A stretch of 64,000 nucleotides of DNA, taken from Bacilli bacterium (GTDB lineage: Bacteria > Bacillota_I > Bacilli_A > ML615J-28 > CAG-698). A program made the position numbers and the translations under genes. Shown here one piece after another: positions 1-64,000 of this stretch. How positions within the stretch are numbered: position 1 is the stretch's first letter; the number at the start of each line of letters is the position of its first letter. A model generated the notes under the pieces. It was not told the origin of the DNA and did not search any database. It was given only the letters and a program-made list of their open reading frames with translations. The DNA is taken from contig JAFSVH010000101.1 in assembly GCA_017450215.1 (NCBI GenBank), positions 1,534-65,533 of the forward strand, given 5' to 3'.

Positions 1-72
1 AGGACATCTACTTACAACAGAATTATAAATACGATTTAAATATTCGCTTTTATACATTTTTTCCCCTTTCAT
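1..72 (-). CDS. hypothetical protein, N-terminal fragment running off the window start (MKGEKMYKSEYLNRIYNSVVSRCP...)
   Basis: Hand translation of the minus strand from 72 is open to the window edge. A second ATG at 57 is preceded by AAAGGGGA. It lies downstream of the 195-239 terminator, so it is a separate transcription unit. Confidence 0.25.
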   Translation of the reverse strand, partial: MKGEKMYKSEYLNRIYNSVVSRCP

Positions 73-194
73 TTTTTTGATAATGCTATTAAATAGAATT
101 TGTAACACATTATCAGCATACTATTATAGTTTACTCTTTCTTTGTTATTAATTCAAGTTAATGTTACTTTTTTATCATTAAAAAGAAATTAATA

Positions 195-239
195 TGAAAA
201 AATCCTATATATTGCTTTTAGAAAGCGATATATAGGATT
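195..239 (-). terminator. Rho-independent terminator ending the 267-7387 operon
   Basis: Nested hairpin AATCCTATATAT-t-GCTTT-tag-AAAGC-g-ATATATAGGATT at 201-239. The A-run at 195-200 on plus gives a U-run after the stem on the minus strand. Confidence 0.6.
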
Positions 240-266
240 ACAAATACCATCAACAAGTATTATTCT

Positions 267-1784
267 TTATTTTACCTCATACATAGGTTTATTAATTATT
301 AAAGGTTTTTCAAAGTAAGTTTTTAATTGAGATGTTGCTTCTACTTTACCCCCATTTATTTTAAATATCATTATGTTAATACCTATGAAGTTATTCAAAT
401 CCAATTCATGAGGTAATTTATTTAATAAGACATTGATAATAAAATTGTTATTTCTATTAATTAAATGAACATAATTTTGTATTTCAATATTCAATAAACT
501 CTCATCATTCAAATCGTAATTACGCCTATAACTAACTGCTTTTCTACTAATAATAGTTTTACCACAATCATTTCTAATTGTAATAGGTATAAATGGATTT
601 ATATATTCTTTGTTTTTCCTATATCCATATAAATTAATAAAAATTGTAGTTCCATTCGCAAAAAAGTAATCATTCAAAAATCTTATTGATAATATTTCAT
701 TCGTAATATTTAATTTAAATTTAACAATTTCCTCGACATATTTTATTGCCAATGTTTCTTTTTTATATATATTTCTATTATTATCACTTAACCAAAAACT
801 TCCTAATGAAAATCTTTCAATATACTTAGTTATTTCTTCACAATGAAAAAACCTATCAACAATTGATATATTCCATTCTATACTACCAATATCTATAATA
901 TCATCATAAATGTATTTTATTTCATTTTTTGGAAAATATTTCAAAAATTGTAAAATGAAATCATCTATAAATAAATTATACAAATTAATCAAAACAGTTC
1001 TTACTTTATGAACAATTTTATATTTCACTGTATATTTATGTACTTCTTTAAAATTAATTTTAGTATAATTAAATTTCAAATAGTTATATAAATCTATAGC
1101 ATACTGCAATTTACATTTTTTTGGTTCTCTAATCATCGCAATATTTTCAGTAAATTCATAAAAATAAACAACCAATTGTATAAATGTAAAATCATAATTA
1201 AAAGTAAGAACATTGATATTGTTGTCTATATTTAAATACATATTTTTGTTAAAATCAAATTCTTTAAAAAAGTGATTTTCAGTTTTTATTTCAATTATAA
1301 AAGTTTCATTCATGAAAGAGACGTTCAATTTGTTTTCCCCTAAAAAATCTGTGAAGACTTCGTTTTGATCATAACAATCAAAATTACTCTTTACAATTTC
1401 CTTGAACTCTTCAATTTTAAAATCAGATCTTAAAATTATATCTATATCACCAAATTGTCTTTTCCAACCATTGTAAATAATTATCTCAAGTGGATATCCC
1501 TTATAAATCAAGAATTGCTGTCTATGTTCTTTTAAAGAAAATAAAAGCTTTTTAAAAAACATCAGGAAAATTAATCTATTTTCGGCAAATGAGTTTTTAA
1601 CTATTTCAATATTACTTAGATTAAATAAAGAACTTTCAACAAGCAAATCATAATAATGAATAAAAATTTTATGTTTAATTAGAAAATTAATAATATATTC
1701 AGTATTTATATCTACATTTTCATCAATATACAAAATATGGTTATTTCTAATCAATTCAAGAATAAACTTATCTTCCAATTTCAT
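267..1784 (-). CDS. nucleotidyltransferase-fold (pol-beta-type NTase) protein, 505 aa
   Basis: Six-frame ORF. Motif GWKRQFGDIDIILRSDF fits the hG[GS]...DxD NTase signature. It is the last gene of the tightly packed operon, 10 nt after the ABC gene. Confidence 0.55.
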   Translation of the reverse strand: MKLEDKFILELIRNNHILYIDENVDINTEYIINFLIKHKIFIHYYDLLVESSLFNLSNIEIVKNSFAENRLIFLMFFKKLLFSLKEHRQQFLIYKGYPLEIIIYNGWKRQFGDIDIILRSDFKIEEFKEIVKSNFDCYDQNEVFTDFLGENKLNVSFMNETFIIEIKTENHFFKEFDFNKNMYLNIDNNINVLTFNYDFTFIQLVVYFYEFTENIAMIREPKKCKLQYAIDLYNYLKFNYTKINFKEVHKYTVKYKIVHKVRTVLINLYNLFIDDFILQFLKYFPKNEIKYIYDDIIDIGSIEWNISIVDRFFHCEEITKYIERFSLGSFWLSDNNRNIYKKETLAIKYVEEIVKFKLNITNEILSIRFLNDYFFANGTTIFINLYGYRKNKEYINPFIPITIRNDCGKTIISRKAVSYRRNYDLNDESLLNIEIQNYVHLINRNNNFIINVLLNKLPHELDLNNFIGINIMIFKINGGKVEATSQLKTYFEKPLIINKPMYEVK

Positions 1785-1794
1785 TTATATTAAT

Positions 1795-3444
1795 CTATAA
1801 AAGAACTATATTATCAGCAAATGAATCAAATTGTGAGTCATGTGTGAAAACAATTATTGTTTTATCCTTTTTTAAAGTATGTATATATTCAATAATTTTT
1901 TTACTATTTTCATTATCAATTTCAGATGTTGGCTCATCTAAGATATAAACATTTGTTTCTTTAAGTAAAGTTCTTAATAAACAAATTCTTCTTTTTTCAC
2001 CTCCAGATAAATTAGAACTATTTAAATTAATAACAAAGTCCATTCCATTCTTCTCAATTAAACGAGTTAAATTTAATTCTCCTATAAGTATTTTCAATTT
2101 TTCTTCACTATAGTTATTATTCCCATATGTAACATTATCAATAAACGATCTATTAAACAATTGTATATCTTGAAATAAAACTCCTACAGAAGAAATATCA
2201 TATTCATAATTCTTTTCATCATTTATTAAAATTTCACCACTTTTTGGTGTTAATAATCCAAGCATTAATTTTATTAAGGTGCTTTTACCCTTACCACTCT
2301 CTGATTTAACAACAGTTATTTCATTACTATTGAATACTAAGTTTAAATTTTGATATATTTCTTTTTCACCATAATTGAATGATAAGTTTTTAATTTCAAT
2401 AATTGGAGATCTATCAATCTTTTTTATCCCATTCATTTTGACTTCATAATCACAAAGGTTTATCTCGAATAAACGGCTAAGTGCTTTATCCCCCTCAGCT
2501 AAAAGTTTAGCGTATCTACTAAAGCCTGATATAGGGGTATATAATTTTTGAACATATAAATAAGCAATAGTAAATGCACCAGCTGTTAAAATATTAATAT
2601 TTATCATATAAAATGTGACAAGTAAAACTAATACAATTCCAATCGTTTTAACAACACTAATTGTCGGAAAAAGTGCAGATAGGCTTTTATTAAGTTTAGT
2701 AGTTTGTTTGTACGAATCATTTAAATAGCTATTTGCCAAATACGATTCATTTTCTTCTTCTCTATTGATATGAACCATTTTTAAATTCTTTATTAATGAT
2801 AAAAAATAATTATTTGTATCGTCCGTAATTGATGAAATATAACCAGAGTATTTTTTAGTGGTATTTCCAATTTTAGTTGAAATGAAATAAACTGGAAACA
2901 CAAATATAATAGCTGTTAAAGCTACTTTCCAATTCCATACAAAGAAAATTATTATTATCCATATTACTTCTATAATATCTCTAATAAAACCATTAAATGG
3001 TGTTACAATAATTTGACTAGTGTATGTTATATCTTTAGTAATTCTAGTTATAAGATCGCCTTCTTTTAAAAATGAACTATCTGGATCATAATTATTAATT
3101 ATTTTTGCAAACATATCTTTTTGTACTGCTATTTTTATCAATAAACCAAATTGGGATACAAAATAACCAAAAGCTGTATTAAGGATTGAAACTATAATCA
3201 AAACTAAGCCAAAAATCAACAGTAGCAAAACTATTCTATTATCAAGTGCATTATATAATATTAAAGCCACTCCCGAAAGTTTATCAGGATTAGCAACCAT
3301 ATCTATAATATAACCTATCATTAAAGTTGGGATAGATGATAAAAAACCTGTTATTATCGATAACAAAATATACATTACAATTTTATATTTATTATTCTTA
3401 ATATATGGATATAAATTTTTAATACCTGTACAATTCAATTTCAT
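1795..3444 (-). CDS. ABC transporter permease/ATP-binding fusion (peptide-exporter type, no C39 peptidase domain)
   Basis: N-terminal 6-TM region. Walker A SGKGKST, signature LSGGEKRR, Walker B ILDEPTSEID. Overlaps the upstream gene by 4 nt (ATGA). Confidence 0.85.
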   Translation of the reverse strand: MKLNCTGIKNLYPYIKNNKYKIVMYILLSIITGFLSSIPTLMIGYIIDMVANPDKLSGVALILYNALDNRIVLLLLIFGLVLIIVSILNTAFGYFVSQFGLLIKIAVQKDMFAKIINNYDPDSSFLKEGDLITRITKDITYTSQIIVTPFNGFIRDIIEVIWIIIIFFVWNWKVALTAIIFVFPVYFISTKIGNTTKKYSGYISSITDDTNNYFLSLIKNLKMVHINREEENESYLANSYLNDSYKQTTKLNKSLSALFPTISVVKTIGIVLVLLVTFYMININILTAGAFTIAYLYVQKLYTPISGFSRYAKLLAEGDKALSRLFEINLCDYEVKMNGIKKIDRSPIIEIKNLSFNYGEKEIYQNLNLVFNSNEITVVKSESGKGKSTLIKLMLGLLTPKSGEILINDEKNYEYDISSVGVLFQDIQLFNRSFIDNVTYGNNNYSEEKLKILIGELNLTRLIEKNGMDFVINLNSSNLSGGEKRRICLLRTLLKETNVYILDEPTSEIDNENSKKIIEYIHTLKKDKTIIVFTHDSQFDSFADNIVLL

Positions 3445-4382
3445 TGATAATCACCTACCTCATTGATAAATTTAAATATCTTATCTAATTGGCTATAATC
3501 ATATTTATATGTTAATTTATAACCATTTATTTTATTTTTATCTATTAATTCCTTTATTTGTATAATTTCCTTATTGAGCTCACTTTTTGTTAATGTATCA
3601 TAATCATAAACATTTTTTAAAAAATAACAAAACAACTCTGATTTACTTATTTTTTCTATTATAGGAAAATCACTTAATTCATTATTTTCTAAAATAATAA
3701 AATTGTATTTAAAGCTTTTTTCTTTAACCCAATCACTATGATTGTAAATTTCTAAATTAATATATTTTTTATTCTCACCTAATAATGAACTATAGACACA
3801 ATTTGTATCTATACTATTAATAATATTTTTAAAACTATCCTCCCATAATCTTACAACTTTAGAACCTGCTAATATTTCAAAATTATTATTAAAAACTATT
3901 TTATCATCACTAATTAAACCATAATTATGATTTTTCACCAAATAAGATGCAATTGTTGACTTTCCCAATCCTGATTTTCCTATTAATGCAAAAACTTTAT
4001 TTTTATTATAAATAGCAGTACCATGTATAACAAAATTATTATTAAAACGTAAAAGACTTATCAGACCATTTCCCATAGAAATCCTATATAGCAACTCATT
4101 TCTTTCAGGAAAATCATTTTTCTTATCATAATATATTAATATATTATCTTTGTCTATTTTCATCTCAATTCCAGTCTTGTAAAAAAACACTTTTTCTTTT
4201 TTATTAGAAAATATTTTTGAAATTTTATTTTCTATTAATTCACTTTTTTCTTTATACTTAAATGCTCTTTTAGATAGCATTATTCTTATTGTTTTTGAAT
4301 ATGGGTGCTGAACAGTGTCGAAATTATTGATATTAAACTCTGTCAACACCATCATATCATATATATAGCATACATTGTCCAT
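3441..4382 (-). CDS. HPr kinase C-terminal-domain-like P-loop kinase (HprK-related)
   Basis: HGTAIYNKNKVFALIGKSGLGKSTIASYL resembles the HPrK/P P-loop. The ORF track starts at TTG 4403. I prefer ATG 4382, which is preceded by GAGGAGAAA. Confidence 0.6.
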   Translation of the reverse strand: MDNVCYIYDMMVLTEFNINNFDTVQHPYSKTIRIMLSKRAFKYKEKSELIENKISKIFSNKKEKVFFYKTGIEMKIDKDNILIYYDKKNDFPERNELLYRISMGNGLISLLRFNNNFVIHGTAIYNKNKVFALIGKSGLGKSTIASYLVKNHNYGLISDDKIVFNNNFEILAGSKVVRLWEDSFKNIINSIDTNCVYSSLLGENKKYINLEIYNHSDWVKEKSFKYNFIILENNELSDFPIIEKISKSELFCYFLKNVYDYDTLTKSELNKEIIQIKELIDKNKINGYKLTYKYDYSQLDKIFKFINEVGDYQ

Positions 4383-4555
4383 TTTCTCCTCTTCTCGAAT
4401 CAACTCTATATTTTACATTGTATTTAAAATATTCAATATCAAAGAATCACATAATAATTTTTTTAAACACAGTTATTTAAGAAATCCTACTCTAAAAAAC
4501 ATATAGCTTTATTTATATTTTACTTGAATAACCTAATTAAAAATATACATCACGA

Positions 4556-5905
4556 TTAATCTTGAGATTTAATAATATTTAGTATATTTGTCCCTTTTTG
4601 GCAATACTTTTTTCTCAATTTTAAAACGAAGTTTTTAAGTTCGGGCATTAAAATTTCATTGTGAACTTTATGAGAATTATTTACGAACAAATTTATTTCT
4701 ATAATATCAAGTAAATGTGAATAATTGTTTATAAATTCAAGAGTTTTGTTTCTATCCAAATTAGATTCACAAAAATAACCAAACAATAATGAAACATGTG
4801 TAATTATATTAAATCTTTTTAAGTTGGTTAATATTGGTACTATACTCTCAATTTTTATTTTTTTATTAAATAGCATCAACATTTTTTTTGAATATGATTC
4901 TATTCCTAAAAAAAGTTTTATACACCCTGCTTTTTTTATTATTTTTACGAATTCCTCACTTTGAAATTTAACTCCAAATCGTGTTGAAGCCATCCACGTT
5001 ATTTTTATATTTCTTTCCAATATTTCTTTAGAAAAAATTATTAAATAATTTTCATGAATAAAACTATCTACAAATTTAAATTTTTTTATTTTATATTTTT
5101 TATGAAGATATAATATTTCATCAATCAATATAGTGATTGTTTTTATATGTGAAGTCCAATTAAATTTAGATTCATAGCAAAATTCACACTTTCCATAATA
5201 GCATTTACTAGATGTCCTTATAGGAAAATAATAAAAACTATCTCTTTTATCAATATTAAAATTCAAGTCAAGCAAACTATTGTTTTGCACATCTTTTGTT
5301 GAGAAAATATGTTCTCTAAATAGATAACAGTTAGAAATATTGTCTAAAGAAAACAAGCCTTTGAATGTATATTTTTTCTCAATTACTATATTTTTAAAAA
5401 ATAAATATAAATTTTTCAAAAAAGATATATAGTTAACATATAAAAAGATGTTTTCGAACTCTATATTAGTAAATTTTGTTTTTAAGAATATTTCACCTAA
5501 AAGATAAATATTAATTCTTTCTTTATCAATTTGTTTTGCAATGACTAATGAAATAATTAAACTATCAAAATCATAAGCATATAGAAATACTATATGTTCA
5601 CTTAATGGTATTCTTTCAAAAAAATGTAATACTTGGAATACCTTATATGTTTCATCTACTAGTGTCTGAATATTTAATTCTTTGTTAAATATTATCCTAT
5701 TTTCATCGAATTTAAATAAATGTTTATACTTTGTTTTTATTATTGTAAAGGTATGTGGCGAATATAATTTAAACATATTTTCTATATTATTTATTTCCGT
5801 GATATTTATATTAAATAAATTACTTATTTTTATTAAAATCAAATAATCATAATAATATAGATTGCTCATACCATTATAAACATACAAAGAGTATTTATAA
5901 TTCAT
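4556..5905 (-). CDS. radical SAM protein with N-terminal ~230-aa domain (class-B/B12-binding-like architecture) and non-canonical CX4CX2C motif
   Basis: SSKCYYGKCEFCYES, read from the DNA as TGC TAT TAT GGA AAG TGT GAA TTT TGC. Downstream LFLGIESYSKKML resembles the GxES motif of B12-rSAM enzymes. Confidence 0.7.
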   Translation of the reverse strand: MNYKYSLYVYNGMSNLYYYDYLILIKISNLFNINITEINNIENMFKLYSPHTFTIIKTKYKHLFKFDENRIIFNKELNIQTLVDETYKVFQVLHFFERIPLSEHIVFLYAYDFDSLIISLVIAKQIDKERINIYLLGEIFLKTKFTNIEFENIFLYVNYISFLKNLYLFFKNIVIEKKYTFKGLFSLDNISNCYLFREHIFSTKDVQNNSLLDLNFNIDKRDSFYYFPIRTSSKCYYGKCEFCYESKFNWTSHIKTITILIDEILYLHKKYKIKKFKFVDSFIHENYLIIFSKEILERNIKITWMASTRFGVKFQSEEFVKIIKKAGCIKLFLGIESYSKKMLMLFNKKIKIESIVPILTNLKRFNIITHVSLLFGYFCESNLDRNKTLEFINNYSHLLDIIEINLFVNNSHKVHNEILMPELKNFVLKLRKKYCQKGTNILNIIKSQD

Positions 5906-6833
5906 ATTTATACACTATTCCCAAAACATTGTTATTATTGATTTCAGTCTTTTCATTAGAATTATCACCTTTAGTTATAATAGAATCTTTTCCTATTGAT
6001 ATTATTCTATGAACAACTAAAACTTTATTACTATTATAAAGTATTACATCTCCTTTCTTCAAATTTGTAATTTCTACTTTTTTAATCAAAATGTCATCAC
6101 CATCCTTTAAAAAAGGAGACATACTTGAGCCATAAATTTTTGTTATTATTTTCTTAGTCTTATACAATATCTTTTTAACTAATTCTACTGAGATATAAGG
6201 TAAAACATTAATATTATTAAAGACATATACCGCTTTTTTGTATGCTATATCACAGCAATTTAGTTTTTCATCTTCAGTTAAATAAAGTTTTTTTGTGAAA
6301 GCATAGATATACGCAGGACAAGCATCACATAAATTAACATAGTTGCAATTATGGCATTTTGAGTTAGGATTTTCAGTATATGCATCCAAAAAAACCCCAA
6401 TCTTTTCCCATGCTTCCGAAAATGATAATTCATTTAAATCAATTTTACAAAAATCTCCATAAAGACATGGTTTTAAGATTAAATTTGAATTAATATAAAA
6501 AGAATATCTTCCACCTCCACAATCAAAACATTTTTCACGTCTTTCATTCTTATAATCAATTTGCCAATTGTGTATTAAATTATCATCTTGTGACAACAGT
6601 ATATTTACAATTTTGCCTGAAGAACATTGAAAATCAACTATTGAATCATCTCCATTCAATGATGGCCACAAATTATAATCAAAACGAAATTCAATCTCCA
6701 TTTTTTTTGCCAATGAAGACACTTTTTCAAACATACTATAATTATAATTTGTTAAAACCATCTTTATACCAACATTAATTTCCTTTTCCTTCAACTTCTT
6801 TAAGTTATCCATAATAATATCGTATGGTTTCAA
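5895..6833 (-). CDS. SPASM-domain protein lacking a radical SAM CxxxCxxC triad, fused to a C-terminal SipW/ER-type (S26B) signal-peptidase-like domain
   Basis: Seven-Cys SPASM pattern CFDCGGG...PC...FC...C.NC....C..C. C-terminus has GSSMSPFL...GDVILYNSN...VHRIISIGKDSIITKGDNSN, matching the SM(E/S)P Ser box, the His box and the KGDNN box of SipW-type peptidases. No CxxxCxxC and no TM segment. Confidence 0.65.
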   Translation of the reverse strand: MKPYDIIMDNLKKLKEKEINVGIKMVLTNYNYSMFEKVSSLAKKMEIEFRFDYNLWPSLNGDDSIVDFQCSSGKIVNILLSQDDNLIHNWQIDYKNERREKCFDCGGGRYSFYINSNLILKPCLYGDFCKIDLNELSFSEAWEKIGVFLDAYTENPNSKCHNCNYVNLCDACPAYIYAFTKKLYLTEDEKLNCCDIAYKKAVYVFNNINVLPYISVELVKKILYKTKKIITKIYGSSMSPFLKDGDDILIKKVEITNLKKGDVILYNSNKVLVVHRIISIGKDSIITKGDNSNEKTEINNNNVLGIVYKYEL

Positions 6834-6907
6834 TAAAGGATTACATCCATAATAATCTTCATTTTTCTAAATGTATCATGTGTTTTTACCTCATTCCTTA
6901 TAACAAA

Positions 6908-7387
6908 TTACTTCTTAATTTCCAGTGTAATTGTTACTTTATCACTTGTTGAAAGTAATTCTTTTATTTTATTCTCACTTAAATTGATACGACCAAGTTT
7001 AGTAAATGACCAACTATTATTACCATAATACAAACATATTTGATTAGAATTATAAAGTACTATATCACCTGGACCTACATTCATTCTTTCATCATTACTA
7101 ACTAATGTAAATCCTAGTAAACCTGTTTGTTCAAAATTACCATATTCATGTAATTCAATAGTTAATTCATTATTAATATGATTCATTAGATCTTTTACTG
7201 ATGCATTATCATACCATATTACATCAATTACATCACTTCCAATTTTTAATATCATTTTAACCTCTTCTGCTTCTTCTTCATTATTTGTTATATCATTAGT
7301 TGGTTTCGTGTTTTCTGTATCTTCATTATTATAACTACATCCAACTAATAATAACAATAAAACAAATATTAATATTATTCTTTTCAT
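6908..7387 (-). CDS. lipoprotein, cyclophilin-like (PF04126-type) domain
   Basis: Signal peptide with lipobox LLVGC, then a D/E/N-rich linker. The domain pattern IGSDVIDVIWYDNASVKDL...GPGDIVLYNSNQICLYYG matches the cyclophilin-like family. An own promoter and RBS AGGAGA lie upstream. Confidence 0.55.
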   Translation of the reverse strand: MKRIILIFVLLLLLVGCSYNNEDTENTKPTNDITNNEEEAEEVKMILKIGSDVIDVIWYDNASVKDLMNHINNELTIELHEYGNFEQTGLLGFTLVSNDERMNVGPGDIVLYNSNQICLYYGNNSWSFTKLGRINLSENKIKELLSTSDKVTITLEIKK

Positions 7388-7443
7388 ATTGTATTTCTCC
7401 TATGTCTATTTTACCACAATATCTTTCTTTTTCCCATAGATAA

Positions 7444-7480
7444 CAAAAAAAGCCAGTCTTGTGGACTGACAGTTTTTATT
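7444..7480 (-). terminator. bidirectional hairpin terminator after the AKR operon
   Basis: CCAGTC-ttgtg-GACTG hairpin at 7453-7469, flanked by an A-run (7445-7451) and a T-run (7473-7480). Confidence 0.45.
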
Positions 7481-8321
7481 TTGCTTCATATGTAGGATGC
7501 CATTTAGCATATTCTTCAACACGATCATCATCTGCTTCATATCTACGCTTTCCTACATTTAATTTTGCCATTTTTTTCATATCATCATTATCTAACTTGA
7601 AATCAAATATATTAATATTATCTTTAATATGATCTACATTCTTAGAACCAGGAATTACAATAAATCCCATTTGATTATGCCATTTTAATACTACTTGAGC
7701 AGTTGATTTATTATGCTTTTTCGCTATACCCTTTACTATCTCACTATCAAGAAGTTCAGCAGTCATTCCTTTTCCACCTAGTGGATACCAGCTCATTATT
7801 CTAATGTTTTCTTTTTCTGTTATTTTTCTTAGATTATCTTGTGGGAAAAATGGATGACATTCAACTTGAATAACTTGAGGAATAATATCATATTCATCTA
7901 ATACTTCATTGATATGTTTTTCAAAATTAGAAATACCAATTGATTTAATTTTACCTTCTTTATAAGCTTTTACTAACTGATCATATCCATGACGCCAATT
8001 AGATGTTGCTTGATGAATAAATAATAAATCAATATAGTCTACTCCAAGTCTTTCTAGTGTTTCATCAACTGCGTTAGGATTTTCGTATTCAGAAGCCCAT
8101 AGTTTAGTAGACAAAAAGATATCTTCTCTTTTGATACCACTATCTTTCATAGCACGCCCAACTGCTCTTTCATTACAATATGCATTTGCAGTATCAATTA
8201 ACTTGTAACCTAATTTTAATGCATTTAATACACTATTATAAGCATCTTTTGGTTCAAGTAGGAATGTCCCAATTCCTACACTTGGCATTAATACATTGTT
8301 GTTTAATTTAAATTCTTTCAT
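7476..8321 (-). CDS. aldo/keto reductase (2,5-diketo-D-gluconate reductase-like)
   Basis: Motifs LMPSVGIGTF, IDTANAYCNE and IPGSKN typical of the AKR family. Confidence 0.9.
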   Translation of the reverse strand: MKEFKLNNNVLMPSVGIGTFLLEPKDAYNSVLNALKLGYKLIDTANAYCNERAVGRAMKDSGIKREDIFLSTKLWASEYENPNAVDETLERLGVDYIDLLFIHQATSNWRHGYDQLVKAYKEGKIKSIGISNFEKHINEVLDEYDIIPQVIQVECHPFFPQDNLRKITEKENIRIMSWYPLGGKGMTAELLDSEIVKGIAKKHNKSTAQVVLKWHNQMGFIVIPGSKNVDHIKDNINIFDFKLDNDDMKKMAKLNVGKRRYEADDDRVEEYAKWHPTYEAK

Positions 8322-8322
8322 C

Positions 8323-8835
8323 TTATAAATTCTCCTTTATCCATTTTTCTACTTTGTCTTTTGATTGATATACATTTGATCCAACAATGGCTAGTCCACT
8401 TTTAATTGTTGCATTTGGTGCATATTTTTTAATATCTCTTACAATACTAGCTAAGCCACTTCCTTCATGCGTTGAAAATGGCATAATTACTTTACCATCA
8501 AAATTTAATCTAGAAAGAAGAGTAAACATTGGTTGTGGTAATGTCCCCCAATATATTGGTCCACCAATAAAGATAACATCATAATTACTTATATCATCTA
8601 AATAATTCTTTAATTCTGGAAGTTCACCATTTCTTTGTTCTATCTTAGCTTCTTCAATACAAGTTCTATAATCTTTAGCATAATCGATCTTTCTTTCAAC
8701 TTTGAATAGATCAGCTCCCGTAATATCCCTAATCTCCTCCGCAACAACTTCTGTATTCCCTTTAGTGATGTACCGCATTGCACCACCAAAATAATTTTCA
8801 TCAATTCTTGAAAAATATATTACAAGTGATTTCAT
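8323..8835 (-). CDS. flavodoxin-family protein
   Basis: MKSLVIYFSRIDENYFGG N-terminus and ~170 aa flavodoxin-like fold. Stop/start adjacent to the AKR gene. Confidence 0.7.
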   Translation of the reverse strand: MKSLVIYFSRIDENYFGGAMRYITKGNTEVVAEEIRDITGADLFKVERKIDYAKDYRTCIEEAKIEQRNGELPELKNYLDDISNYDVIFIGGPIYWGTLPQPMFTLLSRLNFDGKVIMPFSTHEGSGLASIVRDIKKYAPNATIKSGLAIVGSNVYQSKDKVEKWIKENL

Positions 8836-8846
8836 TGTTTAACTCC

Positions 8847-9383
8847 TTATACATTTAATCCCATTTGGTATGCTTCAATAAATGAAGCTTTTTCTTTTAT
8901 TTCACCTTTTTGATAAACACCAATTCCATAAATAATGCCTTTTTCAACTGCACCTTCTACACAATCAGCATAACCTCTAAAACATTCAATAGTACGCTCT
9001 TGTGAAGTTTTATCGTCATCGGCACAAGTTACAATATAATAGAATTCTTTATTTTTAACTTCTTCCCAACGAGCAACAGTTCGATCAATTAATGCTTTTA
9101 ACTGTGCATCAATAGAATAAAAATAAACAGGACTTGCTAAAACTATTACATCGCTATCTATCATCTTTTGTAAAATAGGAGCCATATCATCTTTAATAGC
9201 ACAAATACCATTTGACTTTTGACAATAATAACAAGCAGTACAGTATCCAATTTTCTTTTCCGATACTCTTATCTTTTCAACATCATGCCCTGCATCCTTT
9301 GCTCCACGCATGAATTCATCACATAAAAGATCTGAATTTCCACCCTTTCTAGGGCTACCTGATAATATTAATACTTTCTTCAT
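8847..9383 (-). CDS. NADPH-dependent FMN reductase-like / iron-sulfur flavoprotein (Isf-like)
   Basis: MKKVLILSGSPRKGGNS flavodoxin-like N-terminus plus compact Cys motif CTACYYCQKSNGIC (CX2CX2CX6C), as in iron-sulfur flavoproteins. Confidence 0.7.
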   Translation of the reverse strand: MKKVLILSGSPRKGGNSDLLCDEFMRGAKDAGHDVEKIRVSEKKIGYCTACYYCQKSNGICAIKDDMAPILQKMIDSDVIVLASPVYFYSIDAQLKALIDRTVARWEEVKNKEFYYIVTCADDDKTSQERTIECFRGYADCVEGAVEKGIIYGIGVYQKGEIKEKASFIEAYQMGLNV

Positions 9384-9386
9384 TAT

Positions 9387-9914
9387 TTATTTCTCCTTAT
9401 ATTTATTTATATAATTTAATACTATTTCTTCTACTTCTATGGCTCCATCAGTAAAGCACCATAAATTAAGGGCACCATAATATATACTTACTATTTCTTT
9501 TGCGATTTCTTCATTATATAATTCTTTAACATATGCTAAATCATAAGCAAGTTTAGTCTTACCATGAAAGCCACCTAATACTCCATGACTAAACCATACT
9601 TGACACATCTTTAAGCCACTTTTCTTTATTCTTTTAATTGAAGTTATAAGAAAATATTCTAATTTCTCATATTTAGAATAATCACCTTCTAATTTAGAAT
9701 CATCAAAATACATGCTTATTTGTTTTTCAATTAAATCTTCTTTGGATTCAAAATGAATATAGAATGCTCCTTTCGACACTCCTGCTTCTTTTGTAATTTC
9801 TGATACTGAAACATTATCGAATCCTTTTTCATTAATAAGCTTTAATGCTACTTCAATTATTTTGTCTTTATTTTCATTAGATTTTGCTGTTCTTGATTCA
9901 TTATTGTATTTCAT
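9387..9914 (-). CDS. TetR/AcrR family transcriptional regulator
   Basis: N-terminal HTH FDNVSVSEITKEAGVSKGAFYIHF. First gene of the TetR-Isf-flavodoxin-AKR operon. Confidence 0.8.
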   Translation of the reverse strand: MKYNNESRTAKSNENKDKIIEVALKLINEKGFDNVSVSEITKEAGVSKGAFYIHFESKEDLIEKQISMYFDDSKLEGDYSKYEKLEYFLITSIKRIKKSGLKMCQVWFSHGVLGGFHGKTKLAYDLAYVKELYNEEIAKEIVSIYYGALNLWCFTDGAIEVEEIVLNYINKYKEK

Positions 9915-9980
9915 AACTACATTATATCATTTAATTGACCAGTAGTCAACTAATTTATTTTATTTTTTAAAAAAATGATT

Positions 9981-10081
9981 TTTTTTGATTTTTGATTTTG
10001 CGACTTTTTGTGCACGATTTTGGCGGTGATTATTTTTGATTTTTGATTTTACGACTTTTTGTGCACGGTTTTGGCGGTGAT
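9981..10081. repeat. two tandem copies of a ~51-bp direct repeat (~94% identical)
   Basis: ttttttgatttttgattttgcgactttttgtgcacgattttggcggtgat at 9981-10030, then tatttttgatttttgattttacgactttttgtgcacggttttggcggtgat at 10031-10081. Confidence 0.85.
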
Positions 10082-10117
10082 TTTTCATACAAGCGTTAAA
10101 CTTGATTTACTATTTAT

Positions 10118-10175
10118 TTGGTTCAATTCTCGTTGTCTTTACAGGTTCGATTCTCGTTTCACTCAAAAATTTTCA
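10118..10175 (+). repeat. two partial plus-strand copies of the tRNA-Gly T-arm/acceptor 3' segment
   Basis: GGTTCaATTCTCGTTgtc and GGTTCGATTCTCGTTtcac versus tRNA-Gly 3' sequence GAGTTCGATTCTCGTTACC. They are inverted relative to the intact tRNA at 10331-10405. Confidence 0.5.
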
Positions 10176-10238
10176 ATGCTTCGACTCCTTGGAGCGTTGT
10201 CCATAGTGCATTGGACAAAAAGTAGTTTTTTAGAGCAT

Positions 10239-10279
10239 AAAAAAAGAGCTGAAACTTAGTTTTTTGCTAAATTTCAGCT
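10239..10279 (-). terminator. hairpin terminator downstream of tRNA-Gly
   Basis: AGCTGAAA / TTTCAGCT stem with a 17-nt loop. Preceded on plus by AAAAAAA, which is a U-run after the stem on minus. Confidence 0.45.
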
Positions 10280-10330
10280 TATTTTCACTAAATATCGCTT
10301 ATTTATAAAGGACATTTAGACCAATGCACT

Positions 10331-10405
10331 TGGAGCAGGTAACGAGAATCGAACTCGCATCTTCGCCATGGCAAGGCGGTATATTAGCCGTTGTACTATA
10401 CCTGC
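10331..10405 (-). tRNA. tRNA-Gly (anticodon GCC)
   Basis: Hand fold of the 75-nt minus-strand sequence. Acceptor stem GCAGGTA/TACCTGC, T-arm GCGAG-TTCGATT-CTCGT, anticodon loop TTGCCAT, 3' TCCA. The D-stem is weak (3 bp). Confidence 0.75.
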
Positions 10406-10422
10406 ATTTCACTAACATAAGC

Positions 10423-10451
10423 ATTTTAACATATCTAAATCATAAATGCAA
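10423..10451 (-). promoter_or_regulatory. sigma-A-type promoter for tRNA-Gly (TTGCAT-17-TAAAAT)
   Basis: Minus-strand TTGCAT (10451-10446), 17-nt spacer, TAAAAT (10428-10423), then ~17 nt to the tRNA 5' end. Confidence 0.45.
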
Positions 10452-10551
10452 GAAAAAATAATTTTTTTTATTCATTATAAATCTTTAATATTATTGTTTT
10501 CATCATAAATAATAAAATATGTTATAATGGTTTCATATTATAGGTGAAAAC

Positions 10552-11133
10552 ATGCAATATTATAATGATTTACCAAATGGTTATGTCGTATATAAAATAA
10601 TCGATGCTGAAAAGAAAAAAACTGCTATATATTTTAGTATTGGTGGAATAATCATAACCATTATTTCTTTAATTTTACTAATCATAATTAAAAAAATAGA
10701 ATTTACTTTTGCTATCAATATAAAAAATGCTCTTGGCATTCTTCTTTTTGGCTTTATCTTGATAGCTAATATATTTGTACATGAATTAACCCATGGACTA
10801 TTCTACAAATTATTCACGAAACAAAAATTAAAATTTGGTTTCACTAAATTTAATGCTTATTGTGGTGCTCCTAATATCTACATGAAGAGAAATCCTATGA
10901 TCATTATATCTCTTGCACCTTTTATTATTTATTCAATAATAAGCATCTTATTAATAATTATACTTCCACCTAATCTTACTTGCTTCTTTGTAATTATTTA
11001 TTTTTCAAATCACATTGGTGGTTGTATTGGCGATATTTATGTTGCAATACAATTAATATTCAATGTGAATAAAAATGCACTAGTAAATGATACAGGACAG
11101 AAACAAACAATATATAAAAGAAACGCTTTATAA
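10552..11133 (+). CDS. polytopic membrane protein with HExxH motif (putative membrane zinc metalloprotease, DUF3267-like)
   Basis: Several hydrophobic segments and FVHELTHGLFYKLF. RBS AGGTGA and an extended -10 TGTTATAAT lie upstream. Confidence 0.5.
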   Translation: MQYYNDLPNGYVVYKIIDAEKKKTAIYFSIGGIIITIISLILLIIIKKIEFTFAINIKNALGILLFGFILIANIFVHELTHGLFYKLFTKQKLKFGFTKFNAYCGAPNIYMKRNPMIIISLAPFIIYSIISILLIIILPPNLTCFFVIIYFSNHIGGCIGDIYVAIQLIFNVNKNALVNDTGQKQTIYKRNAL

Positions 11134-11196
11134 TAAATTATTAATAATAAATTATTTATAATTAATTATTTATTTTTTATAAGATACTCATAAGAA

Positions 11197-11258
11197 ACGC
11201 TTTAATTAAAGATGCAAAATATCAATTATAATTTTGCACATTAATTAAAGCGCCTTTT
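11197..11258 (+). terminator. long inverted repeat / terminator after the 10552-11133 gene
   Basis: Arms ACGCTTTAATTAAAGATGCAAAAT and ATTTTGCACATTAATTAAAGCG with a 10-nt loop, followed by CCTTTT. Confidence 0.45.
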
Positions 11259-11398
11259 AAATTGTCAAAAAAGATATTAAATTATTATATTAATTGAATA
11301 ATATGATTATAGTGGGCTTAATCATAATATCAAGTAGTAAGAACTTAATTTCAATAATCAGTTTTTATATTAAACAAATGTATCTTTATTTGTTATTT

Positions 11399-11959
11399 TT
11401 AATTATTATTTTTCTTTTTCTTATTATTAGTTTCTTTAGTTTCTTTCTCAGTAGTTAAATCTACATCAATAAAATCTTCATCGCCATATTTGCCATCGTT
11501 GCCATCTGATTCTTCTTTTTCTTTTACACCATTTTTGCTATCATAAATAGCAATAATCTTTTTCATTTCTTCTAAAGTTGGTTCATCAAATTCTTCTGGC
11601 CCATCATCGCGAAGCTTCAAATCCTTAAATTTTTCATAGAATGATTTTAAATGAATGAAAATGATTCTTTCACCGACAACTTCATTTGTATAGATAGTCT
11701 TATCGCCAACTGTTTGTTGACGGCAAACTAATCTTCCTTTTACACCCACAATATCACCTTTAGCACAATACTCATAAATATTTTGAGCATAAACATTCCA
11801 AAATGTCACAGGAATAAAATCACTCTTATATTCATTAGTATCCATTTCTCTAAAATTCCTTTGAACCTTTAAAACAACATTAATAACATCAAATTGATTA
11901 ATATGTTTTAAATTCAAATCATTTGCGATAGCTCCTACTAAAATTATATTATTAATCAT
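11399..11959 (-). CDS. ssb: single-stranded DNA-binding protein (SSB-like, OB fold) with non-canonical K/N-rich C-terminus
   Basis: MINNIILVGAIANDLNLK...VTFWNVYAQNIYEYCAKGDIVGVKGRL resembles the SSB OB fold. Acidic linker, but the tail ends NNKKKKNNN rather than DDDIPF. ATG 11959 with AAAGGAGG is preferred over track start 11992. Confidence 0.55.
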   Translation of the reverse strand: MINNIILVGAIANDLNLKHINQFDVINVVLKVQRNFREMDTNEYKSDFIPVTFWNVYAQNIYEYCAKGDIVGVKGRLVCRQQTVGDKTIYTNEVVGERIIFIHLKSFYEKFKDLKLRDDGPEEFDEPTLEEMKKIIAIYDSKNGVKEKEESDGNDGKYGDEDFIDVDLTTEKETKETNNKKKKNNN

Positions 11960-12243
11960 GTTTTTTCCTCCTTTCACTTGAATTATAAACAACTAAAAAA
12001 TATAACTCAAACCAGAAATGGTACTCAAAAACAGTTTTATAAAATGAAAAATGGCGTTATTCTATAAAAAAAAGAGATAAGTTAACTTATCCCTTTTTTG
12101 ATAATAATCATTTTATAAAAAAGATTAATTTAAAAAGTATTTTTAAAAATACACTTTTTTATTTATTCTTTTTTTATCAAACTATTATAAACAATTATAA
12201 ATAATTAAAAACAATTAAAAACAATTATAAATAATTGTTATGA

Positions 12244-13575
12244 TTATTTTCCATCATTTTTCTTACTTTTACCAAACACATAATTAATATTATTAACATC
12301 AATATATTTAGTAATATCCCGAAGATCATTTAATGAAATATAATGATTATATTCATCAAATAGATTTATTCCATCAATTGAATATTCTAAGCAATCTGTG
12401 ATTGTAGTTGATAAATCATTAAAGTCTCGGATTGTTGAACCGATGGATGCTCTATTTAGTGCTTGTACATATTTATCATCAAGTTCTACTTCATCTAAAT
12501 TTAAGAATACATCATTTAAAAACTTCACAAGTTCTTCTGGTTTATGAGATAAACCATTAAACCTAATTGAAGGGATGCCTGCTTCATAAATAAATGAGCA
12601 GCCAAAACCTAATAAAGCTAAATCATTATCCATAATTGTTTGAAAATTAGCAGATGAATGTCCAAATAAAACTTCACATAATAAATCATATTTACAAATA
12701 TTGACTAATAAATTGTTATTATCATCTTCATTATTATAAAAGTTTGGTTTTACTCTTACAGCATAAGCAACAACAGTATCAACTATGTCAATCTTCATTT
12801 CATCATCTTTTTTAATTACTTCATTGCTAATTTCATCATTAATAACTTTTGCTTTAAAGCTAGGATAAATCGGCTTTTTCCTTTGATTTTCTTCAATCAT
12901 CATATAGATATCTTGATAATCAAAATTACCAATAATGGCAATAGTCATATTTGATGGAACATAGAAATGATTATAAACTTGATTTAAGACATCTTCATCA
13001 ATCTTATTCACATCTTCAACACTTCCAGTTACATCATGCGAATAGCTAACATCACCAAAATTATTTAATTTCAATCTACTTCTCACTTTTTGGAAAGGTG
13101 AATCTTGATACATCAAGATTTCTTGAATAATAATATCCCTTTCAATATCAATATTATCTTTCCTAAAATATGGAGTTTGTACAAAATCAAGAATGTAATT
13201 CAAAGCAATCTGAAAATTATCACTTCCATTAACTTGATATATCGTTTTATCATAAGAGGTAAAAGCATTACTTTCAATTCCAAACATCGCAAGATAATCA
13301 CTTGCATTAGTGATTTCTCCTTCCATCTCAAACATTTGATGTTCTAAGAAATGAGCAACACCATAAGGAATATTATAAATTTTACCATCTACTTCATATT
13401 TAGTAACAGCACCTCCAAAATTACAGCCAAAATTAATTGCATAATTTTGGAATCCTTCCTTTTTCACAAATATAACCTTAAGTCCATTAAATACTTCCCA
13501 ACTATATAGAGATGTATTGATATTTTCATATTTTTTTAAAGAAACATCTTTATTAAAAACTATATTCTTACTCAT
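12244..13575 (-). CDS. M16 family zinc peptidase (catalytic subunit, inverted HxxEH motif)
   Basis: VAHFLEHQMFEMEG. 8-nt overlap with the upstream partner gene. Confidence 0.8.
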   Translation of the reverse strand: MSKNIVFNKDVSLKKYENINTSLYSWEVFNGLKVIFVKKEGFQNYAINFGCNFGGAVTKYEVDGKIYNIPYGVAHFLEHQMFEMEGEITNASDYLAMFGIESNAFTSYDKTIYQVNGSDNFQIALNYILDFVQTPYFRKDNIDIERDIIIQEILMYQDSPFQKVRSRLKLNNFGDVSYSHDVTGSVEDVNKIDEDVLNQVYNHFYVPSNMTIAIIGNFDYQDIYMMIEENQRKKPIYPSFKAKVINDEISNEVIKKDDEMKIDIVDTVVAYAVRVKPNFYNNEDDNNNLLVNICKYDLLCEVLFGHSSANFQTIMDNDLALLGFGCSFIYEAGIPSIRFNGLSHKPEELVKFLNDVFLNLDEVELDDKYVQALNRASIGSTIRDFNDLSTTITDCLEYSIDGINLFDEYNHYISLNDLRDITKYIDVNNINYVFGKSKKNDGK

Positions 13576-14884
13576 TATTTTCGCCTAAACCCTTAAGAAC
13601 ATAAATAGTATCTAACCATAAATGATCTTTAATTTTAGAAATATCATCTAGTGTAACAAGCAATGAATCATTATATAATTCTTCTAATGTTCTTCTATCA
13701 GTTAAATAATATTTTAGATTATTACTTACAATATATTCTTGATTATCAATGGAATTAATGTATTCATTCTTAAATTCACTCTTTGCTTCATTAAGTAAAT
13801 TTTCAAAATATTCTCTATTCTTATTAATATTATGAATATTATAGCTATTCAAGCAATCTTTGATTGCCTTAATTGCTTTATTGATGTTATTAGAATCAAC
13901 TCCAGCATAAACAGTACAAAGATTTCTCACTGGGTTAGCTGATGCATAGATTGTATAAGCTAAGCCTAATTTTTCTCTCACTTTTCTAAACAAGCTTGAA
14001 AATGGACTTTCACCAAACATCAAGCAAAATAAGATATATGCAGCATATAATTCATGACGATAGAAAAGATCTGTCCTATATCCCATATATATATGAGATT
14101 GCTTAATTTCTAATTTTTCAACGTATCTCTTTGTTTTTATTATTCTATATAAATTTTTATCTTCATATTCAATATTGACATTATTAGTCCTTAAATTAAG
14201 TTTATTTAATAGTTTATTAACCTTATCAACACTAACATTACCAACAACAGAAACGATTATATGCGAATTATTAATAAAGTCTAAATAATAATCATAAAGC
14301 TCATAAGCTTTAATTTTCTTTATCTTATTAATATTCATCTTTTGAATTAATGGAAATTCATCTTTCTTTGTCATCTTAGACAAGAATCTCATTGCTCCAT
14401 ATCTTCTTTTATTATTGCTCTCATTGAGAATAAGATTAATTCTGTTTTCTATCACTTCATCAAAGTCTTTCTTGCAAAATTCAGTCCTACCTCGTGAATT
14501 CACTCTAACATGAGGGTTATAAATCATATTATTAAGTAAATCAAAGCATTCATCATATAAGTCATCACAATCAATAATATTTTCGCTAATGCATTCAACA
14601 CTACATTTTAAGATTTGAGTCTTGTAATTCATACTTTGAGCAGAATATACACCTGCAGAATATAAATCATACAATTTTCTTGTCTGTGCTTCGGTTGATG
14701 TATATTTACCATTACATTTAGTCAATAATTCTGAAACTAAAGATAAATAATTATTATCATCGTATTTATTAATATAATAAATATTAAAAACAGTAGTTGT
14801 AAATTTATTTGTCTTTTCAATACATACATCAATATCTTTATATTTATATTTATTTTTATTAGTATTCTTTTCTTGTTTTTCCAT
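13568..14884 (-). CDS. M16 family peptidase-like protein (non-catalytic partner, no HxxEH)
   Basis: Length and pairing with the adjacent M16 gene. Lacks the zinc motif. Confidence 0.6.
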   Translation of the reverse strand: MEKQEKNTNKNKYKYKDIDVCIEKTNKFTTTVFNIYYINKYDDNNYLSLVSELLTKCNGKYTSTEAQTRKLYDLYSAGVYSAQSMNYKTQILKCSVECISENIIDCDDLYDECFDLLNNMIYNPHVRVNSRGRTEFCKKDFDEVIENRINLILNESNNKRRYGAMRFLSKMTKKDEFPLIQKMNINKIKKIKAYELYDYYLDFINNSHIIVSVVGNVSVDKVNKLLNKLNLRTNNVNIEYEDKNLYRIIKTKRYVEKLEIKQSHIYMGYRTDLFYRHELYAAYILFCLMFGESPFSSLFRKVREKLGLAYTIYASANPVRNLCTVYAGVDSNNINKAIKAIKDCLNSYNIHNINKNREYFENLLNEAKSEFKNEYINSIDNQEYIVSNNLKYYLTDRRTLEELYNDSLLVTLDDISKIKDHLWLDTIYVLKGLGENNE

Positions 14885-14956
14885 AAAACATCCTATATTC
14901 TTTTAAAACAACAGCGTAAATGCGCTGTTGTTTCACAATAAATTATGTAAAGTAGA

Positions 14957-15676
14957 TTATGCAATTGCAGCTTCTAGTGCAATTTCCATCATCTTATTAA
15001 ATGAATTTTGTCTTTCTTCAGCTGTTGTAACATCACTTGAAACAAATGAATCAGAAACAGTTAATAAGCATGCTGCTTCTTTATTTAAATATTTTGCATT
15101 TGCAAATAAAGCAAAGCTTTCCATTTCTACTGCTACGCAATTATATTTATTTACAACATCATCAAAGATGTTACCTTGATGACGATAGAACACATCTGAC
15201 GAATGAATTCTACCTTCAATTAAATCATAGCCTAATTTCTTGCTAGCTTTTCTAATTATATTATTTAATTCTTCACTAGCCTTTAAGGCATTGTCTTTAT
15301 ATCCATAAGCAATGGATGCAAAATTTGATTCACTATAAGCATCAGTTGCAAGAATGCAATCATAAATTTTTGCATCTTTTACATATGATCCACAAGAACC
15401 AATTCTAATTATTCTCTTTACATCATAGAATGCAAATAATTCGTATGAATAAATACCAATACTAGGCATACCCATTCCACTACCCATAACTGAAACTTTC
15501 TTTCCTTTGTAATAACCAGTAAAACCTAACATATTACGAACTGAATTAATTTGCTTAACATCTGTTAAATATTTATTAGCAATAACCTTTGCTCTCAAAG
15601 GATCACCAGGCATCAATACAGTTTCACCTAAATCTTCTTTATTTAATATTTCAATATGAGGTGTAGGAATAGCCAT
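14957..15676 (-). CDS. deoD: purine nucleoside phosphorylase, DeoD-type
   Basis: VLMPGDPLRAKVIANKYL, GMGMPSIGIYSYEL and VAVEMES match DeoD. Confidence 0.9.
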   Translation of the reverse strand: MAIPTPHIEILNKEDLGETVLMPGDPLRAKVIANKYLTDVKQINSVRNMLGFTGYYKGKKVSVMGSGMGMPSIGIYSYELFAFYDVKRIIRIGSCGSYVKDAKIYDCILATDAYSESNFASIAYGYKDNALKASEELNNIIRKASKKLGYDLIEGRIHSSDVFYRHQGNIFDDVVNKYNCVAVEMESFALFANAKYLNKEAACLLTVSDSFVSSDVTTAEERQNSFNKMMEIALEAAIA

Positions 15677-16338
15677 TATTTATCTCCTCCAACAATACTA
15701 ACTCCATTAGAAGTACCAATTCTAGTTGCACCAGCAGCAACCATAACAGCAGCATCGTAATTAGTTCTTACACCACCACTAGCCTTAACTTCCATGTTTT
15801 CGTTTATTTTTGATACTGTCTCTTTCATTAATCTAACATCTTCTTCTGTTGCACCACCAGAACCAAATCCAGTCGATGTCTTAACAAAATTAGCACCAGC
15901 TTTAGTTGCAGCTTTACATACTTCTATTTTTTCTTCATCAGTCAAATAGCAAGTTTCAATAATAACTTTAACAGTTCTTCCACCACTACAGCCAACAACA
16001 CCAGCAATTTCATGTTCTATGTATTTATAATCATGTTCTTTTGCTTTACCAATATTGATAACCATATCAATTTCATCAGCACCTTCGTTGATAGCATCAA
16101 CAGTCTCAGCCCATTTCACATCCATAGTGTTAGCACCAAGAGGAAAACCAATAACAGTACAAACTAAAACATCACTGTCCTTTAATAATTCTTTGGCAAG
16201 TTTTACATTTGCAGGATTAACACAAACACTCTTAAATCCATATTCTTTTGCTTCTTCACACAACTTCTTAATATCATCTTTTGTAGCAAAAGCTTTAAGC
16301 AATGTATGATCAATATATTTTGGATTGATATTATTCAT
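15676..16338 (-). CDS. deoC: deoxyribose-phosphate aldolase
   Basis: [34 protein letters not shown] and VKTSTGF (Schiff-base Lys) match DeoC. Confidence 0.9.
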
Positions 16339-16352
16339 TCTTATTTCTCCTT

Positions 16353-17243
16353 TTATTCAGCTTCTAAGCAATCAATTAATTTAACTTGTCTAAATTCATA
16401 ATTTAGTTTAGCTTTAACTAATTTCTTTAAATACATCTTGCATGCTTTAGCTTGCTTAACTTTTAAAATATACATATCAGGTAAGAAATTCTTAATCTCA
16501 ATAAGTTTACGATTAATTATATTAAATAAATCCGCTCTTCTAATAATGAAGTTCATATCATCACACATAACATTGATAAAATCAACATAAGGTGGGAAGA
16601 TGATAGGAGATGTAAATCTCCAATCATAGCAAATACCTGAGAAAGGTTTATTTCCTTCACTTGCATCTGTTTGAATTAAACCATAGCAATAATTTACAAT
16701 AACATCATTATGATAATATTCAATTAAATTCTTAACTGAACGCTGGAATTTACAAATAACATTTAATTTTTCAGCATCGTAGCTAATCTTTCCATCTACT
16801 TCTTCATTAGCAAGATATGCTTTCTTAGCAGATTCATAGAAATCAATCATTTCAACAAGATTAAATAAACGAATATCACTAAATGAATCATGATAAATTC
16901 CAAGTTCAAATGTCTTACATAATTTTTGAATAATACCTAATATTTCACGAGCTAATGGTGAAGGAATTAATATTGGAAATTCAACAAGGAAATTCACATT
17001 TGAGAATTTAGGACTCAAACGATAAATTTGATTTACTCTTGATTTCTTAGTAATTAAATAACGATATTTAAAATCAAATTCAACATCTTTATATTCAATT
17101 TCTACTAAACCATCACTATAATAAATTTGGAAATTAGGTTGATTCTCAAAGAATTCTAAAACACTATTAAAATCTAATTTTGCTTCAATTGAGTTATCTC
17201 TAAAAAAATGAATTGTTAATAAATTTTCCATATTTTCCTCCAA
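16353..17243 (-). CDS. hypothetical protein
   Basis: Clean 296-aa ORF between ileS and deoC with no recognisable motif. Confidence 0.4.
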
Positions 17244-17254
17244 TTAGGTTTTTA

Positions 17255-20032
17255 TTATTTATCATTTACAATTTCATGACATCTTTGGCAAAGACCATCT
17301 TCACCAACACTAGGAACAATCTTCCAACATCTTTCGCAAGTTATACCATCACATAGATGAACACTAATCTTACCAATATTATAATCATTTGCGTCAATAT
17401 CATGATCAACAATTTCAAGTGAAGAAACGATGAAGACACGTTCTAAATCACATTTCATACTATCAAGCAATTCTTTTGCATCACTATTTGGATAAATAAT
17501 TAATTTACTAGCTAAAGATTTACCAATAATCTTGTTATTTCTTGCTTCTTCAATTGCTTTTAATACATCATCTCTCAAAACCATGAATTTAGCATATTTA
17601 TTTAATAAATATTCACTATCTTCATATTTTATAGTCTTAACCATTCTAAGTAGATATACACTTTCTTTATCCATATCACTACCCATATTCTTCATAAATG
17701 AATAGATTTCTTCACAAGTGAATGGAATAATAGGTGTTAATAATCTGACTAAAGCATTCAAATTATCGAATAATACAGTTTGAATTGATCTACGTTTGAT
17801 ATTATTATATTTTTCAATATAAAGAATATCTTTTGTGAAATCTAGATAGAAAGCACTTAAATCATTAGTCATATAATTTAGTACACTTCTATATACTTCA
17901 TCACAGCTAAGTGATTCATAAGCTTTATAGCATTTTTCTAATAATTGATTTAATTTACATTCAATATATTTACTTACTTCATCTAAATCTTTATATTCAA
18001 TTCTATCTTTATCATTATTATAATCACTTAAATTACCAAGTAAGAATCTGAAAGTATTTCTTATCTTACGATAAGCTTCAGTATTTTGTTTTAAGATGTC
18101 TTTACTTACTCTAATATCAGCAGTATATTCACTAGATGCAACCCATAATCTTAAGATGTCAGCACCATATTCTTTGCATACTTGATTTGGATCAATTGTA
18201 TTGCCAGCACTCTTACTCATCTTATTTCCTTGACCATCAAGAGTAAAGCCATGTGTAATTACACGTTTATAAGGTGCTTTTCCAGTCATAGCAACACCAG
18301 TTGATAAGCTAGAATTGAACCAACCACGATATTGATCACTACCTTCTAAATATACATCAGCTGGATATGGTAAATTACGTGCAACTAATACACCATGATG
18401 ACTTGTTCCACTATCAAACCATACATCCATAATGTCTGTTTCTTTTGTAAAGATTCCATTAGGGCTAGATGGATGAGTGTAACCTGCTGGAAGCAATTCT
18501 TTTGCATCTTTACTAAACCATGCATCAGTTCCTTCCTTCTCAACAATACTAGCAACATGTAAAATTACATCTTCATCTAAAATACAATCACCATTCTCAC
18601 AATAGAATACAGGAATTGGAACTCCCCATACTCTTTGACGTGAAATGCACCATTCTTTACGGTCCTTAACCATATTACCAATACGAGTATCACCCCAAGA
18701 AGGCTTCCATTCAACTTCACTAATAGCTTTCATCATATCATCTTTTAATGCATCAATTGAAGCAAACCATTGTGGAGTAGCTCTAAAGATAATAGGCTTC
18801 TTTGTTCTCCAGTCATGAGGATATGAGTGAACAATTGTCTTCTTAAGCAATAAGAAGCCTCTAGAATCAAGGTTTTCAATAATAACTTGATTAGCATTAT
18901 CATAGAATAAACCAGCGAATTCACCAGCTTCTTCAGTCAAAAAACCTTTAGAATCAACATTAACTAAAACATCAAGACCATAAGTACGGCCTACATTGAA
19001 GTCATCCTCACCAAAGCCAGGAGCAGTATGAACTAAACCTGTACCAGCATCAAGTGTTACATGGTTACCCAAAATAACTGGACAAACCTTACCTGCTGGG
19101 TTCTTATATTGTACATATTCTAATTCTCTACCTTTAATAGTCTTTACGACTTCATAGTCACCTTCTTCAAAGCCCATTTCTTTTAAAACTGAAGCTGCTA
19201 ATTCTTTTGCAAATACTAATTTTCTATTAGATAATTTATTATCTTCTTTTTCACCTAATTTTACTACTACATATTCATATAAAGGATTAACACTAACTGC
19301 AAGGTTTGCAGGAATTGTCCATGGAGTAGTTGTCCAAATTGTGATTTCTTCATCTAAATCAAGAACACCTTTGCCATCAATAACTGGGAATCCTAAAAAG
19401 ATACTTTCGCCTTTTACATCATAATATTCAATTTCAGCTTCTGCTAAAGCAGATTCACTTGATGGTGACCAATAAACTGGCTTTAAGCCTTTATAGATTA
19501 AACCACGTGAAGCCATTCTAGCAAATACACGAAGTTGTTCTGCTTCAAATTTAGGATCTAATGTTAGATATGGATCTTCCCAATCACCTAAAACACCCAA
19601 TCTCTTGAAGCCTTCTTTTTGAAGTGCAACTTGTTTAAGTGCATATTCCCTACACATTTTTCTAAATGCAACAGTTTCAACTTCTTTACGATTAACCTTT
19701 AATGCTTTTGTTAGAGCATTTTCAATTGGTAAACCATGAGTATCCCAACCAGGAATATAAGGTGAATAATAACCTTCCATTGTATAGAATCTAATTAAAA
19801 TATCTTTTAATATTTTATTTAATGCATGTCCAATATGAATATTACCATTAGCATATGGTGGACCATCATGTAAAATAAAACTTAAATTCTTCTTATTCAA
19901 TTCTAAATTCTTTTTATAGATATCTAATTCATCCCATTTTTTTACTAAATCAGGTTCCTTTGTAGGCAAATTAGCCTTCATTGAAAACTCTGTATTCATC
20001 ATAAGCAATGTATCTTTATAATCTCTTTCCAT
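17255..20032 (-). CDS. ileS: isoleucine--tRNA ligase
   Basis: HIGH motif PYANGNIHIGHALN, KMSKS motif, C-terminal Cys-rich zinc ribbon (CERCWK...CQRC). Confidence 0.95.
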   Translation of the reverse strand: MERDYKDTLLMMNTEFSMKANLPTKEPDLVKKWDELDIYKKNLELNKKNLSFILHDGPPYANGNIHIGHALNKILKDILIRFYTMEGYYSPYIPGWDTHGLPIENALTKALKVNRKEVETVAFRKMCREYALKQVALQKEGFKRLGVLGDWEDPYLTLDPKFEAEQLRVFARMASRGLIYKGLKPVYWSPSSESALAEAEIEYYDVKGESIFLGFPVIDGKGVLDLDEEITIWTTTPWTIPANLAVSVNPLYEYVVVKLGEKEDNKLSNRKLVFAKELAASVLKEMGFEEGDYEVVKTIKGRELEYVQYKNPAGKVCPVILGNHVTLDAGTGLVHTAPGFGEDDFNVGRTYGLDVLVNVDSKGFLTEEAGEFAGLFYDNANQVIIENLDSRGFLLLKKTIVHSYPHDWRTKKPIIFRATPQWFASIDALKDDMMKAISEVEWKPSWGDTRIGNMVKDRKEWCISRQRVWGVPIPVFYCENGDCILDEDVILHVASIVEKEGTDAWFSKDAKELLPAGYTHPSSPNGIFTKETDIMDVWFDSGTSHHGVLVARNLPYPADVYLEGSDQYRGWFNSSLSTGVAMTGKAPYKRVITHGFTLDGQGNKMSKSAGNTIDPNQVCKEYGADILRLWVASSEYTADIRVSKDILKQNTEAYRKIRNTFRFLLGNLSDYNNDKDRIEYKDLDEVSKYIECKLNQLLEKCYKAYESLSCDEVYRSVLNYMTNDLSAFYLDFTKDILYIEKYNNIKRRSIQTVLFDNLNALVRLLTPIIPFTCEEIYSFMKNMGSDMDKESVYLLRMVKTIKYEDSEYLLNKYAKFMVLRDDVLKAIEEARNNKIIGKSLASKLIIYPNSDAKELLDSMKCDLERVFIVSSLEIVDHDIDANDYNIGKISVHLCDGITCERCWKIVPSVGEDGLCQRCHEIVNDK

Positions 20033-20075
20033 GTTCTTCCCCTTACTATTAACACATCATTCTTTTATACAATTC

Positions 20076-20117
20076 TTATTATTTTATAATTATTATTTTA
20101 TAATTATTATTTTATAA
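20076..20117. repeat. three perfect tandem copies of 14-bp TTATTATTTTATAA
   Basis: Read directly from the sequence at 20076-20089, 20090-20103 and 20104-20117. Lies in the ileS upstream region. Confidence 0.9.
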
Positions 20118-20381
20118 CTACGCAAAAATACTATTTATTAAAAATGTATATAAATACATTATTCCTTCATAAAGTATAATACCAACTACAGGAGTAAAAT
20201 CTAAAAATCCTATTGTTAGATAACCCCTAAAAACACCAATATATGCATCACTTATTCTTCTTAAAAATCTAAAGAAACCAACGTTATAAACAAATGGAAT
20301 CCAAGATAGAATAATATTTAAAACAATCAAACCAAAATAAGCTTGCATCAAATAATAAAAAGCAGTAAAGACAAATTCCAT
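20118..20381 (-). CDS. YggT-family membrane protein
   Basis: 87-aa two-TM protein in the conserved ylmE-sepF-yggT-ileS arrangement. Confidence 0.75.
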   Translation of the reverse strand: MEFVFTAFYYLMQAYFGLIVLNIILSWIPFVYNVGFFRFLRRISDAYIGVFRGYLTIGFLDFTPVVGIILYEGIMYLYTFLINSIFA

Positions 20382-20384
20382 AAT

Positions 20385-20720
20385 TTAATCCTTGTTTTCA
20401 TTAACCCACTTTTCAACAGATCCATCTTCTAATGCTTTACCACTAGCAAACAAGAATAGACGTTCATTCATTGTGAAAAGATTGCCTGAAAGGGCATAAA
20501 CACAACCACTAATAAAAGATAACATGTGATTGCAATCTTGAGCAACTAAGCTATCAAAATTAGCAAGAACTGGTTTATCTTTTAAAAGATAATCACAAAT
20601 AGTGAAGATCTCATCATCACTATTTGTATTAACACGATAAAATACTATTTCATCTTTTGATTGTAATATTGGACCTTGTCCTTTTATTTCTTCTTTATTC
20701 TTTTTACTAAAAAGTCCCAT
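20385..20720 (-). CDS. sepF: cell division protein SepF
   Basis: C-terminal SFISGCVYALSGNL resembles the SepF core motif. Position between yggS and yggT. Confidence 0.7.
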   Translation of the reverse strand: MGLFSKKNKEEIKGQGPILQSKDEIVFYRVNTNSDDEIFTICDYLLKDKPVLANFDSLVAQDCNHMLSFISGCVYALSGNLFTMNERLFLFASGKALEDGSVEKWVNENKD

Positions 20721-20733
20721 ATAAACTCCTAAT

Positions 20734-21414
20734 TTATTCCATGAAAATATGGCCTAATCTAACACATGTTGAACCATATTTAACAGCTATTAAATAATCA
20801 TTACTCATTCCCATTGATAATTCATGACATGGAGCATAATCTAATTGCAAATCTTCAATTTCTTTTTGCAATTTTTGCATTCTAGAAAATTCACTAATTA
20901 ATACTTCATCATCAAATGTCATTTTCGCAATGCACATAAGACCAATAACTCTAATATTCTTACACATTGATAATTGCTTAATAAAAGCTTTTACCTTTGC
21001 TGGAGCAACTCCACTCTTATTAGGTTCTTCAGAAATATTAACTTGAACATAGCAATCTAATGTTTTATCTAATCTACTATCTAATTCCATTGCAGTTGGA
21101 AGCTTGCATAAGGAATGAAGACAGTCAATCTTATTTACAACATCTTTAATCTTCCGAGATTGAACAGTACCGAAGAAATGCCATTTTACATTTAAATCCT
21201 TCATTGCTTCATATTTTTCTAAGAACATATCTGTTCTATTTTCACCAATCTCATCTATTCCAGCAAGTACTAGCTCTCTTGTTTCTTCAACAGTCATATA
21301 TTTGCTTGCAGCAACAATTTTAATGTTTGGATAATCTTTTAAACTATCTTTAACTGCTTGGACTTTTTTCACATATTTATTTCCATTATTTTCCATTTTT
21401 TCCACCGTTATCAC
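20734..21414 (-). CDS. YggS/YlmE family pyridoxal-phosphate homeostasis protein
   Basis: IKIVAASKYMTVEETRELVLAGIDEIGENR and HFFGTVQSRK match the YggS family. Confidence 0.85.
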   Translation of the reverse strand: MITVEKMENNGNKYVKKVQAVKDSLKDYPNIKIVAASKYMTVEETRELVLAGIDEIGENRTDMFLEKYEAMKDLNVKWHFFGTVQSRKIKDVVNKIDCLHSLCKLPTAMELDSRLDKTLDCYVQVNISEEPNKSGVAPAKVKAFIKQLSMCKNIRVIGLMCIAKMTFDDEVLISEFSRMQKLQKEIEDLQLDYAPCHELSMGMSNDYLIAVKYGSTCVRLGHIFME

Positions 21415-21590
21415 TAATAATACAAAATCACAAAATTTAATAGATAAAACCTCTTTTAAAGCCTATTCTACCTATTAATGTTGTTATATATAACATTATA
21501 CCCTAAGTTGCCTGATAAATCAATAAAAAAGATTGATAGTAACTATCAATCATTTTTTGTATTTAAAACATTATAAAAAATAATCCATTT

Positions 21591-23240
21591 TTACATTCTT
21601 TCTTTAGTATTAACACCAATTAATCCTAAAGCATCTTTTAAGATTATTTGAACACTTCTTAAAACTGTTAGTTTTTCATTTGTAAGCAATGCATCATCAC
21701 TTATAATCTTTTCATTATTATAATAGCTATGTAAAGCTTTTGCTAAATCGCTAATATATTGACATAATCTATGAGGTATTCTCTTTAATGCTACCTCTTC
21801 AACAACGTTTCTATAAGCAATTAAGCAATCAATTAAATCTTTAATTGATGAAATATCTAACTTTTTAAATTCATTAACTTGCTTAAATTCTGGATAAGTT
21901 CTAAACAAACTTGCAATACGAGCATAAGCATATTGAGCATAATATACAGGATTCTCGCTTCCCTCTTTAAGTGCTAAATCAAGATCTAAGTCCATTTGAG
22001 ATGATAATGCTTTTTCAATGAATAAATATCTCAAAACATCACTGCCAACTTCATCAATCAAGTCACGCATTGTGATTGCTCTACCACTTCTTTTGCTCAT
22101 CTTGATTTCCACGTTATTTTGCATTACTCTAACCATTTGTAGTATTTCAACATCAAGCTTATCAGGATTACCACCAACAAAAGCAATAGCAGCTTTCAAT
22201 CTTGGAATATAACCATGATGGTCAGCACCTAATACATCAATTAATTGATCATAACCACGACTCAATTTATCAGCATGATAAGCAATATCTGGAGTTAGAT
22301 ATGTTAAAGAGCCATCGCTCTTTTTAATTACTCTATCCTTTTCATCACCATAAAGAGTAGTCTTAAGCCATAAAGCACCATCTTTTTCGTATGTATAATC
22401 ATGACTAATTAAATAATCAATTGTCTTTTCTACACTACCATTAGCATATAAGCTTCTTTCAGAACTCCACACATCAAATTCCACATTAAAATCTTTCAAA
22501 TCTTTTTTAAGTGTATTTAATAATTTTTCTGTTCCTATATTCCTAAAATCATCAAACCATTCTTCTTTAAGATATTTATCTTGATATTTTTCTTCAATTT
22601 CCTTAGCAATAACAATAATTTCAGGTCCTTTATAGCAATCATCATCAAGATCAAAATCTAAATTGTATAATTCACGATATCTAGCATAGATAGATTTTGC
22701 AAGATTATTAATTTGATTACCTGCATCATTAACATAATATTCTCTTGTTACATCATAACCAGTCTTTTTAAGAATTCTAGCAAGACTATCACCATAGGCA
22801 GCTCCTCTACAATGTCCAATATGTAAAAAGCCAGTAGGATTAGCACTAACATATTCAATGTTTACTTTTTCTTTATTTCCAATATTGCTCTTACTATAAT
22901 TTTCTCCTTCTTTATTAATCAAGAAAACAACATTAGCAAGATAATTATTATCAATAAAGAAATTAATAAATCCACCAACTACTTCTACTTTCTTCACATG
23001 AGCTTTATCAGTATCAATTTGACTAACAATATCAGTTGCAATCAAATTAGGTGCTTTTCTTGCAATTCTTGCAAGCTTAAAAGCAACATTAGTACTATAA
23101 TCACCATGATCCTTACTAGCAGGCACTTCAAAGAATACATCTTCTTCTGTAAAGTTAGAAGCATTCAAATTTGATGAATAAATATTTTGTACAATATTAA
23201 AAATTTGATTTTTCAATTCCTTAATAATAGTCTCAATCAT
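21591..23240 (-). CDS. argS: arginine--tRNA ligase
   Basis: HIGHCRGAAYGDSLARIL and DALR-type C-terminal domain. Confidence 0.95.
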   Translation of the reverse strand: MIETIIKELKNQIFNIVQNIYSSNLNASNFTEEDVFFEVPASKDHGDYSTNVAFKLARIARKAPNLIATDIVSQIDTDKAHVKKVEVVGGFINFFIDNNYLANVVFLINKEGENYSKSNIGNKEKVNIEYVSANPTGFLHIGHCRGAAYGDSLARILKKTGYDVTREYYVNDAGNQINNLAKSIYARYRELYNLDFDLDDDCYKGPEIIVIAKEIEEKYQDKYLKEEWFDDFRNIGTEKLLNTLKKDLKDFNVEFDVWSSERSLYANGSVEKTIDYLISHDYTYEKDGALWLKTTLYGDEKDRVIKKSDGSLTYLTPDIAYHADKLSRGYDQLIDVLGADHHGYIPRLKAAIAFVGGNPDKLDVEILQMVRVMQNNVEIKMSKRSGRAITMRDLIDEVGSDVLRYLFIEKALSSQMDLDLDLALKEGSENPVYYAQYAYARIASLFRTYPEFKQVNEFKKLDISSIKDLIDCLIAYRNVVEEVALKRIPHRLCQYISDLAKALHSYYNNEKIISDDALLTNEKLTVLRSVQIILKDALGLIGVNTKERM

Positions 23241-23268
23241 ATTAATAATATCCTTTCATATTAAACCA

Positions 23269-23296
23269 TTATACCATGTTTTCAAAAAATATGCAA
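23269..23296 (-). promoter_or_regulatory. argS-proximal promoter (TTGCAT-17-TGgTATAAT)
   Basis: Minus-strand TTGCATattttttgaaaacatggTATAAT with extended -10, about 30 nt upstream of the argS ATG. Confidence 0.45.
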
Positions 23297-23304
23297 TTTC
23301 TAAA

Positions 23305-23348
23305 ACAAAAAAACCTTTTAGACAAACCTAAGTTTAATTCTAAAAGGA
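23305..23348 (-). terminator. Rho-independent terminator upstream of argS
   Basis: Minus strand CCTTTTAG-(18 nt)-CTAAAAGG followed by TTTTTTT. Confidence 0.6.
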
Positions 23349-23546
23349 TTTAAAGAATTTATTATAATAGTATCCAGAAGACCGATAATACTGATGTGAA
23401 CCACAGTTCACCACGGTGGGTCTCTCTCTTGGTATAATTAAAGGATTCTTATCTAAAATAAGCTTTCAACAGCATTATACCCTCAACACCCTAAATATCT
23501 ATTGTTCGGTTCGCATATTAAGTACAAACTCGAGAATTCCAGATAC
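23349..23546 (-). ncRNA. candidate ~240-nt structured small RNA or attenuator-type leader (class undetermined)
   Basis: Delimited by the consensus-like promoter at 23553-23581 and the terminator at 23305-23348. Contains hairpin GTGAAC-TGTG-GTTCAC. No ORF and no canonical T-box sequence found. Confidence 0.3.
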
Positions 23547-23552
23547 AATTAG

Positions 23553-23581
23553 ATTTTACAAACTTCTTTTTGATTAGTCAA
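23553..23581 (-). promoter_or_regulatory. sigma-A-type promoter TTGACT-17-TAAAAT driving the candidate sRNA/leader
   Basis: Minus-strand TTGACT (23581-23576), 17-nt spacer, TAAAAT (23558-23553). Confidence 0.45.
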
Positions 23582-23600
23582 GAGCAAATTATAAAGCTTT

Positions 23601-24881
23601 TTATTTATAATATCTATAACAATTTAGTGCATCTAAATATTTTTGTTCAACATTACTTCCATTAAAAGCAGCTTCATAAGCAATTCGCTCAAGTTCTGCT
23701 TGGAGTTCAGCACTAATTTCACTTCTTGTATCATCACCATGCCATGTAATATTAGGATTCTTAATATAATCATTATATGTATAATTAATACCAACAGGGC
23801 TTCTACCATAAATAGTAGCATAATGTACTAATGCAACTAAATAAGTGCCAATTGAATTAGGATGACTACCATCACTTGCTTTATTTAAGTCAATTGATTT
23901 ATGGTCTCTATACATATAATAAAATGCAGTTCCAGCTCTTGATACTTGAATGCCTAAGTCTGTTGCAATCCACTCATAGCTAGCACTTAATTTTTGATGC
24001 ATTTCATAATAATTCATATTTTGATAACCATTACGATAACTCCAAGTTTCATACATTATTACTGTACTACCTAAATCCTTAAAATAATTATATAAAATAT
24101 TTGTAGTATAAAAGAAATCCGCTGTATCAGTAATAGGATTGTTGCTTTGTTCTTGCAAGAACACAATATCATATTTTGCATCTTTCATTGCTTTTTTGAA
24201 TGTTTCATAATATGTTCCATTATTACCTTCAATATAATTATGGAAATATTGTCCACCATAAGCAAACTTACTGATTTTGGCGTTTATTCCTTCACCTTCA
24301 AGAATGCAAGAAAGCAAATCAATTAAGCAATTATAATTTGTGAAAGAATTACCAATTAACAATATCTTTAAATCTTGCATTTTTTCTTCTTTCTTATTTA
24401 GTGCATTACCATATTCAGTATATTCAGTATTGCAATAATCACATAAGCAAATTCTTTGTTCACATGCTTCTTTTGTTCTTTCAATCACACGTAAAACACT
24501 ACCACTATGTAGATGATCTAATTTTTCTATCACTTCTTTACCTTCTATATAACCACATCTTTTACATTCATAATAATCAGTATAACCATCTTCTTCAAGA
24601 GTTGGATCTTTTCCTTTTACTAAATGTAAATAGTGATCTAATTTTTCTATTTCTTTATAATCTTCTTTATATCCACATATCTCACAAACATAATAGCCAT
24701 TATAACCATTTTCTGTACATGTTGCAGCTTTTCCTTTTACTTTTTCGAAAACATGGTCGCACTCTTCTACAGGCTCAGGTCCATCATCTGGTTTATTCTC
24801 ATTCTTTTCTTCACAGCAAGATAAAGTAAAAAGAAAAACAACTGAAAGAATTAAAAATAAAATATATTTTGCTTTTTTCAT
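23601..24881 (-). CDS. lipoprotein with duplicated Cys-rich (CxxC...CGY) zinc-ribbon-like modules and a C-terminal SGNH/GDSL-like hydrolase domain
   Basis: Signal peptide with lipobox LSCC. Two repeats H..E.GY..YY.C..CGY..E...IEKLDH. ILLIGNSFT resembles SGNH block I. Confidence 0.5.
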   Translation of the reverse strand: MKKAKYILFLILSVVFLFTLSCCEEKNENKPDDGPEPVEECDHVFEKVKGKAATCTENGYNGYYVCEICGYKEDYKEIEKLDHYLHLVKGKDPTLEEDGYTDYYECKRCGYIEGKEVIEKLDHLHSGSVLRVIERTKEACEQRICLCDYCNTEYTEYGNALNKKEEKMQDLKILLIGNSFTNYNCLIDLLSCILEGEGINAKISKFAYGGQYFHNYIEGNNGTYYETFKKAMKDAKYDIVFLQEQSNNPITDTADFFYTTNILYNYFKDLGSTVIMYETWSYRNGYQNMNYYEMHQKLSASYEWIATDLGIQVSRAGTAFYYMYRDHKSIDLNKASDGSHPNSIGTYLVALVHYATIYGRSPVGINYTYNDYIKNPNITWHGDDTRSEISAELQAELERIAYEAAFNGSNVEQKYLDALNCYRYYK

Positions 24882-25140
24882 CTCATCACATCCTTATAAT
24901 TTCATATTTTTTATCAATATTATTTTATCTTTTTATTTAGTTTTATGCAATAATAACATCACTTTATACATAATAAAAATAGGTAAAAAATATGGTAAAA
25001 AATATACAACAAATTACTAGCAATAAAAAATCAGTTATGTTATAATCGTTATACTACCCTTTAGAAAAGCTTATAAAAAAAAAGTATAAATTTATAAATG
25101 CCAAAATAATCAGATTTAAAAAAGGGTATTAAATATCAAT

Positions 25141-26100
25141 ATGAATGATAGACTAAGAACAAACGAAACTTTACCCGATTTTGTTTCTACTCAGCATAAT
25201 TATCATACATTAGATTATTATTTTAAAAAGAAATACAATTCTAAAGTATTTAAAGTTGCCTTGAATGGTGACTTTTCTTGTCCGAACAGAGATGGCACTA
25301 TCTCTAAAGATGGTTGCATCTTTTGTAGTGACAAGGGAAGCGGAGAATTTGCTGGAGATAAACAAGATCCATTAAAAATTCAATTTAATAAAATTAAGGA
25401 CATAATTCATCTTAAATGGAAGGATGCTTTATACATTGCCTATTTCCAAGCAAATACTAACACTTATGCACCTTTATCAAAATTAAAGCGATTATTTGAA
25501 GAAGCAATTAATCTTGATAAAAACATTGTGGCAATTGACATTGCAACTAGACCAGATTGCTTATCAAGTGAATGCTTAGATTTTTTAGCTGAATTAAACA
25601 CTAGATGTAAAGTAATAGTCGAACTAGGACTACAAACCATCCACGAAGAAACAGCAATATTAATAAATCGTGGTTATAATTTAAATTGCTTTACTGAAGC
25701 AGTAAAGAAATTAAGGGAAAGAAAAATTGAAGTAATTGTCCATATTATTAATGGATTACCTCATGAAAGCTATGAAATGATGCTAGAGACTGCCTCATTC
25801 TTAGCTCATCAAGATATCCAAGGAATTAAGATTCATTCTTTATATATATTAGAAGGAACAAAAATTGCTTCAATGTATAAAAGCAATGAATTTAAGGTGC
25901 AAACTTTAGATGAATATGTGAAAACTGTGGCAAATCAACTTACTCTTTTAAGAGAAGATATTGTAATCCACAGAATAAATGGAGACCCACCAAAAGAGGC
26001 TCACATAGCCCCTGATTGGTGCTTAAAAAAGTTCGTTATTATGAACGAAATTGATAAATATATGAAGAAAAACGGACTCGTTCAGGGAGCACGTTTTTAG
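25141..26100 (+). CDS. radical SAM protein, TIGR01212 (YhcC-like) family
   Basis: FSCPNRDGTISKDGCIFC cysteine motif characteristic of this family. Confidence 0.8.
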   Translation: MNDRLRTNETLPDFVSTQHNYHTLDYYFKKKYNSKVFKVALNGDFSCPNRDGTISKDGCIFCSDKGSGEFAGDKQDPLKIQFNKIKDIIHLKWKDALYIAYFQANTNTYAPLSKLKRLFEEAINLDKNIVAIDIATRPDCLSSECLDFLAELNTRCKVIVELGLQTIHEETAILINRGYNLNCFTEAVKKLRERKIEVIVHIINGLPHESYEMMLETASFLAHQDIQGIKIHSLYILEGTKIASMYKSNEFKVQTLDEYVKTVANQLTLLREDIVIHRINGDPPKEAHIAPDWCLKKFVIMNEIDKYMKKNGLVQGARF

Positions 26101-26179
26101 TATTTGTCAACAAAAAAATGAGAAAAAATCAATGTAAATTCAATGAAAATTTTTCACATTTTTTCTTGTTTTCTTTTGC

Positions 26180-26208
26180 TTGACTATACTTTTTTTGTTT
26201 GTTATACT
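26180..26208 (+). promoter_or_regulatory. nrdD promoter TTGACT-17-TATACT
   Basis: TTGACT at 26180-26185, 17-nt spacer, TATACT at 26203-26208. Confidence 0.5.
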
Positions 26209-26253
26209 GACTATACATTGTGAATATAATAGAAAATGGAGGGGTATGTTATA

Positions 26254-28626
26254 ATGTTAAACGTGAAAAAAAGAAACGGTGAAATCGTTGCTTTTGACAT
26301 TACAAAAATTGAAAAAGCAATTGAACAAGCCTTTAAATCCGTAAAGCGTGAATACTCAAAAGACATGTTAGAATTACTTGCTTTAAGAGTAACCGCTAAC
26401 TTTACAGAAAAAATACAAAATGGTGTTATATCTGTAGAAGACATCCAAGATAGTGTTGAAATTGTGTTGATTCAATCACAATTTGTGGATGTTGCAAAAT
26501 CTTATATTATTTATAGAAAACAACACGAAAAAATTAGAAATACTAGAAAGACTATTCTAGATTATAAAGATACAATTAATAATTACCTAAAAATAAATGA
26601 CTGGAGAGTAAAAGAAAATTCTACAGTTACTTATTCAGTTGGTGGTTTAATCCTATCAAATTCAGGTGCATTAACTGCTAATTATTGGTTAAGTGAAATC
26701 TATGATTCTGAAATTGAAGAAGCACATAGAAATGCTGATATTCATATTCATGACTTATCAATGTTAACAGGTTATTGTGCAGGTTGGTCATTAAAGCAAT
26801 TAATCAAAGAAGGTTTAGGCGGTGTTCCAGGAAAGATTACTTCTGCTCCTGCTGCTCACCTTTCTACTTTATGTAATCAAATGACTAACTTCTTAGGTAT
26901 TATGCAAAATGAATGGGCTGGAGCTCAAGCTTTCTCATCATTTGATACATACCTTGCACCATTTGTAAAAGCTGACAACTTAACATACAAAGAAACAAAG
27001 CAATGCATCCAATCTTTCATTTATGGTGTTAACACTCCTTCTCGTTGGGGTACACAAGCACCATTCACTAACATCACACTTGACTGGGTTGTGCCAAATG
27101 ATATGGCTGAGTTAAATGCAATCGTTGGTGGAAAAGAAATGGATTTCAAATATAAAGATTGCGTTAAAGAAATGGCAATGGTAAACAAAGCTTTCATCGA
27201 AATCATGATTGAAGGTGATGCTAATGGCCGTGGCTTCCAATATCCAATCCCTACATATTCTATCACTAGAGATTTTGATTGGAGTGATACTGAAAACAAT
27301 CGTTTATTATTTGAAATGACTGCTAAATATGGAACTCCATACTTCTCTAATTATATAAATTCAGATATGGAACCAAGTGATGTAAGAAGCATGTGCTGTA
27401 GATTACGTCTTGACTTACGTGAATTACGTAAAAAATCAGGTGGTTTCTTTGGTAGTGGTGAATCAACTGGTTCAGTTGGTGTAGTTACACTTAATATGCC
27501 TCGTCTAGCATATTTATCAAGTGATATAGATGACTTCTATAAGAGATTAGATCACTTACTAGACATTTCAGCAAGATCATTAAAGATTAAACGTGATGTC
27601 ATCACTAAATTCTTAGATGCTGGTCTTTATCCTTATACTAAACGTTATTTAGGCACATTCAATAACCACTTCTCTACAATTGGACTAGTTGGTATGAATG
27701 AATGCTGCTTAAATGCAAAATGGTTAAAGAAAGACTTAACTCATAAAGATAGTCAAGAATTTACAAAAGATGTTCTAAACCACATGAGAGAACGCCTAAA
27801 AGATTACCAAGAAAAATATGGCGACCTTTATAACTTAGAAGCAACTCCAGCAGAATCAACAGCTTATAGACTTGCTAAACACGATAAGAAGAGATTCCCT
27901 GACATCATTACTGCTTCTGATGGTGATGCTACTCCATATTATACTAATAGTTCTCATTTACCTGTTGGTTATACAGATGACATCTTCAAAGCTTTAGATG
28001 TTCAAGATGAATTACAAACACTTTATACATCAGGAACTGTTTTCCATACATTCTTAGGTCAAAAGCTTCCTGATTGGAAGTCTTGTGCTAAATTAGTTAG
28101 AAAGATCGCTGAAAACTACAAGCTTCCTTATTATACAATGTCTCCAACATATTCAGTATGTTCTAAACATGGTTACATTGAAGGCGAAGTTTATATTTGC
28201 CCTGAATGCGGAAGAAAGACTGAAGTATATAGTAGAATAACTGGTTACTATCGTCCTGTTCAAAACTGGAATGATGGAAAGACTGAAGAATTCAAGAGTA
28301 GACGCACATATATAATTGAAACTTCAAAGATGAAGAGAAAAACACATGAAGATGAAGCTTTAGAATGTGCACAACCAGAAGCAAAGGAAATGTCAGATAA
28401 GTTGTTATTATTTACTACTCCTACATGTCCTAATTGCAAAATGGCTAAAGCAATGTTAAAGAATGCAAATATTGATTATGTATCAATAGATGCAGAAGAA
28501 AACAAAGATACAACTTTAAAATTCGGTATTAAAAAAGCACCAACATTATTAGTTCCAACTGAAAATGGTTATGAATATTTTGATAATGCTAGTGAAATTA
28601 AGAGATATATCGAAAGTAGAAAATAA
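26254..28626 (+). CDS. nrdD: anaerobic ribonucleoside-triphosphate reductase (class III) with C-terminal glutaredoxin/NrdH-like domain
   Basis: N-terminal ATP-cone, glycyl-radical motif SRITGYYRP, zinc ribbon CPECG. Extra ~75-aa C-terminal domain LLLFTTPTCPNCKMAK...APTLLV at about 28402-28623. Start at ATG 26254 (GGAGG upstream) rather than track start 26236. Confidence 0.9.
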   Translation: MLNVKKRNGEIVAFDITKIEKAIEQAFKSVKREYSKDMLELLALRVTANFTEKIQNGVISVEDIQDSVEIVLIQSQFVDVAKSYIIYRKQHEKIRNTRKTILDYKDTINNYLKINDWRVKENSTVTYSVGGLILSNSGALTANYWLSEIYDSEIEEAHRNADIHIHDLSMLTGYCAGWSLKQLIKEGLGGVPGKITSAPAAHLSTLCNQMTNFLGIMQNEWAGAQAFSSFDTYLAPFVKADNLTYKETKQCIQSFIYGVNTPSRWGTQAPFTNITLDWVVPNDMAELNAIVGGKEMDFKYKDCVKEMAMVNKAFIEIMIEGDANGRGFQYPIPTYSITRDFDWSDTENNRLLFEMTAKYGTPYFSNYINSDMEPSDVRSMCCRLRLDLRELRKKSGGFFGSGESTGSVGVVTLNMPRLAYLSSDIDDFYKRLDHLLDISARSLKIKRDVITKFLDAGLYPYTKRYLGTFNNHFSTIGLVGMNECCLNAKWLKKDLTHKDSQEFTKDVLNHMRERLKDYQEKYGDLYNLEATPAESTAYRLAKHDKKRFPDIITASDGDATPYYTNSSHLPVGYTDDIFKALDVQDELQTLYTSGTVFHTFLGQKLPDWKSCAKLVRKIAENYKLPYYTMSPTYSVCSKHGYIEGEVYICPECGRKTEVYSRITGYYRPVQNWNDGKTEEFKSRRTYIIETSKMKRKTHEDEALECAQPEAKEMSDKLLLFTTPTCPNCKMAKAMLKNANIDYVSIDAEENKDTTLKFGIKKAPTLLVPTENGYEYFDNASEIKRYIESRK

Positions 28627-28641
28627 AAAAGAGATTAAATT

Positions 28642-29556
28642 ATGTATGATATCCTAATTATAGGTGCAGGAGCAGCAGGTATGACTGCTGCTCTTAATGC
28701 ACTAAGAAACAATAAAACTGTATTAGTAATAGAAAAAGAAACAATCGGTGGACAAATTGCCTCTTCACCAAAAGTAGAAAACCTTCCATCAATCAAAGAA
28801 ATCTCTGGTGTAGATTTTTCAAGTCAACTATATGATCAAATAGAAGCATTAGGATGTGAATTTGATTTTGATGAAGTTAAATCAATTGAAAAAATCGATG
28901 AAGGCCACTTCAAAATAATATCTGAATACAATGAATATGAAGCTAAATCAGTTATCATTGCAAGTGGAGTTAAACATCGTCATCTAAATGCTATCAATCA
29001 TGATTTATTAGATGGTAGAGGCATATCTTATTGTGCAGTATGTGATGGTGCCTTTTACAAAGATGAAATCGTCAGCGTAATCGGAGATGCTAATACTGCT
29101 TTACAATATGCACTTCTTCTCGCTAACACATCTCTTAAGGTATATTTATGTTGTCTTTTCGATAAATTATTTGCTGATAAAATCTTAATTAATCGTGTAA
29201 TAAAAAATCCAAGAATTGAAATAACTTATAATATTTCTCTTCTTGAATATTTAAAAGATGACAATAATAAACTTAAAGGTTTAAGGTTTGAAGATACTAA
29301 AACTAAAAAAGAAATAATCTTTGATTGCAAAGGCTGTTTTGTTGCAATAGGACAAATCCCTGACAATGAAAAATTCTCTAATTTAGTAGACTTAGAAAAA
29401 GGTTTTATCAAAACTAATGAATTGTGTGAGACAAAAACAAAAGGCTTATATGCTATTGGTGATTGTAGAGTTAAAACGCTTAGACAGGTTTCTACTGCTG
29501 TAGCTGATGGCGCTATTGCTGCCTTTTATGCAATTAATTATGTTGATTCTTTATAA
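28642..29556 (+). CDS. thioredoxin-reductase-like flavoprotein (CAVCDG redox centre), NADPH-binding motifs degenerate
   Basis: FAD motif IIGAGAAG and redox-active CAVCDG. VIGGGDSA is replaced by VIGDANTA and the HRRD Arg pair by CCLFD. Confidence 0.8.
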   Translation: MYDILIIGAGAAGMTAALNALRNNKTVLVIEKETIGGQIASSPKVENLPSIKEISGVDFSSQLYDQIEALGCEFDFDEVKSIEKIDEGHFKIISEYNEYEAKSVIIASGVKHRHLNAINHDLLDGRGISYCAVCDGAFYKDEIVSVIGDANTALQYALLLANTSLKVYLCCLFDKLFADKILINRVIKNPRIEITYNISLLEYLKDDNNKLKGLRFEDTKTKKEIIFDCKGCFVAIGQIPDNEKFSNLVDLEKGFIKTNELCETKTKGLYAIGDCRVKTLRQVSTAVADGAIAAFYAINYVDSL

Positions 29557-29565
29557 AAAAGAATG

Positions 29566-29604
29566 TGACTTGTATCAAAAATAGATACAAGCCACTTTTT
29601 TTAT
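29566..29604 (+). terminator. bidirectional terminator between the converging nrdD-trxB-like and nrdG operons
   Basis: CTTGTATC-aaaaata-GATACAAG stem, flanked by a T-run on plus and an A-run upstream. Confidence 0.55.
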
Positions 29605-30623
29605 TTAAATAAATGTCCTTCTATAACTTTCACAATTTTTTCTAAATTAACTTTATCATTATCAGAGAATCTATAAAAAGATGGACTATCAATATCCAAA
29701 ACACCATAAATATCATTACCATTATAAATTGGAATAACAATTTCAGATTTAGATCTTGCATCACAAGCAATATGACCATCAAACATCAAGACATTACCAA
29801 CAACTAATGTCTTACCTAGTTCTACACTTCTAAAGCAAACACCACGACCACGTTTTAAAACTGTACATGCAGGTTCACCCATAAATGGTCCTAACAATAA
29901 TTCATCATTTTTATATAAATAAAAACCTAACCAATTAATATTATCTATATTATGATAAAGCAAACTTGCTGTGTTTGCTAAAACGGAAATATCAAAATTA
30001 ACATCATTATTCAAACTATCAACATTAGTTATTAATTCTTTATATTTATCTACTTTATAACCAAATACTTTTGCTAAATTAGAATTCTTATAATCACTAT
30101 CTAAGCTTACATCGCTATAGATATAAATATCATAATATTTAGTAAATACTTTTTCTATTTTCTCTTTAATAGCATCATTTACTTCATCTACTTCAATCTC
30201 ACATGTAAAGAATTCAGTTTTTAAATTTAAATATTCATCAAATTCAAATTTTAATACTTTATTTTCATTCTTCTTATCAATTTGAACTTCATCAATAAAT
30301 CTATTCTTTAAAACGAAACTTTCAATATTATCTTCTTTAATTAAATCATTAAAAACTAATTCACTTATCTCTTTTTCGTATTCTTTTCTAGAATAGAGAA
30401 CAGATTTAGTCTTTAATGTTGCAACGTATTTCACATTATTACTAATTATCTTTCTAACTCTAATTGTATGAATAGATTGGAAATTTAAATCATCAAATAT
30501 ATTGCTTAAAATAAAAACAACTTCTTTATTACGTTTCAAATAATATTGACTAATATTAATTGGATTATTTAATTTATCAGGTAATATATTAATTCTATAT
30601 TTTAATTCAGTTTCAACAGCCAT
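29601..30623 (-). CDS. CYTH-domain / free methionine-(R)-sulfoxide reductase (GAF, fRMsr) fusion protein
   Basis: N-terminal ETELKYR (CYTH ExExK) and FTCEIEVDE. C-terminal WLGFYL...GEPACTVLKRGRGVCFRS...FDGHIACDARSKSEIVIP...GVLDIDS matches fRMsr including its three Cys. RBS AAGAGGT. Starts 1 nt after the nrdG stop. Confidence 0.75.
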   Translation of the reverse strand: MAVETELKYRINILPDKLNNPINISQYYLKRNKEVVFILSNIFDDLNFQSIHTIRVRKIISNNVKYVATLKTKSVLYSRKEYEKEISELVFNDLIKEDNIESFVLKNRFIDEVQIDKKNENKVLKFEFDEYLNLKTEFFTCEIEVDEVNDAIKEKIEKVFTKYYDIYIYSDVSLDSDYKNSNLAKVFGYKVDKYKELITNVDSLNNDVNFDISVLANTASLLYHNIDNINWLGFYLYKNDELLLGPFMGEPACTVLKRGRGVCFRSVELGKTLVVGNVLMFDGHIACDARSKSEIVIPIYNGNDIYGVLDIDSPSFYRFSDNDKVNLEKIVKVIEGHLFK

Positions 30624-30624
30624 T

Positions 30625-31323
30625 TTAATAACCTCTTAAATATACATTATCTACATATTCACTTAATATGTCTTTATATTTATTAGCTTCTTCTAAACTA
30701 ATTTCATGAAACCCACCTTTTATGCAGGTACCATGATCAACAAATTTTTGTAAATAAAGTTTCTTTGCTCCTTTTACAAGCTTTCCCATTTTTTTGATAT
30801 TTTCTTCATCATGAAATTCTTTAATTAAAGTAGTTCTAAATTCATAATCAATCACATCGCTCTTTAAATAATCGATAGTTTCTTGAATCTTGTTAAAATC
30901 AAAAGATTCAACACCTATTGTCTCATTATATCTTTCTTTTGAATTCTTAATATCCATAGCAACATAATCAATTAATTTTTCTTCAACTAATTCTCTTAAC
31001 AATTTTAAATTAGAACCATTAGTATCAAATTTAATAAAATATCCGATTTCCTTTATCTGTTTTAATTTTTCCTTTAATCCTTCCATTAATGTTGGTTCAC
31101 CACCACTAATGACAACAGCATCTAGCATCTTCTTTCTTAATTTAAGATAATCTAAGATTTCGTCAAAATCAAAATAAGGATATCTTTTATAATCAATAAC
31201 TAAAGCAGAATTATGACAATATGGACATCGAAAATTACATCCTCCAGTAAATAAGGATGCGCATAAAAAATCATTTAAATCAACTAAAGATAATTTTTCA
31301 AATCCATAAAATTCTTTACTCAT
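30625..31323 (-). CDS. nrdG: anaerobic ribonucleotide reductase activating protein (radical SAM)
   Basis: TGGCNFRCPYCHNS cluster motif typical of NrdG/PflA-type activases. Confidence 0.85.
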   Translation of the reverse strand: MSKEFYGFEKLSLVDLNDFLCASLFTGGCNFRCPYCHNSALVIDYKRYPYFDFDEILDYLKLRKKMLDAVVISGGEPTLMEGLKEKLKQIKEIGYFIKFDTNGSNLKLLRELVEEKLIDYVAMDIKNSKERYNETIGVESFDFNKIQETIDYLKSDVIDYEFRTTLIKEFHDEENIKKMGKLVKGAKKLYLQKFVDHGTCIKGGFHEISLEEANKYKDILSEYVDNVYLRGY

Positions 31324-31382
31324 AAAAGCCTCTTTATTATTTTTATAAAACTGGCAATAATAACATTGCCAGTTTCATATTA

Positions 31383-32579
31383 TTATTTATTGATAAAATA
31401 ATTCTTAATTTCTTCTACTTTATCTACTTTTTCCCAACTAAATTCATCTTCACCGAAGTGACCATAATTTGTTGTTCTAGCATAGATTGGAGTTCTTAAT
31501 TTCAAATGCTTAATTAATCCACCTGGAGTAAGTGGGAAGATAGCTCTAACCATTTTAATTAATTCATTATCACTATATTTACTTGTACCAAATGAATCTA
31601 CTCTAACTGAAGTAGGTTCAGCAACGCCAATAGCATAACTAACTTGTACTTCAACACGTGAAGCAATGCCACTTGCAACTATATTTTTTGCAATATATCT
31701 CATCATATAACAAGCACTACGGTCAACCTTTGAAGGATCCTTTCCAGAGAAAGCACCACCACCATGATGAGCAATTCCACCATATGTATCAACAATAATC
31801 TTTCTTCCAGTCAAACCGCTATCACCTACTGGTCCACCAATACAAAATCTACCAGTAGGATTGATAAGATATGTAGTCTTTTCATCTATCAATTCTTTAG
31901 GAATTACATATTCAATTACATTTTTAATAATGTAATCTTTTAAAAATTCCATATCTACATCTTCTGTGTGTTGAGTTGATAATACAACATTATCTACTCT
32001 TTCCATTTTTCCATTTTTATATTCAATTGTAACTTGTGCTTTTCCATCAGGACGTAAGAATTTAGCACCATTCTTTCTAAGTTGAGCAAGTCTATGTGTT
32101 AAATCATGAGCAAATCTAATAGTTGCAGGCATTAATTCCTTTGTTTCTGTACATGCATAACCAAACATCATACCTTGGTCGCCTGCACCTTTATCATCCC
32201 CAACACCTAAATTAATATCTGGAGATTGACCAATCAATCTAACTTGAATAGGAATAGTATTACCATTAAATCCTAATTCATCATTATCATAGCCAACATC
32301 GCATATTACTTTTCTAGCTATTTTTTCTGGATCAACTTTTTCAAAATTATTACAAGTTATTTCACCAAAAATAACAACAGCATCAGCACAAGCTATTACT
32401 TCACAAGCAACATGAGCTTTTTCATCAACAGATAAATAAGCATCCAAAATTGAATCAGCTATTTTATCACATAATTTATCTGGATGTCCTTCAGTTACTG
32501 ACTCAGATGTAAATAATATTGAGTCATCTTTAATTAAATTTTTTAATTCTTTTGATTTTTCAAGTTTTTGTTCTTTCAT
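31383..32579 (-). CDS. metK: S-adenosylmethionine synthetase
   Basis: GHPDKLCDKIADSILD and GGGAFSGKDPSKVDRSA. Confidence 0.95.
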   Translation of the reverse strand: MKEQKLEKSKELKNLIKDDSILFTSESVTEGHPDKLCDKIADSILDAYLSVDEKAHVACEVIACADAVVIFGEITCNNFEKVDPEKIARKVICDVGYDNDELGFNGNTIPIQVRLIGQSPDINLGVGDDKGAGDQGMMFGYACTETKELMPATIRFAHDLTHRLAQLRKNGAKFLRPDGKAQVTIEYKNGKMERVDNVVLSTQHTEDVDMEFLKDYIIKNVIEYVIPKELIDEKTTYLINPTGRFCIGGPVGDSGLTGRKIIVDTYGGIAHHGGGAFSGKDPSKVDRSACYMMRYIAKNIVASGIASRVEVQVSYAIGVAEPTSVRVDSFGTSKYSDNELIKMVRAIFPLTPGGLIKHLKLRTPIYARTTNYGHFGEDEFSWEKVDKVEEIKNYFINK

Positions 32580-32712
32580 TTTTTATTCCTTCTACAAATG
32601 CTTTTTCTTATTATAAAAAATTATATTTTATAATTATTATTTATAATTATTATTATTTATAATTTTTTTATAAGAATATATTTAGTTTTTTTAAGTTAAA
32701 CTATAAAACTTT

Positions 32713-34428
32713 TTATCTAGATTTCTTTCTAGATTTATTAGCTTTTGAATCTTTGCTTCTTTTGTCGCTACTATTTTTAGATGTTTTTCTACTTCCACCT
32801 ATATTTCCACTCTTCATCTTAGCTTCTTCTAACACAATACGTTTAGTACCTAATTTAACTTTGTTGAAGGAATATAAGACAACATCAATTTTCTTCTTTG
32901 ATACTTCAAAGAAAGAAAAATCATCATGCATCTCAGTATTATTAATATCATCTCTTCTTATTCCACTTTTACTACTAACAAGATTTAATAAATCTTTAAT
33001 AGTAAAGCCATCTCTTTTACCAATATTAATAAATACTCTAATGTCACCACTCTTTGTCTTTGCTTTTCCTTCATCAACTTTCACATTCTCAATTTCTTTA
33101 AGTTCATTAAGTTGCATTAGAATTAGACCATTAATAACTTCATAAGGATTAAGTGATTTAGATACAATACTATTATATATTTCATCATTCACAATCTTAT
33201 AATTCTTTGCTAAAGTGTTTGTTTGCATGCTTGTTTGTTTGTCACTTAAATTATTTAAACTAAGTTCACATGCTTTATTAATGATACGATCAATTCTAAT
33301 TTTTAAAACTCTATTTAAATTTGGAACATCTAATTTAGTAATTGTTGCTTTAGAATAAGCCATTATGCTACGTAAACGATATCTTTCATCAGGTGTAACT
33401 AAAGTAATAGACATACCATCTTTTTTAGCTCTACCAGTTCTACCAACACGATGTACATAATATTCTTCATCTTCAGGAACATCATAATTAATGACAACAT
33501 CAACATCGTTAATATCAAGACCACGAGCAGCAACATCACTAGCAACTAAGATGTTAACAAGGCCATCTTTAAATCTAGCCATTGTTCTATCTCTTTGCAT
33601 TTGCTTCATGTCACCATGCAACCCTTCAACAACGTATCCTCTTTGCATTAAGCCAGATGTAACTTCATCAACTGCTTTTTTAGTATTACAAAAGACCATC
33701 ACAATTTGAAAATTATTAACATCAATTAGTCGAGACATTAATTCAATTTTATCTTGTTCTTTAATTAAACAATAATATTGTTTAACTGTATCAACTGTAA
33801 TTGTGTCAAGAGTTGTCTTGATATTAATTGGATTATTTAAATATTCTTCACAAATTCTCTTAATTTCATCAGAGAAAGTCGCTGAAAAGAGCATTGTATT
33901 ATGTGGTGAAGAAATTCTATCCAAGATATTATCAATATCTTCTCTAAATCCCATATTAAGCATTTCATCAGCTTCATCTAATACAACCCATTTAACACAA
34001 TCTATTTTAATAGTCTTTCTATCTAAATGATCAATCAATCTTCCTGGAGTAGAAACAATAATTTGAGGTTTTTTCTTCAATTCACGAATTTGCTTTTCAA
34101 TATCTTCGCCACCATAAATACTAACAACTTTTATTCCTTCCATGTATTTAGCATAATTCTTAAAATCATTAGTAATTTGGTTAGCTAATTCTCTTGTTGG
34201 AGCAACAATTAAAGCTTGAACGTGATTATCACTTTCTTTAATATTATTTAAAATAGGAAGTCCAAAAGCACAAGTCTTTCCTGTTCCTGTTGGTGCTTGT
34301 GCAATTAAATCACAAGACCTAAGAGCAACTGGAATAACTCTTTCTTGAATATCTGTTGGGCTAGTAAAACCCAAAGCTTCTACTGCTTTAATTAGACGCT
34401 CATTAATAGCAAATTCATTAAATTTCAT
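32713..34428 (-). CDS. DEAD-box ATP-dependent RNA helicase with basic C-terminal tail
   Basis: AQAPTGTGKT, DEAD, SAT, HRVGRTGRAKK. C-terminal K/R/S-rich tail. Confidence 0.9.
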   Translation of the reverse strand: MKFNEFAINERLIKAVEALGFTSPTDIQERVIPVALRSCDLIAQAPTGTGKTCAFGLPILNNIKESDNHVQALIVAPTRELANQITNDFKNYAKYMEGIKVVSIYGGEDIEKQIRELKKKPQIIVSTPGRLIDHLDRKTIKIDCVKWVVLDEADEMLNMGFREDIDNILDRISSPHNTMLFSATFSDEIKRICEEYLNNPINIKTTLDTITVDTVKQYYCLIKEQDKIELMSRLIDVNNFQIVMVFCNTKKAVDEVTSGLMQRGYVVEGLHGDMKQMQRDRTMARFKDGLVNILVASDVAARGLDINDVDVVINYDVPEDEEYYVHRVGRTGRAKKDGMSITLVTPDERYRLRSIMAYSKATITKLDVPNLNRVLKIRIDRIINKACELSLNNLSDKQTSMQTNTLAKNYKIVNDEIYNSIVSKSLNPYEVINGLILMQLNELKEIENVKVDEGKAKTKSGDIRVFINIGKRDGFTIKDLLNLVSSKSGIRRDDINNTEMHDDFSFFEVSKKKIDVVLYSFNKVKLGTKRIVLEEAKMKSGNIGGSRKTSKNSSDKRSKDSKANKSRKKSR

Positions 34429-34443
34429 AATACCTCACATAAA

Positions 34444-35916
34444 TTATAACCAACTATATGCTTGATTCAAACGCTTAATAGATTCTTCTTTTCCAAGAAT
34501 ATCCATTAATTCAACACTTCCACCAGGAGTAACCATAACTCCACTTAAAGCAATTCTCATAACAGTGTAAACTGCACCACTCTTAATTTCTAATTTATTA
34601 GCAAGTTCTACAGTTAATTCATGTAAATGATCCATACTCCAATCGCTACTTGCACTAAATGTATCAATACATTCTTTTAATATCGGTTTTGCAATTTCAC
34701 TATTAAGCTTAAATTTCTTATTATTATATAATTCTTTATCAATTTCTTTGAATTCAGTAATAAAAGCTACTTTTTCACTTATTTCACTAAATATTTCAAT
34801 TCTTGATTGAAGTAAACGACCAAATTTTTCATAATCATATAAGCCCTTAATTGGTGATGCATCAAAGAATGGTGTAGCATATTTCATGAATGTATCAAAA
34901 TCTAATTCTTTAATATATTCACCATTTAACCACTTCATTTTTGCTTGATCAAAAATAGAACTAGATTTACTTAAACCAGAAATACTAAAATTCTCAATCA
35001 ATTCTTCCATAGAGAATTTCTCTTGTTCACCCTTTGGACTCCATCCAAGTAAAGCAATATAATTAATTATAGCCTCTGGAAGATAACCTTTCTTCACAAA
35101 ATCATCAAAATTAGCATCTCCATATCTCTTAGATAATTTTCTTGTTTCATCCTTCATGATAGGAGTTAGATGAATATATACAGGATGTTCCCAACCAAAT
35201 GCATCATAAAGCAAATTATATTTAGGTGTACTACTTAAATATTCATTGCCCCTCATAACATAAGTAATATTCATTAAATGATCATCAACAACATTAGCAA
35301 AATTATAAGTTGGAAGTCCATCAGACTTAATTAGAATTTGATCTTCTAATTCATTATTAGGTATAGTTACATGACCAAATACTAAATCATCAAAAGAACT
35401 AAAACCTTCAGTTGGCATATTTTGTCTAATGACAAATTTATCGCCTCTTTCAAGTCTCATTTTCACTTCTTCTTTAGGTAAATATAAGCAATGCTTATCA
35501 TATCTTGCAATACCATTTTCATTTTTCAATGATTCAAGTCTTTCTTTATCACAGAAACAATAATAAGCAGCACCTTTTTCAATAAGTTTCAAAGCCCAAT
35601 ACATATATATTTCTTTTCTTTGGGTTTGAACATATGGTCCATAAGGTCCACCTTCATTAGGACCTTCATCAACCTTAATTCCAGATTCCTTTAAAGTACT
35701 ATATATAATTTCAACTGCACCTTCCACATAACGCTCTAAATCAGTGTCTTCAATTCTCAAAATAAAATCACCTTTATTTTGTTTTGCATATAGATATGCA
35801 TATAAAGCAGAACGTAAATTTCCAACATGTAAAAAACCAGTTGGAGATGGAGCAAATCTTGTTCTAACTACATTTTTATTAAATTTTATATCATTCATAA
35901 TGAAACTCCTATTCAT
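34444..35916 (-). CDS. gltX: glutamate--tRNA ligase
   Basis: RFAPSPTGFLHVGNLRSALY (HIGH region) and KLSKR. Confidence 0.9.
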   Translation of the reverse strand: MNRSFIMNDIKFNKNVVRTRFAPSPTGFLHVGNLRSALYAYLYAKQNKGDFILRIEDTDLERYVEGAVEIIYSTLKESGIKVDEGPNEGGPYGPYVQTQRKEIYMYWALKLIEKGAAYYCFCDKERLESLKNENGIARYDKHCLYLPKEEVKMRLERGDKFVIRQNMPTEGFSSFDDLVFGHVTIPNNELEDQILIKSDGLPTYNFANVVDDHLMNITYVMRGNEYLSSTPKYNLLYDAFGWEHPVYIHLTPIMKDETRKLSKRYGDANFDDFVKKGYLPEAIINYIALLGWSPKGEQEKFSMEELIENFSISGLSKSSSIFDQAKMKWLNGEYIKELDFDTFMKYATPFFDASPIKGLYDYEKFGRLLQSRIEIFSEISEKVAFITEFKEIDKELYNNKKFKLNSEIAKPILKECIDTFSASSDWSMDHLHELTVELANKLEIKSGAVYTVMRIALSGVMVTPGGSVELMDILGKEESIKRLNQAYSWL

Positions 35917-35997
35917 TTAATTTTACATATTTAATTATAAAACGCCAACAAAGTGGCGTTTATATATTTTAAAAAACAATAATAAATATTTATATTT

Positions 35998-37776
35998 CTA
36001 TTTATTAACAACGTTCTTTGTCATCTTATAATATACAGAACGTTTGTTTTCTAATAATTCATCAGTCTTTCCATATTCTAATACTTTACCATTACTCAAT
36101 AATAAAATCTTGTCACATTTATTAGCGATAGCAATTTTTGATGTTGCAACAATCAAGATCTTATTCTTTAATTTCAAGAATTCATCAATAATCTTATTTT
36201 CACTTTGATTATCAAGTTTAGATGTAGCATCATCTAAAATGATGATTGGTGAATCTTTATAAATTGCATTAGCAAGGACAATCTTTTGATGATCTGCTTC
36301 AGTCAAATTTGGATGATTGATATTTTCTTGATCACGATCAGGTAAGCTCAATAACAATTCTTTTAAATAGCATTTATTTAAAGCTTCATTATATTTATAT
36401 TCATCCAACTTAAATGGATAAATAATATTATTTTCGATTGTACCATCTAAAGGATTAATATCTTGAGGAACATAAGTAACAATATCTCTTAAATAATAAG
36501 TATTAACCTTCATCAAATCACAATTATTAATTGTGATTGAGCCTGATGTAGGACGATTAATCTTAATACAGAGGTCAGCAATTGTCGTTTTCCCACAATT
36601 ACCTAAACCTAAAATTGCTAATCTTTCACCTTTTTTGACTTCAAAATCAACATTAAATACATCTTGAACATTTTTTTTCTTAGATTCATAACTAACATTA
36701 GAAAATTTAAGTCCATATATTTCTTCAAACGAATTAATTGATTCACTTCTATTTTCTAATTTCATACTTAATAAATTATCAAGTTTTTCATAAGTTTGTT
36801 CAATATGTTGTTTATCTAAAAATGGTGGGATACAATTTCTTAAGCTATAATAAAATAATGAAACAGTAGCAACAGAACCAACGATAATGCCATAAGACAT
36901 TGCATCATTATAAAAATATGTATAAGCTGCAATTGATAAAATAATAATTATTGCAATTGCATAACTGGCAATATAAGGCATTGAAATTGCTTGATTAGTG
37001 AATGTATCAACCTTACGTAAATTCTTCTCAACATTTTGAGAAATATTACGATAATTATTCTCTTCACTTGCTATTCCATTTCTAATCTTAATACTTTTTA
37101 CATTCTCTAATGTATAATCTAAGCATTCATTCTCTTTATTTTGTAATTCATCATAACTTGCAATTACTTTATTCTTATGCTTTTCAATTGCACTACTAAC
37201 GAAATAAAGTACAGGAATACTAACAATACAAACCGAACCAACTTTAGGATCAAAAGCAAAAGCAGCAATTAAAGAAATAAATGATAATAAAGTATAATAT
37301 AATAATTTAAATAAATGACTACCAAAATATTGATGACCTATTCTTCTACAATCTTCATCAATAATACTCTTTAATTCTTTATTATCATGACTTAATACTT
37401 CATTTAAATCACTTTTTAAAATTGTACCATAAATTGTTTCTTTCAATTCATTAGTTAATTTATCACCAAAAGAATCACATGCATGAACCCTTAAATATTT
37501 AAAGACAACAGCACCAACAACACTAACACTTAATATTACTACTGTTAAAATCATGTAGAAATTTTGTTGATCTAAGGCTGCACGTGTTGTTTGATTAGCA
37601 AGTGTAGTAAAATTATCCATAGATGAATCTAGAATTTTAAATCTAGAAAATAATAATCCAACACAAATTGGGATTGCAATCGAGAAAACTATGTTAAAAA
37701 AGAAAGTAATAATCACTGAAAAAACTAATTTAATATTATTAGTCGCAAATTGTTTAACAATGCTTTTAACCTTCAT
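35998..37776 (-). CDS. ABC transporter permease/ATPase fusion with degenerate signature motif
   Basis: TM domain plus Walker A GLGNCGKTT and Walker B IIILDDATSKLD. LSGGQ is replaced by LTEADHQ. Confidence 0.65.
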   Translation of the reverse strand: MKVKSIVKQFATNNIKLVFSVIITFFFNIVFSIAIPICVGLLFSRFKILDSSMDNFTTLANQTTRAALDQQNFYMILTVVILSVSVVGAVVFKYLRVHACDSFGDKLTNELKETIYGTILKSDLNEVLSHDNKELKSIIDEDCRRIGHQYFGSHLFKLLYYTLLSFISLIAAFAFDPKVGSVCIVSIPVLYFVSSAIEKHKNKVIASYDELQNKENECLDYTLENVKSIKIRNGIASEENNYRNISQNVEKNLRKVDTFTNQAISMPYIASYAIAIIIILSIAAYTYFYNDAMSYGIIVGSVATVSLFYYSLRNCIPPFLDKQHIEQTYEKLDNLLSMKLENRSESINSFEEIYGLKFSNVSYESKKKNVQDVFNVDFEVKKGERLAILGLGNCGKTTIADLCIKINRPTSGSITINNCDLMKVNTYYLRDIVTYVPQDINPLDGTIENNIIYPFKLDEYKYNEALNKCYLKELLLSLPDRDQENINHPNLTEADHQKIVLANAIYKDSPIIILDDATSKLDNQSENKIIDEFLKLKNKILIVATSKIAIANKCDKILLLSNGKVLEYGKTDELLENKRSVYYKMTKNVVNK

Positions 37777-38008
37777 TTTAATCCACCTTTATATCATCCA
37801 TTTTACCACAAATCGCATTATAATTCAATCAATAATTTAATTAAAGTGATGCCATTTCAAACGTTTACTTTATCTTCTCTTTCTCTATTTTTGACAATTC
37901 AATCAAGCTATGATAAAATCTTAATATAATAATAATTATTATAATTATTATTAATGTAATTAATTATTAATGTAATTACTTAATAAGTTTTTTGATAAGG
38001 AAAAGAAT

Positions 38009-38494
38009 ATGAAAATAGCAGTATATCCTGGTTCATTTGATCCAGTATCAAATGGACATTTAGACATAATTCAAAGAGCAGCAAAGATATTTGATAAAGT
38101 ATATGTTGTTGTATCTGTAAATACCAAGAAAAAATCCACTTTCACAATTGAAGAAAAAGTAGGAATGTTAAAGAAAGTAACAAAAGACATTGATAATGTC
38201 GTCGTTGAAGCGAGTCAAGACTTATTATTAAATTATGCAAAAAGCAAAGATGCATGTGTAATTATAAGAGGCTTACGTAATTTTAATGATTATCAAGATG
38301 AAATCACTTTATTCCAATTCAATCGTTCAATTGCTCCTACAATTGATACAATGTTACTTTTCCCTTCTCAAGATAATCTATTCTTATCTTCATCTTCAAT
38401 TAAAGAATTAGTTACATTTAATGCTGATATTAGTTCATATGTTCCAAAAGAATTATGCGAATATATCACTAAAGTATTAAAAGAAAGACTATAA
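38009..38494 (+). CDS. coaD: phosphopantetheine adenylyltransferase
   Basis: MKIAVYPGSFDPVSNGHLDII. Confidence 0.9.
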   Translation: MKIAVYPGSFDPVSNGHLDIIQRAAKIFDKVYVVVSVNTKKKSTFTIEEKVGMLKKVTKDIDNVVVEASQDLLLNYAKSKDACVIIRGLRNFNDYQDEITLFQFNRSIAPTIDTMLLFPSQDNLFLSSSSIKELVTFNADISSYVPKELCEYITKVLKERL

Positions 38495-38557
38495 TAATTA
38501 AAAAGTATATAATAATTCAAAAAGTAGCCAAACTATCACATTTGGCTACTTTTAATT

Positions 38558-39256
38558 TTATCGAATCAAAGCATAGACAGTTATGTCTTCTTTCAAATCT
38601 TTTAATTCTTTTACTTCTTTTTGATATTCTTCATCTAAATACCAACCAACAAATCCTTTTACATCGATAGTTGGAAGTACATAATCTTTATCTACTTCTA
38701 CTTCTTTAATTAATTTATTATCAACAGAAGGAATATTATCTAATGCAAATTTAACTCTTAATGATTTAAACCAAGGATATTTAGATTGTAACGTTGTTGA
38801 AGTGAAATAGAAAAACTTTAATGTATCTACTAATGAATCCCATGCACGATAATAGAAATCATAAGTATCAACTGGACCAAAGCAATCACATCCTTCATCC
38901 TTTCTCCAAAATCTAAAGAATTCAGGTAAGAATTCCACGAATTCTTTATATTTTCCTTGTTTATAAACGTAACCAATGAAGGTAGTAGATGGTTGATCTA
39001 ATACACCTCTACCTGCATTTGGAGTTAAATAATAAGGATTTAATGTATCTCCAGGACCATATAAATCAGATTTTCCTAGTGCAGTCCAATCACCACAAAA
39101 TGAAATAAAATCATTTTTATCTTTTACTCCAACTGAATTAAAATCAAAATCAGTATTGTTCTTTATAAAATCATAATAATCACCAAAGAATTTAATTCTT
39201 AAATCATCTTTGGATGAAAACAAATTATAACCATAATCAAATTTAACTTTTGCCAT
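38558..39256 (-). CDS. hypothetical protein (last gene of the MarR-ABC operon)
   Basis: ORF. ATG 39256 with AAGGAGGAAAAT is preferred over the track start 39292, which overlaps the ABC gene. Confidence 0.4.
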   Translation of the reverse strand: MAKVKFDYGYNLFSSKDDLRIKFFGDYYDFIKNNTDFDFNSVGVKDKNDFISFCGDWTALGKSDLYGPGDTLNPYYLTPNAGRGVLDQPSTTFIGYVYKQGKYKEFVEFLPEFFRFWRKDEGCDCFGPVDTYDFYYRAWDSLVDTLKFFYFTSTTLQSKYPWFKSLRVKFALDNIPSVDNKLIKEVEVDKDYVLPTIDVKGFVGWYLDEEYQKEVKELKDLKEDITVYALIR

Positions 39257-39272
39257 ATTTTCCTCCTTATTA

Positions 39273-41159
39273 CTATATTTGTTTACCAGCAAATTGAGTC
39301 ATATATAAATCATAATAACGACCCTTTTGCTCTAATAATTCATAATGATTTCCTTTTTCAACGATCTTTCCTTTATCAATTACAACAATGACATCAGCAT
39401 CTTGGATTGTTGAAAGACGATGAGCAATAATAAGACTAGTTCTATTCTTCATCAAATTAGACATAGCATCTTGAATATTCTTTTCAGTTCTTGTGTCAAC
39501 TGATGAGGTAGCTTCATCAAGAATCAAGATTTTAGGATCTGCTAGAATTGCCCGAGCAATTGATAATAATTGTCTTTGACCTTGACTCAAATTACTACCA
39601 CCTTCACTCAATACAGTATCGTATCTATTTGGTAATTTCTTTACAAAGAAATTAGCATTACTCAAGATACTTGCTTGTTTGATTTCATCAAATGTAGCAT
39701 CTTGTTTACCATATTTTACATTATTACCGATAGTATCTTTAAATAAAACAGTATCTTGTAAAACTATCGCAATTGTATCTCTTAATTCCTTCTTTTCAAT
39801 ATCATTAATATTAACTCCGTCAATTAAGATTTCACCACTATTAACATCATAGAATCTCATAAGTAGATTAACAACAGTTGTTTTACCACTACCAGTAGCA
39901 CCAACAAGAGCAATCTTTTGTCCTTTTTTAACATCCAAAGTAAAATCAGTTAATACTTGATGACCTTCAACATAGCTGAAATTAACATGATTAAAGCTAA
40001 TATTTCCTTCAAAACTATCTTCATCAATTATCATCTTACCTTCATCTACTTCATTATCAGCATCCATGATTTCAAATACTCTTTCAACTCCAGCCATAGC
40101 ATTAAAGATTTGACCTAACAATTGAGCAATTTCATTGATTGGTCTTGTGAATTGTTTACTAGAGTTTAGGAATAAAGCAATAGTACCAATTCCAATTGTA
40201 AGATTAAATGGATGAGCTAAAGCAATATAAGCACCAACAAATGCAATCAATACATAGCATGTATTGCTAATAAAATTCATAATAGGTCCCATAGAACCAG
40301 CCCAAACATCAGCAACAATGCTGACCTTTGTTAACTTATGACTAATATCAGCAAATTCTTCTTCAACATCTTCTTCTTTATTATAAGCAACAACAGTCTT
40401 ATATCCTGTAATCATCTCTTCAACATGGCCATTTAAATTACCAAGTAAAGAAGCTTTATTCTTATAATATCTTCTCATTTTACCAGTTAATATCTTACTA
40501 GCAAAAATAGTTAAACCAATTGTAAGTAAACATACTAATGTTAGTAACCAACTATAATAGAACATTATAGTAAGGAAACCAACCATAGTAAGAATACCTG
40601 AAATTAATGATGCAATTGATTGAGAAATTGTATTACTTACATTTTCAACATCATTTGTCATTCTACTCATTAAATCACCATGTGAATGAGTATCTAAGAA
40701 TTTGATTGGTAATTTTACAAATTTACCAAACAAATCAGTTCTTAACTTATAAACAGTCTTTTGTGATAACTTAGCACTAAATCTTGATTGGAAATAAGTA
40801 AGAAGTGATGATAAAAGATAAACAGCACCAAGTACAATAATTAGTTTAAGCACACTATCATAAACTAAACTCAAATCAATCTTAAATCCATTTTCATCAA
40901 AGAATGGACTAGTTTGAATATTTGTTAGATTATTAATAATTTCACTTTGAATAACTGGTGCAAATAAATGACAAAGGGTTGTTAAAACGGAAACAATAAT
41001 TAAAGCAATAAACAAACCTTTATTATAACCAATATATTTAACTAATCTTTTGAATGAACCTTTAATGTCTTTAGGTTTTTCAATAGGCATAGCACCTCTC
41101 GGTCCTCTAGGACCAGGTCCTACTCTTCTTGGTTCGGATGATCTATTATTTTCTGCCAT
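39273..41159 (-). CDS. ABC transporter permease/ATP-binding protein (heterodimeric multidrug-exporter type, subunit 2)
   Basis: 6-TM domain. GATGSGKTT, LSQGQRQ, ILILDEATSSVD. Confidence 0.85.
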   Translation of the reverse strand: MAENNRSSEPRRVGPGPRGPRGAMPIEKPKDIKGSFKRLVKYIGYNKGLFIALIIVSVLTTLCHLFAPVIQSEIINNLTNIQTSPFFDENGFKIDLSLVYDSVLKLIIVLGAVYLLSSLLTYFQSRFSAKLSQKTVYKLRTDLFGKFVKLPIKFLDTHSHGDLMSRMTNDVENVSNTISQSIASLISGILTMVGFLTIMFYYSWLLTLVCLLTIGLTIFASKILTGKMRRYYKNKASLLGNLNGHVEEMITGYKTVVAYNKEEDVEEEFADISHKLTKVSIVADVWAGSMGPIMNFISNTCYVLIAFVGAYIALAHPFNLTIGIGTIALFLNSSKQFTRPINEIAQLLGQIFNAMAGVERVFEIMDADNEVDEGKMIIDEDSFEGNISFNHVNFSYVEGHQVLTDFTLDVKKGQKIALVGATGSGKTTVVNLLMRFYDVNSGEILIDGVNINDIEKKELRDTIAIVLQDTVLFKDTIGNNVKYGKQDATFDEIKQASILSNANFFVKKLPNRYDTVLSEGGSNLSQGQRQLLSIARAILADPKILILDEATSSVDTRTEKNIQDAMSNLMKNRTSLIIAHRLSTIQDADVIVVIDKGKIVEKGNHYELLEQKGRYYDLYMTQFAGKQI

Positions 41160-41161
41160 AA

Positions 41162-42985
41162 TTATTCACCATCCTTTTTAAGTTGAGAATTATAAATATC
41201 AATATATGTATTACAATTCTTCATCAAGTTTTCATGAGAATCCATTGCTTCAATTGTTCCTTCATTTAGAACAATAATCTTATCAGCATTCTTAACACTA
41301 GCAATACGTTGTGCAACAATAATTATTGTTGTATCTTTCATTTTATCATTTAATTCCTTATAAAGTTCTGCTTCAGTTGATAAATCTAGAGCTGAAGTAG
41401 CATCATCAAAGATTAATATTTCTGGTTTTTTCACAATTGCTCTAGCAATAGAAATTCTTTGCTTTTGACCACCAGACAAGCTTGCACCTTTTTCAGCAAC
41501 AACACCATCATAACCATCAGGAAGTGACAAAATAAAATCATTAGCTTGTGCTATCTTACTAGCATAAACAACATCATCATGAGTTGCCTTACTATCTCCC
41601 CATTTAATATTTTCTTCAATAGAATAAGAATATAATTCACTCTTTTGAAGTGCAACACTAATTCTATTTCTTAGTGCATTTAAATCCCATTCTTTTACAT
41701 CTACACCATCAACTAAAACACTACCTTCAGTAACATCATAAAATCTAGTTATTAAGTTAATCAAGGTTGTCTTTCCACAGCCAGTTGAACCTAAAATACC
41801 AATACGTTCACCTTTATTAATGGCAAAATTAATATTTGAAAGTACATTTTCAGCATCATTATTATATTTAAATCCAACATTTTTAAATTCAACAAGTCCA
41901 TTATTTTCATCATCACCTGTATATGAACCACTATTAACAACTGGATTTGAATCAAGTACTGCATTTAATCTCTTAATTGATGCAATACCTCTTACAACAG
42001 TTAAGAACATAATTGCTAGCATCATAAATCCCATTAAAATAGTAGTAATGAAAGTAATAGCAGACATAACAGAACCAACTGTTAATCCATCAGCAATACC
42101 ACCAACAAAATTATTGTTAATCTCTACTCCACCAATATAAATAACAGCAACTAAAGCACTAGATAAGAATATACTCATGATAGGATTAACAAAAGAAATA
42201 GTCTTAAATACCTTCCAGTTAATATCATATAAATTTTGATTAGCTTTTCTAAATCTTTCAGCTTCAAAATCTTCTTTTACATAAGCTTTTACCACTCTAG
42301 CACCAGTAACATTCTCTTGAACAACTGCATTAACATCATCAATTCTTTCTTGAATAATTGAGAAATTAGGACTTAATTTCTTCAAGAATAAAATAATAAC
42401 AACAATTTCAATTGGTAAAGCAATTAATAAAATAATACCAAATTCAATCTTTATACCAAGTAACATAAATATACCAATAGCGAATTGCATTAAACTTCTA
42501 ACAACAATTCTCATTGACATAGCAGCCATATTTTGTACTTGTGTAATATCATTAGTCATTCTTGTAACTAAAGATCCAGTTGTAAATTCATCTGTTTGTT
42601 CAAAAGATAAATTCATTGTATGCTTAAATACATCTTTTCTTAAATCATTGCCATAATTATAAGCAGCAATATTAGTGAATACTCCAGATAGGATTCCACA
42701 AATACCACCAAAAAGTACAAGCAATATCATCATGATTCCACAGTTTAATATAATATTTAATTGAACTGATTCTAAATTAAAAATACCATGATTAAGATAA
42801 TTAAGTAAAAAATTACTATATGTAGGTTCTAATGCTTCTCTATTAAATTCATAATTGATTCCATAGTCAACAATTATAGCCATTAATTTTGGTTGAACCA
42901 AATCCATCAATACTTCAAACACCATCATAATTGGTGCAAGAACAGCACATAACCAATATTTCTTTAAATATTTAAATATTCTCAT
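41162..42985 (-). CDS. ABC transporter permease/ATP-binding protein (heterodimeric multidrug-exporter type, subunit 1)
   Basis: GSTGCGKTT, LSGGQKQR, ILIFDDATSALD. Confidence 0.85.
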   Translation of the reverse strand: MRIFKYLKKYWLCAVLAPIMMVFEVLMDLVQPKLMAIIVDYGINYEFNREALEPTYSNFLLNYLNHGIFNLESVQLNIILNCGIMMILLVLFGGICGILSGVFTNIAAYNYGNDLRKDVFKHTMNLSFEQTDEFTTGSLVTRMTNDITQVQNMAAMSMRIVVRSLMQFAIGIFMLLGIKIEFGIILLIALPIEIVVIILFLKKLSPNFSIIQERIDDVNAVVQENVTGARVVKAYVKEDFEAERFRKANQNLYDINWKVFKTISFVNPIMSIFLSSALVAVIYIGGVEINNNFVGGIADGLTVGSVMSAITFITTILMGFMMLAIMFLTVVRGIASIKRLNAVLDSNPVVNSGSYTGDDENNGLVEFKNVGFKYNNDAENVLSNINFAINKGERIGILGSTGCGKTTLINLITRFYDVTEGSVLVDGVDVKEWDLNALRNRISVALQKSELYSYSIEENIKWGDSKATHDDVVYASKIAQANDFILSLPDGYDGVVAEKGASLSGGQKQRISIARAIVKKPEILIFDDATSALDLSTEAELYKELNDKMKDTTIIIVAQRIASVKNADKIIVLNEGTIEAMDSHENLMKNCNTYIDIYNSQLKKDGE

Positions 42986-43449
42986 ATCTTTTCAAACTTT
43001 TTTCTTATTTCTTCTTGCAACTTCTGTAAAGCTAAAGAAACAACTTTCCTTTCTTCTTCCGTTAAAACACTCTCGATTTCAATTTCATTCTTTCTCACAA
43101 ATTCAATATTTTTTCGACAAGTCTCTTCACCTAATTTTGTGAATTTAATATTAACATTTCTTGCATCATTTTCATCAATTTCACGAACAATCAACCCACT
43201 ATTTTCCATATTTTTAAGCATAGAAGAAATAGTTGGTGGTTTTAGATTAGTTATTTTAACTAAATCAACAGCTGTCACTTGACCAAATAATGAAATAGCA
43301 AACATAATACGATGATAAGTGGAATTAATACCATTAACATCTCCACTTCTCTTCAAATAATCTTTGAATAATTTTGCTGTATCATGAACTTCACCAAGCA
43401 AATTTTTCTTATCTTTAATTAATCGATCATTTAATGGTTCTTTTTCCAT
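42982..43449 (-). CDS. MarR family transcriptional regulator
   Basis: Winged-helix region ITNLKPPTISSMLKNMENSGLI. ATG 43449 with GGGAGGT is preferred over TTG 43464. Confidence 0.8.
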   Translation of the reverse strand: MEKEPLNDRLIKDKKNLLGEVHDTAKLFKDYLKRSGDVNGINSTYHRIMFAISLFGQVTAVDLVKITNLKPPTISSMLKNMENSGLIVREIDENDARNVNIKFTKLGEETCRKNIEFVRKNEIEIESVLTEEERKVVSLALQKLQEEIRKKFEKI

Positions 43450-43468
43450 TAATGTACCTCCCAATCAG

Positions 43469-43484
43469 TTAGTTTTAAAACTAA
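43469..43484. promoter_or_regulatory. perfect 16-bp palindrome TTAGTTTTAAAACTAA, candidate MarR operator
   Basis: Read from the sequence. Lies 20 nt upstream of the marR start, in the divergent promoter region. Confidence 0.5.
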
Positions 43485-43681
43485 TTAGATTATACTCTAA
43501 TTTCTTCTCCTTTTCAATAATAATCGGCATAAAGCATTTTCAAAAATAATACTGTTTTAATGTGACAAAAAAGGATAGTAGAGAAAATATTTAAATTAAA
43601 TCTTGAAAAAAAATATATGTCGTGGTAAAATCCTATATGTTAGTTTATCAAAATCATTTATCAAGAGATAGGGGATAAAAA

Positions 43682-44347
43682 ATGAACGAAAAAATCATTG
43701 GAGTTACACCAAGATTCTACGTTGAAGGAACTACCTTAAAACAAGCTTGCAATGATAATTATTTAAGAGCAATGCAAAATTTAGGTTTTACTCCTTTAAT
43801 TCTTCCAATGGGCATTAAGCGTGATGATATATTATTAGAATTATGCGATGGCTTCCTAATCACAGGTGGAACTGATATTTTACCAAAGTTCTTTGGTCAA
43901 GAAAATAATGGTTCAGATGATGACGGAAATGAAGAAATGGACTTAACAGATCAAGTTGTTGTAGATTATGCTGTAAAAAGCGAAAAACCACTTCTTGGTA
44001 TTTGTAGAGGCCATCAATCAGTAAATGTCTTTATGGGTGGAACACTAATACAAGATATTGGTAATAGTCATCGTAATACAAGGCATGATGTAAAAATCGT
44101 GAAAAACAGACTTCTAGATTTTCCAGAAGTAATAAACGTTAATAGTTATCATCATCAAGTTGTTGATAAAATTCCTAAGGAATTAATACCAATTGCTTGG
44201 AGTGAAGAAGGCTATTGTGAAGCTTTAATTCACACTTCTTTACCAATCATGTCTTTCCAATGGCATCCAGAAAGAATGCTAGATGAAGATACTGGAAAAC
44301 TAATATTTGCTACATTTAAGAAGTTAGTAGAAGAAAATAGCATATAA
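43682..44347 (+). CDS. class I glutamine amidotransferase-like / gamma-glutamyl hydrolase (PuuD, peptidase C26 family)
   Basis: GICRGHQ catalytic Cys box and HH.. later. Confidence 0.8.
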   Translation: MNEKIIGVTPRFYVEGTTLKQACNDNYLRAMQNLGFTPLILPMGIKRDDILLELCDGFLITGGTDILPKFFGQENNGSDDDGNEEMDLTDQVVVDYAVKSEKPLLGICRGHQSVNVFMGGTLIQDIGNSHRNTRHDVKIVKNRLLDFPEVINVNSYHHQVVDKIPKELIPIAWSEEGYCEALIHTSLPIMSFQWHPERMLDEDTGKLIFATFKKLVEENSI

Positions 44348-44582
44348 TTAATTTCAAAATTAATTTGAGGTTGATTATATGCTTTTTTAATAAAGCAAAA
44401 ATAAGAATTCTTTATTATTATTGAAAAACATTATTAATTTAATTAAAACTAGAAAACAAAAACAGTAAGAGATAATCTAATAACATCTTAAAACTATTTA
44501 AAGTATTAATCACAAATAATAAGAATATATATTGACTATTTCAAAATAATGTATTACAATGTATTACGTAGAGGTGAATAAA

Positions 44583-44801
44583 ATGGTTATATCAATAAGA
44601 ATGACAGACGAAGAAAGAAAATTAGCTGAATCATATGCAAAATTAAAAGGTACCACATTAAGTGATTCTATTAAAAAAGCATATTTCGAAAAAATCGAAG
44701 ATGAATATGATATTGCTTTAGCAAAAGAAGCATTAAAAGAATATGAGAAAGATCCTAAAACATATTCACTTGATGAAATGAAAGAATTATTAGAATTATG
44801 A
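44583..44801 (+). CDS. type II antitoxin, RelB/DinJ (ribbon-helix-helix) family
   Basis: MVISIRMTDEERKLAESYAKLKG RHH motif. RBS AGAGGTG. 4-nt overlap with the toxin gene. Confidence 0.8.
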   Translation: MVISIRMTDEERKLAESYAKLKGTTLSDSIKKAYFEKIEDEYDIALAKEALKEYEKDPKTYSLDEMKELLEL

Positions 44802-45067
44802 AATATCATGTTAAATTTACAGATTCAGTTTACAAAGCATTATCAAAATTAGATAAATATACTGCAAAGATGTTAATTAACTGGATATCTGATAAACTAG
44901 ATGGGACAGAAAACCCTAGAACTTATGGAAAGGCCCTATCAGCAAACCTAGTAGGTTTATGGCAATATCGGGTTGGTGATTATCGGATTATAACAAAAAT
45001 CGAAGATGATAAATTAATAATATTGATTATTGCTATAGGACATAGAAAAGAAAAATATAATAAATGA
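44798..45067 (+). CDS. type II toxin, RelE/ParE family mRNA interferase
   Basis: 89 aa with the LWQYRVGDYRIITKIEDDKLIILIIAIGHRKEKY C-terminal pattern of RelE/StbE. Confidence 0.8.
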   Translation: MKYHVKFTDSVYKALSKLDKYTAKMLINWISDKLDGTENPRTYGKALSANLVGLWQYRVGDYRIITKIEDDKLIILIIAIGHRKEKYNK

Positions 45068-45207
45068 TTGATGTTTTATGTAAAAATCTCTTTAGATATA
45101 ATAACAAGTTTATAAAAATGGATATTCCTTTTATATCTTTAAGAATGATAAAGTAATATTTAAAATGAAAATACTTCTAGGTTTTAAATCTAGAAGTATT
45201 TTTTTTA

Positions 45208-46842
45208 TTAATCATAGAAACAGCTTCCACCAATAAATTCTCTTAATAAAGAATTACATGGAACATATTTATCATCAATACTACCAATAAATGATAACAT
45301 TGTGATTAAATTCTTAACTCCAGTATAATAAGGACTAGACTTTTTAACTGTAGCAAGTGCAGGTAAAGCATATTTCTTCATTACCATTATTTCATAAGTT
45401 AATTCAGTATTGAATGTATAATCAGTTTCATCTTGATAAGGATAAATCCATTTGAATTCACCTCTTCTTACATTACTCCACAATGCAAGAGTATTTTCAG
45501 GTGAAGACCCACGATATAACTTATCTCTAACAATACGACGTAATAATCTAATATCAGTTGCTGAAATAGGACTATGATTATCAAAATTCAATACAGCCAA
45601 AGGACTAATGAATATTTTAAATTTATTTTCTCTTGGGATTGAGCTAGTTAATGCTTCGTTTAACCCATGAATACCTTCAATTAAAATAGGTTGTCCTTTT
45701 TCTAATTTTACTGGTTCTTTAAAGCTATAAGTACCTGTATTAAAATCAAATTGAGATAAACGTACTTCTTCACCATCAATTAATCTCTTAATATGATCCT
45801 TAAACATTTCTACATTAAGTGCATCTAAATGTTCAAAATCAGGGTCACCATATTCATCTAATGGATAATCACCTCTATTTTTATAATAATCATCAATAGA
45901 AATCATAAAAGGATTAATACCCTTAGTCATTAATTCTATTCTCAATCTATTACAGAATGTGGTTTTACCACTACTTGAAGGCCCAGCAATTGCGATTAAC
46001 TTGATTGTGTCTTTCTTACTTGCAATAAGTTCTCCAATTTCAGCAAGGCAATTATTATGCTTAGTTTCAGCCATATTAACAAAATTAATAACACCTTCCT
46101 TAGTTTCAATAAGCTCATTCATATCTACTAAGTTTCTAATACCAAGCATTCTTGTCCATCTATTTTGATTTATAATCATATTACGAAAAGCTTCACAATC
46201 TTCAAATTCAGGAATCAATCCTTTTTCCTCAAATCTAGGATATTGAACATAGAAACCAGGATTATAATTTCTAATTTCATAATTCTTAATGTAACCAGTA
46301 CTTGGTAACATCATAGAAAACATATAATTATAATATCCATCACATTCATATGCTTTAACTGTCTCATTACCAAATTTTTGAAGAAAAGCAACCTTTTCAA
46401 AATAATTTTGATTACGATAATGCTCGATTAATTCTTCTTTCATTATTCTCTTCTTTATAATAGGTAAATCAAGACTAATGATTTCTTTAACACGATTATT
46501 AATTTTAACTAAATCTTCTTCTGTTACTGTATAATGACGAACATGAAATTTAACTGTTCTTGAAACAAAATTAGAAACAATTATTTTCTTATTAGGGAAT
46601 AATTCATATAAAGCTTTTAATATAATATATCTCAATGTAGATTCATAAATCTTAACAGCTTCAATATTAGTTTCGTCAACAAATTCTATAATAGAATCAC
46701 TATATACATAAAAATCTAATTCTCTTATTTTACCATTAACTTTACAGGCTAAAGCTTTAAAGCCATTTTTTATAGCTAAATCTTTAACTCTAATAGGATA
46801 TTCATATTCATATTTTTGACCATTTATAGTTACTGTATACAT
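45208..46842 (-). CDS. uridine-kinase-family P-loop kinase with N-terminal ThrRS/TGS-like domain
   Basis: N-terminal TGS-like MYTVTINGQKYEYEYPIRVKDLA. C-terminal IAIAGPSSSGKTTF...ISIDDYYK udk/PRK family. Confidence 0.65.
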   Translation of the reverse strand: MYTVTINGQKYEYEYPIRVKDLAIKNGFKALACKVNGKIRELDFYVYSDSIIEFVDETNIEAVKIYESTLRYIILKALYELFPNKKIIVSNFVSRTVKFHVRHYTVTEEDLVKINNRVKEIISLDLPIIKKRIMKEELIEHYRNQNYFEKVAFLQKFGNETVKAYECDGYYNYMFSMMLPSTGYIKNYEIRNYNPGFYVQYPRFEEKGLIPEFEDCEAFRNMIINQNRWTRMLGIRNLVDMNELIETKEGVINFVNMAETKHNNCLAEIGELIASKKDTIKLIAIAGPSSSGKTTFCNRLRIELMTKGINPFMISIDDYYKNRGDYPLDEYGDPDFEHLDALNVEMFKDHIKRLIDGEEVRLSQFDFNTGTYSFKEPVKLEKGQPILIEGIHGLNEALTSSIPRENKFKIFISPLAVLNFDNHSPISATDIRLLRRIVRDKLYRGSSPENTLALWSNVRRGEFKWIYPYQDETDYTFNTELTYEIMVMKKYALPALATVKKSSPYYTGVKNLITMLSFIGSIDDKYVPCNSLLREFIGGSCFYD

Positions 46843-47068
46843 AACAAGCCTCCTTTATGTAAATAATTAATATTATAAATAATTAATACTATTAATAATT
46901 AATATTGTATTATGATTATATCTAAAAATTCAAAATATTAAAAGTATAAAAAACTTCTTTTAATTGAAATTTTAATATTCATTTAATATATCTATCAAAA
47001 ATAGGTAAAGAAAAAAGATTTAGTATAGTCACCAAATCTTTATCTTCTATTATTTATAAAGTTTATAT

Positions 47069-47425
47069 TTATGCTAAAGCCTTTTTAGCTACATCACAAA
47101 GACCTTTGAATGCAGCAGGATCGTTGATTGCAACTTCTGATAACATCTTTCTATTGATGTCAACATTAGCAAGTTTTAAACCATGCATTAATCTGCTGTA
47201 TGATAAATCATTAAGTCTTGCACCAGCATTGATTCTAGCAATCCATAATCTACGGAATACTCTCTTTTTATTTCTACGATCTCTATAAGCATAAGATAAT
47301 GATTTCATTACTTGTGCTTTTGCAGTTCTAAACAATGTATGTTTTGAGCCAAAATAACCTTTTGCTAATTTTAATACTCTCTTGTGTCTTCTTCTAGTAA
47401 CGACACCACCCTTTGTACGTGGCAT
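47069..47425 (-). CDS. rplT: 50S ribosomal protein L20
   Basis: [26 protein letters not shown]. Confidence 0.95.
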
Positions 47426-47504
47426 TTTTAATTCCTCCTTATTTTTTAAAATTTACTGTTTTTAAATTACTATTATTATTTTTTATAATTTATAATCTGA
47501 ATAA

Positions 47505-47705
47505 TTATCTAATTTGATCTAATTGTTGACTGATTCTCTTTAAATCAGGTGTCTTAACAATTTGAGCCTTTCTTAAATGACGAATTCTCTTTTGAGTCTT
47601 ACCAGGTGCTAAATGACTACTACCTGGGCGCCATCTTTTGATCTTACCAGATCCAGTAACTTTAAAACGTTTCTTTGTACCACTATGTGTTCTCATTTTA
47701 GGCAT
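47505..47705 (-). CDS. rpmI: 50S ribosomal protein L35
   Basis: MPKMRTHSGTKKRFKVTGSGKIKR. Confidence 0.95.
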   Translation of the reverse strand: MPKMRTHSGTKKRFKVTGSGKIKRWRPGSSHLAPGKTQKRIRHLRKAQIVKTPDLKRISQQLDQIR

Positions 47706-47744
47706 AATAATCCACTCTCCTATCTTTTTAATTTTTATTATGTT

Positions 47745-48290
47745 TTATTTAGCTTTTTTCTTTGCTAACATTGCAGTTACATTCTTACCTTCTAAAACTG
47801 GTTTGCTTTCAACAACAGCAATATCTTGAAGTCTTTCAATGTAACGATTCATAACTTCAATGTTAGGATCTCCATAGTTAAGCATTCTTTCTCTTCTTAC
47901 AAACTTCAAAGTAACTTTTAATTTATTACCTTGCTCTAAAAACTTAACACCAGCTTTTAATTTAGTTTCAAAATCATTATCACTAATAACTGGAGTTAAT
48001 CTAACTTCCTTAACCAAAATAACTGTTTGGTTCTTCTTTGCAACTCTAGCTCTCTTTTGTTGTTCATAACGGAATTTTCTATAATCCATGAACTTACAAA
48101 CTGGAACTTTGGCATTAGGAGCAACGCACACTAAATCATATCCAGCTTCTTCAGCAAGATCTAATGCTTCATCAAGGCTTTTTTCTCCTAATTGTTGACC
48201 ATTTTCATCGATTACTAATACTACCTCAGCAGTAATGTTCTCATTAACTAAATTTTCGAATTTTGAATCTTGATTCTTATTTATATAAAT
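47745..48290 (-). CDS. infC: translation initiation factor IF-3, non-AUG (AUU/AUA) start
   Basis: Hand translation extends the track ORF upstream: I-Y-INKNQDSKFENLVNENITAEVVLVIDENGQQLGEKSLDEALDLAEEAGYDLVCVAPNAK... It is closed by an in-frame TGA at 48291-48293, with AGGTAGGTGA just before. Confidence 0.8.
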   Translation of the reverse strand: MYINKNQDSKFENLVNENITAEVVLVIDENGQQLGEKSLDEALDLAEEAGYDLVCVAPNAKVPVCKFMDYRKFRYEQQKRARVAKKNQTVILVKEVRLTPVISDNDFETKLKAGVKFLEQGNKLKVTLKFVRRERMLNYGDPNIEVMNRYIERLQDIAVVESKPVLEGKNVTAMLAKKKAK

Positions 48291-48299
48291 TCACCTACC

Positions 48300-48535
48300 T
48301 TTATAAGTTATGAAGCAAAATAAAAATGTGAGCATAATACACCCACATATTTCAATTCATATTTCTTTACCTCATAACAAGGTATTAAATCCATATTTAA
48401 TAGTCATTAAATAATTAGAATATGACATTTACCTACCGCCATTTTATTAAGCAATCAGGTGAGAAACGGGTGCTTCTTCTTTCCACTTCATAAATTACAT
48501 AACGATTATACACTATTATACTAATCTTGTCAAGC
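48300..48535 (-). promoter_or_regulatory. consensus promoter (TTGACA-17-TATAAT at 48505-48533) plus ~200-nt leader, candidate L20 autoregulatory leader
   Basis: Minus strand TTGACAagattagtataatagtgTATAAT, then a long untranslated leader before infC. By analogy with the Bacillus infC-rpmI-rplT L20 leader. Confidence 0.4.
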
Positions 48536-48549
48536 AATAATTTTTTTAT

Positions 48550-49242
48550 TTAATTAATATCCTTATTATAATAAATAAAAACCAAAATAAAGAAATATAA
48601 ACATAATAAAAACAAATAATGAATATAGCCATAAAAAGGAAGTCCATATTCATTTACACTAGGAAAAGCAAAAAATAATATTTTTTCAATTTCACTACTA
48701 CCTTCTAATTCACCAATAAATATACTTAATATAATAGTAGATAGAACAGTAAACATATTATTAACAACAACAATCAAGATTGAAGCAATCAATCCAAATA
48801 TAATAGCCACAATGACAAGTGAAATATAGCCATTTATGTATTGAGCATCTAAAAAGAAACCATCACAAAATAATCCAATACCTGTAAAAGAAACAAAGGA
48901 AAAACAGGAGATAGCAAAGATTATAATAATGCAAGAAATAATTTTTGATGCAACTATTTTTAAACGGCTATATTTTAACATAATTAAAATATAAGATGCT
49001 TCTTCACATCTTTTAGAAAAACAATGAGAAAATAAATATATAGAAATAAAATTAATGATAATTCTAAAATAAATACTAGAATTATAAAAATATAAATATC
49101 GATTATAATAATCAGGATCACTTCCATCTAGACTCAAGATAACACTAATATAGATTAACGTAAGCAAAATTGAAGCAATTAAAAAAATAATTATTGTCAA
49201 TTTACTCGCAATCAATCGAAGCTGAAATTTTATAAGCTGCAT
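48550..49242 (-). CDS. polytopic membrane protein (ABC-2-type permease candidate)
   Basis: About 6 hydrophobic segments. Overlaps the upstream ABC ATPase gene by 13 nt. Confidence 0.45.
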   Translation of the reverse strand: MQLIKFQLRLIASKLTIIIFLIASILLTLIYISVILSLDGSDPDYYNRYLYFYNSSIYFRIIINFISIYLFSHCFSKRCEEASYILIMLKYSRLKIVASKIISCIIIIFAISCFSFVSFTGIGLFCDGFFLDAQYINGYISLVIVAIIFGLIASILIVVVNNMFTVLSTIILSIFIGELEGSSEIEKILFFAFPSVNEYGLPFYGYIHYLFLLCLYFFILVFIYYNKDIN

Positions 49243-49877
49243 AAGCTACCTTCTTCAATTTTCACTAGCTTATAATATCTAAAATCACTAAAATCATTAT
49301 AATGACTAATGATGATAATTGATTTTCCTCTTTTATTTTCATTATTAATCAATTCAAAAAAATCTTTTTTAGTATTATTATCTAATCCATTGATTGGTTC
49401 ATCTAAAAGAATTAAATCCTTATCCAAGAGGAATGTTACAATTATATTTACCTTTTGTAACATTCCTTTTGATAATTCACTTAATTTTTTATTTTTATCT
49501 AGATTATATTTATCTAATAATAATTGTATAAAACAATTATCTATTCTTTTTTTATCAAGGCTTAAAATCATCTTTATATAATCAATAACTTTAATATTAT
49601 ATAATTTCATCAACCTTTCTGGCATATATGCTATTTTCTTTGTATTAATAGTAATTATTCCTTCATATTTCACTAAGCCTAATATTGATTTAATTAAGGT
49701 TGATTTTCCACAGCCATTATGGCCAACAACTAAATAGATTTTACCTCTTTCAAAATCAAATGAAGGAATATTTAGTACAAAGCCTTGATATTTCTTTTTA
49801 TAATTTTTAATCGATATTATATTTATTTTATTATTTTGTTCATCAATTTGCTTTTTATTATTTATTTTCATATTCAT
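49230..49877 (-). CDS. ABC transporter ATP-binding protein
   Basis: GHNGCGKSTL, LSKGMLQKV, LILLDEPINGLD. Confidence 0.85.
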   Translation of the reverse strand: MNMKINNKKQIDEQNNKINIISIKNYKKKYQGFVLNIPSFDFERGKIYLVVGHNGCGKSTLIKSILGLVKYEGIITINTKKIAYMPERLMKLYNIKVIDYIKMILSLDKKRIDNCFIQLLLDKYNLDKNKKLSELSKGMLQKVNIIVTFLLDKDLILLDEPINGLDNNTKKDFFELINNENKRGKSIIIISHYNDFSDFRYYKLVKIEEGSLCSL

Positions 49878-50859
49878 AAAATATTAATTCATCTTCATTT
49901 ACATTAAATATATAATCGAATAATAGCATCTTAGGAATATAATAATCTATTTCTTCACCATCAATTATAAAATGAACTTTAAAGCCAAAAGAACCAGGCA
50001 AAATATCTAATTCATTATCTTCATAAATAATAGGAATAACGAGATATTTAATATCATTTTTGAAAATTGTAATATTTGTATTATTATCAATAACATTAGG
50101 ATAAGTATTATAATACATCTTTATGTCATCTTCTTTTAAATTTGCATCACTTTCTACTTCCATAACGGCATTTAATTTTTTGATATTTGCATCCAAGCAA
50201 TCCACTTTATTAATTACAATATCTTTGTTACTAAAATTTCTTATTCCTAGCATTAATCCAGTAATTTTATCATCATGTATTATTTTGATGGATGCTAAAG
50301 ATAAACTATCTAAAGATAGTTTATCTTCAGACAAATAATCTTTTGATAAACTATCTAAAGATAAATTATCTTTATATTTATAAAAAGAAAATGATCCAAT
50401 TGAAAGAGTTGATATTATTCCATTAGAGAAAGTCATTTTAAGCTTAGCATCTTTTATTTCATCAATATAATTATCATCAAATTTAAAATCAAAAGTGAAA
50501 TAATAATTATATTGATAATATTTATCATTAAATAAAATATATGAATATTCAGTTTCAATTATATCTTCTATTTTTAAATGATATATTGAATTATCTCCTT
50601 CAATTTCGCTATACACTATTTTATCTATATTTGTATAATAAGTCCTTTCTTGATTAACATAAAGCTTAATACAAAAGCTATCATTGTTTTTTTCACTCAA
50701 ATAATCTTCATTAATTTCACTCATAATGTTATATGGTGTTTTTAATGTAGTTACTACAATGTTTTTAGGTTTATCTAAAGCAAGTATTACTATCATCATG
50801 GAAATAATGATGACGAAGGCAAAAGGTATCCCTACTTTCACAATAATTTTTTTATTCAT
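49858..50859 (-). CDS. membrane-anchored protein with internal LSLDSLS repeats
   Basis: N-terminal TM. DNA tandem repeat aaactatctaaagata at 50280-50370. First gene of a three-gene ABC operon. Confidence 0.4.
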   Translation of the reverse strand: MNKKIIVKVGIPFAFVIIISMMIVILALDKPKNIVVTTLKTPYNIMSEINEDYLSEKNNDSFCIKLYVNQERTYYTNIDKIVYSEIEGDNSIYHLKIEDIIETEYSYILFNDKYYQYNYYFTFDFKFDDNYIDEIKDAKLKMTFSNGIISTLSIGSFSFYKYKDNLSLDSLSKDYLSEDKLSLDSLSLASIKIIHDDKITGLMLGIRNFSNKDIVINKVDCLDANIKKLNAVMEVESDANLKEDDIKMYYNTYPNVIDNNTNITIFKNDIKYLVIPIIYEDNELDILPGSFGFKVHFIIDGEEIDYYIPKMLLFDYIFNVNEDELIFYEYENK

Positions 50860-50902
50860 TTACATTATCTCTTTTCTAAATAACAATATTTATAATATAT
50901 TT

Positions 50903-51562
50903 TTACGCATCTTCTTCAATTAATTCACAGCATGCTGAAATGACATCTATCACTTCCCATGCTCCTTGTGAAGTTCTAATACCAAAGAAATAATTCTTCT
51001 TTATCCCATTTGAAATCTTACATTCCCCAACAATTCTCAAAGTCACTCTTTTTCCTGGATAGACAACAACTTTAAAATTAGTACTTTCACTGTTTTTAAG
51101 TGAAATCTCTTCACTGAAGGTTCCTGTAATTTCACCATTGATTGTCCTTTCTTTGTTTTTGCCTTTATAAGTGCCTTTAGCACTTATTGTACCTTTAACA
51201 CTTATGCTAATTTCATTATAAGTTATAGTGCTATAATCATAGCTAAAAACAAAAGCATCTCTTGTTAAATTGGAACGAGAAAATAAAGTATTACTTACAT
51301 ATTTACCATCTTTATATAAATTAAGTGTAACTTCACTTTCACCAAAAAACTTTCTTTTAAGTCCATCAAGTAAACCATCTAAATATTCATCACTCATATT
51401 TATTAATAATTTAACACTACTATCAATTGGAGTGATTGACTTAAATTGATCATGACCAGTTTCTGTATAAGCATCAATCCCCTTATCATAAATCCTAGAT
51501 TCCTTATTAACCCTTAAGAAAGGCGAAAGCATTGCAATAAAAAAAACTATTAAATATTTCAT
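50903..51562 (-). CDS. secreted hypothetical protein
   Basis: N-terminal signal-like MKYLIVFFIAMLSPFL. Confidence 0.4.
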   Translation of the reverse strand: MKYLIVFFIAMLSPFLRVNKESRIYDKGIDAYTETGHDQFKSITPIDSSVKLLINMSDEYLDGLLDGLKRKFFGESEVTLNLYKDGKYVSNTLFSRSNLTRDAFVFSYDYSTITYNEISISVKGTISAKGTYKGKNKERTINGEITGTFSEEISLKNSESTNFKVVVYPGKRVTLRIVGECKISNGIKKNYFFGIRTSQGAWEVIDVISACCELIEEDA

Positions 51563-51628
51563 ATATAATTACCTCCTATATATAAATATTTAACAGTTTA
51601 TATTCATTATTTATTTTTTTATTTTTAA

Positions 51629-52912
51629 TTATTTTTTTAAATAAATATTATTCTCTTTCATATAAGCTTCAATCTCATCAACTTCCTTAATGATATCTTT
51701 ACTTAAATTAATGCAGCCATCTTTTGTAATTAAAACATCATCTTCTATTCTAACACCAATACCTTCTTCCTCAATATATATACCAGGTTCAACTGATGTT
51801 AGCATTCCTTCTTCAAATTTACGGTTATAAATTGAAGGATCATGAGTATCTAAACCAATAGAATGACCAATTGAATGCCAATAATATTTTCTAAAATCTT
51901 TATCTTTCTTGATTAATCCTAATTTCTTCATACTAGCAATAAGCAAGCTATTAGCAAAATCATTATATTCTTTCCAAGTAACACCTGGCTTTAAGAATTC
52001 TATACATTTCTTATTGCAATTTAGTACTTCATTATATACTTCCCTCTGTCTTGCGTTGAATTTACCATTAGCTGGATATACTCTAGTAATATCAGAGATA
52101 TAGCAATTAGTATGACAACCTAAATCAAATAAAACTAAATCTCCATCTTTAATTAAAGAATTATTATCACGATAATGAAGAATAGTAGCATTAACACCAC
52201 TTGCACAAATAGTCTTGAATGAATGAGGTTTATTACCATCCCATTTAATATAACTATCAAAATATGTTTCAGCTTGATATTCATAAATACCAGGCTTAAT
52301 GTTTTCCATTACTTTTTCAAGACCTACTTTTGTAGTTTTAACTGATTTTTTTATCTCTTCTACTTCATCGCTAGTTTTAGTTTGACGAAGTGAAACAATC
52401 TTTGAATAAATATTATCAATTTTAATTTCAGGATAATCTTTCAAAAAACGATCCTTAAATTGAAATACCCAATTTCTATATTCTAAATCAGTTCTTCTTT
52501 CTAAATCTAAATATAAAGTATCAATCTCATTAAAGTTTTTTCTACTAGGATTCAAAATAAAATGTAAAAGCTGTTTAAATTCTTCAGTGAAATAAATATC
52601 ATCCTCATTAAATCCACCAATTTTACTCGCTTCTTCAGGATATAATTTTGCACCATTCCATTTTACATATACTTCATCATTTTCATCTAAGAATAAATAT
52701 TCTAAAACATTGTTATTTCCTTTTACTAGCATTAAAATAACATCTTCTTGATTTATTCCAGTTAAATATAGAAAATTACGATTAACTTCAAAATCATAAT
52801 TTTCATCTGCTGAAGAAGCAAAAAGAATACCAGAATGAATTATAGCAATTGAATTATCCTTCATCATCTTGCCAAGAGCTTTTCTATTATTAATATAAAA
52901 CTTTTTATTCAT
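51629..52912 (-). CDS. Xaa-Pro aminopeptidase (M24B family)
   Basis: HSIGHSIGLDTHD, GMLTSVEPGIY and VRIEDDVLIT metal-ligand blocks. Confidence 0.85.
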   Translation of the reverse strand: MNKKFYINNRKALGKMMKDNSIAIIHSGILFASSADENYDFEVNRNFLYLTGINQEDVILMLVKGNNNVLEYLFLDENDEVYVKWNGAKLYPEEASKIGGFNEDDIYFTEEFKQLLHFILNPSRKNFNEIDTLYLDLERRTDLEYRNWVFQFKDRFLKDYPEIKIDNIYSKIVSLRQTKTSDEVEEIKKSVKTTKVGLEKVMENIKPGIYEYQAETYFDSYIKWDGNKPHSFKTICASGVNATILHYRDNNSLIKDGDLVLFDLGCHTNCYISDITRVYPANGKFNARQREVYNEVLNCNKKCIEFLKPGVTWKEYNDFANSLLIASMKKLGLIKKDKDFRKYYWHSIGHSIGLDTHDPSIYNRKFEEGMLTSVEPGIYIEEEGIGVRIEDDVLITKDGCINLSKDIIKEVDEIEAYMKENNIYLKK

Positions 52913-53008
52913 ATTACTCCTCTTTCCAAATAATAACTATTATTTATAATTATTTAATCACCATTTAGATTTTATCATATTTATAATTAAATGTCTTATT
53001 ATAACTAT

Positions 53009-54247
53009 TTAACTTTTATCAACATTAATAACAAATATTACTTCTTCATTATTAATCTTATTATCCTTATATTTATTTTCAATCATTTCAATTAAATCAT
53101 CATCTTTAATTTTAGATTCAAACGGATTAATACAATCAAATTCTAAAATAATATTATCTATATTTTTTATTAATCTAAAATCATGGAATGTAATCTTATT
53201 ATCATATTCAATATTAATATTTTCAATAATATCATTGATTCTAGATTTAAATTTCAAAGTTAGCTCATCCTTTGTATCAACTGGATCAATATGAATAGTA
53301 AGATTAAAACCAAAATCACGCCTAAAATCTCTTTCAATTTCATCAGCTAATTCATGAGCATCTACTAGATTCATATCTTGCTCCACTTCAACATGACAAG
53401 TAATGAATCTTTTCTTAGGGCCATAAGAATGAATAAGCAAATCATGGATGTTAATAACACCTTTATAAGATAGAATCTTATTATAAATTAAGGCAATCTC
53501 ATCTTCTTTTGCTGCTTCCCCTAATAATGGACTCATTGCTTCTTTTACTAACTTAATTCCATTAAAGACAATAAAAATACTTAATCCAATACCTAAAATA
53601 CCATCAATAGGGAGTTTAGTAATATCAAATGTTTTTGTAATAATTAAAGCAATTAAAATTGAAGCAGTAATTAAGCAATCATTAAAAGCATCAAATGAAG
53701 TTGCTTTTAATGAGATAGATTCAATTCTTAAACCTACTTTTTTATAAAAATAACCCATCCATAATTTAATTAAAATAGATAAAGATAATACAATTATCAT
53801 TATATAGAATCTAGAAAAATCAATTCCTTCATCATTTATAATATCAATTATACTTTCCTTAGCTAATATTAAACCAGTGACTAAAGCAAGTAAGGCAACT
53901 AATATTCCTGAAATATATTCAAATCTTTGATGACCGAATGGATGGTCTTTGTCAGCAGGTTCTAATGACAATTTAAAGCCAATCAAACTGACAATAGCAG
54001 TTGCACTATCAGTCAAATTGTTAATTCCATCAGCTACTATAGAAATAGTTCCAGTAAATAAACCCAAAATAATCTTAGCAAGAGATAATATTATATTTAG
54101 TACCATTCCAAGAGTACTTGTAAACTTACCAAGTATGGCTCTTTTTTTTGCTTGGTCAGTTTCCTTATTCATTTTTCTTTTGATGAATATTGCTTCTAAT
54201 ATTTTAAACATACTATAAAATAAACCCTTGATGATAGCTTTAAGCAT
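53009..54247 (-). CDS. cation diffusion facilitator (CDF) family transporter
   Basis: IVADGINNLTDSATAIVSLIGFKLSLEPADKDHPFGHQRFE. The start is uncertain; a second ATG is at MNKETDQ. Confidence 0.85.
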   Translation of the reverse strand: MLKAIIKGLFYSMFKILEAIFIKRKMNKETDQAKKRAILGKFTSTLGMVLNIILSLAKIILGLFTGTISIVADGINNLTDSATAIVSLIGFKLSLEPADKDHPFGHQRFEYISGILVALLALVTGLILAKESIIDIINDEGIDFSRFYIMIIVLSLSILIKLWMGYFYKKVGLRIESISLKATSFDAFNDCLITASILIALIITKTFDITKLPIDGILGIGLSIFIVFNGIKLVKEAMSPLLGEAAKEDEIALIYNKILSYKGVINIHDLLIHSYGPKKRFITCHVEVEQDMNLVDAHELADEIERDFRRDFGFNLTIHIDPVDTKDELTLKFKSRINDIIENINIEYDNKITFHDFRLIKNIDNIILEFDCINPFESKIKDDDLIEMIENKYKDNKINNEEVIFVINVDKS

Positions 54248-54269
54248 TAAATCAAGGGTTAGTTTTTAA

Positions 54270-54497
54270 TTATTTTGTTAATTCTTCGATACATCTAACA
54301 ATATCGCCTACTGTTTTGATGTCTTGGAAATTGCTATCATCAATTTCCTTACCGATTTTTTCTTCTAAAGCCATAATAATTTCTACAGCATCTAAAGAAT
54401 CAGCACCTAGATCTTCAGTTAAACGAGATTCTAAAGTAATACTATCTTTATCTAAACCTAATTCTTTTGCTATAATGTCTCTTACTGTTTCAAACAT
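54270..54497 (-). CDS. acpP: acyl carrier protein
   Basis: LGADSLDAVEIIMALEE phosphopantetheine-attachment motif. Confidence 0.9.
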   Translation of the reverse strand: MFETVRDIIAKELGLDKDSITLESRLTEDLGADSLDAVEIIMALEEKIGKEIDDSNFQDIKTVGDIVRCIEELTK

Positions 54498-54594
54498 AAT
54501 ATTCCTCCCATAAGATATAACGATTATAAATTATTAATTCCTAAATGTCAAGATTTATAACTAGTTAAGCCTTCTTTAAACCTAAAATTAACAA

Positions 54595-55557
54595 CTACTT
54601 AACACAAGGCTTAATAAAATTAATACATTCTTTAGCTAATTCAATATTAATTTCTTTTTCTTTATATGTTTCACCATCTAAACCATATTTAATATCTTTT
54701 TTAAGTGATATAATTTTCATATTTTGTGGTTTATAAACATTAATATATTGCATTATCTTTTCATCTTCTAAATATGTACCATTTTGATATTTCTTAACCA
54801 TCTTTAAAAATTTAAAAACCGACATGTGTTTAACAACAAGACAATCCATAATGCCATCATCTACTTTTCCATAAGGATTACAATAATAAGATCCACCACA
54901 GCAAATACCATTACAAGCACAGCCTAATAAGAACCCTTTTTCATCTATTTTATTTCCATCAATATAGATATCTGCATAATGTTTCATTTCACTGAATAAG
55001 CTCTTTATTAATCCTAAGGTATAAGCACTCTTTCCAGTTACAAGTGGCCAATTTTTAAATTTAGTCATGTTATAAGCAACTGCTGCATCAAAACCAACAT
55101 TAGTGATATTAACACAATACTTACCATTAACTCTAATTAAATCTATTTTTTGTTTTTCGCCATCAATTAAAGCCTTCAAATCAGTAAAATCTGAATCTTT
55201 AAAAACTTTCACGAAATCATTCCCGCTTCCACAAGGATAACATGAAAATGAAGCATTAGAATAACCATAAATACCATTTACTACTTCATTGATAGTACCA
55301 TCACCACCACAAGCATAAAATCTTAATTCTTCATCTTTTTCTCTTTCACAATATTCCCTTGCAAAATTAGTAGCATCATTTTTGCCTTTAGTTTCGTATA
55401 TTTCATATTTAATATCTTTATATTTTTCTTCTTGTAATAATATATTTAATTTCTCTTTTATTACTTCACAACTATTTTTCTTTCCAGCAGTAGGATTAAT
55501 AATAAAAATATGTTTCATATTTTCCCTCTTTCTATATACTATAGTATATAAATTCAT
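54595..55557 (-). CDS. diacylglycerol-kinase-family lipid kinase (DgkB/YegS type)
   Basis: MKHIFIINPTAGKKNS and ACGGDGTINEVVNGI. Confidence 0.85.
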   Translation of the reverse strand: MNLYTIVYRKRENMKHIFIINPTAGKKNSCEVIKEKLNILLQEEKYKDIKYEIYETKGKNDATNFAREYCEREKDEELRFYACGGDGTINEVVNGIYGYSNASFSCYPCGSGNDFVKVFKDSDFTDLKALIDGEKQKIDLIRVNGKYCVNITNVGFDAAVAYNMTKFKNWPLVTGKSAYTLGLIKSLFSEMKHYADIYIDGNKIDEKGFLLGCACNGICCGGSYYCNPYGKVDDGIMDCLVVKHMSVFKFLKMVKKYQNGTYLEDEKIMQYINVYKPQNMKIISLKKDIKYGLDGETYKEKEINIELAKECINFIKPCVK

Positions 55558-55581
55558 TTTAATAATTATAAATAATAATTA

Positions 55582-56370
55582 TTATTTATAATAAGAATTA
55601 AAAATATTTAAAACGAATTTAAAATAATCATAATTAAAATATTTAGCAACCACAATAGGTTGAGTTTCTAAGGATTTATCCATATTTTTTAAAATCAAAG
55701 TAACAAAATTTCTTAATTTATTAAAAGAATAATTCCTAATTAAATCAATATATTTACTTCTTTCCTCTATTTCTAAATCCTTCATGATTCCATTTTCACC
55801 AAGTCTAGCCTTAGTTATATTGTTATTAGCCCTTAAATAAATAGAATAATTTTTATAAATAGTACTACATAATGAAATCATAACAGGATAATTATTTTTA
55901 TTATATTCATGGCTAAATAATAAAGCGTCACTTGCTATTTTATTTACTAGATCACCAAGCTCTTTATTAGATATTTCATAATCACTTTTTTCTTTTTGAA
56001 TTATAACATTATAAGGATCATAAATAATAATATTATTTCTATCAACATAAATGTGACCATCTTTTTCTAGATATACATGATGCAATCTCAAAGTGATTTC
56101 ATCATCAAATACAACATAATCGATGTTTTTTTGATTCATCACATCTATTTGTTTATCATAAAATATGACATTTTTGATATTTTCAAAAATCTTATATTTG
56201 ATATTGTCAAAGTCCTCTTCATATTGTGTGATAAAACAACAATATAAATCAATTATTGAATATTCATCTTCTATCTTTAAGCCAAATTCACCACCAAGAT
56301 AACAAGCATTTATATATTCTAAATCTATTAATTCTTTAACAATCTTATTTATAATTATATTCTGTCTCAT
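55582..56370 (-). CDS. hypothetical protein, possible minimal nucleotidyltransferase fold
   Basis: YLGGEFGLKIEDEYSIIDL weakly resembles the G[GS]...D.D motif. Confidence 0.3.
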   Translation of the reverse strand: MRQNIIINKIVKELIDLEYINACYLGGEFGLKIEDEYSIIDLYCCFITQYEEDFDNIKYKIFENIKNVIFYDKQIDVMNQKNIDYVVFDDEITLRLHHVYLEKDGHIYVDRNNIIIYDPYNVIIQKEKSDYEISNKELGDLVNKIASDALLFSHEYNKNNYPVMISLCSTIYKNYSIYLRANNNITKARLGENGIMKDLEIEERSKYIDLIRNYSFNKLRNFVTLILKNMDKSLETQPIVVAKYFNYDYFKFVLNIFNSYYK

Positions 56371-56527
56371 ATTCTTTTATATTTTTATTTATTTATATTT
56401 ATTTATATTTATCTATTTATATCATTTTAACATATTTTTGTTTAAAACTAAATTAAATATAAAACTATTAAATAAAAACTCTATATTCATGGTTCAAAAA
56501 GAACCATCAATAAAGAGTTAATATTAA

Positions 56528-58843
56528 TTATTTTTCATTAGGATTAATCATAGTAAGTTCTAATCTATTCTTAGCTCTATTAACACTTACTACCCATACT
56601 TTTACTATTTGGCCAACACTTACAACATCTAATGGATGTCTAATGTAACCTTTTTTAATCTTAGAAATATGAACTAAACCATCTTCATGAACACCACAAT
56701 CAACGAATACACCAAAGTCAACTACATTTCTTACTGTTCCTTGAAGTTCCATTCCAGGAAGTAAGTCAGCTAAACTGATAGCATCACTCTTTAAAATTGG
56801 TTTATCAAATTCATCACGTGGGTCTCTTAATGGTGCAACAAAAGCATCTAAGATATCATTGAATGTATATTCACCAACATCTAAGCCTTTAATCAATTCT
56901 TTTCTATTTACAGAACCAATTACTTCTTTAATCTTATCACTACCAATATCATCCTTAGTTAAGCCTAATTTTGCAAGAATTTCTTCAGCAATCTTATAGC
57001 TTTCTGGGTGAATTGCAGTCATATCTAATTTTTCATCACCTTCTGGTATTCTTAAAAAACCAATTGCTTGTTCTAATACCTTATCACTGATTCCTTTAAT
57101 TTCTAAATCTTTTCTTGTCTTATATTCACCATGTTCATCACGATAAGCAACAATCTTCTTAGCATGAGCTGTTGATAAACCAGCAACTCTTTGAAGTAAA
57201 TAAACAGATGCACTATTTACATTTACACCAACACTGTTAACTGCTTCTTCAACAACGTTATCTAATGATTTAGATAATTCCTTTTGATTTACATCATATT
57301 GATATTGTCCAACACCAATTGATTTTGGATCTATCTTTACAAGTTCAGATAGTGGGTCTTGTAAACGCCTTGCGATAGAAACAGCACTACGTTCTTCAAT
57401 TGAGAAATCAGGGAATTCTTCTCTTGCAATATCACTACCACTGTAAACTGAAGCACCAGCTTCATTTACAATAATATATTCAACTTTCTTCTTTAAAGCA
57501 TTAAGAGTAGGAGCTAATTTCTTTAATGTATTAGCAACAAAGCTTTCAGTTTCACGGCTTGCTGTACCATTACCCATAGCAACAATACTACAATCATATT
57601 TTAGTAACATCTCAGTAAATACATGTTCAGCTTCTGCATAACGCTCAGGTGGAACAACTTCACTAGGATTCTTTTGATGAGGATACATAACACCCTTAGC
57701 TAAGAATTTACCAGTTTCATCAACAACTGCAAGCTTACATCCAGTTCTAAATGCTGGGTCAACACCTAATACTACTTTACCTTTCATTGGAGGAGTAAGT
57801 AAATATTTCTTCAAGTTTTCACTGAATACATGAATAGCTTGATTTTCACCTTTTTCCTTAAGTTCAGCTCTAACTTCACGTTCAATTGAAGGCTTAATCA
57901 ATCTTCTATAAGCATCAACTAAAGCTTCATTAACATATTTAGCAGTAGCACTATCTTTATTAGCACCAATTACTCTCTTACCTAAAAAATCAAAAACAGT
58001 GATTTCATCTTCTTTAATATAAACTTTTAAAATCTTTTCAGCTTCTCCTCTATCAAGAGCTAAAATTCTATGTTCTTTAATGTCCTTGATAGGTTCTTCA
58101 TAATTATAATACATTTCATAAGTATGAAGTGTATCAGAATCAATATCTTTAACACTTGATGCAATATTTGCTGTTCTAACATAGAAGCTTCTTAACCATT
58201 TTCTATATCTAGGCTCATCACTAATTCCTTCAGCAATAATATCTTCAGCACCTTGTAAAGCATCCTTAACGTTCTTTACATAAGTACCTTCTTTTTCCAT
58301 ATTAGCAATGATTTCTTTCTTCTTTTCTTCATCTGCTTCTTCAACATTAGTAACATATTTACTTGCTTCATTGATAACATCATCATCAGTAATACCTTTA
58401 GGGAAAGAAAGTAAATATTCAGCAAGAGGTTCTAATCCTTTCTTCTTAGCATCAGTTGCTCTTGTTTTCTTCTTTTCCTTGAATGGACGATAGATGTCTT
58501 CAAGTTCGCTTAACTTATTTGAAGCGATAATACTGTTTCTTAATTCATCAGTTAATTTACCCTTTTCTTCAATAAGTCTCATTATATCTTCTTTTCGAGT
58601 TGCTAATTTTTGGCCATATTCCCATTCATCATAAACAGCTCTAATTTGTTCTTCATTTAATCCACCAGTAACTTCTTTACGATAACGTGCAATAAAAGGT
58701 ACTGTAGCACCATTCTCAATCAAATCAAGAGTGGCTTTAATTTGATAGATTTTAATATTTTGAGATACTTCAATTTGCTTTAATAATTGATCATTAATAT
58801 AATTGTTCTCTGCCATATTTCCTCCTAAATAATCATAACGCAT
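56528..58843 (-). CDS. tex: Tex-like transcription accessory protein (YqgF/HhH/S1 domains)
   Basis: ~770 aa. C-terminal S1 domain GMELQGTVRNVVDFGVFVDCGVHEDGLVHISKI. Confidence 0.9.
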   Translation of the reverse strand: MRYDYLGGNMAENNYINDQLLKQIEVSQNIKIYQIKATLDLIENGATVPFIARYRKEVTGGLNEEQIRAVYDEWEYGQKLATRKEDIMRLIEEKGKLTDELRNSIIASNKLSELEDIYRPFKEKKKTRATDAKKKGLEPLAEYLLSFPKGITDDDVINEASKYVTNVEEADEEKKKEIIANMEKEGTYVKNVKDALQGAEDIIAEGISDEPRYRKWLRSFYVRTANIASSVKDIDSDTLHTYEMYYNYEEPIKDIKEHRILALDRGEAEKILKVYIKEDEITVFDFLGKRVIGANKDSATAKYVNEALVDAYRRLIKPSIEREVRAELKEKGENQAIHVFSENLKKYLLTPPMKGKVVLGVDPAFRTGCKLAVVDETGKFLAKGVMYPHQKNPSEVVPPERYAEAEHVFTEMLLKYDCSIVAMGNGTASRETESFVANTLKKLAPTLNALKKKVEYIIVNEAGASVYSGSDIAREEFPDFSIEERSAVSIARRLQDPLSELVKIDPKSIGVGQYQYDVNQKELSKSLDNVVEEAVNSVGVNVNSASVYLLQRVAGLSTAHAKKIVAYRDEHGEYKTRKDLEIKGISDKVLEQAIGFLRIPEGDEKLDMTAIHPESYKIAEEILAKLGLTKDDIGSDKIKEVIGSVNRKELIKGLDVGEYTFNDILDAFVAPLRDPRDEFDKPILKSDAISLADLLPGMELQGTVRNVVDFGVFVDCGVHEDGLVHISKIKKGYIRHPLDVVSVGQIVKVWVVSVNRAKNRLELTMINPNEK

Positions 58844-58952
58844 ACTTTAACGATTATAACATATACACCCCTTTATTTCAACAAGAAAAATAATGAAAAC
58901 GACAAAACATAAACCACATTTTTTATTCAAAAATTTCACTATTTTCTATAAT

Positions 58953-59003
58953 AAAAAAAGCTAGTTTGACTTCTTTTCGAGTTTAAAAACACTAGCTTTT
59001 TTT
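58953..59003. terminator. bidirectional hairpin with flanking A and T runs
   Basis: AAAGCTAGT...ACTAGCTTT arms (25-nt loop), flanked by AAAAAAA and TTTTTTT. Confidence 0.4.
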
Positions 59004-59020
59004 ATATCATTTTTAAAATT

Positions 59021-61084
59021 TTATACTTCTAAATCGCCTTTTCTTATCCATTTTAATTTTCTAAATAATAAATCTAATAAGAATACTAAAACAGCAGGAG
59101 CTATTATTTCTAAGCCTACAATAGATAAGATCATATTCAAATTATTTCCTTCCATTGCATTAATTGTACCAATTATTCCAACTATACCACTAGTTCCCAT
59201 TCCTGCAGCAACACCAACACATTGTGTCTTTAATACACAAGTTGCAATTGGTCCAAGGATAGCACTAGCAATAATTGTAGGTAGCCAGATAACTGGACGC
59301 TTTAAAATATTTTTAAATTGTAGCATACTAGTTCCAATACCAATAGAAATAACAGTTCCAACCTTATTATCTCTAGCAGATTGAACAGCAAAGCCAATCA
59401 TTTGAACACAGCAACCAACAACTGCAGCACCACCAGCAAGTGGAGCTTCCAAAAGAACTGTTGCTGCAATAGCAGCAGATGAAATTGGAGCAGTTAATGC
59501 CATACCCATAATTACTGCTATGATTATACCCATGATAAATGGATGTAAGTTCGTAGCTTGTTCAATTACTTTTCCAATACCTGTTGTAACATAAATTATT
59601 AATGGACTTGTAAGTAGAGCAAATGCACCAGCAATTAAAGATGCAAATAATGGAACGATAATAATATCAATTGGTGTCTTTTTCTTAAGAACTAATTTCA
59701 TTAATAAAGCAGCAACAATAACAGTTAAATAAATTGTTAATGGATCACCAATTTTAACTCCAAAGCTTGCAAAATTAAAGAACTCTAAAGCATTACCACA
59801 CATAAAGCTTGCAATAAAACCAGCAAGGCCTAATGAAATAAGCTTCAAATCTCTAAATCCCATACTATAAGCAATACCAATACCAATTCCTGCACCAGTT
59901 GCAAGTTTTAATGCACTTGCAAGAGTAGTAAAGAAAGATGTGAAGCCTTCACCAAGTGGTATTTTTGCAATAGTATCTAAAATTGTACCAATGATTAAAG
60001 TAGCAAACAAACCAAATGCCATTCCATTCATTGTTTTGATGAAGAAGTTCAAAACTGTTTTTGATTTTTTAGTTTCTTCAGTATTTGTATTAGCAATATT
60101 ATTTTCTACTAAAACTTCCTTGATAACTTCAACAGGTACTTCCTTTATAACCTCAACAGGTACTTCTTTTTCTACAATCTTTTCAACTGGAACTTCCACT
60201 TTCTTTTCAACAACAATCTCTTTGATTATTTCAACTGGAACTTCTACTTTCTTTTCAACAACAACTTCCTTTGTAAATTCAACCGGAACTTCTTTAACAA
60301 CCTCTTTGATTACTTCAACAGGTATTTCTACCTTTTTCTCAATTATCTTTTCAACCGGAACTTCCTTGACTATCTCTTTGATAACTTCAACTGGAACTTC
60401 TTTTATAACCTCAACAGGCACCTCTTTTTCAACAATCTTTTCTACAGGTACTTCTACCTTTTTCTCAATTATCTTTTCAACTGGAACTTCCTTAACTACC
60501 TCTTTGATAACTTCAACTGGAACTTCCTTGACTATCTCTTTGATAACTTCAACTGGAACTTCTTTTATAACCTCAACAGGTACCTCTTTGATAATTTCTT
60601 TAACTTCAGTTTTAGTAGTTTTTGGTTTAGAAGTCTTAGTAGTTGTCTTTGTTTTAGACTTCTTAATACTATCTAAAGCTTTCTTTTCAGTAGTACCTTT
60701 CTTTGTTTTACTTGTTTTAGTAGTCTTCGATGCTTTTGCTTCTGAATTATCATTAGCTTCTAGTGCATCTAATTTAGCTTGAGCAGCTTTTCTTCTTTCT
60801 TCAATTTCTTTTTGTCTAGCTGCTCTTTCATCAGTTCCTGAATCTTTTTCATATTCATCTAAAAATTGAGCTTCTGCTTTCTTGCTTTCTTCCATTGCTT
60901 TTGCAAGTTTAAGCTTTAATTGTTCATTCTTGTCTAATTTATCTTCCTCTTCGTCCTCAGATAATCTCTTAGATGCATTAACAACATTCTGCATCCTAGT
61001 CTTCATATCGACTTCTTTACTTGCTTCCTCTTTATTTTTATCTTTAAGGGTCTTTTTCTTCAATAAATCATCAAAATTAGCCAT
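59021..61084 (-). CDS. membrane protein: charged N-terminal region, (EVPVEVIK)n repeat tract, C-terminal ~330-aa polytopic (permease/PTS-EIIC-like?) domain
   Basis: ORF. Repeat tract residues ~160-330. C-terminal hydrophobic domain with G-rich segments GAGIGIGIAYSMGF and AAGMGTSGIVG. Family not assignable by eye. Confidence 0.5.
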   Translation of the reverse strand: MANFDDLLKKKTLKDKNKEEASKEVDMKTRMQNVVNASKRLSEDEEEDKLDKNEQLKLKLAKAMEESKKAEAQFLDEYEKDSGTDERAARQKEIEERRKAAQAKLDALEANDNSEAKASKTTKTSKTKKGTTEKKALDSIKKSKTKTTTKTSKPKTTKTEVKEIIKEVPVEVIKEVPVEVIKEIVKEVPVEVIKEVVKEVPVEKIIEKKVEVPVEKIVEKEVPVEVIKEVPVEVIKEIVKEVPVEKIIEKKVEIPVEVIKEVVKEVPVEFTKEVVVEKKVEVPVEIIKEIVVEKKVEVPVEKIVEKEVPVEVIKEVPVEVIKEVLVENNIANTNTEETKKSKTVLNFFIKTMNGMAFGLFATLIIGTILDTIAKIPLGEGFTSFFTTLASALKLATGAGIGIGIAYSMGFRDLKLISLGLAGFIASFMCGNALEFFNFASFGVKIGDPLTIYLTVIVAALLMKLVLKKKTPIDIIIVPLFASLIAGAFALLTSPLIIYVTTGIGKVIEQATNLHPFIMGIIIAVIMGMALTAPISSAAIAATVLLEAPLAGGAAVVGCCVQMIGFAVQSARDNKVGTVISIGIGTSMLQFKNILKRPVIWLPTIIASAILGPIATCVLKTQCVGVAAGMGTSGIVGIIGTINAMEGNNLNMILSIVGLEIIAPAVLVFLLDLLFRKLKWIRKGDLEV
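60090..60610. repeat. in-gene near-perfect DNA tandem repeats (24-bp periodicity nested in ~120-bp units)
   Basis: For example 60325-60395 is nearly identical to 60445-60515. Units cttcaactggaacttc... recur throughout. Confidence 0.8.
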
Positions 61085-61085
61085 T

Positions 61086-61553
61086 TTACACCTCTAAATT
61101 ATCTAAGATACAATTTAAAATTTCTTCAGTTATCATCTTTCTAACTTGATTCCTCTTTCCATCAACACTTGAATATTTAGTGATTATTTTACCATTAATC
61201 ATAATAGCATACCAAGCACAGCCACCATCTCTATCATCTAACTCTGCCCATCCACTAACACAAGCACAAACATTGGCTTTAGTGATTTTAAAAAGTCCCT
61301 CAACCATTTCAATAACAACTTCTTTACTCACAACACCATATTTATCAATTGTATCTTTATTAACATTTAATATTTTATTTTTTGCTTCATTACTATAAGT
61401 AACATAGCTTTCCTTCAATACATTACTAGATCCACTTACATTAACAATAGTGCTAGCAAGCATACCACCAGTGATACTCTCACCAAAGCTAATAGTTAAT
61501 CCTAAGTCTCTTAATTTATTTACTACTTTCTCTTCAATATTCATCATTCTCAC
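61086..61553 (-). CDS. CinA C-terminal domain protein (nicotinamide-nucleotide amidohydrolase PncC-like)
   Basis: LTISFGESITGGMLASTIVNVSGSS. Confidence 0.85.
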   Translation of the reverse strand: MRMMNIEEKVVNKLRDLGLTISFGESITGGMLASTIVNVSGSSNVLKESYVTYSNEAKNKILNVNKDTIDKYGVVSKEVVIEMVEGLFKITKANVCACVSGWAELDDRDGGCAWYAIMINGKIITKYSSVDGKRNQVRKMITEEILNCILDNLEV

Positions 61554-61554
61554 A

Positions 61555-62664
61555 CTATTTAGTTACATTAAATCTAAATACAGTAATATCACCATCTTGG
61601 AATACATAATCTTTTCCAACTAAATCAAGTTTTCCAGCTTCTCTAGCTTTTGCAAATGATTTATATGTTAAAAAGTCATCGTATTTCACAACTTCTGCTT
61701 TGATAAATCCTTTTTCAAAGTCAGTGTGAATCACACCAGCACATTGAGGAGCAGTCATACCTTTCTTAAAAGTCCAAGCACGACATTCTTTTTCTCCCTC
61801 AGTAAAGAATGTTTGAAGTCCTAAAATTGAATATGCTTTTTTAATTAAATCATCTAAACCAGATTCACTAAGACCATATTCTTCAAGCATCATTTCTTTT
61901 TCATCTTCTTCTAAGCCAGATAAATCTTCTTCCATTTTAGCACTTATTACAACATATAAAGAATTATGATCATTTGCATATTTTATAGCATCATTAACAT
62001 ATTTATTATAATTCTTGCTTACAATATCATCTTCACCAACATTTAAAACATAAATCATCGGTTTTAGAGTAAGAAGGGAAAAACCTTTAACCATTTCTGC
62101 TTCTTTCTTCGTAAGTTCAACATCTCTAGCCATCTTACCATTAAGTAAAGCTTCTTTTAGTTTAATTAATGCACCATATTCTAAAACACTATCTTCATCA
62201 GTTTTAAATTGTGCTTTCTTTTCTACTCTTGGAATTCTCTTTTCAATTACATCTAAATCAGCAAAAGCAAGCTCCATATTGATTGTTTCCATGTCATCAA
62301 CAGGATCAATAGTTCCATTAACATGAATAATGTTTTTATTCTCAAAACATCTAACAACATGACAAATTGCATCTACTTCTCTAATATGAGATAAGAATTG
62401 ATTACCCAAGCCTTCACCCTTACTTGCACCCTTTACAAGTCCTGCAATATCAGTAAAAGAAAATGTAGTATAAACAACATTTCTAGGATTTACAATCTTC
62501 ACAATCTCATCAAGTCTTTTATCCTTCACTTCAACAACACCAACATTAGGTTCGATTGTGGCAAAAGGATAATTAGCACTCAAAACATTAGATTTAGTAA
62601 TTGCATTAAATAAAGTACTCTTACCTACATTTGGTAAACCTACTATTCCAGCTGTTAATCCCAT
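61555..62664 (-). CDS. ychF: redox-regulated ribosome-binding ATPase YchF
   Basis: GIVGLPNVGKSTLFNAIT, plus TGS-like C-terminus. ATG 62664 with AAAGGAGA is preferred over the track start. Confidence 0.9.
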   Translation of the reverse strand: MGLTAGIVGLPNVGKSTLFNAITKSNVLSANYPFATIEPNVGVVEVKDKRLDEIVKIVNPRNVVYTTFSFTDIAGLVKGASKGEGLGNQFLSHIREVDAICHVVRCFENKNIIHVNGTIDPVDDMETINMELAFADLDVIEKRIPRVEKKAQFKTDEDSVLEYGALIKLKEALLNGKMARDVELTKKEAEMVKGFSLLTLKPMIYVLNVGEDDIVSKNYNKYVNDAIKYANDHNSLYVVISAKMEEDLSGLEEDEKEMMLEEYGLSESGLDDLIKKAYSILGLQTFFTEGEKECRAWTFKKGMTAPQCAGVIHTDFEKGFIKAEVVKYDDFLTYKSFAKAREAGKLDLVGKDYVFQDGDITVFRFNVTK

Positions 62665-62842
62665 AATCTTATCTCCTTTTATATTATCAATATTAGATTT
62701 TATCACAATATCTCTTAAAACACAAATTAAAAAAGTAATGTGTAGTTATAAGTATAATTAAATACAATATAATAAAAAAACAATCTCCAAATATATTATT
62801 TGGAGATATAACAAAACTACTTAATCTTTTATTTAGTTCTTT

Positions 62843-63055
62843 TTAGAATATTTTTTTTGAATCATATCCAAAATCATTAAGTTTTATTTCTATATTAAGT
62901 TCTTTTTCATCTAGCATTAGCCCACTACTCATTTTATTAGCTAGATTAATATACTTATCATCAAACAATCTACTTCTGCTACCATTGTATGTATTAAAAA
63001 TTATTAATTCATTACCATTTTTTAAAATCTTTGTAAACTTTGACAATTTCAGCAT
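62843..63055 (-). CDS. small hypothetical protein (70 aa), weak PqqD/RRE-like pattern
   Basis: ORF immediately downstream of the ABC exporter gene. LIIFNTYNGSRSRLFDDKYINLANKM loosely resembles the PqqD pattern L.n..tg....LN..a..iW. Confidence 0.3.
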   Translation of the reverse strand: MLKLSKFTKILKNGNELIIFNTYNGSRSRLFDDKYINLANKMSSGLMLDEKELNIEIKLNDFGYDSKKIF

Positions 63056-63064
63056 TTAATTCAC

Positions 63065-64000
63065 CTATAAATATAAATTCTTTTGTGTTTCGAACATTTC
63101 ATAATAAATAGATTTATTACTCATTAAATCTTTATGATTACCAGTTTCATGAATAATACCATTATCAAGCACTATAATTAAATCTGAATTTTGAGTTGTC
63201 GCTAATCTATGTGAAACAGAAACTAAAATCTTTCCTTCTGCTTTCTTCATCAATAATTCATATATTAATGCTTCCGATTTAGCATCAACATAACTAAATG
63301 CTTCATCAACAATGAGCATACTTTTAATTCTATTTAATGCCCTAACAATAGCTATTTTTTGCATTTCACCACCAGAAAGGAGAGTGCCATCTTTATCAAA
63401 TTCTTTAGACACAACTGTATCAGCTTTATAATCTAAACTCTCAATTTTGTCATATAAATTTACTTCTTTTAATCTTTTTATTACTTCTTCTTCATCATAA
63501 TCATTATTAAAAACTATATTCTCAAGTACTGTTATAGGATAAATATTAAAATCTTGGAAAACAACACCTAATAAGTGCCTATATTCTTTTAAGTTTAGTT
63601 CTTTTATATTAATTCCATTAATATAAATGTCCCCCTCGTAATCTTGATATAAACCTGATAGAAGCTTAATGATTGTTGTTTTACCTGCACCATTCTCACC
63701 AACAATTGATACTCTCATTCCTTTTTTTATCTTAAAATTGATATTTTGAATCGCATAAACATTAGACTTTGGATATTTAAACCTAACATCCTTAAATTCT
63801 ATTGAATTGATCGCATTAATACTAAGCTTATCATCAATATTATCATTTTCATAAGAAAGGAAAGTATTCGTATCTTTTATATACATCCTTATTTCTTTAG
63901 TTTTTGGTAATATGCTTATCAACGAAAGTAATGCCGCACTTAATTGCTGTGAAGCATTAATTAAGGATGCAATATCACCAACTCCGACTTTATCATAAAA
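63065..64000 (-). CDS. ABC transporter permease/ATPase fusion, C-terminal ABC domain (gene continues beyond window end)
   Basis: GENGAGKTT, LSGGEMQKIAIVRAL, LIVDEAFSYVD. The frame is open upstream to position 64000. Confidence 0.8.
   Translation of the reverse strand, partial: FYDKVGVGDIASLINASQQLSAALLSLISILPKTKEIRMYIKDTNTFLSYENDNIDDKLSINAINSIEFKDVRFKYPKSNVYAIQNINFKIKKGMRVSIVGENGAGKTTIIKLLSGLYQDYEGDIYINGINIKELNLKEYRHLLGVVFQDFNIYPITVLENIVFNNDYDEEEVIKRLKEVNLYDKIESLDYKADTVVSKEFDKDGTLLSGGEMQKIAIVRALNRIKSMLIVDEAFSYVDAKSEALIYELLMKKAEGKILVSVSHRLATTQNSDLIIVLDNGIIHETGNHKDLMSNKSIYYEMFETQKNLYL

Follow-up and report, generated by a model that had tools for sequence, protein, structure and literature searches.

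For class III ribonucleotide reductases (RNRs), oxygen-sensitive enzymes that make DNA precursors, the routes of re-reduction have been mapped only in part: one or a few enzymes have revealed each of the three known routes, by formate, by thioredoxin and by NrdH/ferredoxin. The 64,000-nucleotide stretch of Bacilli bacterium DNA analysed here (hereafter, the window) encodes a class III RNR that a first-pass annotation, made from the letters alone, had described as carrying a glutaredoxin/NrdH-like CPNC domain at its C-terminus. The locus raises the question of whether this enzyme brings its own protein reductant, and of what would supply that reductant with electrons.

The Fusion Gene and Its Operon

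The gene lies in an uninterrupted reading frame (26236..28626, +) that exceeds it by an alternative upstream start at 26236. The start at ATG 26254, as first annotated, was retained because GGAGG lies 11 nt upstream and the homologues begin with MLxVKKR, an N-terminus common to all of them in an alignment whose members share at least 79% identity with the query. Residues are numbered from the methionine at 26254 (790 aa). The operon and its surroundings comprise the following features.

26180..26208, + strand: promoter-like TTGACT-17-TATACT with a TG-extended -10, upstream of nrdD (consensus match, 10/12)
26238..26242, + strand: ribosome-binding site GGAGG, from the sequence
26254..28626, + strand: nrdD::redoxin fusion gene, 790 aa plus stop
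28642..29556, + strand: low-Mr thioredoxin-reductase-like flavoprotein, 304 aa, same operon (Pfam Pyr_redox_2; TIGR01292 below cut-off)
29569..29600, + strand: terminator-like hairpin and T-run at the end of the nrdD-trxB-like operon, bidirectional with the convergent gene
30625..31323, - strand: nrdG, radical-SAM activase of class III RNR (TIGR02495 NrdG2, 191 bits; cut-off 131.15)

The thioredoxin reductase (TrxR)-like gene, which the first-pass annotation had placed immediately downstream, begins 15 nt past the nrdD stop codon. This arrangement is conserved: a TrxR-like gene follows the fusion gene in 68 of the 80 related loci, with a gap of at most 15 nt in 43 of the 68. The pairing is not obligatory, as no reductase gene was seen next to the fusion in 12 of the 80 loci (two of these have too little downstream sequence to tell). 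Most related loci also include an nrdG homologue. The promoter-like site was called on its consensus match alone and is the better of two + strand sites at 10/12; taken together, sites of this kind are no more numerous in the region than expected from shuffling. A scan with an NrdR-box consensus gave no match near nrdD and one elsewhere, against 3.07 expected by chance. In a motif scan of the window's open reading frames, neither ferredoxin-type nor WCGPC-type motifs were matched, and no obvious electron-donor gene was seen adjoining the nrdD operon.

A Thiol-Type Active Site in the Catalytic Core

The part of the protein that precedes the extension contains the domains and active-site residues listed below.

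26260..26529, + strand: ATP-cone, aa 3-92 (PF03477, E 4.5e-21; pLDDT 81-90 in the full-length model)
26614..28311, + strand: catalytic core of the class III RNR with its glycyl-radical domain, aa 121-686 (PF13597, NF006126, TIGR02487)
26776..26778, + strand: beta-A cysteine C175 (GYCAGWSLK), aligned to T. maritima C125
27391..27402, + strand: finger-loop motif M380-C381-C382-R383, double-cysteine type, aligned to T. maritima S328-C-C-R331
27838..27840, + strand: E529 (YNLEATPAE), aligned to T. maritima E495 (FNIE495QVPAE)
28159..28209, + strand: zinc ribbon C636-x2-H639 ... C649-x2-C652 (alignment)
28243..28245, + strand: glycyl-radical glycine G664 in RITGYYRP, present in 81/81 homologues

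The core exceeded the cut-offs of the Pfam family PF13597 (NRDD; 635 bits, E 1.4e-190, cut-off 26.2), of TIGR02487 (514.6 bits, cut-off 326.35) and of the NCBIfam equivalog NF006126/PRK08270 (1135 bits, cut-off 548). RITG664YYRP aligned with RIVG621YLVP of T. maritima and RITGYLVG of P. copri. The NF006126 match ends at aa 687 and the nearest non-fused relatives (~50% identical) terminate 2-20 aa beyond this point, which places the usual end of NrdD at about aa 687. The extension thus begins where NrdD normally ends, just as had been noted.

A third cysteine, in an xCCR finger loop, and an active-site glutamate define the thioredoxin-using NrdD2 enzymes (Wei et al. 2014, as cited in PMC4493059; PMC9669993), and Glu495 of T. 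maritima NrdD is its proposed proton donor (PMC9669993). Aligned with the NrdD subclasses, the window enzyme carries the thioredoxin-type residues: C175 and E529 are invariant among homologues that share 79% or more identity with the query, and the MCCR finger loop is present in 80 of 81 homologues. In the same alignment, the formate-type NrdD of P. copri (8P23) has MGCR and lacks the glutamate (...SILATPAE). With the signature of formate-dependent NrdD1 (MGCR, no third Cys, no Glu) the window enzyme has only the Met in common, and it departs from that of NrdD3 (M. barkeri type; QCCR/A without Glu and Met) in possessing both E529 and Met380. Judged by these aligned residues, the catalytic core is of the thiol-dependent NrdD2 active-site type. 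Most double-cysteine enzymes retain the Met, and MCCR enzymes with the Glu carry what either reductant, formate or thioredoxin, requires (PMC9669993). Since Met380 is kept, the fused enzyme may also be able to use formate.

The Linker and the Fused Redoxin Domain

Beyond the core, the following features were identified.

28315..28401, + strand: net-acidic variable linker, aa 688-716, with one Cys (C705); pLDDT <50 in both models
28402..28623, + strand: C-terminal thioredoxin-fold (glutaredoxin-like) domain, aa 717-790, 74 aa (Pfam, AlphaFold2, Foldseek)
28426..28437, + strand: redox-active motif C725-P-N-C728 (homologue alignment)
28537..28545, + strand: A762-P763-T764, cis-proline loop of the thioredoxin fold, just N-terminal to strand beta3 in the AlphaFold2 model

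The linker, ~29 aa here and with a median of 30 aa among homologues, is poorly conserved. About 40% of the homologues have a CxC pair within it.

Two Pfam families exceeded their cut-offs in the C-terminal region: Glutaredoxin (PF00462, aa 718-752, 34.5 bits; cut-off 22.9) and Thioredoxin (PF00085, aa 713-771, 25.6 bits; cut-off 23.5). An AlphaFold2 model built on a 53-sequence alignment had a pLDDT of 93-97 over aa 716-790 and the topology beta-alpha-beta-alpha-beta-beta-alpha. In this model, the CxxC sits at the N-terminus of helix 1 and the cis-Pro loop precedes strand 3, as in a minimal thioredoxin fold. A Foldseek search against the PDB returned 140 matches at E<=1e-3, and all 50 matches listed were thioredoxin-fold proteins, mostly thioredoxins and PDI domains; the probability to thioredoxins was 1.00, and one match was the thioredoxin in the B. 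subtilis RNR complex (9bxs_E). A chance match is excluded by the confident fold together with these structural matches. A full-length AlphaFold2 model, based on sequences with 79% identity or more to the query, was poor overall (mean pLDDT 55.9, pTM 0.43) and confident for the ATP-cone and the redoxin domain only. These results establish what the first-pass annotation had described as a class III RNR with a C-terminal, ~75-aa thioredoxin-fold domain.

Of the label glutaredoxin/NrdH-like, the first half held at the level of the Pfam family, and the second did not. NrdH-redoxins are marked by CVQC and WSGFRP-type motifs; the fused domain has CPNC, has no WSGFRP-like segment and scored 25.9 bits against TIGR02194 (cut-off 85.75), and we reject this identity. 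Glutathione (GSH)-dependent glutaredoxins are recognised by CPYC, TVP and the GG-x-DD glutathione-site motifs. A Grx3/GrxC identity was likewise rejected, with 27.7 bits against TIGR02181 (cut-off 90), APT in place of TVP and no GGxDD. The best sequence matches were to the MJ0307-family thioredoxins (PDB 1FO5, E 5.5e-5; TIGR00411, 34.7 bits) and the YruB-family glutaredoxin-like proteins (TIGR02196, 35.1 bits), which have a ~75-aa minimal fold, CPxC and a hydrophobic cis-Pro loop in common with the fused domain but, unlike it, are not part of a larger enzyme. Membership of either family was rejected, as the scores fall far below the respective cut-offs of 92.75 and 88.55. None of the curated NCBIfam redoxin subfamily cut-offs was reached.

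The redox residues are strictly conserved. C725, P726, C728, A762 and P763 were each found in 81 of 81 homologues, N727 in 79 and T764 in 80, so that both CPNC cysteines, on which the first-pass annotation had hinged, and the cis-Pro are invariant. Because the domain as a whole is just 38-69% identical among homologues and the linker is unconserved, this invariance points to purifying selection on the redox residues.

The Partner Reductase

Two segments of the reductase bear on its partner and its electron donor.

29014..29043, + strand: redoxin-binding G125-R-G, then redox-active C131-A-V-C134 (motif list of PMC5627308)
29083..29175, + strand: degenerate NAD(P)H site, with GDANTA for GGGxxA and VYLCCLFDKLFA for VxxxHRRDxxRA

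The FAD motifs (GxGxxG as GAGAAG; GLYAIGDC), GRG and CAVCDG are intact, and CxxCDG is invariant in 66 of 66 reductases. Against the TrxB equivalog TIGR01292, the protein scored 279.5 bits, below the cut-off of 343.45; its best PDB matches were NADPH thioredoxin reductases (207 bits). The positions of GGGxxAxE and VxxxHRRDx[F/L]R are occupied by GDANTALQ and VYLCCLFDKLFA, so that both NADPH motifs are missing. Absence of the NAD(P)H motifs is the published criterion for non-NAD(P)H thioredoxin reductases (PMC10880999, PMC5627308), and on its motifs the window reductase would be one of them. The electron donor is probably not NADPH, since the flavoprotein has neither NAD(P)H motif, and a classical NADPH-driven chain appears unlikely in the source organism. 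Ferredoxin as the donor would be a guess. Across the reductases at orthologous positions, 22 of 66 belong to the subclass of the window protein, 34 keep GGGxxA and 10 are of the canonical NADPH type; the non-pyridine-nucleotide reading would apply to the 22 only. Canonical NADPH types occupy the same operon position in other taxa.

Clostridial/cyanobacterial FFTR (6GNA), D. vulgaris TRi (5NII) and T. acidophilum TrxR (3CTY) likewise lack GGGxxA and HRRDxxR and keep the FAD, CxxC and redoxin-binding motifs. In sequence, the window reductase is not close to them (FFTR scores 114 bits, TRi 83, 3CTY 138) but nearer the canonical NADPH enzymes, and where TRi has the replacement motifs GEGxxA and TQGK, it has GDANTA and LFDKLFA. 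The loss of its NAD(P)H site looks like an independent event.

Distribution and Prior Record of the Fusion

Database searches found the same fusion very widely. All 80 independent species-level genomes retrieved encode it as a single fused reading frame, it is present in all 120 closest protein clusters, and it abounds among Clostridia and Bacilli of the gut and rumen, with thousands of related protein clusters. The architecture is thus common rather than rare. In the literature, no characterised NrdD-redoxin fusion was found; the sole record retrieved is one line in a supplementary table (Table S1), where a Glutaredoxin:NrdD fusion of Lachnospiraceae bacterium TWA4, subclass NrdDd, is listed but not studied (Rozman Grinberg et al. 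2018, PMC6187632). As thiol-dependent NrdDs and redoxin-RNR fusions are both known already, the fusion is a variant on an established theme.

Apparent stand-alone redoxin homologues were considered as a split ancestral form, and this was rejected, as most are artefacts. In one of them (L081) there is a run of N, i.e., an assembly gap, and in another (L083) nrdD is frameshifted and in three pieces. In a third (L082), on one metagenome contig, one change of frame separates the two parts; this case is not trustworthy. The only convincing free-standing pair (L084) has another gene context: a CPNC redoxin directly before a TrxR-like gene (57% identical), in a locus without nrdD. The pair is an independent case of a redoxin coupled with such a reductase, and speaks for the mechanism proposed below. 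One further locus (L019) has, beside the fused NrdD, an MGCR NrdD without a redoxin domain, the only single-cysteine NrdD seen; this points to a division of labour and likewise speaks for that mechanism.

Comparison with Known RNR Systems

With the NrdD2 enzymes of Neisseria bacilliformis and T. maritima (PDB 4U3E/4COI), the window enzyme has in common the double-cysteine finger loop, the beta-A cysteine, the glutamate and the glycyl-radical mechanism with NrdG; a thioredoxin-fold dithiol reductant, as in those enzymes, is suggested for it. It resembles T. maritima NrdD only modestly in sequence (140 bits), and the finger loop is SCCR in both NrdD2 enzymes but MCCR in the window enzyme, which in addition has an N-terminal ATP-cone. 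The NrdD2 enzymes rely on a separate, general-purpose thioredoxin and reductase, whereas the window enzyme carries its redoxin as a fusion behind the glycyl-radical domain, with the reductase encoded in the operon.

According to secondary citations of Wei et al. 2015, the NrdD3 system of Methanosarcina barkeri consists of NrdD, a glutaredoxin-like NrdH and a ferredoxin:disulfide reductase. It reportedly resembles the window system in having a dedicated redoxin, a dedicated non-pyridine-nucleotide reductase and a private electron chain, and differs in that its redoxin is separate and its reductase is of the Fe-S ferredoxin:thioredoxin-reductase type rather than a low-Mr TrxR-family flavoprotein. 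Its finger loop is QCCR and it lacks the Glu (PMC9669993), in contrast to MCCR with the Glu in the window enzyme.

A fused Grx domain is a proven RNR reductant in the Grx::ATP-cone::NrdB protein of Facklamia ignava (PMC6187632), in which, as here, a glutaredoxin-like CxxC domain is joined to an RNR subunit. That fusion is, however, of class I, is N-terminal to the radical-generating subunit and is of the GSH-dependent grxC type. The window fusion is of class III and C-terminal to the catalytic subunit, its redoxin is not of the GSH type, and it has a TrxR-like partner.

Proposed Mechanism and Alternatives

In our judgement, the window probably encodes a thiol-dependent (NrdD2-type) class III RNR with its own protein reductant fused. 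NrdG would install the glycyl radical at G664, and turnover would oxidise C175 and one of C381/C382 to a disulfide, with E529 as the putative proton shuttle. The CPNC domain, held on a flexible acidic linker of ~29 residues past the glycyl-radical domain, would re-reduce this disulfide, in its own subunit or across the dimer, by dithiol-disulfide exchange, and would itself be recycled by the co-transcribed TrxR-like flavoprotein via its CAVC pair and FAD. A low-potential carrier, e.g., ferredoxin or flavodoxin, would be the obvious candidate donor in the source organism. That the redoxin domain reduces the active site during turnover, and that the reductant is a dithiol with no requirement for formate, is what the fusion and the operon suggest. 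The operon context (a promoter-like site before nrdD, a terminator past the reductase gene and a syntenic reductase) supports this as the best explanation. The thioredoxin-type electron supply that the first-pass annotation had read into the locus finds support in the thiol-dependent active site and in the reductase gene's synteny, and all of the computational checks suggested there gave results in its favour.

The tethered redoxin might instead serve activation or maintenance, keeping zinc-ribbon/glycyl-radical-domain cysteines or other surface thiols reduced for NrdG, e.g., after transient oxygen, while formate or free thioredoxin gives the catalytic electrons. Thioredoxin does activate the formate-dependent class III RNR of E. 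coli (Padovani et al. 2001, as cited in PMC4390871), the redoxin is attached directly past the zinc ribbon and glycyl-radical segment, and Met380 is retained. We nevertheless regard this role as unlikely: the fused enzymes carry the full thiol-dependent signature of MCCR and Glu, the only single-cysteine NrdD seen is the one that has no redoxin domain, and a reductase gene dedicated to the operon implies sustained electron flux rather than occasional repair. It is also improbable that the enzyme runs mainly on formate whenever this is present, by way of Cys-Met thiosulfuranyl chemistry, with the fused redoxin and the reductase as a back-up under formate-poor conditions. Such dual use would suit the retention of the Met in most double-cysteine enzymes (PMC9669993) and the genomes that have the fusion without an adjacent reductase gene, but a fused enzyme that worked well with formate would make the separate formate-type MGCR NrdD in L019 superfluous, and the invariance of the CPNC cysteines and the cis-Pro in 81 homologues argues for constant over occasional use.

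It is highly improbable that the fusion arose as an artefact of annotation or assembly, i.e., from nrdD and a small redoxin gene read through by sequencing error, or that it is a functionless remnant. Some database entries do show a stand-alone redoxin after nrdD, and the L082 parts lie in different frames. The stand-alone cases examined (L081, L083), however, trace to an assembly gap or to frameshifted, fragmented genes, and we reject this reading because the fused frame recurs in every genome retrieved (80/80) and in all of the 120 closest clusters, and its redox residues are strictly conserved.

From the preferred reading, a dedicated protein reductant acting in turnover, a more speculative extension can be drawn, which we consider doubtful. 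Many gut and rumen Firmicutes might possess a dNTP chain free of both formate and NADPH, running from a low-potential donor to an independently evolved flavoprotein without NAD(P)H motifs, then to the tethered redoxin and the active-site disulfide. Where the linker has a CxC pair, as in about 40% of the homologues, this would in that case be an external shuttle disulfide, of which class III RNRs offer no earlier known example.

Implications

The fusion does not overturn the current understanding of class III RNRs. For annotation, it calls for caution, as the fused proteins bear just the name 'ribonucleoside triphosphate reductase' and the gene beside them does not reach the TrxB cut-off. The locus also reveals a family of reductases whose NAD(P)H site has been lost. 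Across the 80 retrieved species-level genomes, the fusion provides a thiol-type NrdD with a specific redoxin and, in most cases, with a specific reductase. It offers a ready-made system for studying how a protein reductant gets at an active site that lies buried in a glycyl-radical RNR, and it predicts which anaerobes would make DNA without depending on formate.

Architecture of the fused ribonucleotide reductase

The fused gene occupies an open reading frame without interruption at 26236..28626 (+), with a product of 790 aa from the ATG at 26254. This ATG, the start already used by the first-pass annotation, is supported as the functional one by a GGAGG 11 nt upstream and by an MLxVKKR motif at the N-terminus of all homologues. 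The features of the product are as follows.

Features of the fused NrdD (+ strand; residues numbered from the methionine at 26254)
aa 3–92, ATP-cone (Pfam)
aa 121–686, NRDD family (Pfam, 635 bits)
C636/H639/C649/C652, zinc ribbon (alignment to solved NrdDs)
G664 in RITGYYRP, glycyl-radical glycine (alignment to solved NrdDs)
aa 688–716, linker of 29 aa between the NrdD end and the redoxin domain
aa 717–790, C-terminal redoxin domain of 74 aa with C725-P-N-C728
aa 718–752, Glutaredoxin (Pfam, 34.5 bits against a gathering score of 22.9)

The match to the NCBIfam equivalog NF006126 (1135 bits) ended at residue 687. The nearest extension-free relatives, approximately 50% identical, end 2–20 residues past the conserved R-x-x-Y that follows the glycyl-radical motif. 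The roughly 100 extra residues are thus a genuine add-on, which begins, as the first-pass annotation had it, where NrdD normally ends. A Pfam Thioredoxin match (25.6 bits against a gathering score of 23.5) overlapped the Glutaredoxin match.

The fold of the extension was predicted with AlphaFold2 for aa 696–790, using an alignment of 53 diverse sequences. The redoxin domain was modelled with a pLDDT of 93–97 as a minimal beta-alpha-beta-alpha-beta-beta-alpha topology in which helix 1 begins at CPNC. A Foldseek search against the PDB gave 140 matches at E ≤ 1e-3, and all 50 of the matches listed were thioredoxin-fold proteins, mostly thioredoxins and PDI domains. The extra domain is thus a real thioredoxin fold, as had been proposed. 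The closest solved protein by sequence was a small Methanocaldococcus jannaschii thioredoxin (1FO5, E 5.5e-5). The domain scored below every curated NCBIfam subfamily cut-off, so "glutaredoxin-like thioredoxin-fold domain" is an accurate name; the "NrdH-like" half of the earlier label is not supported.

Scores of the redoxin domain against NCBIfam subfamilies (score; cut-off, bits)
MJ0307 family: 34.7; 92.75
YruB: 35.1; 88.55
Grx3: 27.7; 90
NrdH: 25.9; 85.75

Active-site type of the NrdD core

NrdD subtypes are discriminated by the finger-loop motif, a beta-A cysteine and a glutamate equivalent to Thermotoga maritima E495, with a single-Cys MGCR finger loop in the formate type and a double-Cys xCCR in thiol-capable enzymes (PMC4493059; PMC9669993). 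HMMER aligned S-M380-C-C-R of the window NrdD to S328-C-C-R331 of the T. maritima enzyme, GYC175AGW to YC125FAY, and NLE529ATPAE to NIE495QVPAE. The Prevotella copri NrdD, which is formate-dependent, had MGCR in this output and no glutamate at the E529 position. With MCCR, C175 and E529 aligned in this way, the core carries the full signature of NrdD2, the thioredoxin type, and the suggested comparison of formate- and thioredoxin-type enzymes places it on the thiol side. The methionine of the formate route (M380) is also kept, and MCCR enzymes retaining Met and Glu have the components for either reductant (PMC9669993). MCCR was found in 80 of 81 homologues.

Conservation and distribution of the fusion

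A genome scan with one genome per species yielded at least 598 relatives, the best 80 of which were analysed. These 80 loci were 73–80% identical to the query, and all covered it to the final residues. They came from Christensenellaceae, Oscillospiraceae, Lachnospiraceae, Ruminococcaceae and uncultured Bacilli/Erysipelotrichaceae of gut and rumen. Across the 81 aligned sequences, C725, P726, C728, A762 and P763 were invariant, N727 was kept in 79 sequences and T764 in 80, while the redoxin domain overall was 38–69% identical and the linker essentially unconserved. Both CPNC cysteines, on whose conservation the original proposal had been staked, were therefore present in all 81 homologues.

Among protein clusters, the ATP-cone, NRDD and Glutaredoxin combination was present in all of the 120 closest (the best 120 of 8000 scored candidates), named by NCBI, where a name was given, just "ribonucleoside triphosphate reductase". 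Of the 150 best representatives clustered at 50% identity, 17 had a C-terminal redoxin domain, some more distant ones with CPRC or CQNC among them. The database search for the same fusion thus recovered it in every one of the best 80 loci and 120 closest clusters; the NrdD–redoxin fusion is abundant, not rare.

Two or more linker cysteines occurred in 35 of the 81 homologues, nearly always as two residues close together, most often C-x-C-E and in a few cases CC or CxxC. The window linker (28315–28401) has a single cysteine, C705, and 30 homologues have none. Class III enzymes are described as being without an external shuttle cysteine pair (PMC4390871), and the linker pair may be one.

Two kinds of unusual representative were also observed. 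P0197 (782 aa), a homologue rich in asparagine with 47% identity along its whole length, has a redoxin-like C-terminal domain without CxxC; a pattern search found no xCCR finger loop and no RxxGY glycyl-radical motif in it, and it may be a degenerate copy. Many NrdD representatives between P0177 and P0325 are 1000–1880 aa long and matched the query in 2–4 separate stretches, several of them without a contiguous finger-loop motif. Inteins inserted in nrdD would most simply explain these sequences; candidates that also carry the redoxin fusion are P0177, P0178, P0180, P0181 and P0188.

The thioredoxin reductase-like neighbour

Directly downstream of the fused gene lies the gene for a thioredoxin reductase (TrxR)-like flavoprotein.

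28642..29556 (+), TrxR-like flavoprotein of 304 aa, 15 nt past the nrdD stop codon

A good promoter-like site precedes nrdD and a terminator-like hairpin follows the TrxR-like gene. The immediate adjacency first noted in the window recurred, with a homologue directly 3' of the fused nrdD in 68 of the 80 loci and a gap of ≤15 nt in 43 of these 68; two of the 12 loci without an adjacent homologue have downstream sequence too short to tell. The activase gene nrdG lies 2 kb away on the opposite strand in the window (TIGR02495, 191 bits), and its homologue was inside the locus in most related loci.

The flavoprotein is a member of the low-Mr thioredoxin reductase family. In the PDB it matched canonical NADPH enzymes best (207 bits); solved FFTRs were not close (114 bits), and it fell under the TIGR01292 cut-off (279.5 versus 343.45 bits). 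The FAD motifs, the GRG redoxin-binding motif and the CAVCDG redox centre are retained, while GGGxxA is replaced by GDANTA and VxxxHRRDxxRA by VYLCCLFDKLFA. Under the criteria applied to Clostridia (PMC10880999) and to Desulfovibrio vulgaris TRi (PMC5627308), its sequence classes it as a non-NAD(P)H thioredoxin reductase. Because three types occur at one operon position, the nucleotide site appears, from these motifs, to have been remodelled in situ in separate lineages.

Types among 66 full-length TrxR-like copies next to fused nrdD
Canonical NADPH type (GGGxxA and HRR): 10
GGGxxA kept, HRR absent (QNL...TGE): 34
Both motifs absent, as in the window: 22

Two loci lend further support to a functional link. 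At L084 (3788–4467), the gene for a free-standing CPNC redoxin of 100 aa stands directly before a TrxR-like gene that shares 57% identity with the one in the window, and the two lie downstream of DUF2828/DUF7788 genes; no nrdD was found in the 3.7 kb upstream, so redoxin and reductase also travel as their own pair. At L019, from a Eubacteriales MAG, a second NrdD (133–2340, 737 aa) with a single-Cys MGCR and no redoxin domain is encoded immediately before nrdG and the fused gene. Formate-type and thiol-type enzymes therefore lie side by side there, an arrangement that fits two enzymes with different reductants.

Surroundings of the operon

25141–26100 (+), radical-SAM tRNA-modification enzyme MnmL/YtqA (TIGR01212, 361 bits), upstream of nrdD
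29601–30623 (−), 340-aa protein, Pfam GAF only
30625–32579 (−), nrdG, then metK (SAM synthetase, read from the sequence by eye)

Together, nrdG, metK and MnmL/YtqA form a small SAM-related cluster around the operon. The 340-aa protein had no NCBIfam match; its N-terminus bears an ExExK signature (ETELKY), which we take to be CYTH-like, and its C-terminal GAF domain has a motif (GHIACD..SKSEIVIP) resembling that of free methionine-R-sulfoxide reductases, which are thioredoxin-dependent enzymes. The octamer GACTATAC occurs twice at a spacing of 27 bp (26182–26189 and 26209–26216), with one copy on each side of the -10 element in the promoter-like site of nrdD, and may be an operator; no match to the NrdR-box consensus was found upstream of nrdD. 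Nearly all other genes of the window are on the − strand, and within 24001–30000 the GC skew shifts from strongly negative values to near zero or slightly positive ones only across the + strand genes, from the radical-SAM to the trxB-like gene.

Proposed mechanism and alternatives

With domain identities, fold, invariant redox residues, a thiol-type active site and a conserved operon established, the reading of the first-pass annotation, a reductant relay built into an anaerobic reductase, is supported at the level that computation allows. Each turnover would join C175 and a finger-loop cysteine in a disulfide, which the tethered CPNC domain would reduce; the flavoprotein would in turn recycle the CPNC domain, and in the window lineage its electrons would come from a donor other than NAD(P)H. 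On its flexible linker, the CPNC domain would be able to reach either subunit, its own or the partner; the full-length model (pLDDT 55.9) was unusable for siting it.

That the fusion is an artefact is excluded. The tethered redoxin could instead serve activation or maintenance, a role that thioredoxin is reported to have with Escherichia coli NrdD (Padovani 2001, as cited in PMC4390871); we regard this as unlikely. The kept M380 speaks for use of both formate and thiol by the fused enzyme, a reading that is, if anything, slightly less probable still.

The proposed relay would work in the same mode as an NrdD2 enzyme with thioredoxin. It would also resemble the private, pyridine-nucleotide-free chain of NrdD3, NrdH and ferredoxin-disulfide reductase reported for Methanosarcina barkeri. 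As a fusion, it is paralleled by Facklamia Grx::NrdB, where the fused Grx is the proven reductant (PMC6187632). The Glutaredoxin:NrdD architecture has itself been seen before, as one listed case from Lachnospiraceae bacterium TWA4 (subclass NrdDd; PMC6187632). In the literature searched, we found no later work on it and no description of its scale, of how consistently a dedicated reductase is coupled to it, or of the NAD(P)H-site loss that many of these reductases show.

Nothing in the fusion contradicts the current understanding of these enzymes. Its operon brings an orphan reductase family to view, and the fusion itself offers experiments a clean way into the re-reduction of class III enzymes.

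Follow-up and report, generated by a model that had tools for sequence, protein, structure and literature searches.

The window, by which we mean the whole 64,000-nucleotide stretch of DNA analysed here, encodes a class III ribonucleotide reductase (RNR), NrdD, and directly after it a thioredoxin reductase (TrxR)-like flavoprotein in which both NADPH sites are remodelled. This raises the question of what the flavoprotein reduces and where its electrons come from. The reading that we favour, with a probability of roughly 0.6, is that it is a dedicated reductase of a glutaredoxin (Grx) domain fused to NrdD, that its NADPH pocket has been rebuilt, and that a protein carrier is its electron donor.

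The nrdD operon and its products

The reductase ORF begins 15 nt after the nrdD stop codon. An earlier reading of this DNA, made from the letters alone (the sequence-only reading), proposed that the two genes form an operon. This was borne out: a promoter-like site lies upstream of nrdD, no terminator was found between nrdD and the reductase gene, and a terminator-like hairpin lies directly 3' of the reductase stop codon, where it separates the reductase gene from a convergent minus-strand cluster (Table 1). The direct repeat TGACTATAC overlaps the promoter-like site. An Rfam scan of positions 25000-33000 detected no riboswitch or leader. The true start of nrdD is probably the ATG at 26254, which follows GGAGG, and the homologue alignments begin at residue 7.

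Table 1. Coordinates of genes, sites and motifs of the nrdD-reductase locus in the window
Feature	Position	Strand	Details
Promoter-like site upstream of nrdD	26180..26208	+	TTGACT-17 nt-TATACT, TG before the -10 hexamer; 10/12 matches
nrdD, class III RNR (ATP-cone, NRDD core, glycyl-radical domain, fused C-terminal glutaredoxin-like domain)	26236..28626	+	NF006126 1135.7 bits; PF03477, PF13597, PF00462
NrdD finger-loop motif M386-C387-C388-R389, double-cysteine type	27391..27402	+	aligns with T. maritima NrdD SCCR 328-331
Glutaredoxin/thioredoxin-like domain, NrdD C-terminus, aa ~719-796	28390..28623	+	PF00462 34.4 bits, above the 22.9 cutoff; PF00085 25.6
trxR-like flavoprotein gene (class A)	28642..29556	+	304 aa, ATG start; second cistron of the nrdD operon
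FAD-binding GxGxxG, G8-A-G-A-A-G13	28663..28680	+	alignment, regex scan
Redox-active disulfide motif C131-A-V-C134-D-G136	29032..29049	+	conserved in all homologues
Remodelled pyrophosphate loop G148-D-A-N-T-A-L-Q-Y156, replaces GGGxxAxE[DE]	29083..29109	+	alignment
Remodelled 2'-phosphate site C170-C-L-F-D-K-L-F177, replaces V-H-R-R-D-x-x-R	29149..29172	+	alignment
Bidirectional intrinsic-terminator-like hairpin	29565..29595		12-bp stem, T-runs on both strands
nrdG, NrdD-activating radical-SAM enzyme, third conserved member of the module	30625..31323	-	TIGR02495 191 bits, above the 131 cutoff

The claim that NrdD carries a Grx domain was confirmed by a Grx-like PF00462 match above cutoff and by a C731-P-N-C734 active site at nt 28426-28437. 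A charged linker of about 25 aa connects this domain to the glycyl-radical domain. The domain did not reach the cutoff of the NrdH-redoxin model TIGR02194 (21.3 bits, cutoff 85.75), and the best redoxin models were both below cutoff (YruB, 32.0 vs 88.55; MJ0307, 28.4 vs 92.75). From these profile scores, 'generic Grx/Trx-like CPNC domain' is the most fitting description of the NrdD tail. A beta-A Cys, an xCCR finger loop and an active-site Glu are associated with redoxin-dependent class III RNRs (PMC9669993; PMC4493059). The NrdD of the window has all three, including the second Cys of the finger loop; its E535 aligns with T. maritima E495, and the beta-A 'yC' is aligned too. CPNC is conserved in 60 of 66 nrdD-grx fusions, and the double-cysteine MCCR loop was found in every partner NrdD examined. 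As we read PMC9669993, the Met kept in MCCR leaves formate as a possible alternative reductant of NrdD.

The second cistron encodes a low-Mr thioredoxin-reductase-fold flavoprotein with the two-domain pyridine-nucleotide-disulfide oxidoreductase fold. Pfam Pyr_redox_2 (PF07992) matches it end to end (125 bits, aa 2-290). NCBIfam TIGR01292 (thioredoxin-disulfide reductase) scored 279.5 bits over positions 1-300 of 300, which does not reach the equivalog cutoff of 343.45 despite the full-length coverage. An AF2 model has a pLDDT of 92.5 overall and 92-96 over residues 141-180, and Foldseek comparison with B. cereus TrxR (7AAW) gave a TM of 0.93. The model takes the closed FO conformation typical of NTRs, and the second Rossmann domain is of full length, with its beta-alpha-beta in register with NTRs. 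The sequence-only reading had described a TrxR-like flavoprotein with intact FAD and redox motifs, and GAGAAG (aa 8-13) and CAVCDG (aa 131-136) are indeed both present. The Trx-binding G125-R-G127 and F138 are retained.

The remodelled NADPH pocket

Residue-level alignment to the TrxRs of B. cereus, M. mazei and S. aureus set the register of the second domain and upheld the earlier observation that the NADPH motif is VIGDANTA and that HRRD has become CCLFD. VIGGGDSA is changed to VIGDANTA at aa 146-153, and V-H-R-R-D-x-L-R-A to C-C-L-F-D-K-L-F-A at aa 170-178; this places L172, F173 and F177 at the positions of E. coli R176, R177 and R181. A GxGxxA/HRR site in a different register was looked for by regex scan and none was found. 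Such a register cannot restore an NADPH site, because the only GxGxx[GA] in the protein is the FAD site, no RR dipeptide occurs anywhere in it, and no Arg lies between residues 127 and 184. The absence of both GxGxxA and HRRxxxR is a working criterion for non-NTRs (PMC10880999), and by it the reductase is classed as a non-NTR. Given the rebuilt pyrophosphate loop and the replacement of the three 2'-phosphate arginines by Leu, Phe and Phe, NADPH appears a very unlikely donor; judged from the sequence, the reductase likely does not use it.

These changes are not the result of chance, sequencing error or decay. G-D-[AG]-N-[TS]-A and x-L-F-D are present in all of the 120 best database homologues (55-99% identity), and a 43-sequence alignment with a mean column identity of 63% shows no variation at D149, N151, Q155, Y156, L172, F173 and F177; chance and sequencing error are thereby excluded. 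The full signatures of this type of reductase, which we call class A (G-D-[AG]-N-[TS]-A-x-Q-Y and T-L-F-D-K-F-F), were also found in 28 GTDB species, and at least 17 clusters at 50% identity carry the class-A signature among the top 150 representatives. The third Gly of the loop is Ala in 72% of class-A members, and the remaining 28% have GDGNTA, which still fits GxGxxA; with the second Rossmann domain also of full length, NADH or another dinucleotide might by sequence still bind.

It might be argued that the reductase is a decaying or catalytically idle relic whose gene is drifting, with NrdD running on formate, as the formate-associated Met of the finger loop and the sub-cutoff TIGR01292 score would allow. 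Such a relic is hardly credible: the FAD site, CAVCDG, the GD-motif and the pocket replacements are invariant or nearly so across sequences that are only 55-60% identical, the reductase ORF is intact in every locus, and the CPNC site of the Grx domain is conserved too. This conservation, together with the intact ORFs, therefore indicates purifying selection on the new state and not decay.

Synteny and relatives of the reductase

Synteny was analysed in a sample of 80 related GTDB loci. In 66 of them the gene immediately before the reductase gene is an nrdD with a Grx fusion, and one further locus has only a Grx fragment, at a contig edge (67/80); among class-A loci that could be evaluated, the arrangement was found in 27 of 27. 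It was confirmed on independent contigs with precomputed Pfam labels. All-against-all clustering of neighbourhood ORFs showed that only the reductase, nrdD-grx and nrdG families are conserved, and nrdG is near the nrdD-grx/reductase pair in 46 of the related loci. The linkage spans very different lineages of Bacilli and Clostridia, in which the other neighbours vary. This synteny strongly backs the path proposed by the sequence-only reading, from the reductase to the Grx domain and on to ribonucleotide reduction. It is very probable that the reductase is the dedicated disulfide reductase of the fused Grx domain of NrdD.

The reductase of the module occurs in three classes. Class C is the canonical NADPH type with GGG/HRR, for example in Pseudoflavonifractor (locus L062). 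Class B has lost the 2'-phosphate site and has GGGN[ST]ALQE plus QNL, and class A, to which the gene of the window belongs, has both NADPH sites remodelled. By its motifs, class B looks like the NADH-type solution, from which class A differs. Since canonical GGG/HRR reductases occupy the same module elsewhere, the purpose of the reductase is evident, and it is the cofactor site that changed. Unlinked TrxRs from the same search were all canonical HRR enzymes. Furthermore, nrdD-linked reductases keep the Trx-binding G[R/K]G less strictly (Glu in 61% of class B, Ala in 26% of class C overall); this suggests from sequence an adaptation to a different partner. In an NJ tree built without the motif columns, classes A and B fell inside the nrdD-linked group and away from the unlinked NTRs, with bootstrap values of 58-70%; the monophyly of all nrdD-linked enzymes had a bootstrap value of 28%, and we treat the tree as auxiliary support.

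A broader role is also conceivable, in which the reductase is the general thioredoxin reductase of the cell, serving free thioredoxins and fRMsr (free-Met-R-sulfoxide reductase) with NrdD as one important client. fRMsr belongs to a thioredoxin-dependent enzyme family and is encoded next to the reductase gene on the opposite strand, the window contains neither a second TrxR nor a free Trx, and the Trx-binding G-R-G and Phe138 are kept. We regard this role as quite improbable in view of the strict linkage to nrdD-grx across distant Bacilli and Clostridia, the canonical HRR motif of all the unlinked TrxRs, and the relaxed G[R/K]G of the nrdD-linked ones. A general role and a dedicated one are compatible and do not exclude each other.

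The sequence-only reading had also seen in the motifs the pattern of the NADPH-independent TrxR homologues of clostridia. The absence of GxGxxA and HRRxxxR stands, and it would, with an anaerobic Firmicute as host, suit a member of the clostridial FFTR family by the criterion of PMC10880999; family membership does not stand. The comparison consisted of HMMER scores against PDB chains, at full length and for the pseudo-NADPH domain alone, rather than a joint tree. At full length the closest PDB relatives of the reductase are canonical NTRs (150-207 bits), in contrast to clostridial FFTRs (6gna/6gnc/6gnd, 105-114 bits), cyanobacterial FFTR (88.7 bits) and DvTRi (5NII, 83 bits). When only the pseudo-NADPH domain was compared, FFTR, cyanobacterial FFTR and DvTRi took the last five places among 48 PDB matches, with 27-32 bits (cyanobacterial FFTR, 29.8; DvTRi, 27.9) vs 57-77 bits. 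The FFTR chains are shorter (288-294 aa) and aligned over about 276 residues vs 298 of the query, which is collinear with NTRs. By sequence clustering with these scores, membership in the clostridial FFTR family is thus extremely improbable. FFTRs score low, and the nearest relatives of the reductase that share its gene context are canonical NADPH enzymes, as are the other members of its nrdD-linked lineage; on these scores, the NADPH site was therefore lost independently within that lineage.

Membership in the DvTRi group was rejected as well: its signatures are GEGxxAxN and TQ/NGK, and the query has GDANTALQ and CLFD. The C-terminal aromatic tail of the cyanobacterial FFTR type is absent from the reductase and from all class-A members; the reductase ends right after its last helix (H283-303 of 304), and its sequence contains no Trp. 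The reported FFTR crystal structures are in open, flavin-reducing conformations only (PMC8469568), unlike the closed AF2 model of the reductase; like the missing tail, this counts against the favoured reading. A tblastn search of a plasmid collection for clostridial FFTR returned only a C. butyricum AhpF-homologue, adjoining ahpC.

Both groups are nevertheless instructive. Clostridial FFTR (C. pasteurianum/C. acetobutylicum, 6GNA-6GND) is, like class A, a TrxR-fold protein of anaerobic Firmicutes with FAD and CxxC but without GxGxxA/HRRxxxR, and it is the functional model for a chain from ferredoxin through FAD and a disulfide to a redoxin. It pairs with free thioredoxins in trxA-trxB operons (PMC10880999), whereas class A pairs with NrdD-Grx and has its own conserved replacement residues. 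For GvFFTR an FAD midpoint potential of -448 mV is given, in keeping with a ferredoxin-type donor (PMC12796991). DvTRi of D. vulgaris is likewise an NAD(P)H-independent TrxR homologue of anaerobes, derived from TR1-type NTRs, with a degenerate pyrophosphate motif and a physiological donor that is not established (PMC5627308). It is monocistronic, carries GEGxxAxN and TQ/NGK and reduces Trx1 (PMC5627308), whereas class A is linked to nrdD and its signatures are GD[AG]NTAxQY and TLFDKFF.

Electron donor and comparison with other reductant systems

We infer the direction and the partners of electron transfer as follows. An external donor would reduce the FAD of the reductase, and the FAD would reduce Cys131/Cys134. 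These would pass the electrons to Cys731/Cys734 (CPNC) of the NrdD tail, and CPNC to the active-site cysteines of NrdD (the beta-A Cys and the MCCR finger loop), where Glu535 would supply the proton. The active site would then reduce NTP to dNTP. There are precedents for an RNR subunit that carries a Grx domain as its own reductant (PMC6187632) and, as far as PMC5627308 describes the T. maritima TR, for a TrxR-type enzyme that reduces a Grx-like protein. In class A, the pocket of an NADPH-type ancestor would have been rebuilt from GGGxxAxE to G-D-[AG]-N-[TS]-A-x-Q-Y. The enzyme would work like FFTR without belonging to the FFTR family, its pyridine-nucleotide site having been lost independently.

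The donor would most probably be a low-potential protein carrier encoded elsewhere in the genome; that it is ferredoxin or flavodoxin is proposed tentatively, by analogy, at somewhat below even odds. Genes for ferredoxin, flavodoxin or rubredoxin are not conserved near the module in any class, and regex patterns for 4Fe-4S ferredoxins, flavodoxins and rubredoxins, applied to the surroundings of the reductase gene in the 80 loci up to a distance of 4 kb, gave three sporadic matches only. The window itself contains no ferredoxin, rubredoxin or classical flavodoxin. The sequence-only reading had pointed to flavodoxin genes at 8323-9383; a Flavodoxin_4 protein and an FMN_red (NAD(P)H-dependent FMN reductase family) protein are indeed encoded there, but they are not classical electron-carrier flavodoxins, and the pair sits 19 kb away in a TetR/aldo-keto-reductase cluster. 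The net charge of class A equals that of class C, with no excess of positive charge that would hint at docking of an acidic carrier.

The lack of a protein donor gene near the module would also be expected if the same dedicated NrdD-Grx reductase took its hydride from NADH, or from NAD(P)H bound non-canonically, in the remodelled Rossmann domain. This domain is complete and confidently folded in the AF2 model, G148 and A153 are kept, the GDGNTA variant conforms to GxGxxA, and TRs that prefer NADH, such as DvTR3 and T. maritima TR, typically lack just HRR (PMC5627308). However, NADH-using TRs retain GGGxxAxE, whereas NAD(P)H-independent TRs have a degenerate version of it (PMC5627308). In class A the second Gly is an invariant Asp beside the expected pyrophosphate position, the third is mostly Ala, and the Glu is Gln; an invariant Tyr together with Leu/Phe/Phe takes the place of the charged residues. 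The end of beta-2, the expected site of a ribose-binding Asp/Glu, has gained no acidic residue, and D174 is also present in NTRs. Sister class B, in which GGGN[ST]ALQE and QNL resemble an NADH-type solution, differs from class A. We therefore consider a pyridine-nucleotide donor unlikely.

The class III RNR reductant systems listed in the literature consulted are formate, Trx/TrxR/NADPH, and NrdH with ferredoxin:disulfide reductase. The ferredoxin:disulfide reductase of Methanosarcina barkeri is reportedly an Fe-S enzyme unrelated to TrxR, and the TrxR of T. maritima is said to have a glutaredoxin-like protein as its partner, in an organism with a double-cysteine NrdD. The summaries of the NrdD2-type system of Neisseria bacilliformis (Wei et al. 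2014, in PMC9669993 and PMC4493059) describe a double-cysteine finger loop and an active-site Glu like those found here, and a thioredoxin-fold protein that re-reduces the RNR via a disulfide and is recycled by a low-Mr TrxR-fold flavoprotein. As summarized there, that system uses Trx/TrxR/NADPH and an SCCR loop, whereas the present one has a fused CPNC Grx-like domain, an MCCR loop with Met, and a reductase that is encoded in the same operon and lacks both NADPH motifs. The M. barkeri system of NrdD3, NrdH and ferredoxin:disulfide reductase (Wei et al. 2015, as outlined in PMC9176816) is a precedent for ferredoxin-level electrons that reach a class III RNR through a Grx-like redoxin. In that outline the reductase is a ferredoxin:disulfide reductase, the redoxin is a separate NrdH, and NrdD lacks the Met and the Glu (QCCR).

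Grx::NrdB of Facklamia ignava is likewise a glutaredoxin domain fused to an RNR subunit as its own reductant, but that RNR belongs to class I, the Grx domain sits at the N-terminus of the radical-generating subunit, and the fusion depends on GSH (PMC6187632). The fusion described here has the Grx domain at the C-terminus of NrdD, is widespread and goes together with a TrxR-type reductase; PMC6187632 reported just one grx::nrdD fusion in RefSeq. T. maritima TrxR (Yang and Ma 2010, as cited in PMC5627308) is also a TrxR-fold enzyme without the HRR site. According to that citation it depends on NADH and has retained the GGG pyrophosphate loop. Unlike the genes described here, those of the T. maritima system are neither fused nor linked to nrdD.

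The locus thus presents a fourth reductant arrangement for class III RNR, in which the redoxin is fused to NrdD and has its own TrxR-type reductase in the operon. We found no description of it in the literature consulted, and Wei et al. 2014/2015 may mention redoxin fusions or neighbouring TrxRs. The arrangement is common in gut Clostridia and uncultured Bacilli. Two of its three conserved pocket states cannot bind NADPH canonically, and the module is a defined case of electron-donor switching on a constant acceptor. Class A might, although we hold this as doubtful, be a further independent pyridine-nucleotide-independent flavin disulfide reductase, born in an NrdD-dedicated TrxR lineage, that carries ferredoxin/flavodoxin-level electrons to deoxyribonucleotides. 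If this is true, the supply of DNA precursors in many uncultured gut Bacilli and Christensenellaceae would be independent of NADPH and formate, and the module would offer a donor-switch series in which HRR marks the NADPH type, QNL probably NADH, and GD..QY / LF..F a protein donor. A ferredoxin- or flavodoxin-driven class A would also tie dNTP synthesis to the low-potential electron pool that is needed for NrdG activation.

These proteins pose a problem for annotation, since they are named 'FAD-dependent oxidoreductase', which is the NCBI name for members of the cluster of the present reductase, or 'thioredoxin reductase (NADPH)'.

Conservation and layout of the nrdD-grx, trxR and nrdG module

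One genome from each GTDB species was scanned, and the 80 loci obtained were analysed by local tblastn and for ORFs. In 66 of them nrdD lies directly upstream of the reductase gene and encodes an NrdD core 75–85% identical to that of the window; in a 67th, at a contig edge, a Grx fragment alone is upstream. The Grx-like domain and the NrdD core share one ORF in all 66 cases, the distance between nrdD and the reductase gene is usually -8 to +70 nt, and nrdG is near the reductase gene in 46 loci. When all neighbourhood ORFs were clustered, the reductase, nrdD-grx and nrdG were the sole conserved families. The same arrangement was seen in two independent sets of contigs labelled in advance with Pfam domains, where an ATP-cone, NRDD and Glutaredoxin gene is followed by the reductase gene and a convergent radical-SAM gene. 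In the window, the reductase ORF starts 15 nt past the nrdD stop codon, a promoter-like site is located 5' of nrdD, a strong hairpin is located 3' of the reductase gene, and no terminator was found between the two genes. Together with the synteny, this bears out the sequence-only reading, in which the reductase was co-operonic with nrdD. ATG 26236 overlaps the GGAGG ribosome-binding site of nrdD; because homologues align from residue 7, nrdD probably starts at ATG 26254 (790-aa product).

TGACTATAC is present twice within 26181–26225, the copies being 27–28 nt apart; relative to the promoter-like site of nrdD, one copy overlaps the -35 hexamer and the other lies just past the -10 hexamer. The pair could be NrdR-type operator boxes, although the spacing is below the usual ~31–32 nt. 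The radical-SAM gene immediately 5' of this promoter is not conserved beside the module in other loci. On the minus strand, the metK/nrdG/fRMsr cluster converges on the nrdD-trxR operon with a hairpin terminator common to both, and its SAM synthetase gene is directly 5' of the gene for NrdG, the SAM-consuming NrdD activase.

The finger loop of every partner NrdD is of the double-cysteine type (MCCR), and all but a few of these proteins have a CPNC redoxin site. Aligned with T. maritima NrdD, the window's NrdD has M386-C-C-R389 opposite SCCR 328–331 and E535 opposite E495. The second loop Cys and the Glu mark class III RNRs that can be re-reduced via a disulfide by a thioredoxin-type protein (PMC9669993, PMC4493059). 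Since Met is retained in the loop, NrdD may also use formate chemistry.

Table. Features of the window, reductase motifs (register from the HMMER alignment) and class B loci
Feature	Position	Strand	Remarks
Cyclophilin-like protein	6908-7387	-	
Aldo/keto reductase	7476-8321	-	
Flavodoxin_4 protein	8323-8835	-	
FMN_red protein	8847-9383	-	NAD(P)H-dependent FMN reductase family
TetR regulator	9387-9914	-	
Radical-SAM protein	25141-26100	+	Radical_SAM_C domain
nrdD	26236-28626	+	796 aa as mechanical ORF
Reductase	28642-29556	+	304 aa
FAD site GAGAAG	aa 8-13 of reductase		intact
Redox motif CAVCDG	aa 131-136 of reductase		intact
VIGGGDSAVEE to VIGDANTALQY	aa 146-156 of reductase		changed
V-H-R-R-D-x-L-R-A to C-C-L-F-D-K-L-F-A	aa 170-178 of reductase		changed
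metK, nrdG, fRMsr-fusion gene (in this order)	29601-32579	-	MetK S-adenosylmethionine synthetase-like, 398 aa; NrdG radical-SAM activase
fRMsr-fusion gene	29601-30623	-	340 aa; aa ~190-337, free methionine-(R)-sulfoxide reductase-type GAF domain
Class B loci (species scan): L028-L031, L033, L035, L037-L039, L041, L044-L046, L048, L052, L054-L056, L058-L061, L063, L065, L068, L072, L073, L077	reductase ~8001-8900 in most		

The altered cofactor pocket of the reductase

Pyr_redox_2 spans the reductase end to end, and TIGR01292 (the NCBIfam thioredoxin-disulfide reductase equivalog) matches it over the whole length at 279.5 bits, below the cutoff of 343.45. HMMER alignment to TrxRs with solved structures (B. 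cereus, M. mazei and S. aureus), gap-free in this region, confirmed that the FAD and redox motifs are intact and both NADPH motifs replaced. No shift of register restores an NADPH site: the reductase sequence has GxGxx[GA] only once, lacks any RR dipeptide, and is devoid of Arg between residues 127 and 184. The AlphaFold2 model (43 family members as input) had a pLDDT of 92.5 overall and 92–96 across residues 141–180, and superposed on canonical low-Mr TrxRs in the flavin-oxidising conformation (TM 0.93 to 7AAW). In this model, the second Rossmann domain is complete and the differences are confined to ligand-contact residues.

All of the best 120 homologues from 5.8 billion proteins (55–99% identity; uncultured Bacilli, Ca. 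Enteromonas and 'Mollicutes') carry G-D-[AG]-N-[TS]-A and x-L-F-D-[KHR]-[FL]. In a 43-sequence family alignment with a mean column identity of 63%, D149, N151, Q155, Y156, L172, F173 and F177 are invariant, as are the FAD and CxxC residues. As judged from these sequences, the altered pocket of the window's type of reductase (class A) has been conserved rather than left to decay. An exhaustive search with a profile covered 1.84 billion cluster representatives, and motifs divided the best 150 into 72 canonical sequences, 17 of class-A type, 12 that form a second non-HRR type, 47 with different non-HRR sequences and 2 partial ones. This split indicates that loss of the HRR site is common among TrxR homologues; by its motifs, the class-A pocket is a family of its own. 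The 47 have neither class A nor class B signatures (e.g., QQFDHFTC, INRTENFKA, IYKKSELGG), and the cofactor sites of TrxR homologues from anaerobes seem to vary far more widely than the small number of characterised groups would suggest. One representative, P0245 (1427 aa), is a large multidomain fusion whose TrxR-like domain (residues 885–1191) has CGLCDG and GGGDPAVEE without HRR.

It had been proposed that the reductase follows the pattern of the ferredoxin- or flavodoxin-linked TrxR homologues of clostridia. The absence of both NADPH motifs agrees with this, but membership of that family does not hold: full-length HMMER scores were 150–207 bits for canonical NADPH-dependent TrxRs (NTRs), 105–114 for the clostridial ferredoxin-dependent flavin TrxRs (FFTRs; 6GNA/C/D), 89 for the G. 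violaceus FFTR (5J60) and 83 for DvTRi, the NAD(P)H-independent Desulfovibrio vulgaris homologue (5NII). For the pseudo-NADPH domain (aa 118–244), the scores were 57–77, 27–32, 29.8 and 27.9 bits, respectively, and in the domain-only search the five clostridial FFTR, G. violaceus FFTR and DvTRi sequences were the five weakest of 48 matches. The reductase has no C-terminal Trp tail, nor does it carry the GEGxxAxN and TQ/NGK signatures of DvTRi (PMC5627308). With neither GxGxxA nor HRRxxxR, it is a 'non-NTR' by the working criterion of PMC10880999, yet by scores and motifs it belongs to no characterised group.

Three classes of nrdD-linked reductase

Class C (11 linked loci, e.g., Pseudoflavonifractor phocaeensis) has the pyrophosphate loop GGG[ND][ST]A and the 2'-phosphate site HRRDxFR. 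Class B (28 loci; Oscillospiraceae, Acutalibacteraceae) is a second conserved non-HRR type, in which GGGN[ST]ALQE is intact and HRRDxxR is replaced by Q-N-L-x-x-L-T-G. Class A (28 loci including the window; Bacilli MAGs, Ca. Onthovivens, Christensenellaceae) has G-D-[AG]-N-[TS]-A-x-Q-Y and T-L-F-D-K-F-F. Net charge is about -16 in class B and about -9 in classes A and C. The species scan also recovered 12 unlinked TrxRs (lactobacilli, Shouchella, Lachnospiraceae), all of them canonical. With the motif columns left out, a neighbour-joining tree set classes A and B apart from the unlinked enzymes with linked class C basal, at moderate support (58–70%). On the simplest reading, an NADPH-dependent TrxR would first have specialised on the Grx domain fused to NrdD, and certain lineages would then have altered the donor site, with no change on the acceptor side. 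GGGxxAxE is kept in NADH-using TRs and degenerate in NAD(P)H-independent ones (PMC5627308); on this scale class B looks NADH-like and class A NAD(P)H-independent, and class B could be NADH-dependent.

The nrdD-linked reductase of locus L042 (8001–8852, Bacillales bacterium HK-STAS-FIRM-1) clusters with class A (91% bootstrap support) and has VVGGSDTA and Y-L-C-M-R-R-N-T-Y-S-P-S-A (GGSDTA, C-M-R-R-N). This reductase could represent an intermediate between the NADPH-type and class-A pockets, or else a partial reversion. Other odd members are in loci L024 (GNGNTA/T-R-K-D) and L032 (GGGNSG/V-S-G-N).

Proposed electron path and possible donor

Electrons would pass from an external donor to the FAD of the reductase, to its C131/C134, to C731/C734 of the NrdD tail, to the active-site cysteines of NrdD and finally to the substrate, an NTP. 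From the reductase on, this path is supported by the strict synteny and fusion, by intact catalytic motifs on both sides, and by precedents: TrxRs that reduce NrdH/Grx-like proteins, the Trx system of NrdD2, and a Grx domain fused to NrdB that serves as the reductant of that enzyme (PMC6187632). This part of the path proposed from the sequence is well supported, and we consider the protein a dedicated NrdD-Grx reductase with a probability of roughly 0.8; the proposed donor fared less well, as no carrier gene is linked.

NADPH is probably not the donor. A protein carrier is favoured by replacement of the charged pocket with conserved Asp, Tyr, Leu, Phe and Phe, by analogy with FFTRs and DvTRi, by the anaerobic lifestyle, and by NrdG, whose activation requires a low-potential carrier anyway. 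Against it, no ferredoxin or flavodoxin gene is in conserved linkage to the module in more than 80 loci, and the reductase has no basic docking signature for a carrier; ferredoxin or flavodoxin is thus a tentative assignment by analogy. The intact Rossmann fold could still hold a dinucleotide, and the donor might be NADH, which we regard as unlikely given the same pocket replacement. The flavodoxin genes at 8323–9383 had been cited in support of a flavodoxin donor, but this Flavodoxin_4 and FMN_red pair lies at a distance of 19 kb, is not a conserved neighbour of the module and lends no real support; judging by the protein families, 6908–9914 resembles a cluster for detoxification more than a locus for electron carriers. 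The altered motifs are a solid observation, while the donor, the most interesting claim, is one that we infer.

In the literature searched, the reductants known for class III RNRs are formate, Trx/TrxR/NADPH, and NrdH with ferredoxin:disulfide reductase (the last in PMC9176816), and a single grx::nrdD fusion was noted in RefSeq in 2018 (PMC6187632). That literature held no description of a widespread nrdD-grx/trxR/nrdG module, or of divergence of its reductase into NADPH-type, HRR-less and fully remodelled states, although earlier mention is possible. We regard class A as a new TrxR clade that lacks the NADPH motifs, arose independently and is dedicated to a defined client; the nrdD-grx reductase system is directly testable.

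The fRMsr-fusion gene is not conserved beside the module in other loci. Its fRMsr domain matches S. aureus 3KSF (149 bits), E. coli YebR 1VHM and N. meningitidis fRMsr 3MMH; no family match was obtained for the N-terminal half of ~190 aa. fRMsr enzymes are thioredoxin-dependent, and the fusion could therefore be a second client of a local thiol-redox system.

Follow-up and report, generated by a model that had tools for sequence, protein, structure and literature searches.

In the 64,000-nt stretch of DNA analysed here (the window), from an uncultured ruminant-gut bacterium with a GC content of about 27%, the gene directly behind nrdG encodes two enzyme domains in a single open reading frame: a predicted CYTH, or triphosphate-tunnel-metalloenzyme (TTM), domain followed by a predicted free methionine-R-sulfoxide reductase (fRMsr) (Table 1). 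The best explanation, to which we give a probability of about 60%, is a recent merger of two standard enzymes that act independently of each other and are co-expressed with nrdG. The merger itself is genuine and, it appears, unique, and the direction of the event appears to have been fusion rather than fission. No new function is shown; both halves look like ordinary enzymes.

Table 1. Features of the nrdG region; positions are counted from the first nucleotide of the window.
Feature	Position	Strand	Remarks
Convergent operon of nrdD and a TrxR-like flavoprotein	26236..29556	+	
Bidirectional intrinsic terminator	29565..29595	both	common to the nrdG-fusion (-) and nrdD/trxR-like (+) units
CYTH-fRMsr fusion ORF, 340 aa	29601-30623	-	directly after nrdG
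Predicted fRMsr domain (GAF fold)	29604..30053	-	fusion aa 191-340
Fusion junction (KVFGYK/VDKYKEL)	30036..30068	-	aa 186-196; DNA alignment with L022
Predicted CYTH/TTM domain	30054..30623	-	fusion aa 1-190
nrdG, NrdG2-type radical-SAM activase, 232 aa	30625..31323	-	TIGR02495 and Pfam Radical_SAM
Hairpin followed by UUUUA, between metK and nrdG	31348..31375	-	terminator or attenuator of metK read-through
metK (S-adenosylmethionine synthetase)	31383..32579	-	directly upstream of nrdG; TIGR01034, 542 bits

The two genes are still separate in a sister lineage (contigs L022, L023 and L030), whose NrdG is 73% identical to that of the window and in which gltX, metK, nrdG, CYTH, fRMsr and the convergent trxR-like and nrdD genes lie in the identical order. 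There, in contrast with the single fusion ORF of the window, CYTH (182 aa) and fRMsr (148 aa) are encoded by two ORFs, each in its own frame, with an overlap of 8 nt: in L022 the CYTH gene (6699-7247) ends in YFGVKND and a stop codon, and the fRMsr gene (7240-7686) starts MINYKSVNKELDSL. The fusion junction corresponds to this stop/start overlap. Since the separate genes occupy the same synteny, a merger specific to one lineage is the most likely origin of the window protein. At least five independent contigs, those long enough to hold it (L001, L002, L014, L015 and L016), carry the merged gene intact; they derive from three data sets and represent two strain variants. Among 1.84 billion representative proteins, full-length matches came from its own cluster only, and the fusion was seen in a single species-level lineage. 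The variants differ by 3 substitutions, of which 1 is non-synonymous; this variation is too low for measuring selection. On L020, the contig of an intermediate lineage (NrdG 86% identical), a CYTH-like ORF begins 1 nt after nrdG and runs for 72 nt to the contig end. A search of the literature found nothing of relevance on CYTH together with Msr, or on fRMsr together with anaerobic RNR.

The activase that precedes the fusion is of the NrdG type, as the original prediction had it. It scores 191 bits against the equivalog model TIGR02495 (cutoff 131) and matches Pfam Radical_SAM at 7e-22; the radical-SAM CX3CX2C motif is CNFRCPYC (aa 29-36, nt 31216-31239). Its similarity to viperins in PADLOC is only of the generic radical-SAM kind, and the fusion ORF has no defence-system match there. 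The exact protein is present on 16 contigs, and two homologs labelled ‘Bacilli bacterium’ (P0200 and P0273) are 55–57% identical to it. A contig search with NrdG among GTDB species representatives found no close relative, the best being 31–32% identical. The nrdD gene lies about 2 kb from nrdG in convergent orientation, an arrangement also found in L022, L024 and L026-L028.

A gene starting 1 nt after nrdG and encoding two domains had likewise been predicted, and the ORF agrees with this in both respects. The gap between the TAA stop of nrdG and the ATG of the fusion is 1 nt, and the Shine-Dalgarno sequence of the fusion (AGAGG) is located within the 3′ end of nrdG. A sequence scan found no terminator between the two genes; the strong one is 3′ of the fusion, with a 12-bp stem, a T-run on both strands and a predicted energy of -19.4 kcal/mol (z -7.2). 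From this anatomy the two genes appear to be co-transcribed and translationally coupled, and the co-transcription that had been claimed for them stands at the level of gene layout.

How far metK belongs to the same unit depends on the hairpin between it and nrdG (-21.5 kcal/mol, z -5.7), which is kept in L022 and L020 with compensatory changes. The hairpin probably allows read-through from metK, but it may be a real terminator that uncouples metK from the operon. The adjacency of metK and nrdG is common to the window, L020, L022 and L030. An Rfam scan found no riboswitch, for SAM or any other ligand, near metK or nrdG. A search for NrdR boxes, aimed at co-regulation with nrdD, located none close to the nrd genes; its single weak match, elsewhere, is below chance. 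The promoter scan gave 32 candidates where 33.4 were expected by chance and is therefore uninformative on internal promoters. An alternative genetic code, suggested by the small number of TGA stops, was rejected, as two ATGA overlaps use TGA to end a gene and table 11 leaves every ORF intact. The separate-gene state in the sister lineage, the position of metK directly upstream and the converging NrdD-Grx/TrxR-like operon had no place in the original prediction.

The N-terminal half had been called CYTH from its ETELKYR start alone, with the claim staked on a match to CYTH profiles. As a single sequence it has no direct Pfam match, even at E≤10, formally the outcome that had been named as refuting the call, and the NCBIfam scan is also empty, so that the assignment relies on transitive homology and predicted structure. 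Both of these give CYTH. A profile built from 8 homologs finds the CYTH triphosphatase NE1496 (2fbl/3typ) at an E value of 5e-7, with no other PDB matches. Three of the eight profile sequences, all of them stand-alone homologs of 187–189 aa, match Pfam CYTH (PF01928; best E 7.6e-7), and for the homolog P0007 the PF01928 annotation was already precomputed. The AF2 model of residues 1-190 has a pLDDT of 91.7 and a pTM of 0.86; it has the eight-stranded β-barrel tunnel expected of a TTM. In Foldseek its best 17 PDB matches are all TTM/CYTH structures, among them AtTTM3, NE1496, YgiF, PH1819 and BH2851, at TM values of only 0.5–0.65. Residues E4, E6, K8, R55, R57, K71, K73, R79, E81, E83, K106, R108, E127, D129, E130, E142 and E144 are invariant in the family alignments, as is Y28, and the ExExK signature lies at aa 4-8. 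The identification of this half as a CYTH/TTM domain is thus supported by homologs and model.

The motifs of this domain are those of a phosphohydrolase rather than of a cyclase or a thiamine triphosphatase. Class IV cyclases are marked by HFxxxxExExK, a small residue in place of the first arginine of xRxR, and ExA instead of ExE; phosphohydrolase TTMs keep both arginines and ExE, and the thiamine triphosphatase subgroup has a W/YxRxR motif (PMC8233210). In the window protein only MAV stands before E4, with no HF, while R55 and R57 are both kept, as is E142-I-E144; a class IV (CyaB-type) adenylate cyclase was rejected on these grounds, and the signalling input that had been suggested for the CYTH fusion is, in its cyclase form, disfavoured with it. 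A thiamine triphosphatase was rejected since the aromatic position is occupied by Thr53 (T-I-R-V-R).

The nearest characterised relative is NE1496 (NeuTTM) of Nitrosomonas europaea, which is specific for inorganic triphosphate (PPPi). The two share ExExK, RxR, TLK, SR-x-E-x-E, K-x-R, F-E-x-D, ExE and the C-terminal YKN-x-x-L, in addition to the tunnel fold predicted for the window domain. The catalytic dyad of NE1496 is Tyr28/Lys52 (PMC3440374), which aligns with the invariant Y28 and K71. In contrast, overall identity is only about 20–23%, and the window domain exceeds NE1496 by some 35 aa, having an extra helix inserted at aa 33-42 and an extended β-hairpin. The specificity of NE1496 and the conserved dyad make PPPi the best guess for the substrate.

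The C-terminal half is, by sequence and predicted structure, a canonical fRMsr, and the original call of a complete enzyme with three cysteines holds. Residues ~190-338 match the S. aureus enzyme (3ksf) at 1.4e-42, E. coli YebR (1vhm) at 4e-35, the N. meningitidis enzyme (3mmh) at 1.3e-26 and 1f5m at 3e-25; the Pfam GAF score is 24–27 bits. Over its 150 aa the domain shares 45–52% identity with its S. aureus and E. coli counterparts, and the predicted model superposes on 3ksf with a target-normalised TM of 0.91–0.93 and an rmsd of 1.1–1.2 Å, in keeping with the GAF fold of fRMsr/MsrC/YebR. In fRMsrs the catalytic cysteine lies in H[I/V]xCD, with two resolving cysteines 24 and 34 residues upstream (10.1101/2021.02.26.433065). 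Here Cys287 lies within HIACD (aa 284-288), and Cys253 and Cys263 are present at the 34/24 spacing of yeast Cys91/101/125. The substrate-binding residues W231, Y235, E294 and D310/D312 are also present and align with those of the S. aureus and E. coli enzymes. Unlike the characterised fRMsrs, which are single-domain proteins, this one is joined to the C-terminus of the CYTH domain with essentially no linker. In the full-length AF2 model the pLDDT dips to 75–81 at the junction, and the pTM falls to 0.59, compared with 0.86 for the N-domain alone, so that no fixed inter-domain interface is predicted.

In the mechanism that we favour, two adjacent, formerly overlapping genes merged in one lineage at the end of the nrdG transcription unit, and the fusion would be expressed with nrdG through translational coupling. 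Both modules are most likely independent enzymes, with both activities inferred. The TTM domain would hydrolyse a triphosphate, presumably PPPi. The fRMsr domain would reduce free L-Met-R-sulfoxide to methionine, forming a sulfenate on Cys287 that would be resolved by Cys263/Cys253, and would be recycled by a thioredoxin-type reductant.

The main competitor is a neutral merger in which the two halves stay functionally uncoupled: a short insertion or deletion within the 8-nt overlap would have joined co-oriented genes whose products both still work, and the site behind nrdG would be a mere insertion into a transcribed, terminator-capped slot of a compact AT-rich genome, unrelated to NrdG, MetK or thioredoxin. 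We regard this as a serious possibility, if the less probable one. Genes that are separate but overlap, as in L022 and L030, make the obvious starting point, the fusion occurs in one species-level lineage only, and no confident domain interface is predicted. Promiscuous fusion is also a habit of fRMsr, which in other organisms is found joined to GNAT, MsrA, pyroglutamyl peptidase (peptidase C15), NUDIX and DUF4286 domains. Relatives whose NrdG is 58–62% identical have neither CYTH nor fRMsr beside nrdG. Stand-alone CYTH proteins of 187 aa, 37–46% identical over the whole N-domain, follow htpG on related metagenomic Bacilli-like contigs (P0006, P0007, P0009-P0011; L003, L005, L031, L033). In these all tunnel residues are invariant, and the sequence ends in YKNSNLxKYFGK exactly at the position of the fusion junction; they differ in being single-domain and translationally coupled to htpG, not nrdG, with no fRMsr nearby. 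A link to nrdG and metK in a narrow clade, for a CYTH subfamily otherwise found by htpG, argues for opportunistic placement and not for a dedicated NrdG-related function. The identities between the window and L022 (CYTH 46% and fRMsr 58%, against 90% for NrdD and 85% for the TrxR-like protein) suggest weaker constraint on the CYTH-fRMsr pair. On the other side, no fewer than three diverged lineages (the window, L022/L030 and, up to the end of its contig, L020) have retained the tightly coupled order nrdG-CYTH-fRMsr, and the linkage has therefore persisted; fusions of operon neighbours are, moreover, statistically enriched for functional partners.

A different reading, which we consider unlikely, is that the fRMsr was placed by the disulfide-reductase machinery next door, with CYTH as a passenger; the TrxR-like protein, acting with either an unlinked thioredoxin or NrdD's own Grx-like domain, would then recycle both NrdD and the fRMsr. 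NrdD has an ATP-cone, an MCCR finger loop and a C-terminal glutaredoxin-like domain with CPNC. The double-cysteine MCCR loop goes with reduction that depends on thioredoxin and not on formate (PMC9669993), and fRMsr turnover requires thioredoxin (10.1101/2021.02.26.433065). The TrxR-like flavoprotein encoded beside nrdD has CAVC, and the two units share a terminator. They are, however, convergent and not co-transcribed, and the nrdG/trxR-like/nrdD module occurs without fRMsr in relatives. In addition, the NADPH motifs of the TrxR-like protein are lost.

The original prediction had linked the fusion to NrdG through methionine, with the Msr recycling or protecting the methionine pool because NrdG turns SAM to methionine. 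This coupling is stoichiometrically weak, since the activase spends one SAM per glycyl radical installed and the methionine released is not oxidised. A further reading is a true partnership in the SAM cycle, in which the TTM domain would clear PPPi, or some other triphosphate acting as an inhibitor of MetK or NrdG/NrdD, and the fRMsr would feed methionine to MetK; on this view metK-nrdG-(TTM-fRMsr) would form an operon devoted to ‘SAM supply and repair’, used to re-arm the glycyl-radical RNR once it has been exposed to oxygen. We think this improbable. A thiol-reductant neighbourhood or operon hitch-hiking explains the placement equally well as coupling through methionine and SAM.

Least probable is a sensor-effector protein, in which the fRMsr-type GAF domain would bind methionine sulfoxide or another small ligand and regulate CYTH, or CYTH would produce a nucleotide signal, whether cyclic or linear. 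In its favour, GAF domains are well known as ligand sensors in fusions with cyclases and phosphodiesterases (such proteins appear lower in the Foldseek list), and CYTH includes class IV adenylate cyclases. Against it, the fRMsr domain keeps all the cysteines and substrate-binding residues of an active enzyme and is 58% identical to the free-standing fRMsr of the sister lineage, the CYTH domain lacks every cyclase determinant (PMC8233210), and the fusion is a recent product of two independent enzymes.

Returning to the merger of independent enzymes, its most economical physiological reading, which is speculation, is that the cluster serves ‘methionine/SAM and thiol-redox housekeeping’ during the recovery of an anaerobe from oxygen. 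The fRMsr would restore methionine for MetK, and NrdG would spend SAM in re-arming NrdD. The TTM domain would remove the triphosphate that is left when MetK transfers the adenosyl group of ATP, and the fRMsr and NrdD would both use the disulfide reductases encoded next door. As MetK normally splits its own PPPi, however, there is no obvious need for a separate PPPase.

To our knowledge, no physiological substrate or role has yet been established for the bacterial CYTH/TTM triphosphatases, and it is likewise unclear why strict anaerobes keep an fRMsr. As the linkage does not extend beyond a single narrow, uncultured lineage and each half looks like a standard enzyme, the fusion is likely to be a curiosity of genome compaction and not new biology. 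For biochemistry the convergent operon may hold more interest, with its MCCR-type NrdD that carries a Grx-like domain and its TrxR-like protein devoid of NADPH motifs. The persistence of the fusion beside metK and nrdG offers a concrete and cheap hypothesis, namely that hydrolysis of PPPi or NTPs is linked to methionine/SAM supply or to thiol-dependent RNR; if the partnership in the SAM cycle were true, it would provide the first defined pathway context for the bacterial CYTH triphosphatases.

The radical-SAM protein encoded downstream of metK scores 191 bits on the curated NrdG2 equivalog model TIGR02495 (cutoff 131) and carries the cluster motif CNFRCPYC, as expected of the activase named in the original prediction. 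The predicted two-domain gene does follow it on the minus strand: a single nucleotide separates the nrdG stop codon (TAA) from the ATG of the next gene, whose ribosome-binding site (AGAGG) lies within the last codons of nrdG. Both predicted motif sets are found in place; the observation is real, and both domain calls, a CYTH domain (triphosphate tunnel metalloenzyme, TTM; residues 1-190) followed by a free methionine-R-sulfoxide reductase (fRMsr; residues 191-340), are correct.

Features of the nrdG locus and of related loci on other metagenomic contigs
Feature	Contig	Position	Strand	Basis or remark
metK	window	31383-32579	-	ORF
metK-nrdG hairpin, then UUUUA	window	31348-31375	-	-21.5 kcal/mol, z -5.7
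metK-nrdG hairpin	L022	~5956-5980
metK-nrdG hairpin	L020	~3218-3247
nrdG, radical-SAM activase, 232 aa	window	30625-31323	-	TIGR02495
CYTH-fRMsr fusion, 340 aa	window	29601-30623	-	ORF
Separate CYTH and fRMsr genes	L022	6699-7686
Bidirectional hairpin with T-runs	window	29565-29595		-19.4 kcal/mol, z -7.2
Convergent nrdD and TrxR-like unit	window	26236-29556	+	motifs, equivalog score
NrdD finger loop MCCR	window	27391-27402
NrdD CPNC	window	28426-28437
htpG (Hsp90) directly followed by CYTH	L003	4079-6564		stop/start overlapping
htpG directly followed by CYTH	L005	1588-4073		stop/start overlapping
htpG directly followed by CYTH	L031	1037-3504		stop/start overlapping
htpG directly followed by CYTH	L033	1-2041		stop/start overlapping

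The exact NrdG sequence of the window was found on 16 contigs. The 340-residue reading frame is intact in five contigs long enough for the whole gene (L001, L002, L014, L015 and L016); they stem from three data sets and include two strain variants, which rules out an assembly error. The first ~110 nt of L002 (1-~115) are unlike the 5' end of the window's nrdG while the remainder is nearly identical, and this contig end is probably chimeric. An exhaustive HMMER search covering 1.84 billion representative proteins gave the protein's own cluster as the sole full-length match, the other top matches covering the fRMsr half alone. The longer fRMsr-containing proteins listed carry GNAT, pyroglutamyl peptidase, NUDIX, DUF4286 or a second GAF domain, and a separate homolog search added MsrA; CYTH was absent among them. 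Within the reach of these searches, the CYTH-fRMsr architecture is previously unreported.

The C-terminal half is an ordinary fRMsr. Residues ~190-340 strongly match characterised enzymes from S. aureus (3ksf, E 1.4e-42), E. coli (YebR, 1vhm, E 4e-35), N. meningitidis (3mmh, E 1e-26) and yeast (1f5m, E 3e-25). The corresponding part of the full-length AlphaFold model (pLDDT 86.7) fits the 3ksf structure at a TM of 0.91-0.93 and an rmsd of 1.1-1.2 Å. Cys287, within HIACD, is preceded by Cys263 (-24) and Cys253 (-34), a spacing identical to that of Cys125, Cys101 and Cys91 in yeast. Following a published motif description (10.1101/2021.02.26.433065), the substrate-binding positions are filled by Trp231, Tyr235, Glu294 and Asp310/Asp312. 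The catalytic set thus appears complete, with the three cysteines that had been predicted.

The CYTH call holds in a different way. No Pfam or NCBIfam model matched residues 1-190, even at E ≤ 10; taken literally, this is the outcome that the original prediction had named as its refutation. Three independent supports stand in place of a direct profile match: the homologs, the family profile and the predicted structure. Stand-alone homologs of 187-189 residues share 37-46% identity with this half. Of the eight aligned domain sequences, three, all stand-alone, match Pfam CYTH (best E 7.6e-7), and the eight-sequence profile has a sole match in the PDB, the CYTH inorganic triphosphatase NE1496 of Nitrosomonas europaea (E 5e-7). 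For the AlphaFold model of the domain alone (pLDDT 91.7, pTM 0.86), all 17 top-ranking PDB matches are triphosphate-tunnel/CYTH structures, AtTTM3, NE1496, YgiF, PH1819 and BH2851 among them, at moderate TM values of 0.5-0.65. Invariant in the family are E4-x-E6-x-K8, Y28, R55-x-R57, K71, K73, R79, E81, E83, K106, R108, E127, D129, E130 and E142-x-E144, the classical arrangement of charged side chains in the tunnel.

Judged by the published subgroup determinants (Vogt et al., PMC8233210), a class IV cyclase can be rejected, as there is no room for HF before ExExK, both arginines of xRxR are kept and ExE is not ExA; so can a thiamine triphosphatase, the aromatic position being Thr53. With neither set of determinants, the N-terminal half reads by its motifs as a phosphohydrolase of the TTM type. 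The proposed catalytic dyad of NE1496, Tyr28/Lys52 (PMC3440374), aligns with Y28/K71. The substrate is not deducible from sequence; by analogy with NE1496, the nearest characterised relative, the best guess would be inorganic triphosphate.

The origin of the fused gene can be read from relatives located through NrdG homologs. In a sister lineage (L022, L023 and, independently, L030; NrdG 73% identical) the gene order is that of the window: gltX, DEAD helicase, metK, nrdG, CYTH (182 aa), fRMsr (148 aa) and the convergent trxR-like and nrdD genes. There, CYTH and fRMsr are separate reading frames in different frames with an 8-nt overlap (...YFGVKND* / MINYKSVNKELDSL...), onto which the window junction (...KVFGYK-VDKYKELITNVDSL...) maps exactly. 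Stand-alone CYTH proteins terminate at the same point and the predicted-structure confidence drops there, so that the fusion is most simply read as two overlapping neighbours joined through a small indel. On the intermediate contig L020 (NrdG 86% identical) a CYTH-like frame begins 1 nt past nrdG, where the contig stops. On this reading the merger is recent, lineage-restricted and made from two standard enzymes.

In more distant contigs (L024, L026-L029; NrdG 58-62% identical) nrdG adjoins the convergent trxR-like/nrdD genes, and neither CYTH nor fRMsr was found in its flanks. Elsewhere, genes of this CYTH subfamily show translational coupling to htpG, and the nearest placeable stand-alone fRMsr lies in an unrelated context. 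The absence beside distant nrdG and the htpG linkage elsewhere limit the association to a narrow uncultured clade; the source data sets TONG22 and XIEF21 are presumably ruminant digestive-tract metagenomes. The CYTH and fRMsr halves share 46% and 58% identity with their L022 counterparts, as against 90% for NrdD, 85% for the TrxR-like protein, 78% for MetK and 73% for NrdG. Catalytic residues are kept despite this greater divergence; either the pair evolves at a far higher rate than the genes around it, or it has been replaced.

No terminator-like structure was found between nrdG and the fusion, and co-transcription is a sound inference from gene anatomy. The bidirectional hairpin closes both convergent units. 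The hairpin between metK and nrdG is shared by three lineages, those of the window, L022 and L020, with compensatory base changes between them, and may act as a terminator or attenuator of metK transcription, setting the metK : nrdG ratio. Since the gap from this hairpin to the ribosome-binding site of nrdG is only ~15 nt, that gene probably owes its expression to read-through or to a promoter within metK; promoter-like matches did not exceed chance level. Rfam gave only a 6S RNA (23367-23548, minus strand; 48.5 bits, just over the gathering score) and a tRNA (10334-10405, minus strand) in the window, with no SAM riboswitch upstream of metK.

The evidence best supports a bifunctional protein of two independent catalytic modules, made together with NrdG: the first would hydrolyse triphosphate in a metal-dependent manner, and the second would reduce free Met-R-SO and be recycled through thioredoxin. 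There is no evidence for a new activity or mechanism. As to why the genes are together, a methionine/SAM theme, in which fRMsr feeds methionine to MetK, the TTM clears triphosphate and NrdG spends SAM, is more coherent than the scheme originally proposed. MetK displaces triphosphate from ATP, which a TTM might remove; but MetK itself cleaves this triphosphate, and the hairpin may uncouple metK from the genes downstream.

An equally good alternative places fRMsr, which also needs a thioredoxin-type reductant, beside disulfide-reducing machinery. The finger loop of the convergent NrdD bears the double cysteine MCCR, a feature associated with reduction through thioredoxin instead of formate (PMC9669993), and its C-terminus is fused to a glutaredoxin-like domain that has CPNC. 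The TrxR-like flavoprotein encoded next keeps CAVC; aligned to TrxR 7aaw, it has GDANTA for GGGDSA and CCLFDKL for HRRDxxR, the NADPH-binding motifs thus being lost, and it scores 279 bits on the TrxR equivalog model, under the cutoff of 343. The unit, kept in L022, L024 and L026-L028, resembles a reducing system for class III RNR that is self-contained and possibly independent of pyridine nucleotides. The window has ~22-30% GC and a GC skew that is strongly negative along its whole length; its genes lie almost all on the minus strand, the mnmL/ytqA-nrdD-trxR-like block (25141-29556) being among the few plus-strand units. TGA stops are rare (2 of 51 ORFs, both ATGA overlaps). A 544-residue protein (45208-46842, minus strand) has a phosphoribulokinase/uridine-kinase domain in residues 282-478 only, its N-terminal ~280 residues lacking a Pfam match at 1e-4.

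A neutral merger with operon hitch-hiking in a compact genome also fits: the association is confined to a narrow clade, the CYTH subfamily sits beside htpG elsewhere, fRMsr is fused to many unrelated domains, and no interface between the two domains is predicted with confidence (pTM 0.59 for the whole protein vs 0.86 for the CYTH domain alone). The original proposal, that the reductase recycles methionine yielded from SAM by NrdG, is weak, since each glycyl radical costs the activase one SAM and the methionine is released unoxidised. A sensor or cyclase role is unlikely, as fRMsr keeps its active site intact and the cyclase determinants are absent.

The value of the fusion is as a testable hint to the role of bacterial CYTH triphosphatases; it also points to the adjacent thioredoxin-type NrdD-Grx/TrxR-like system.
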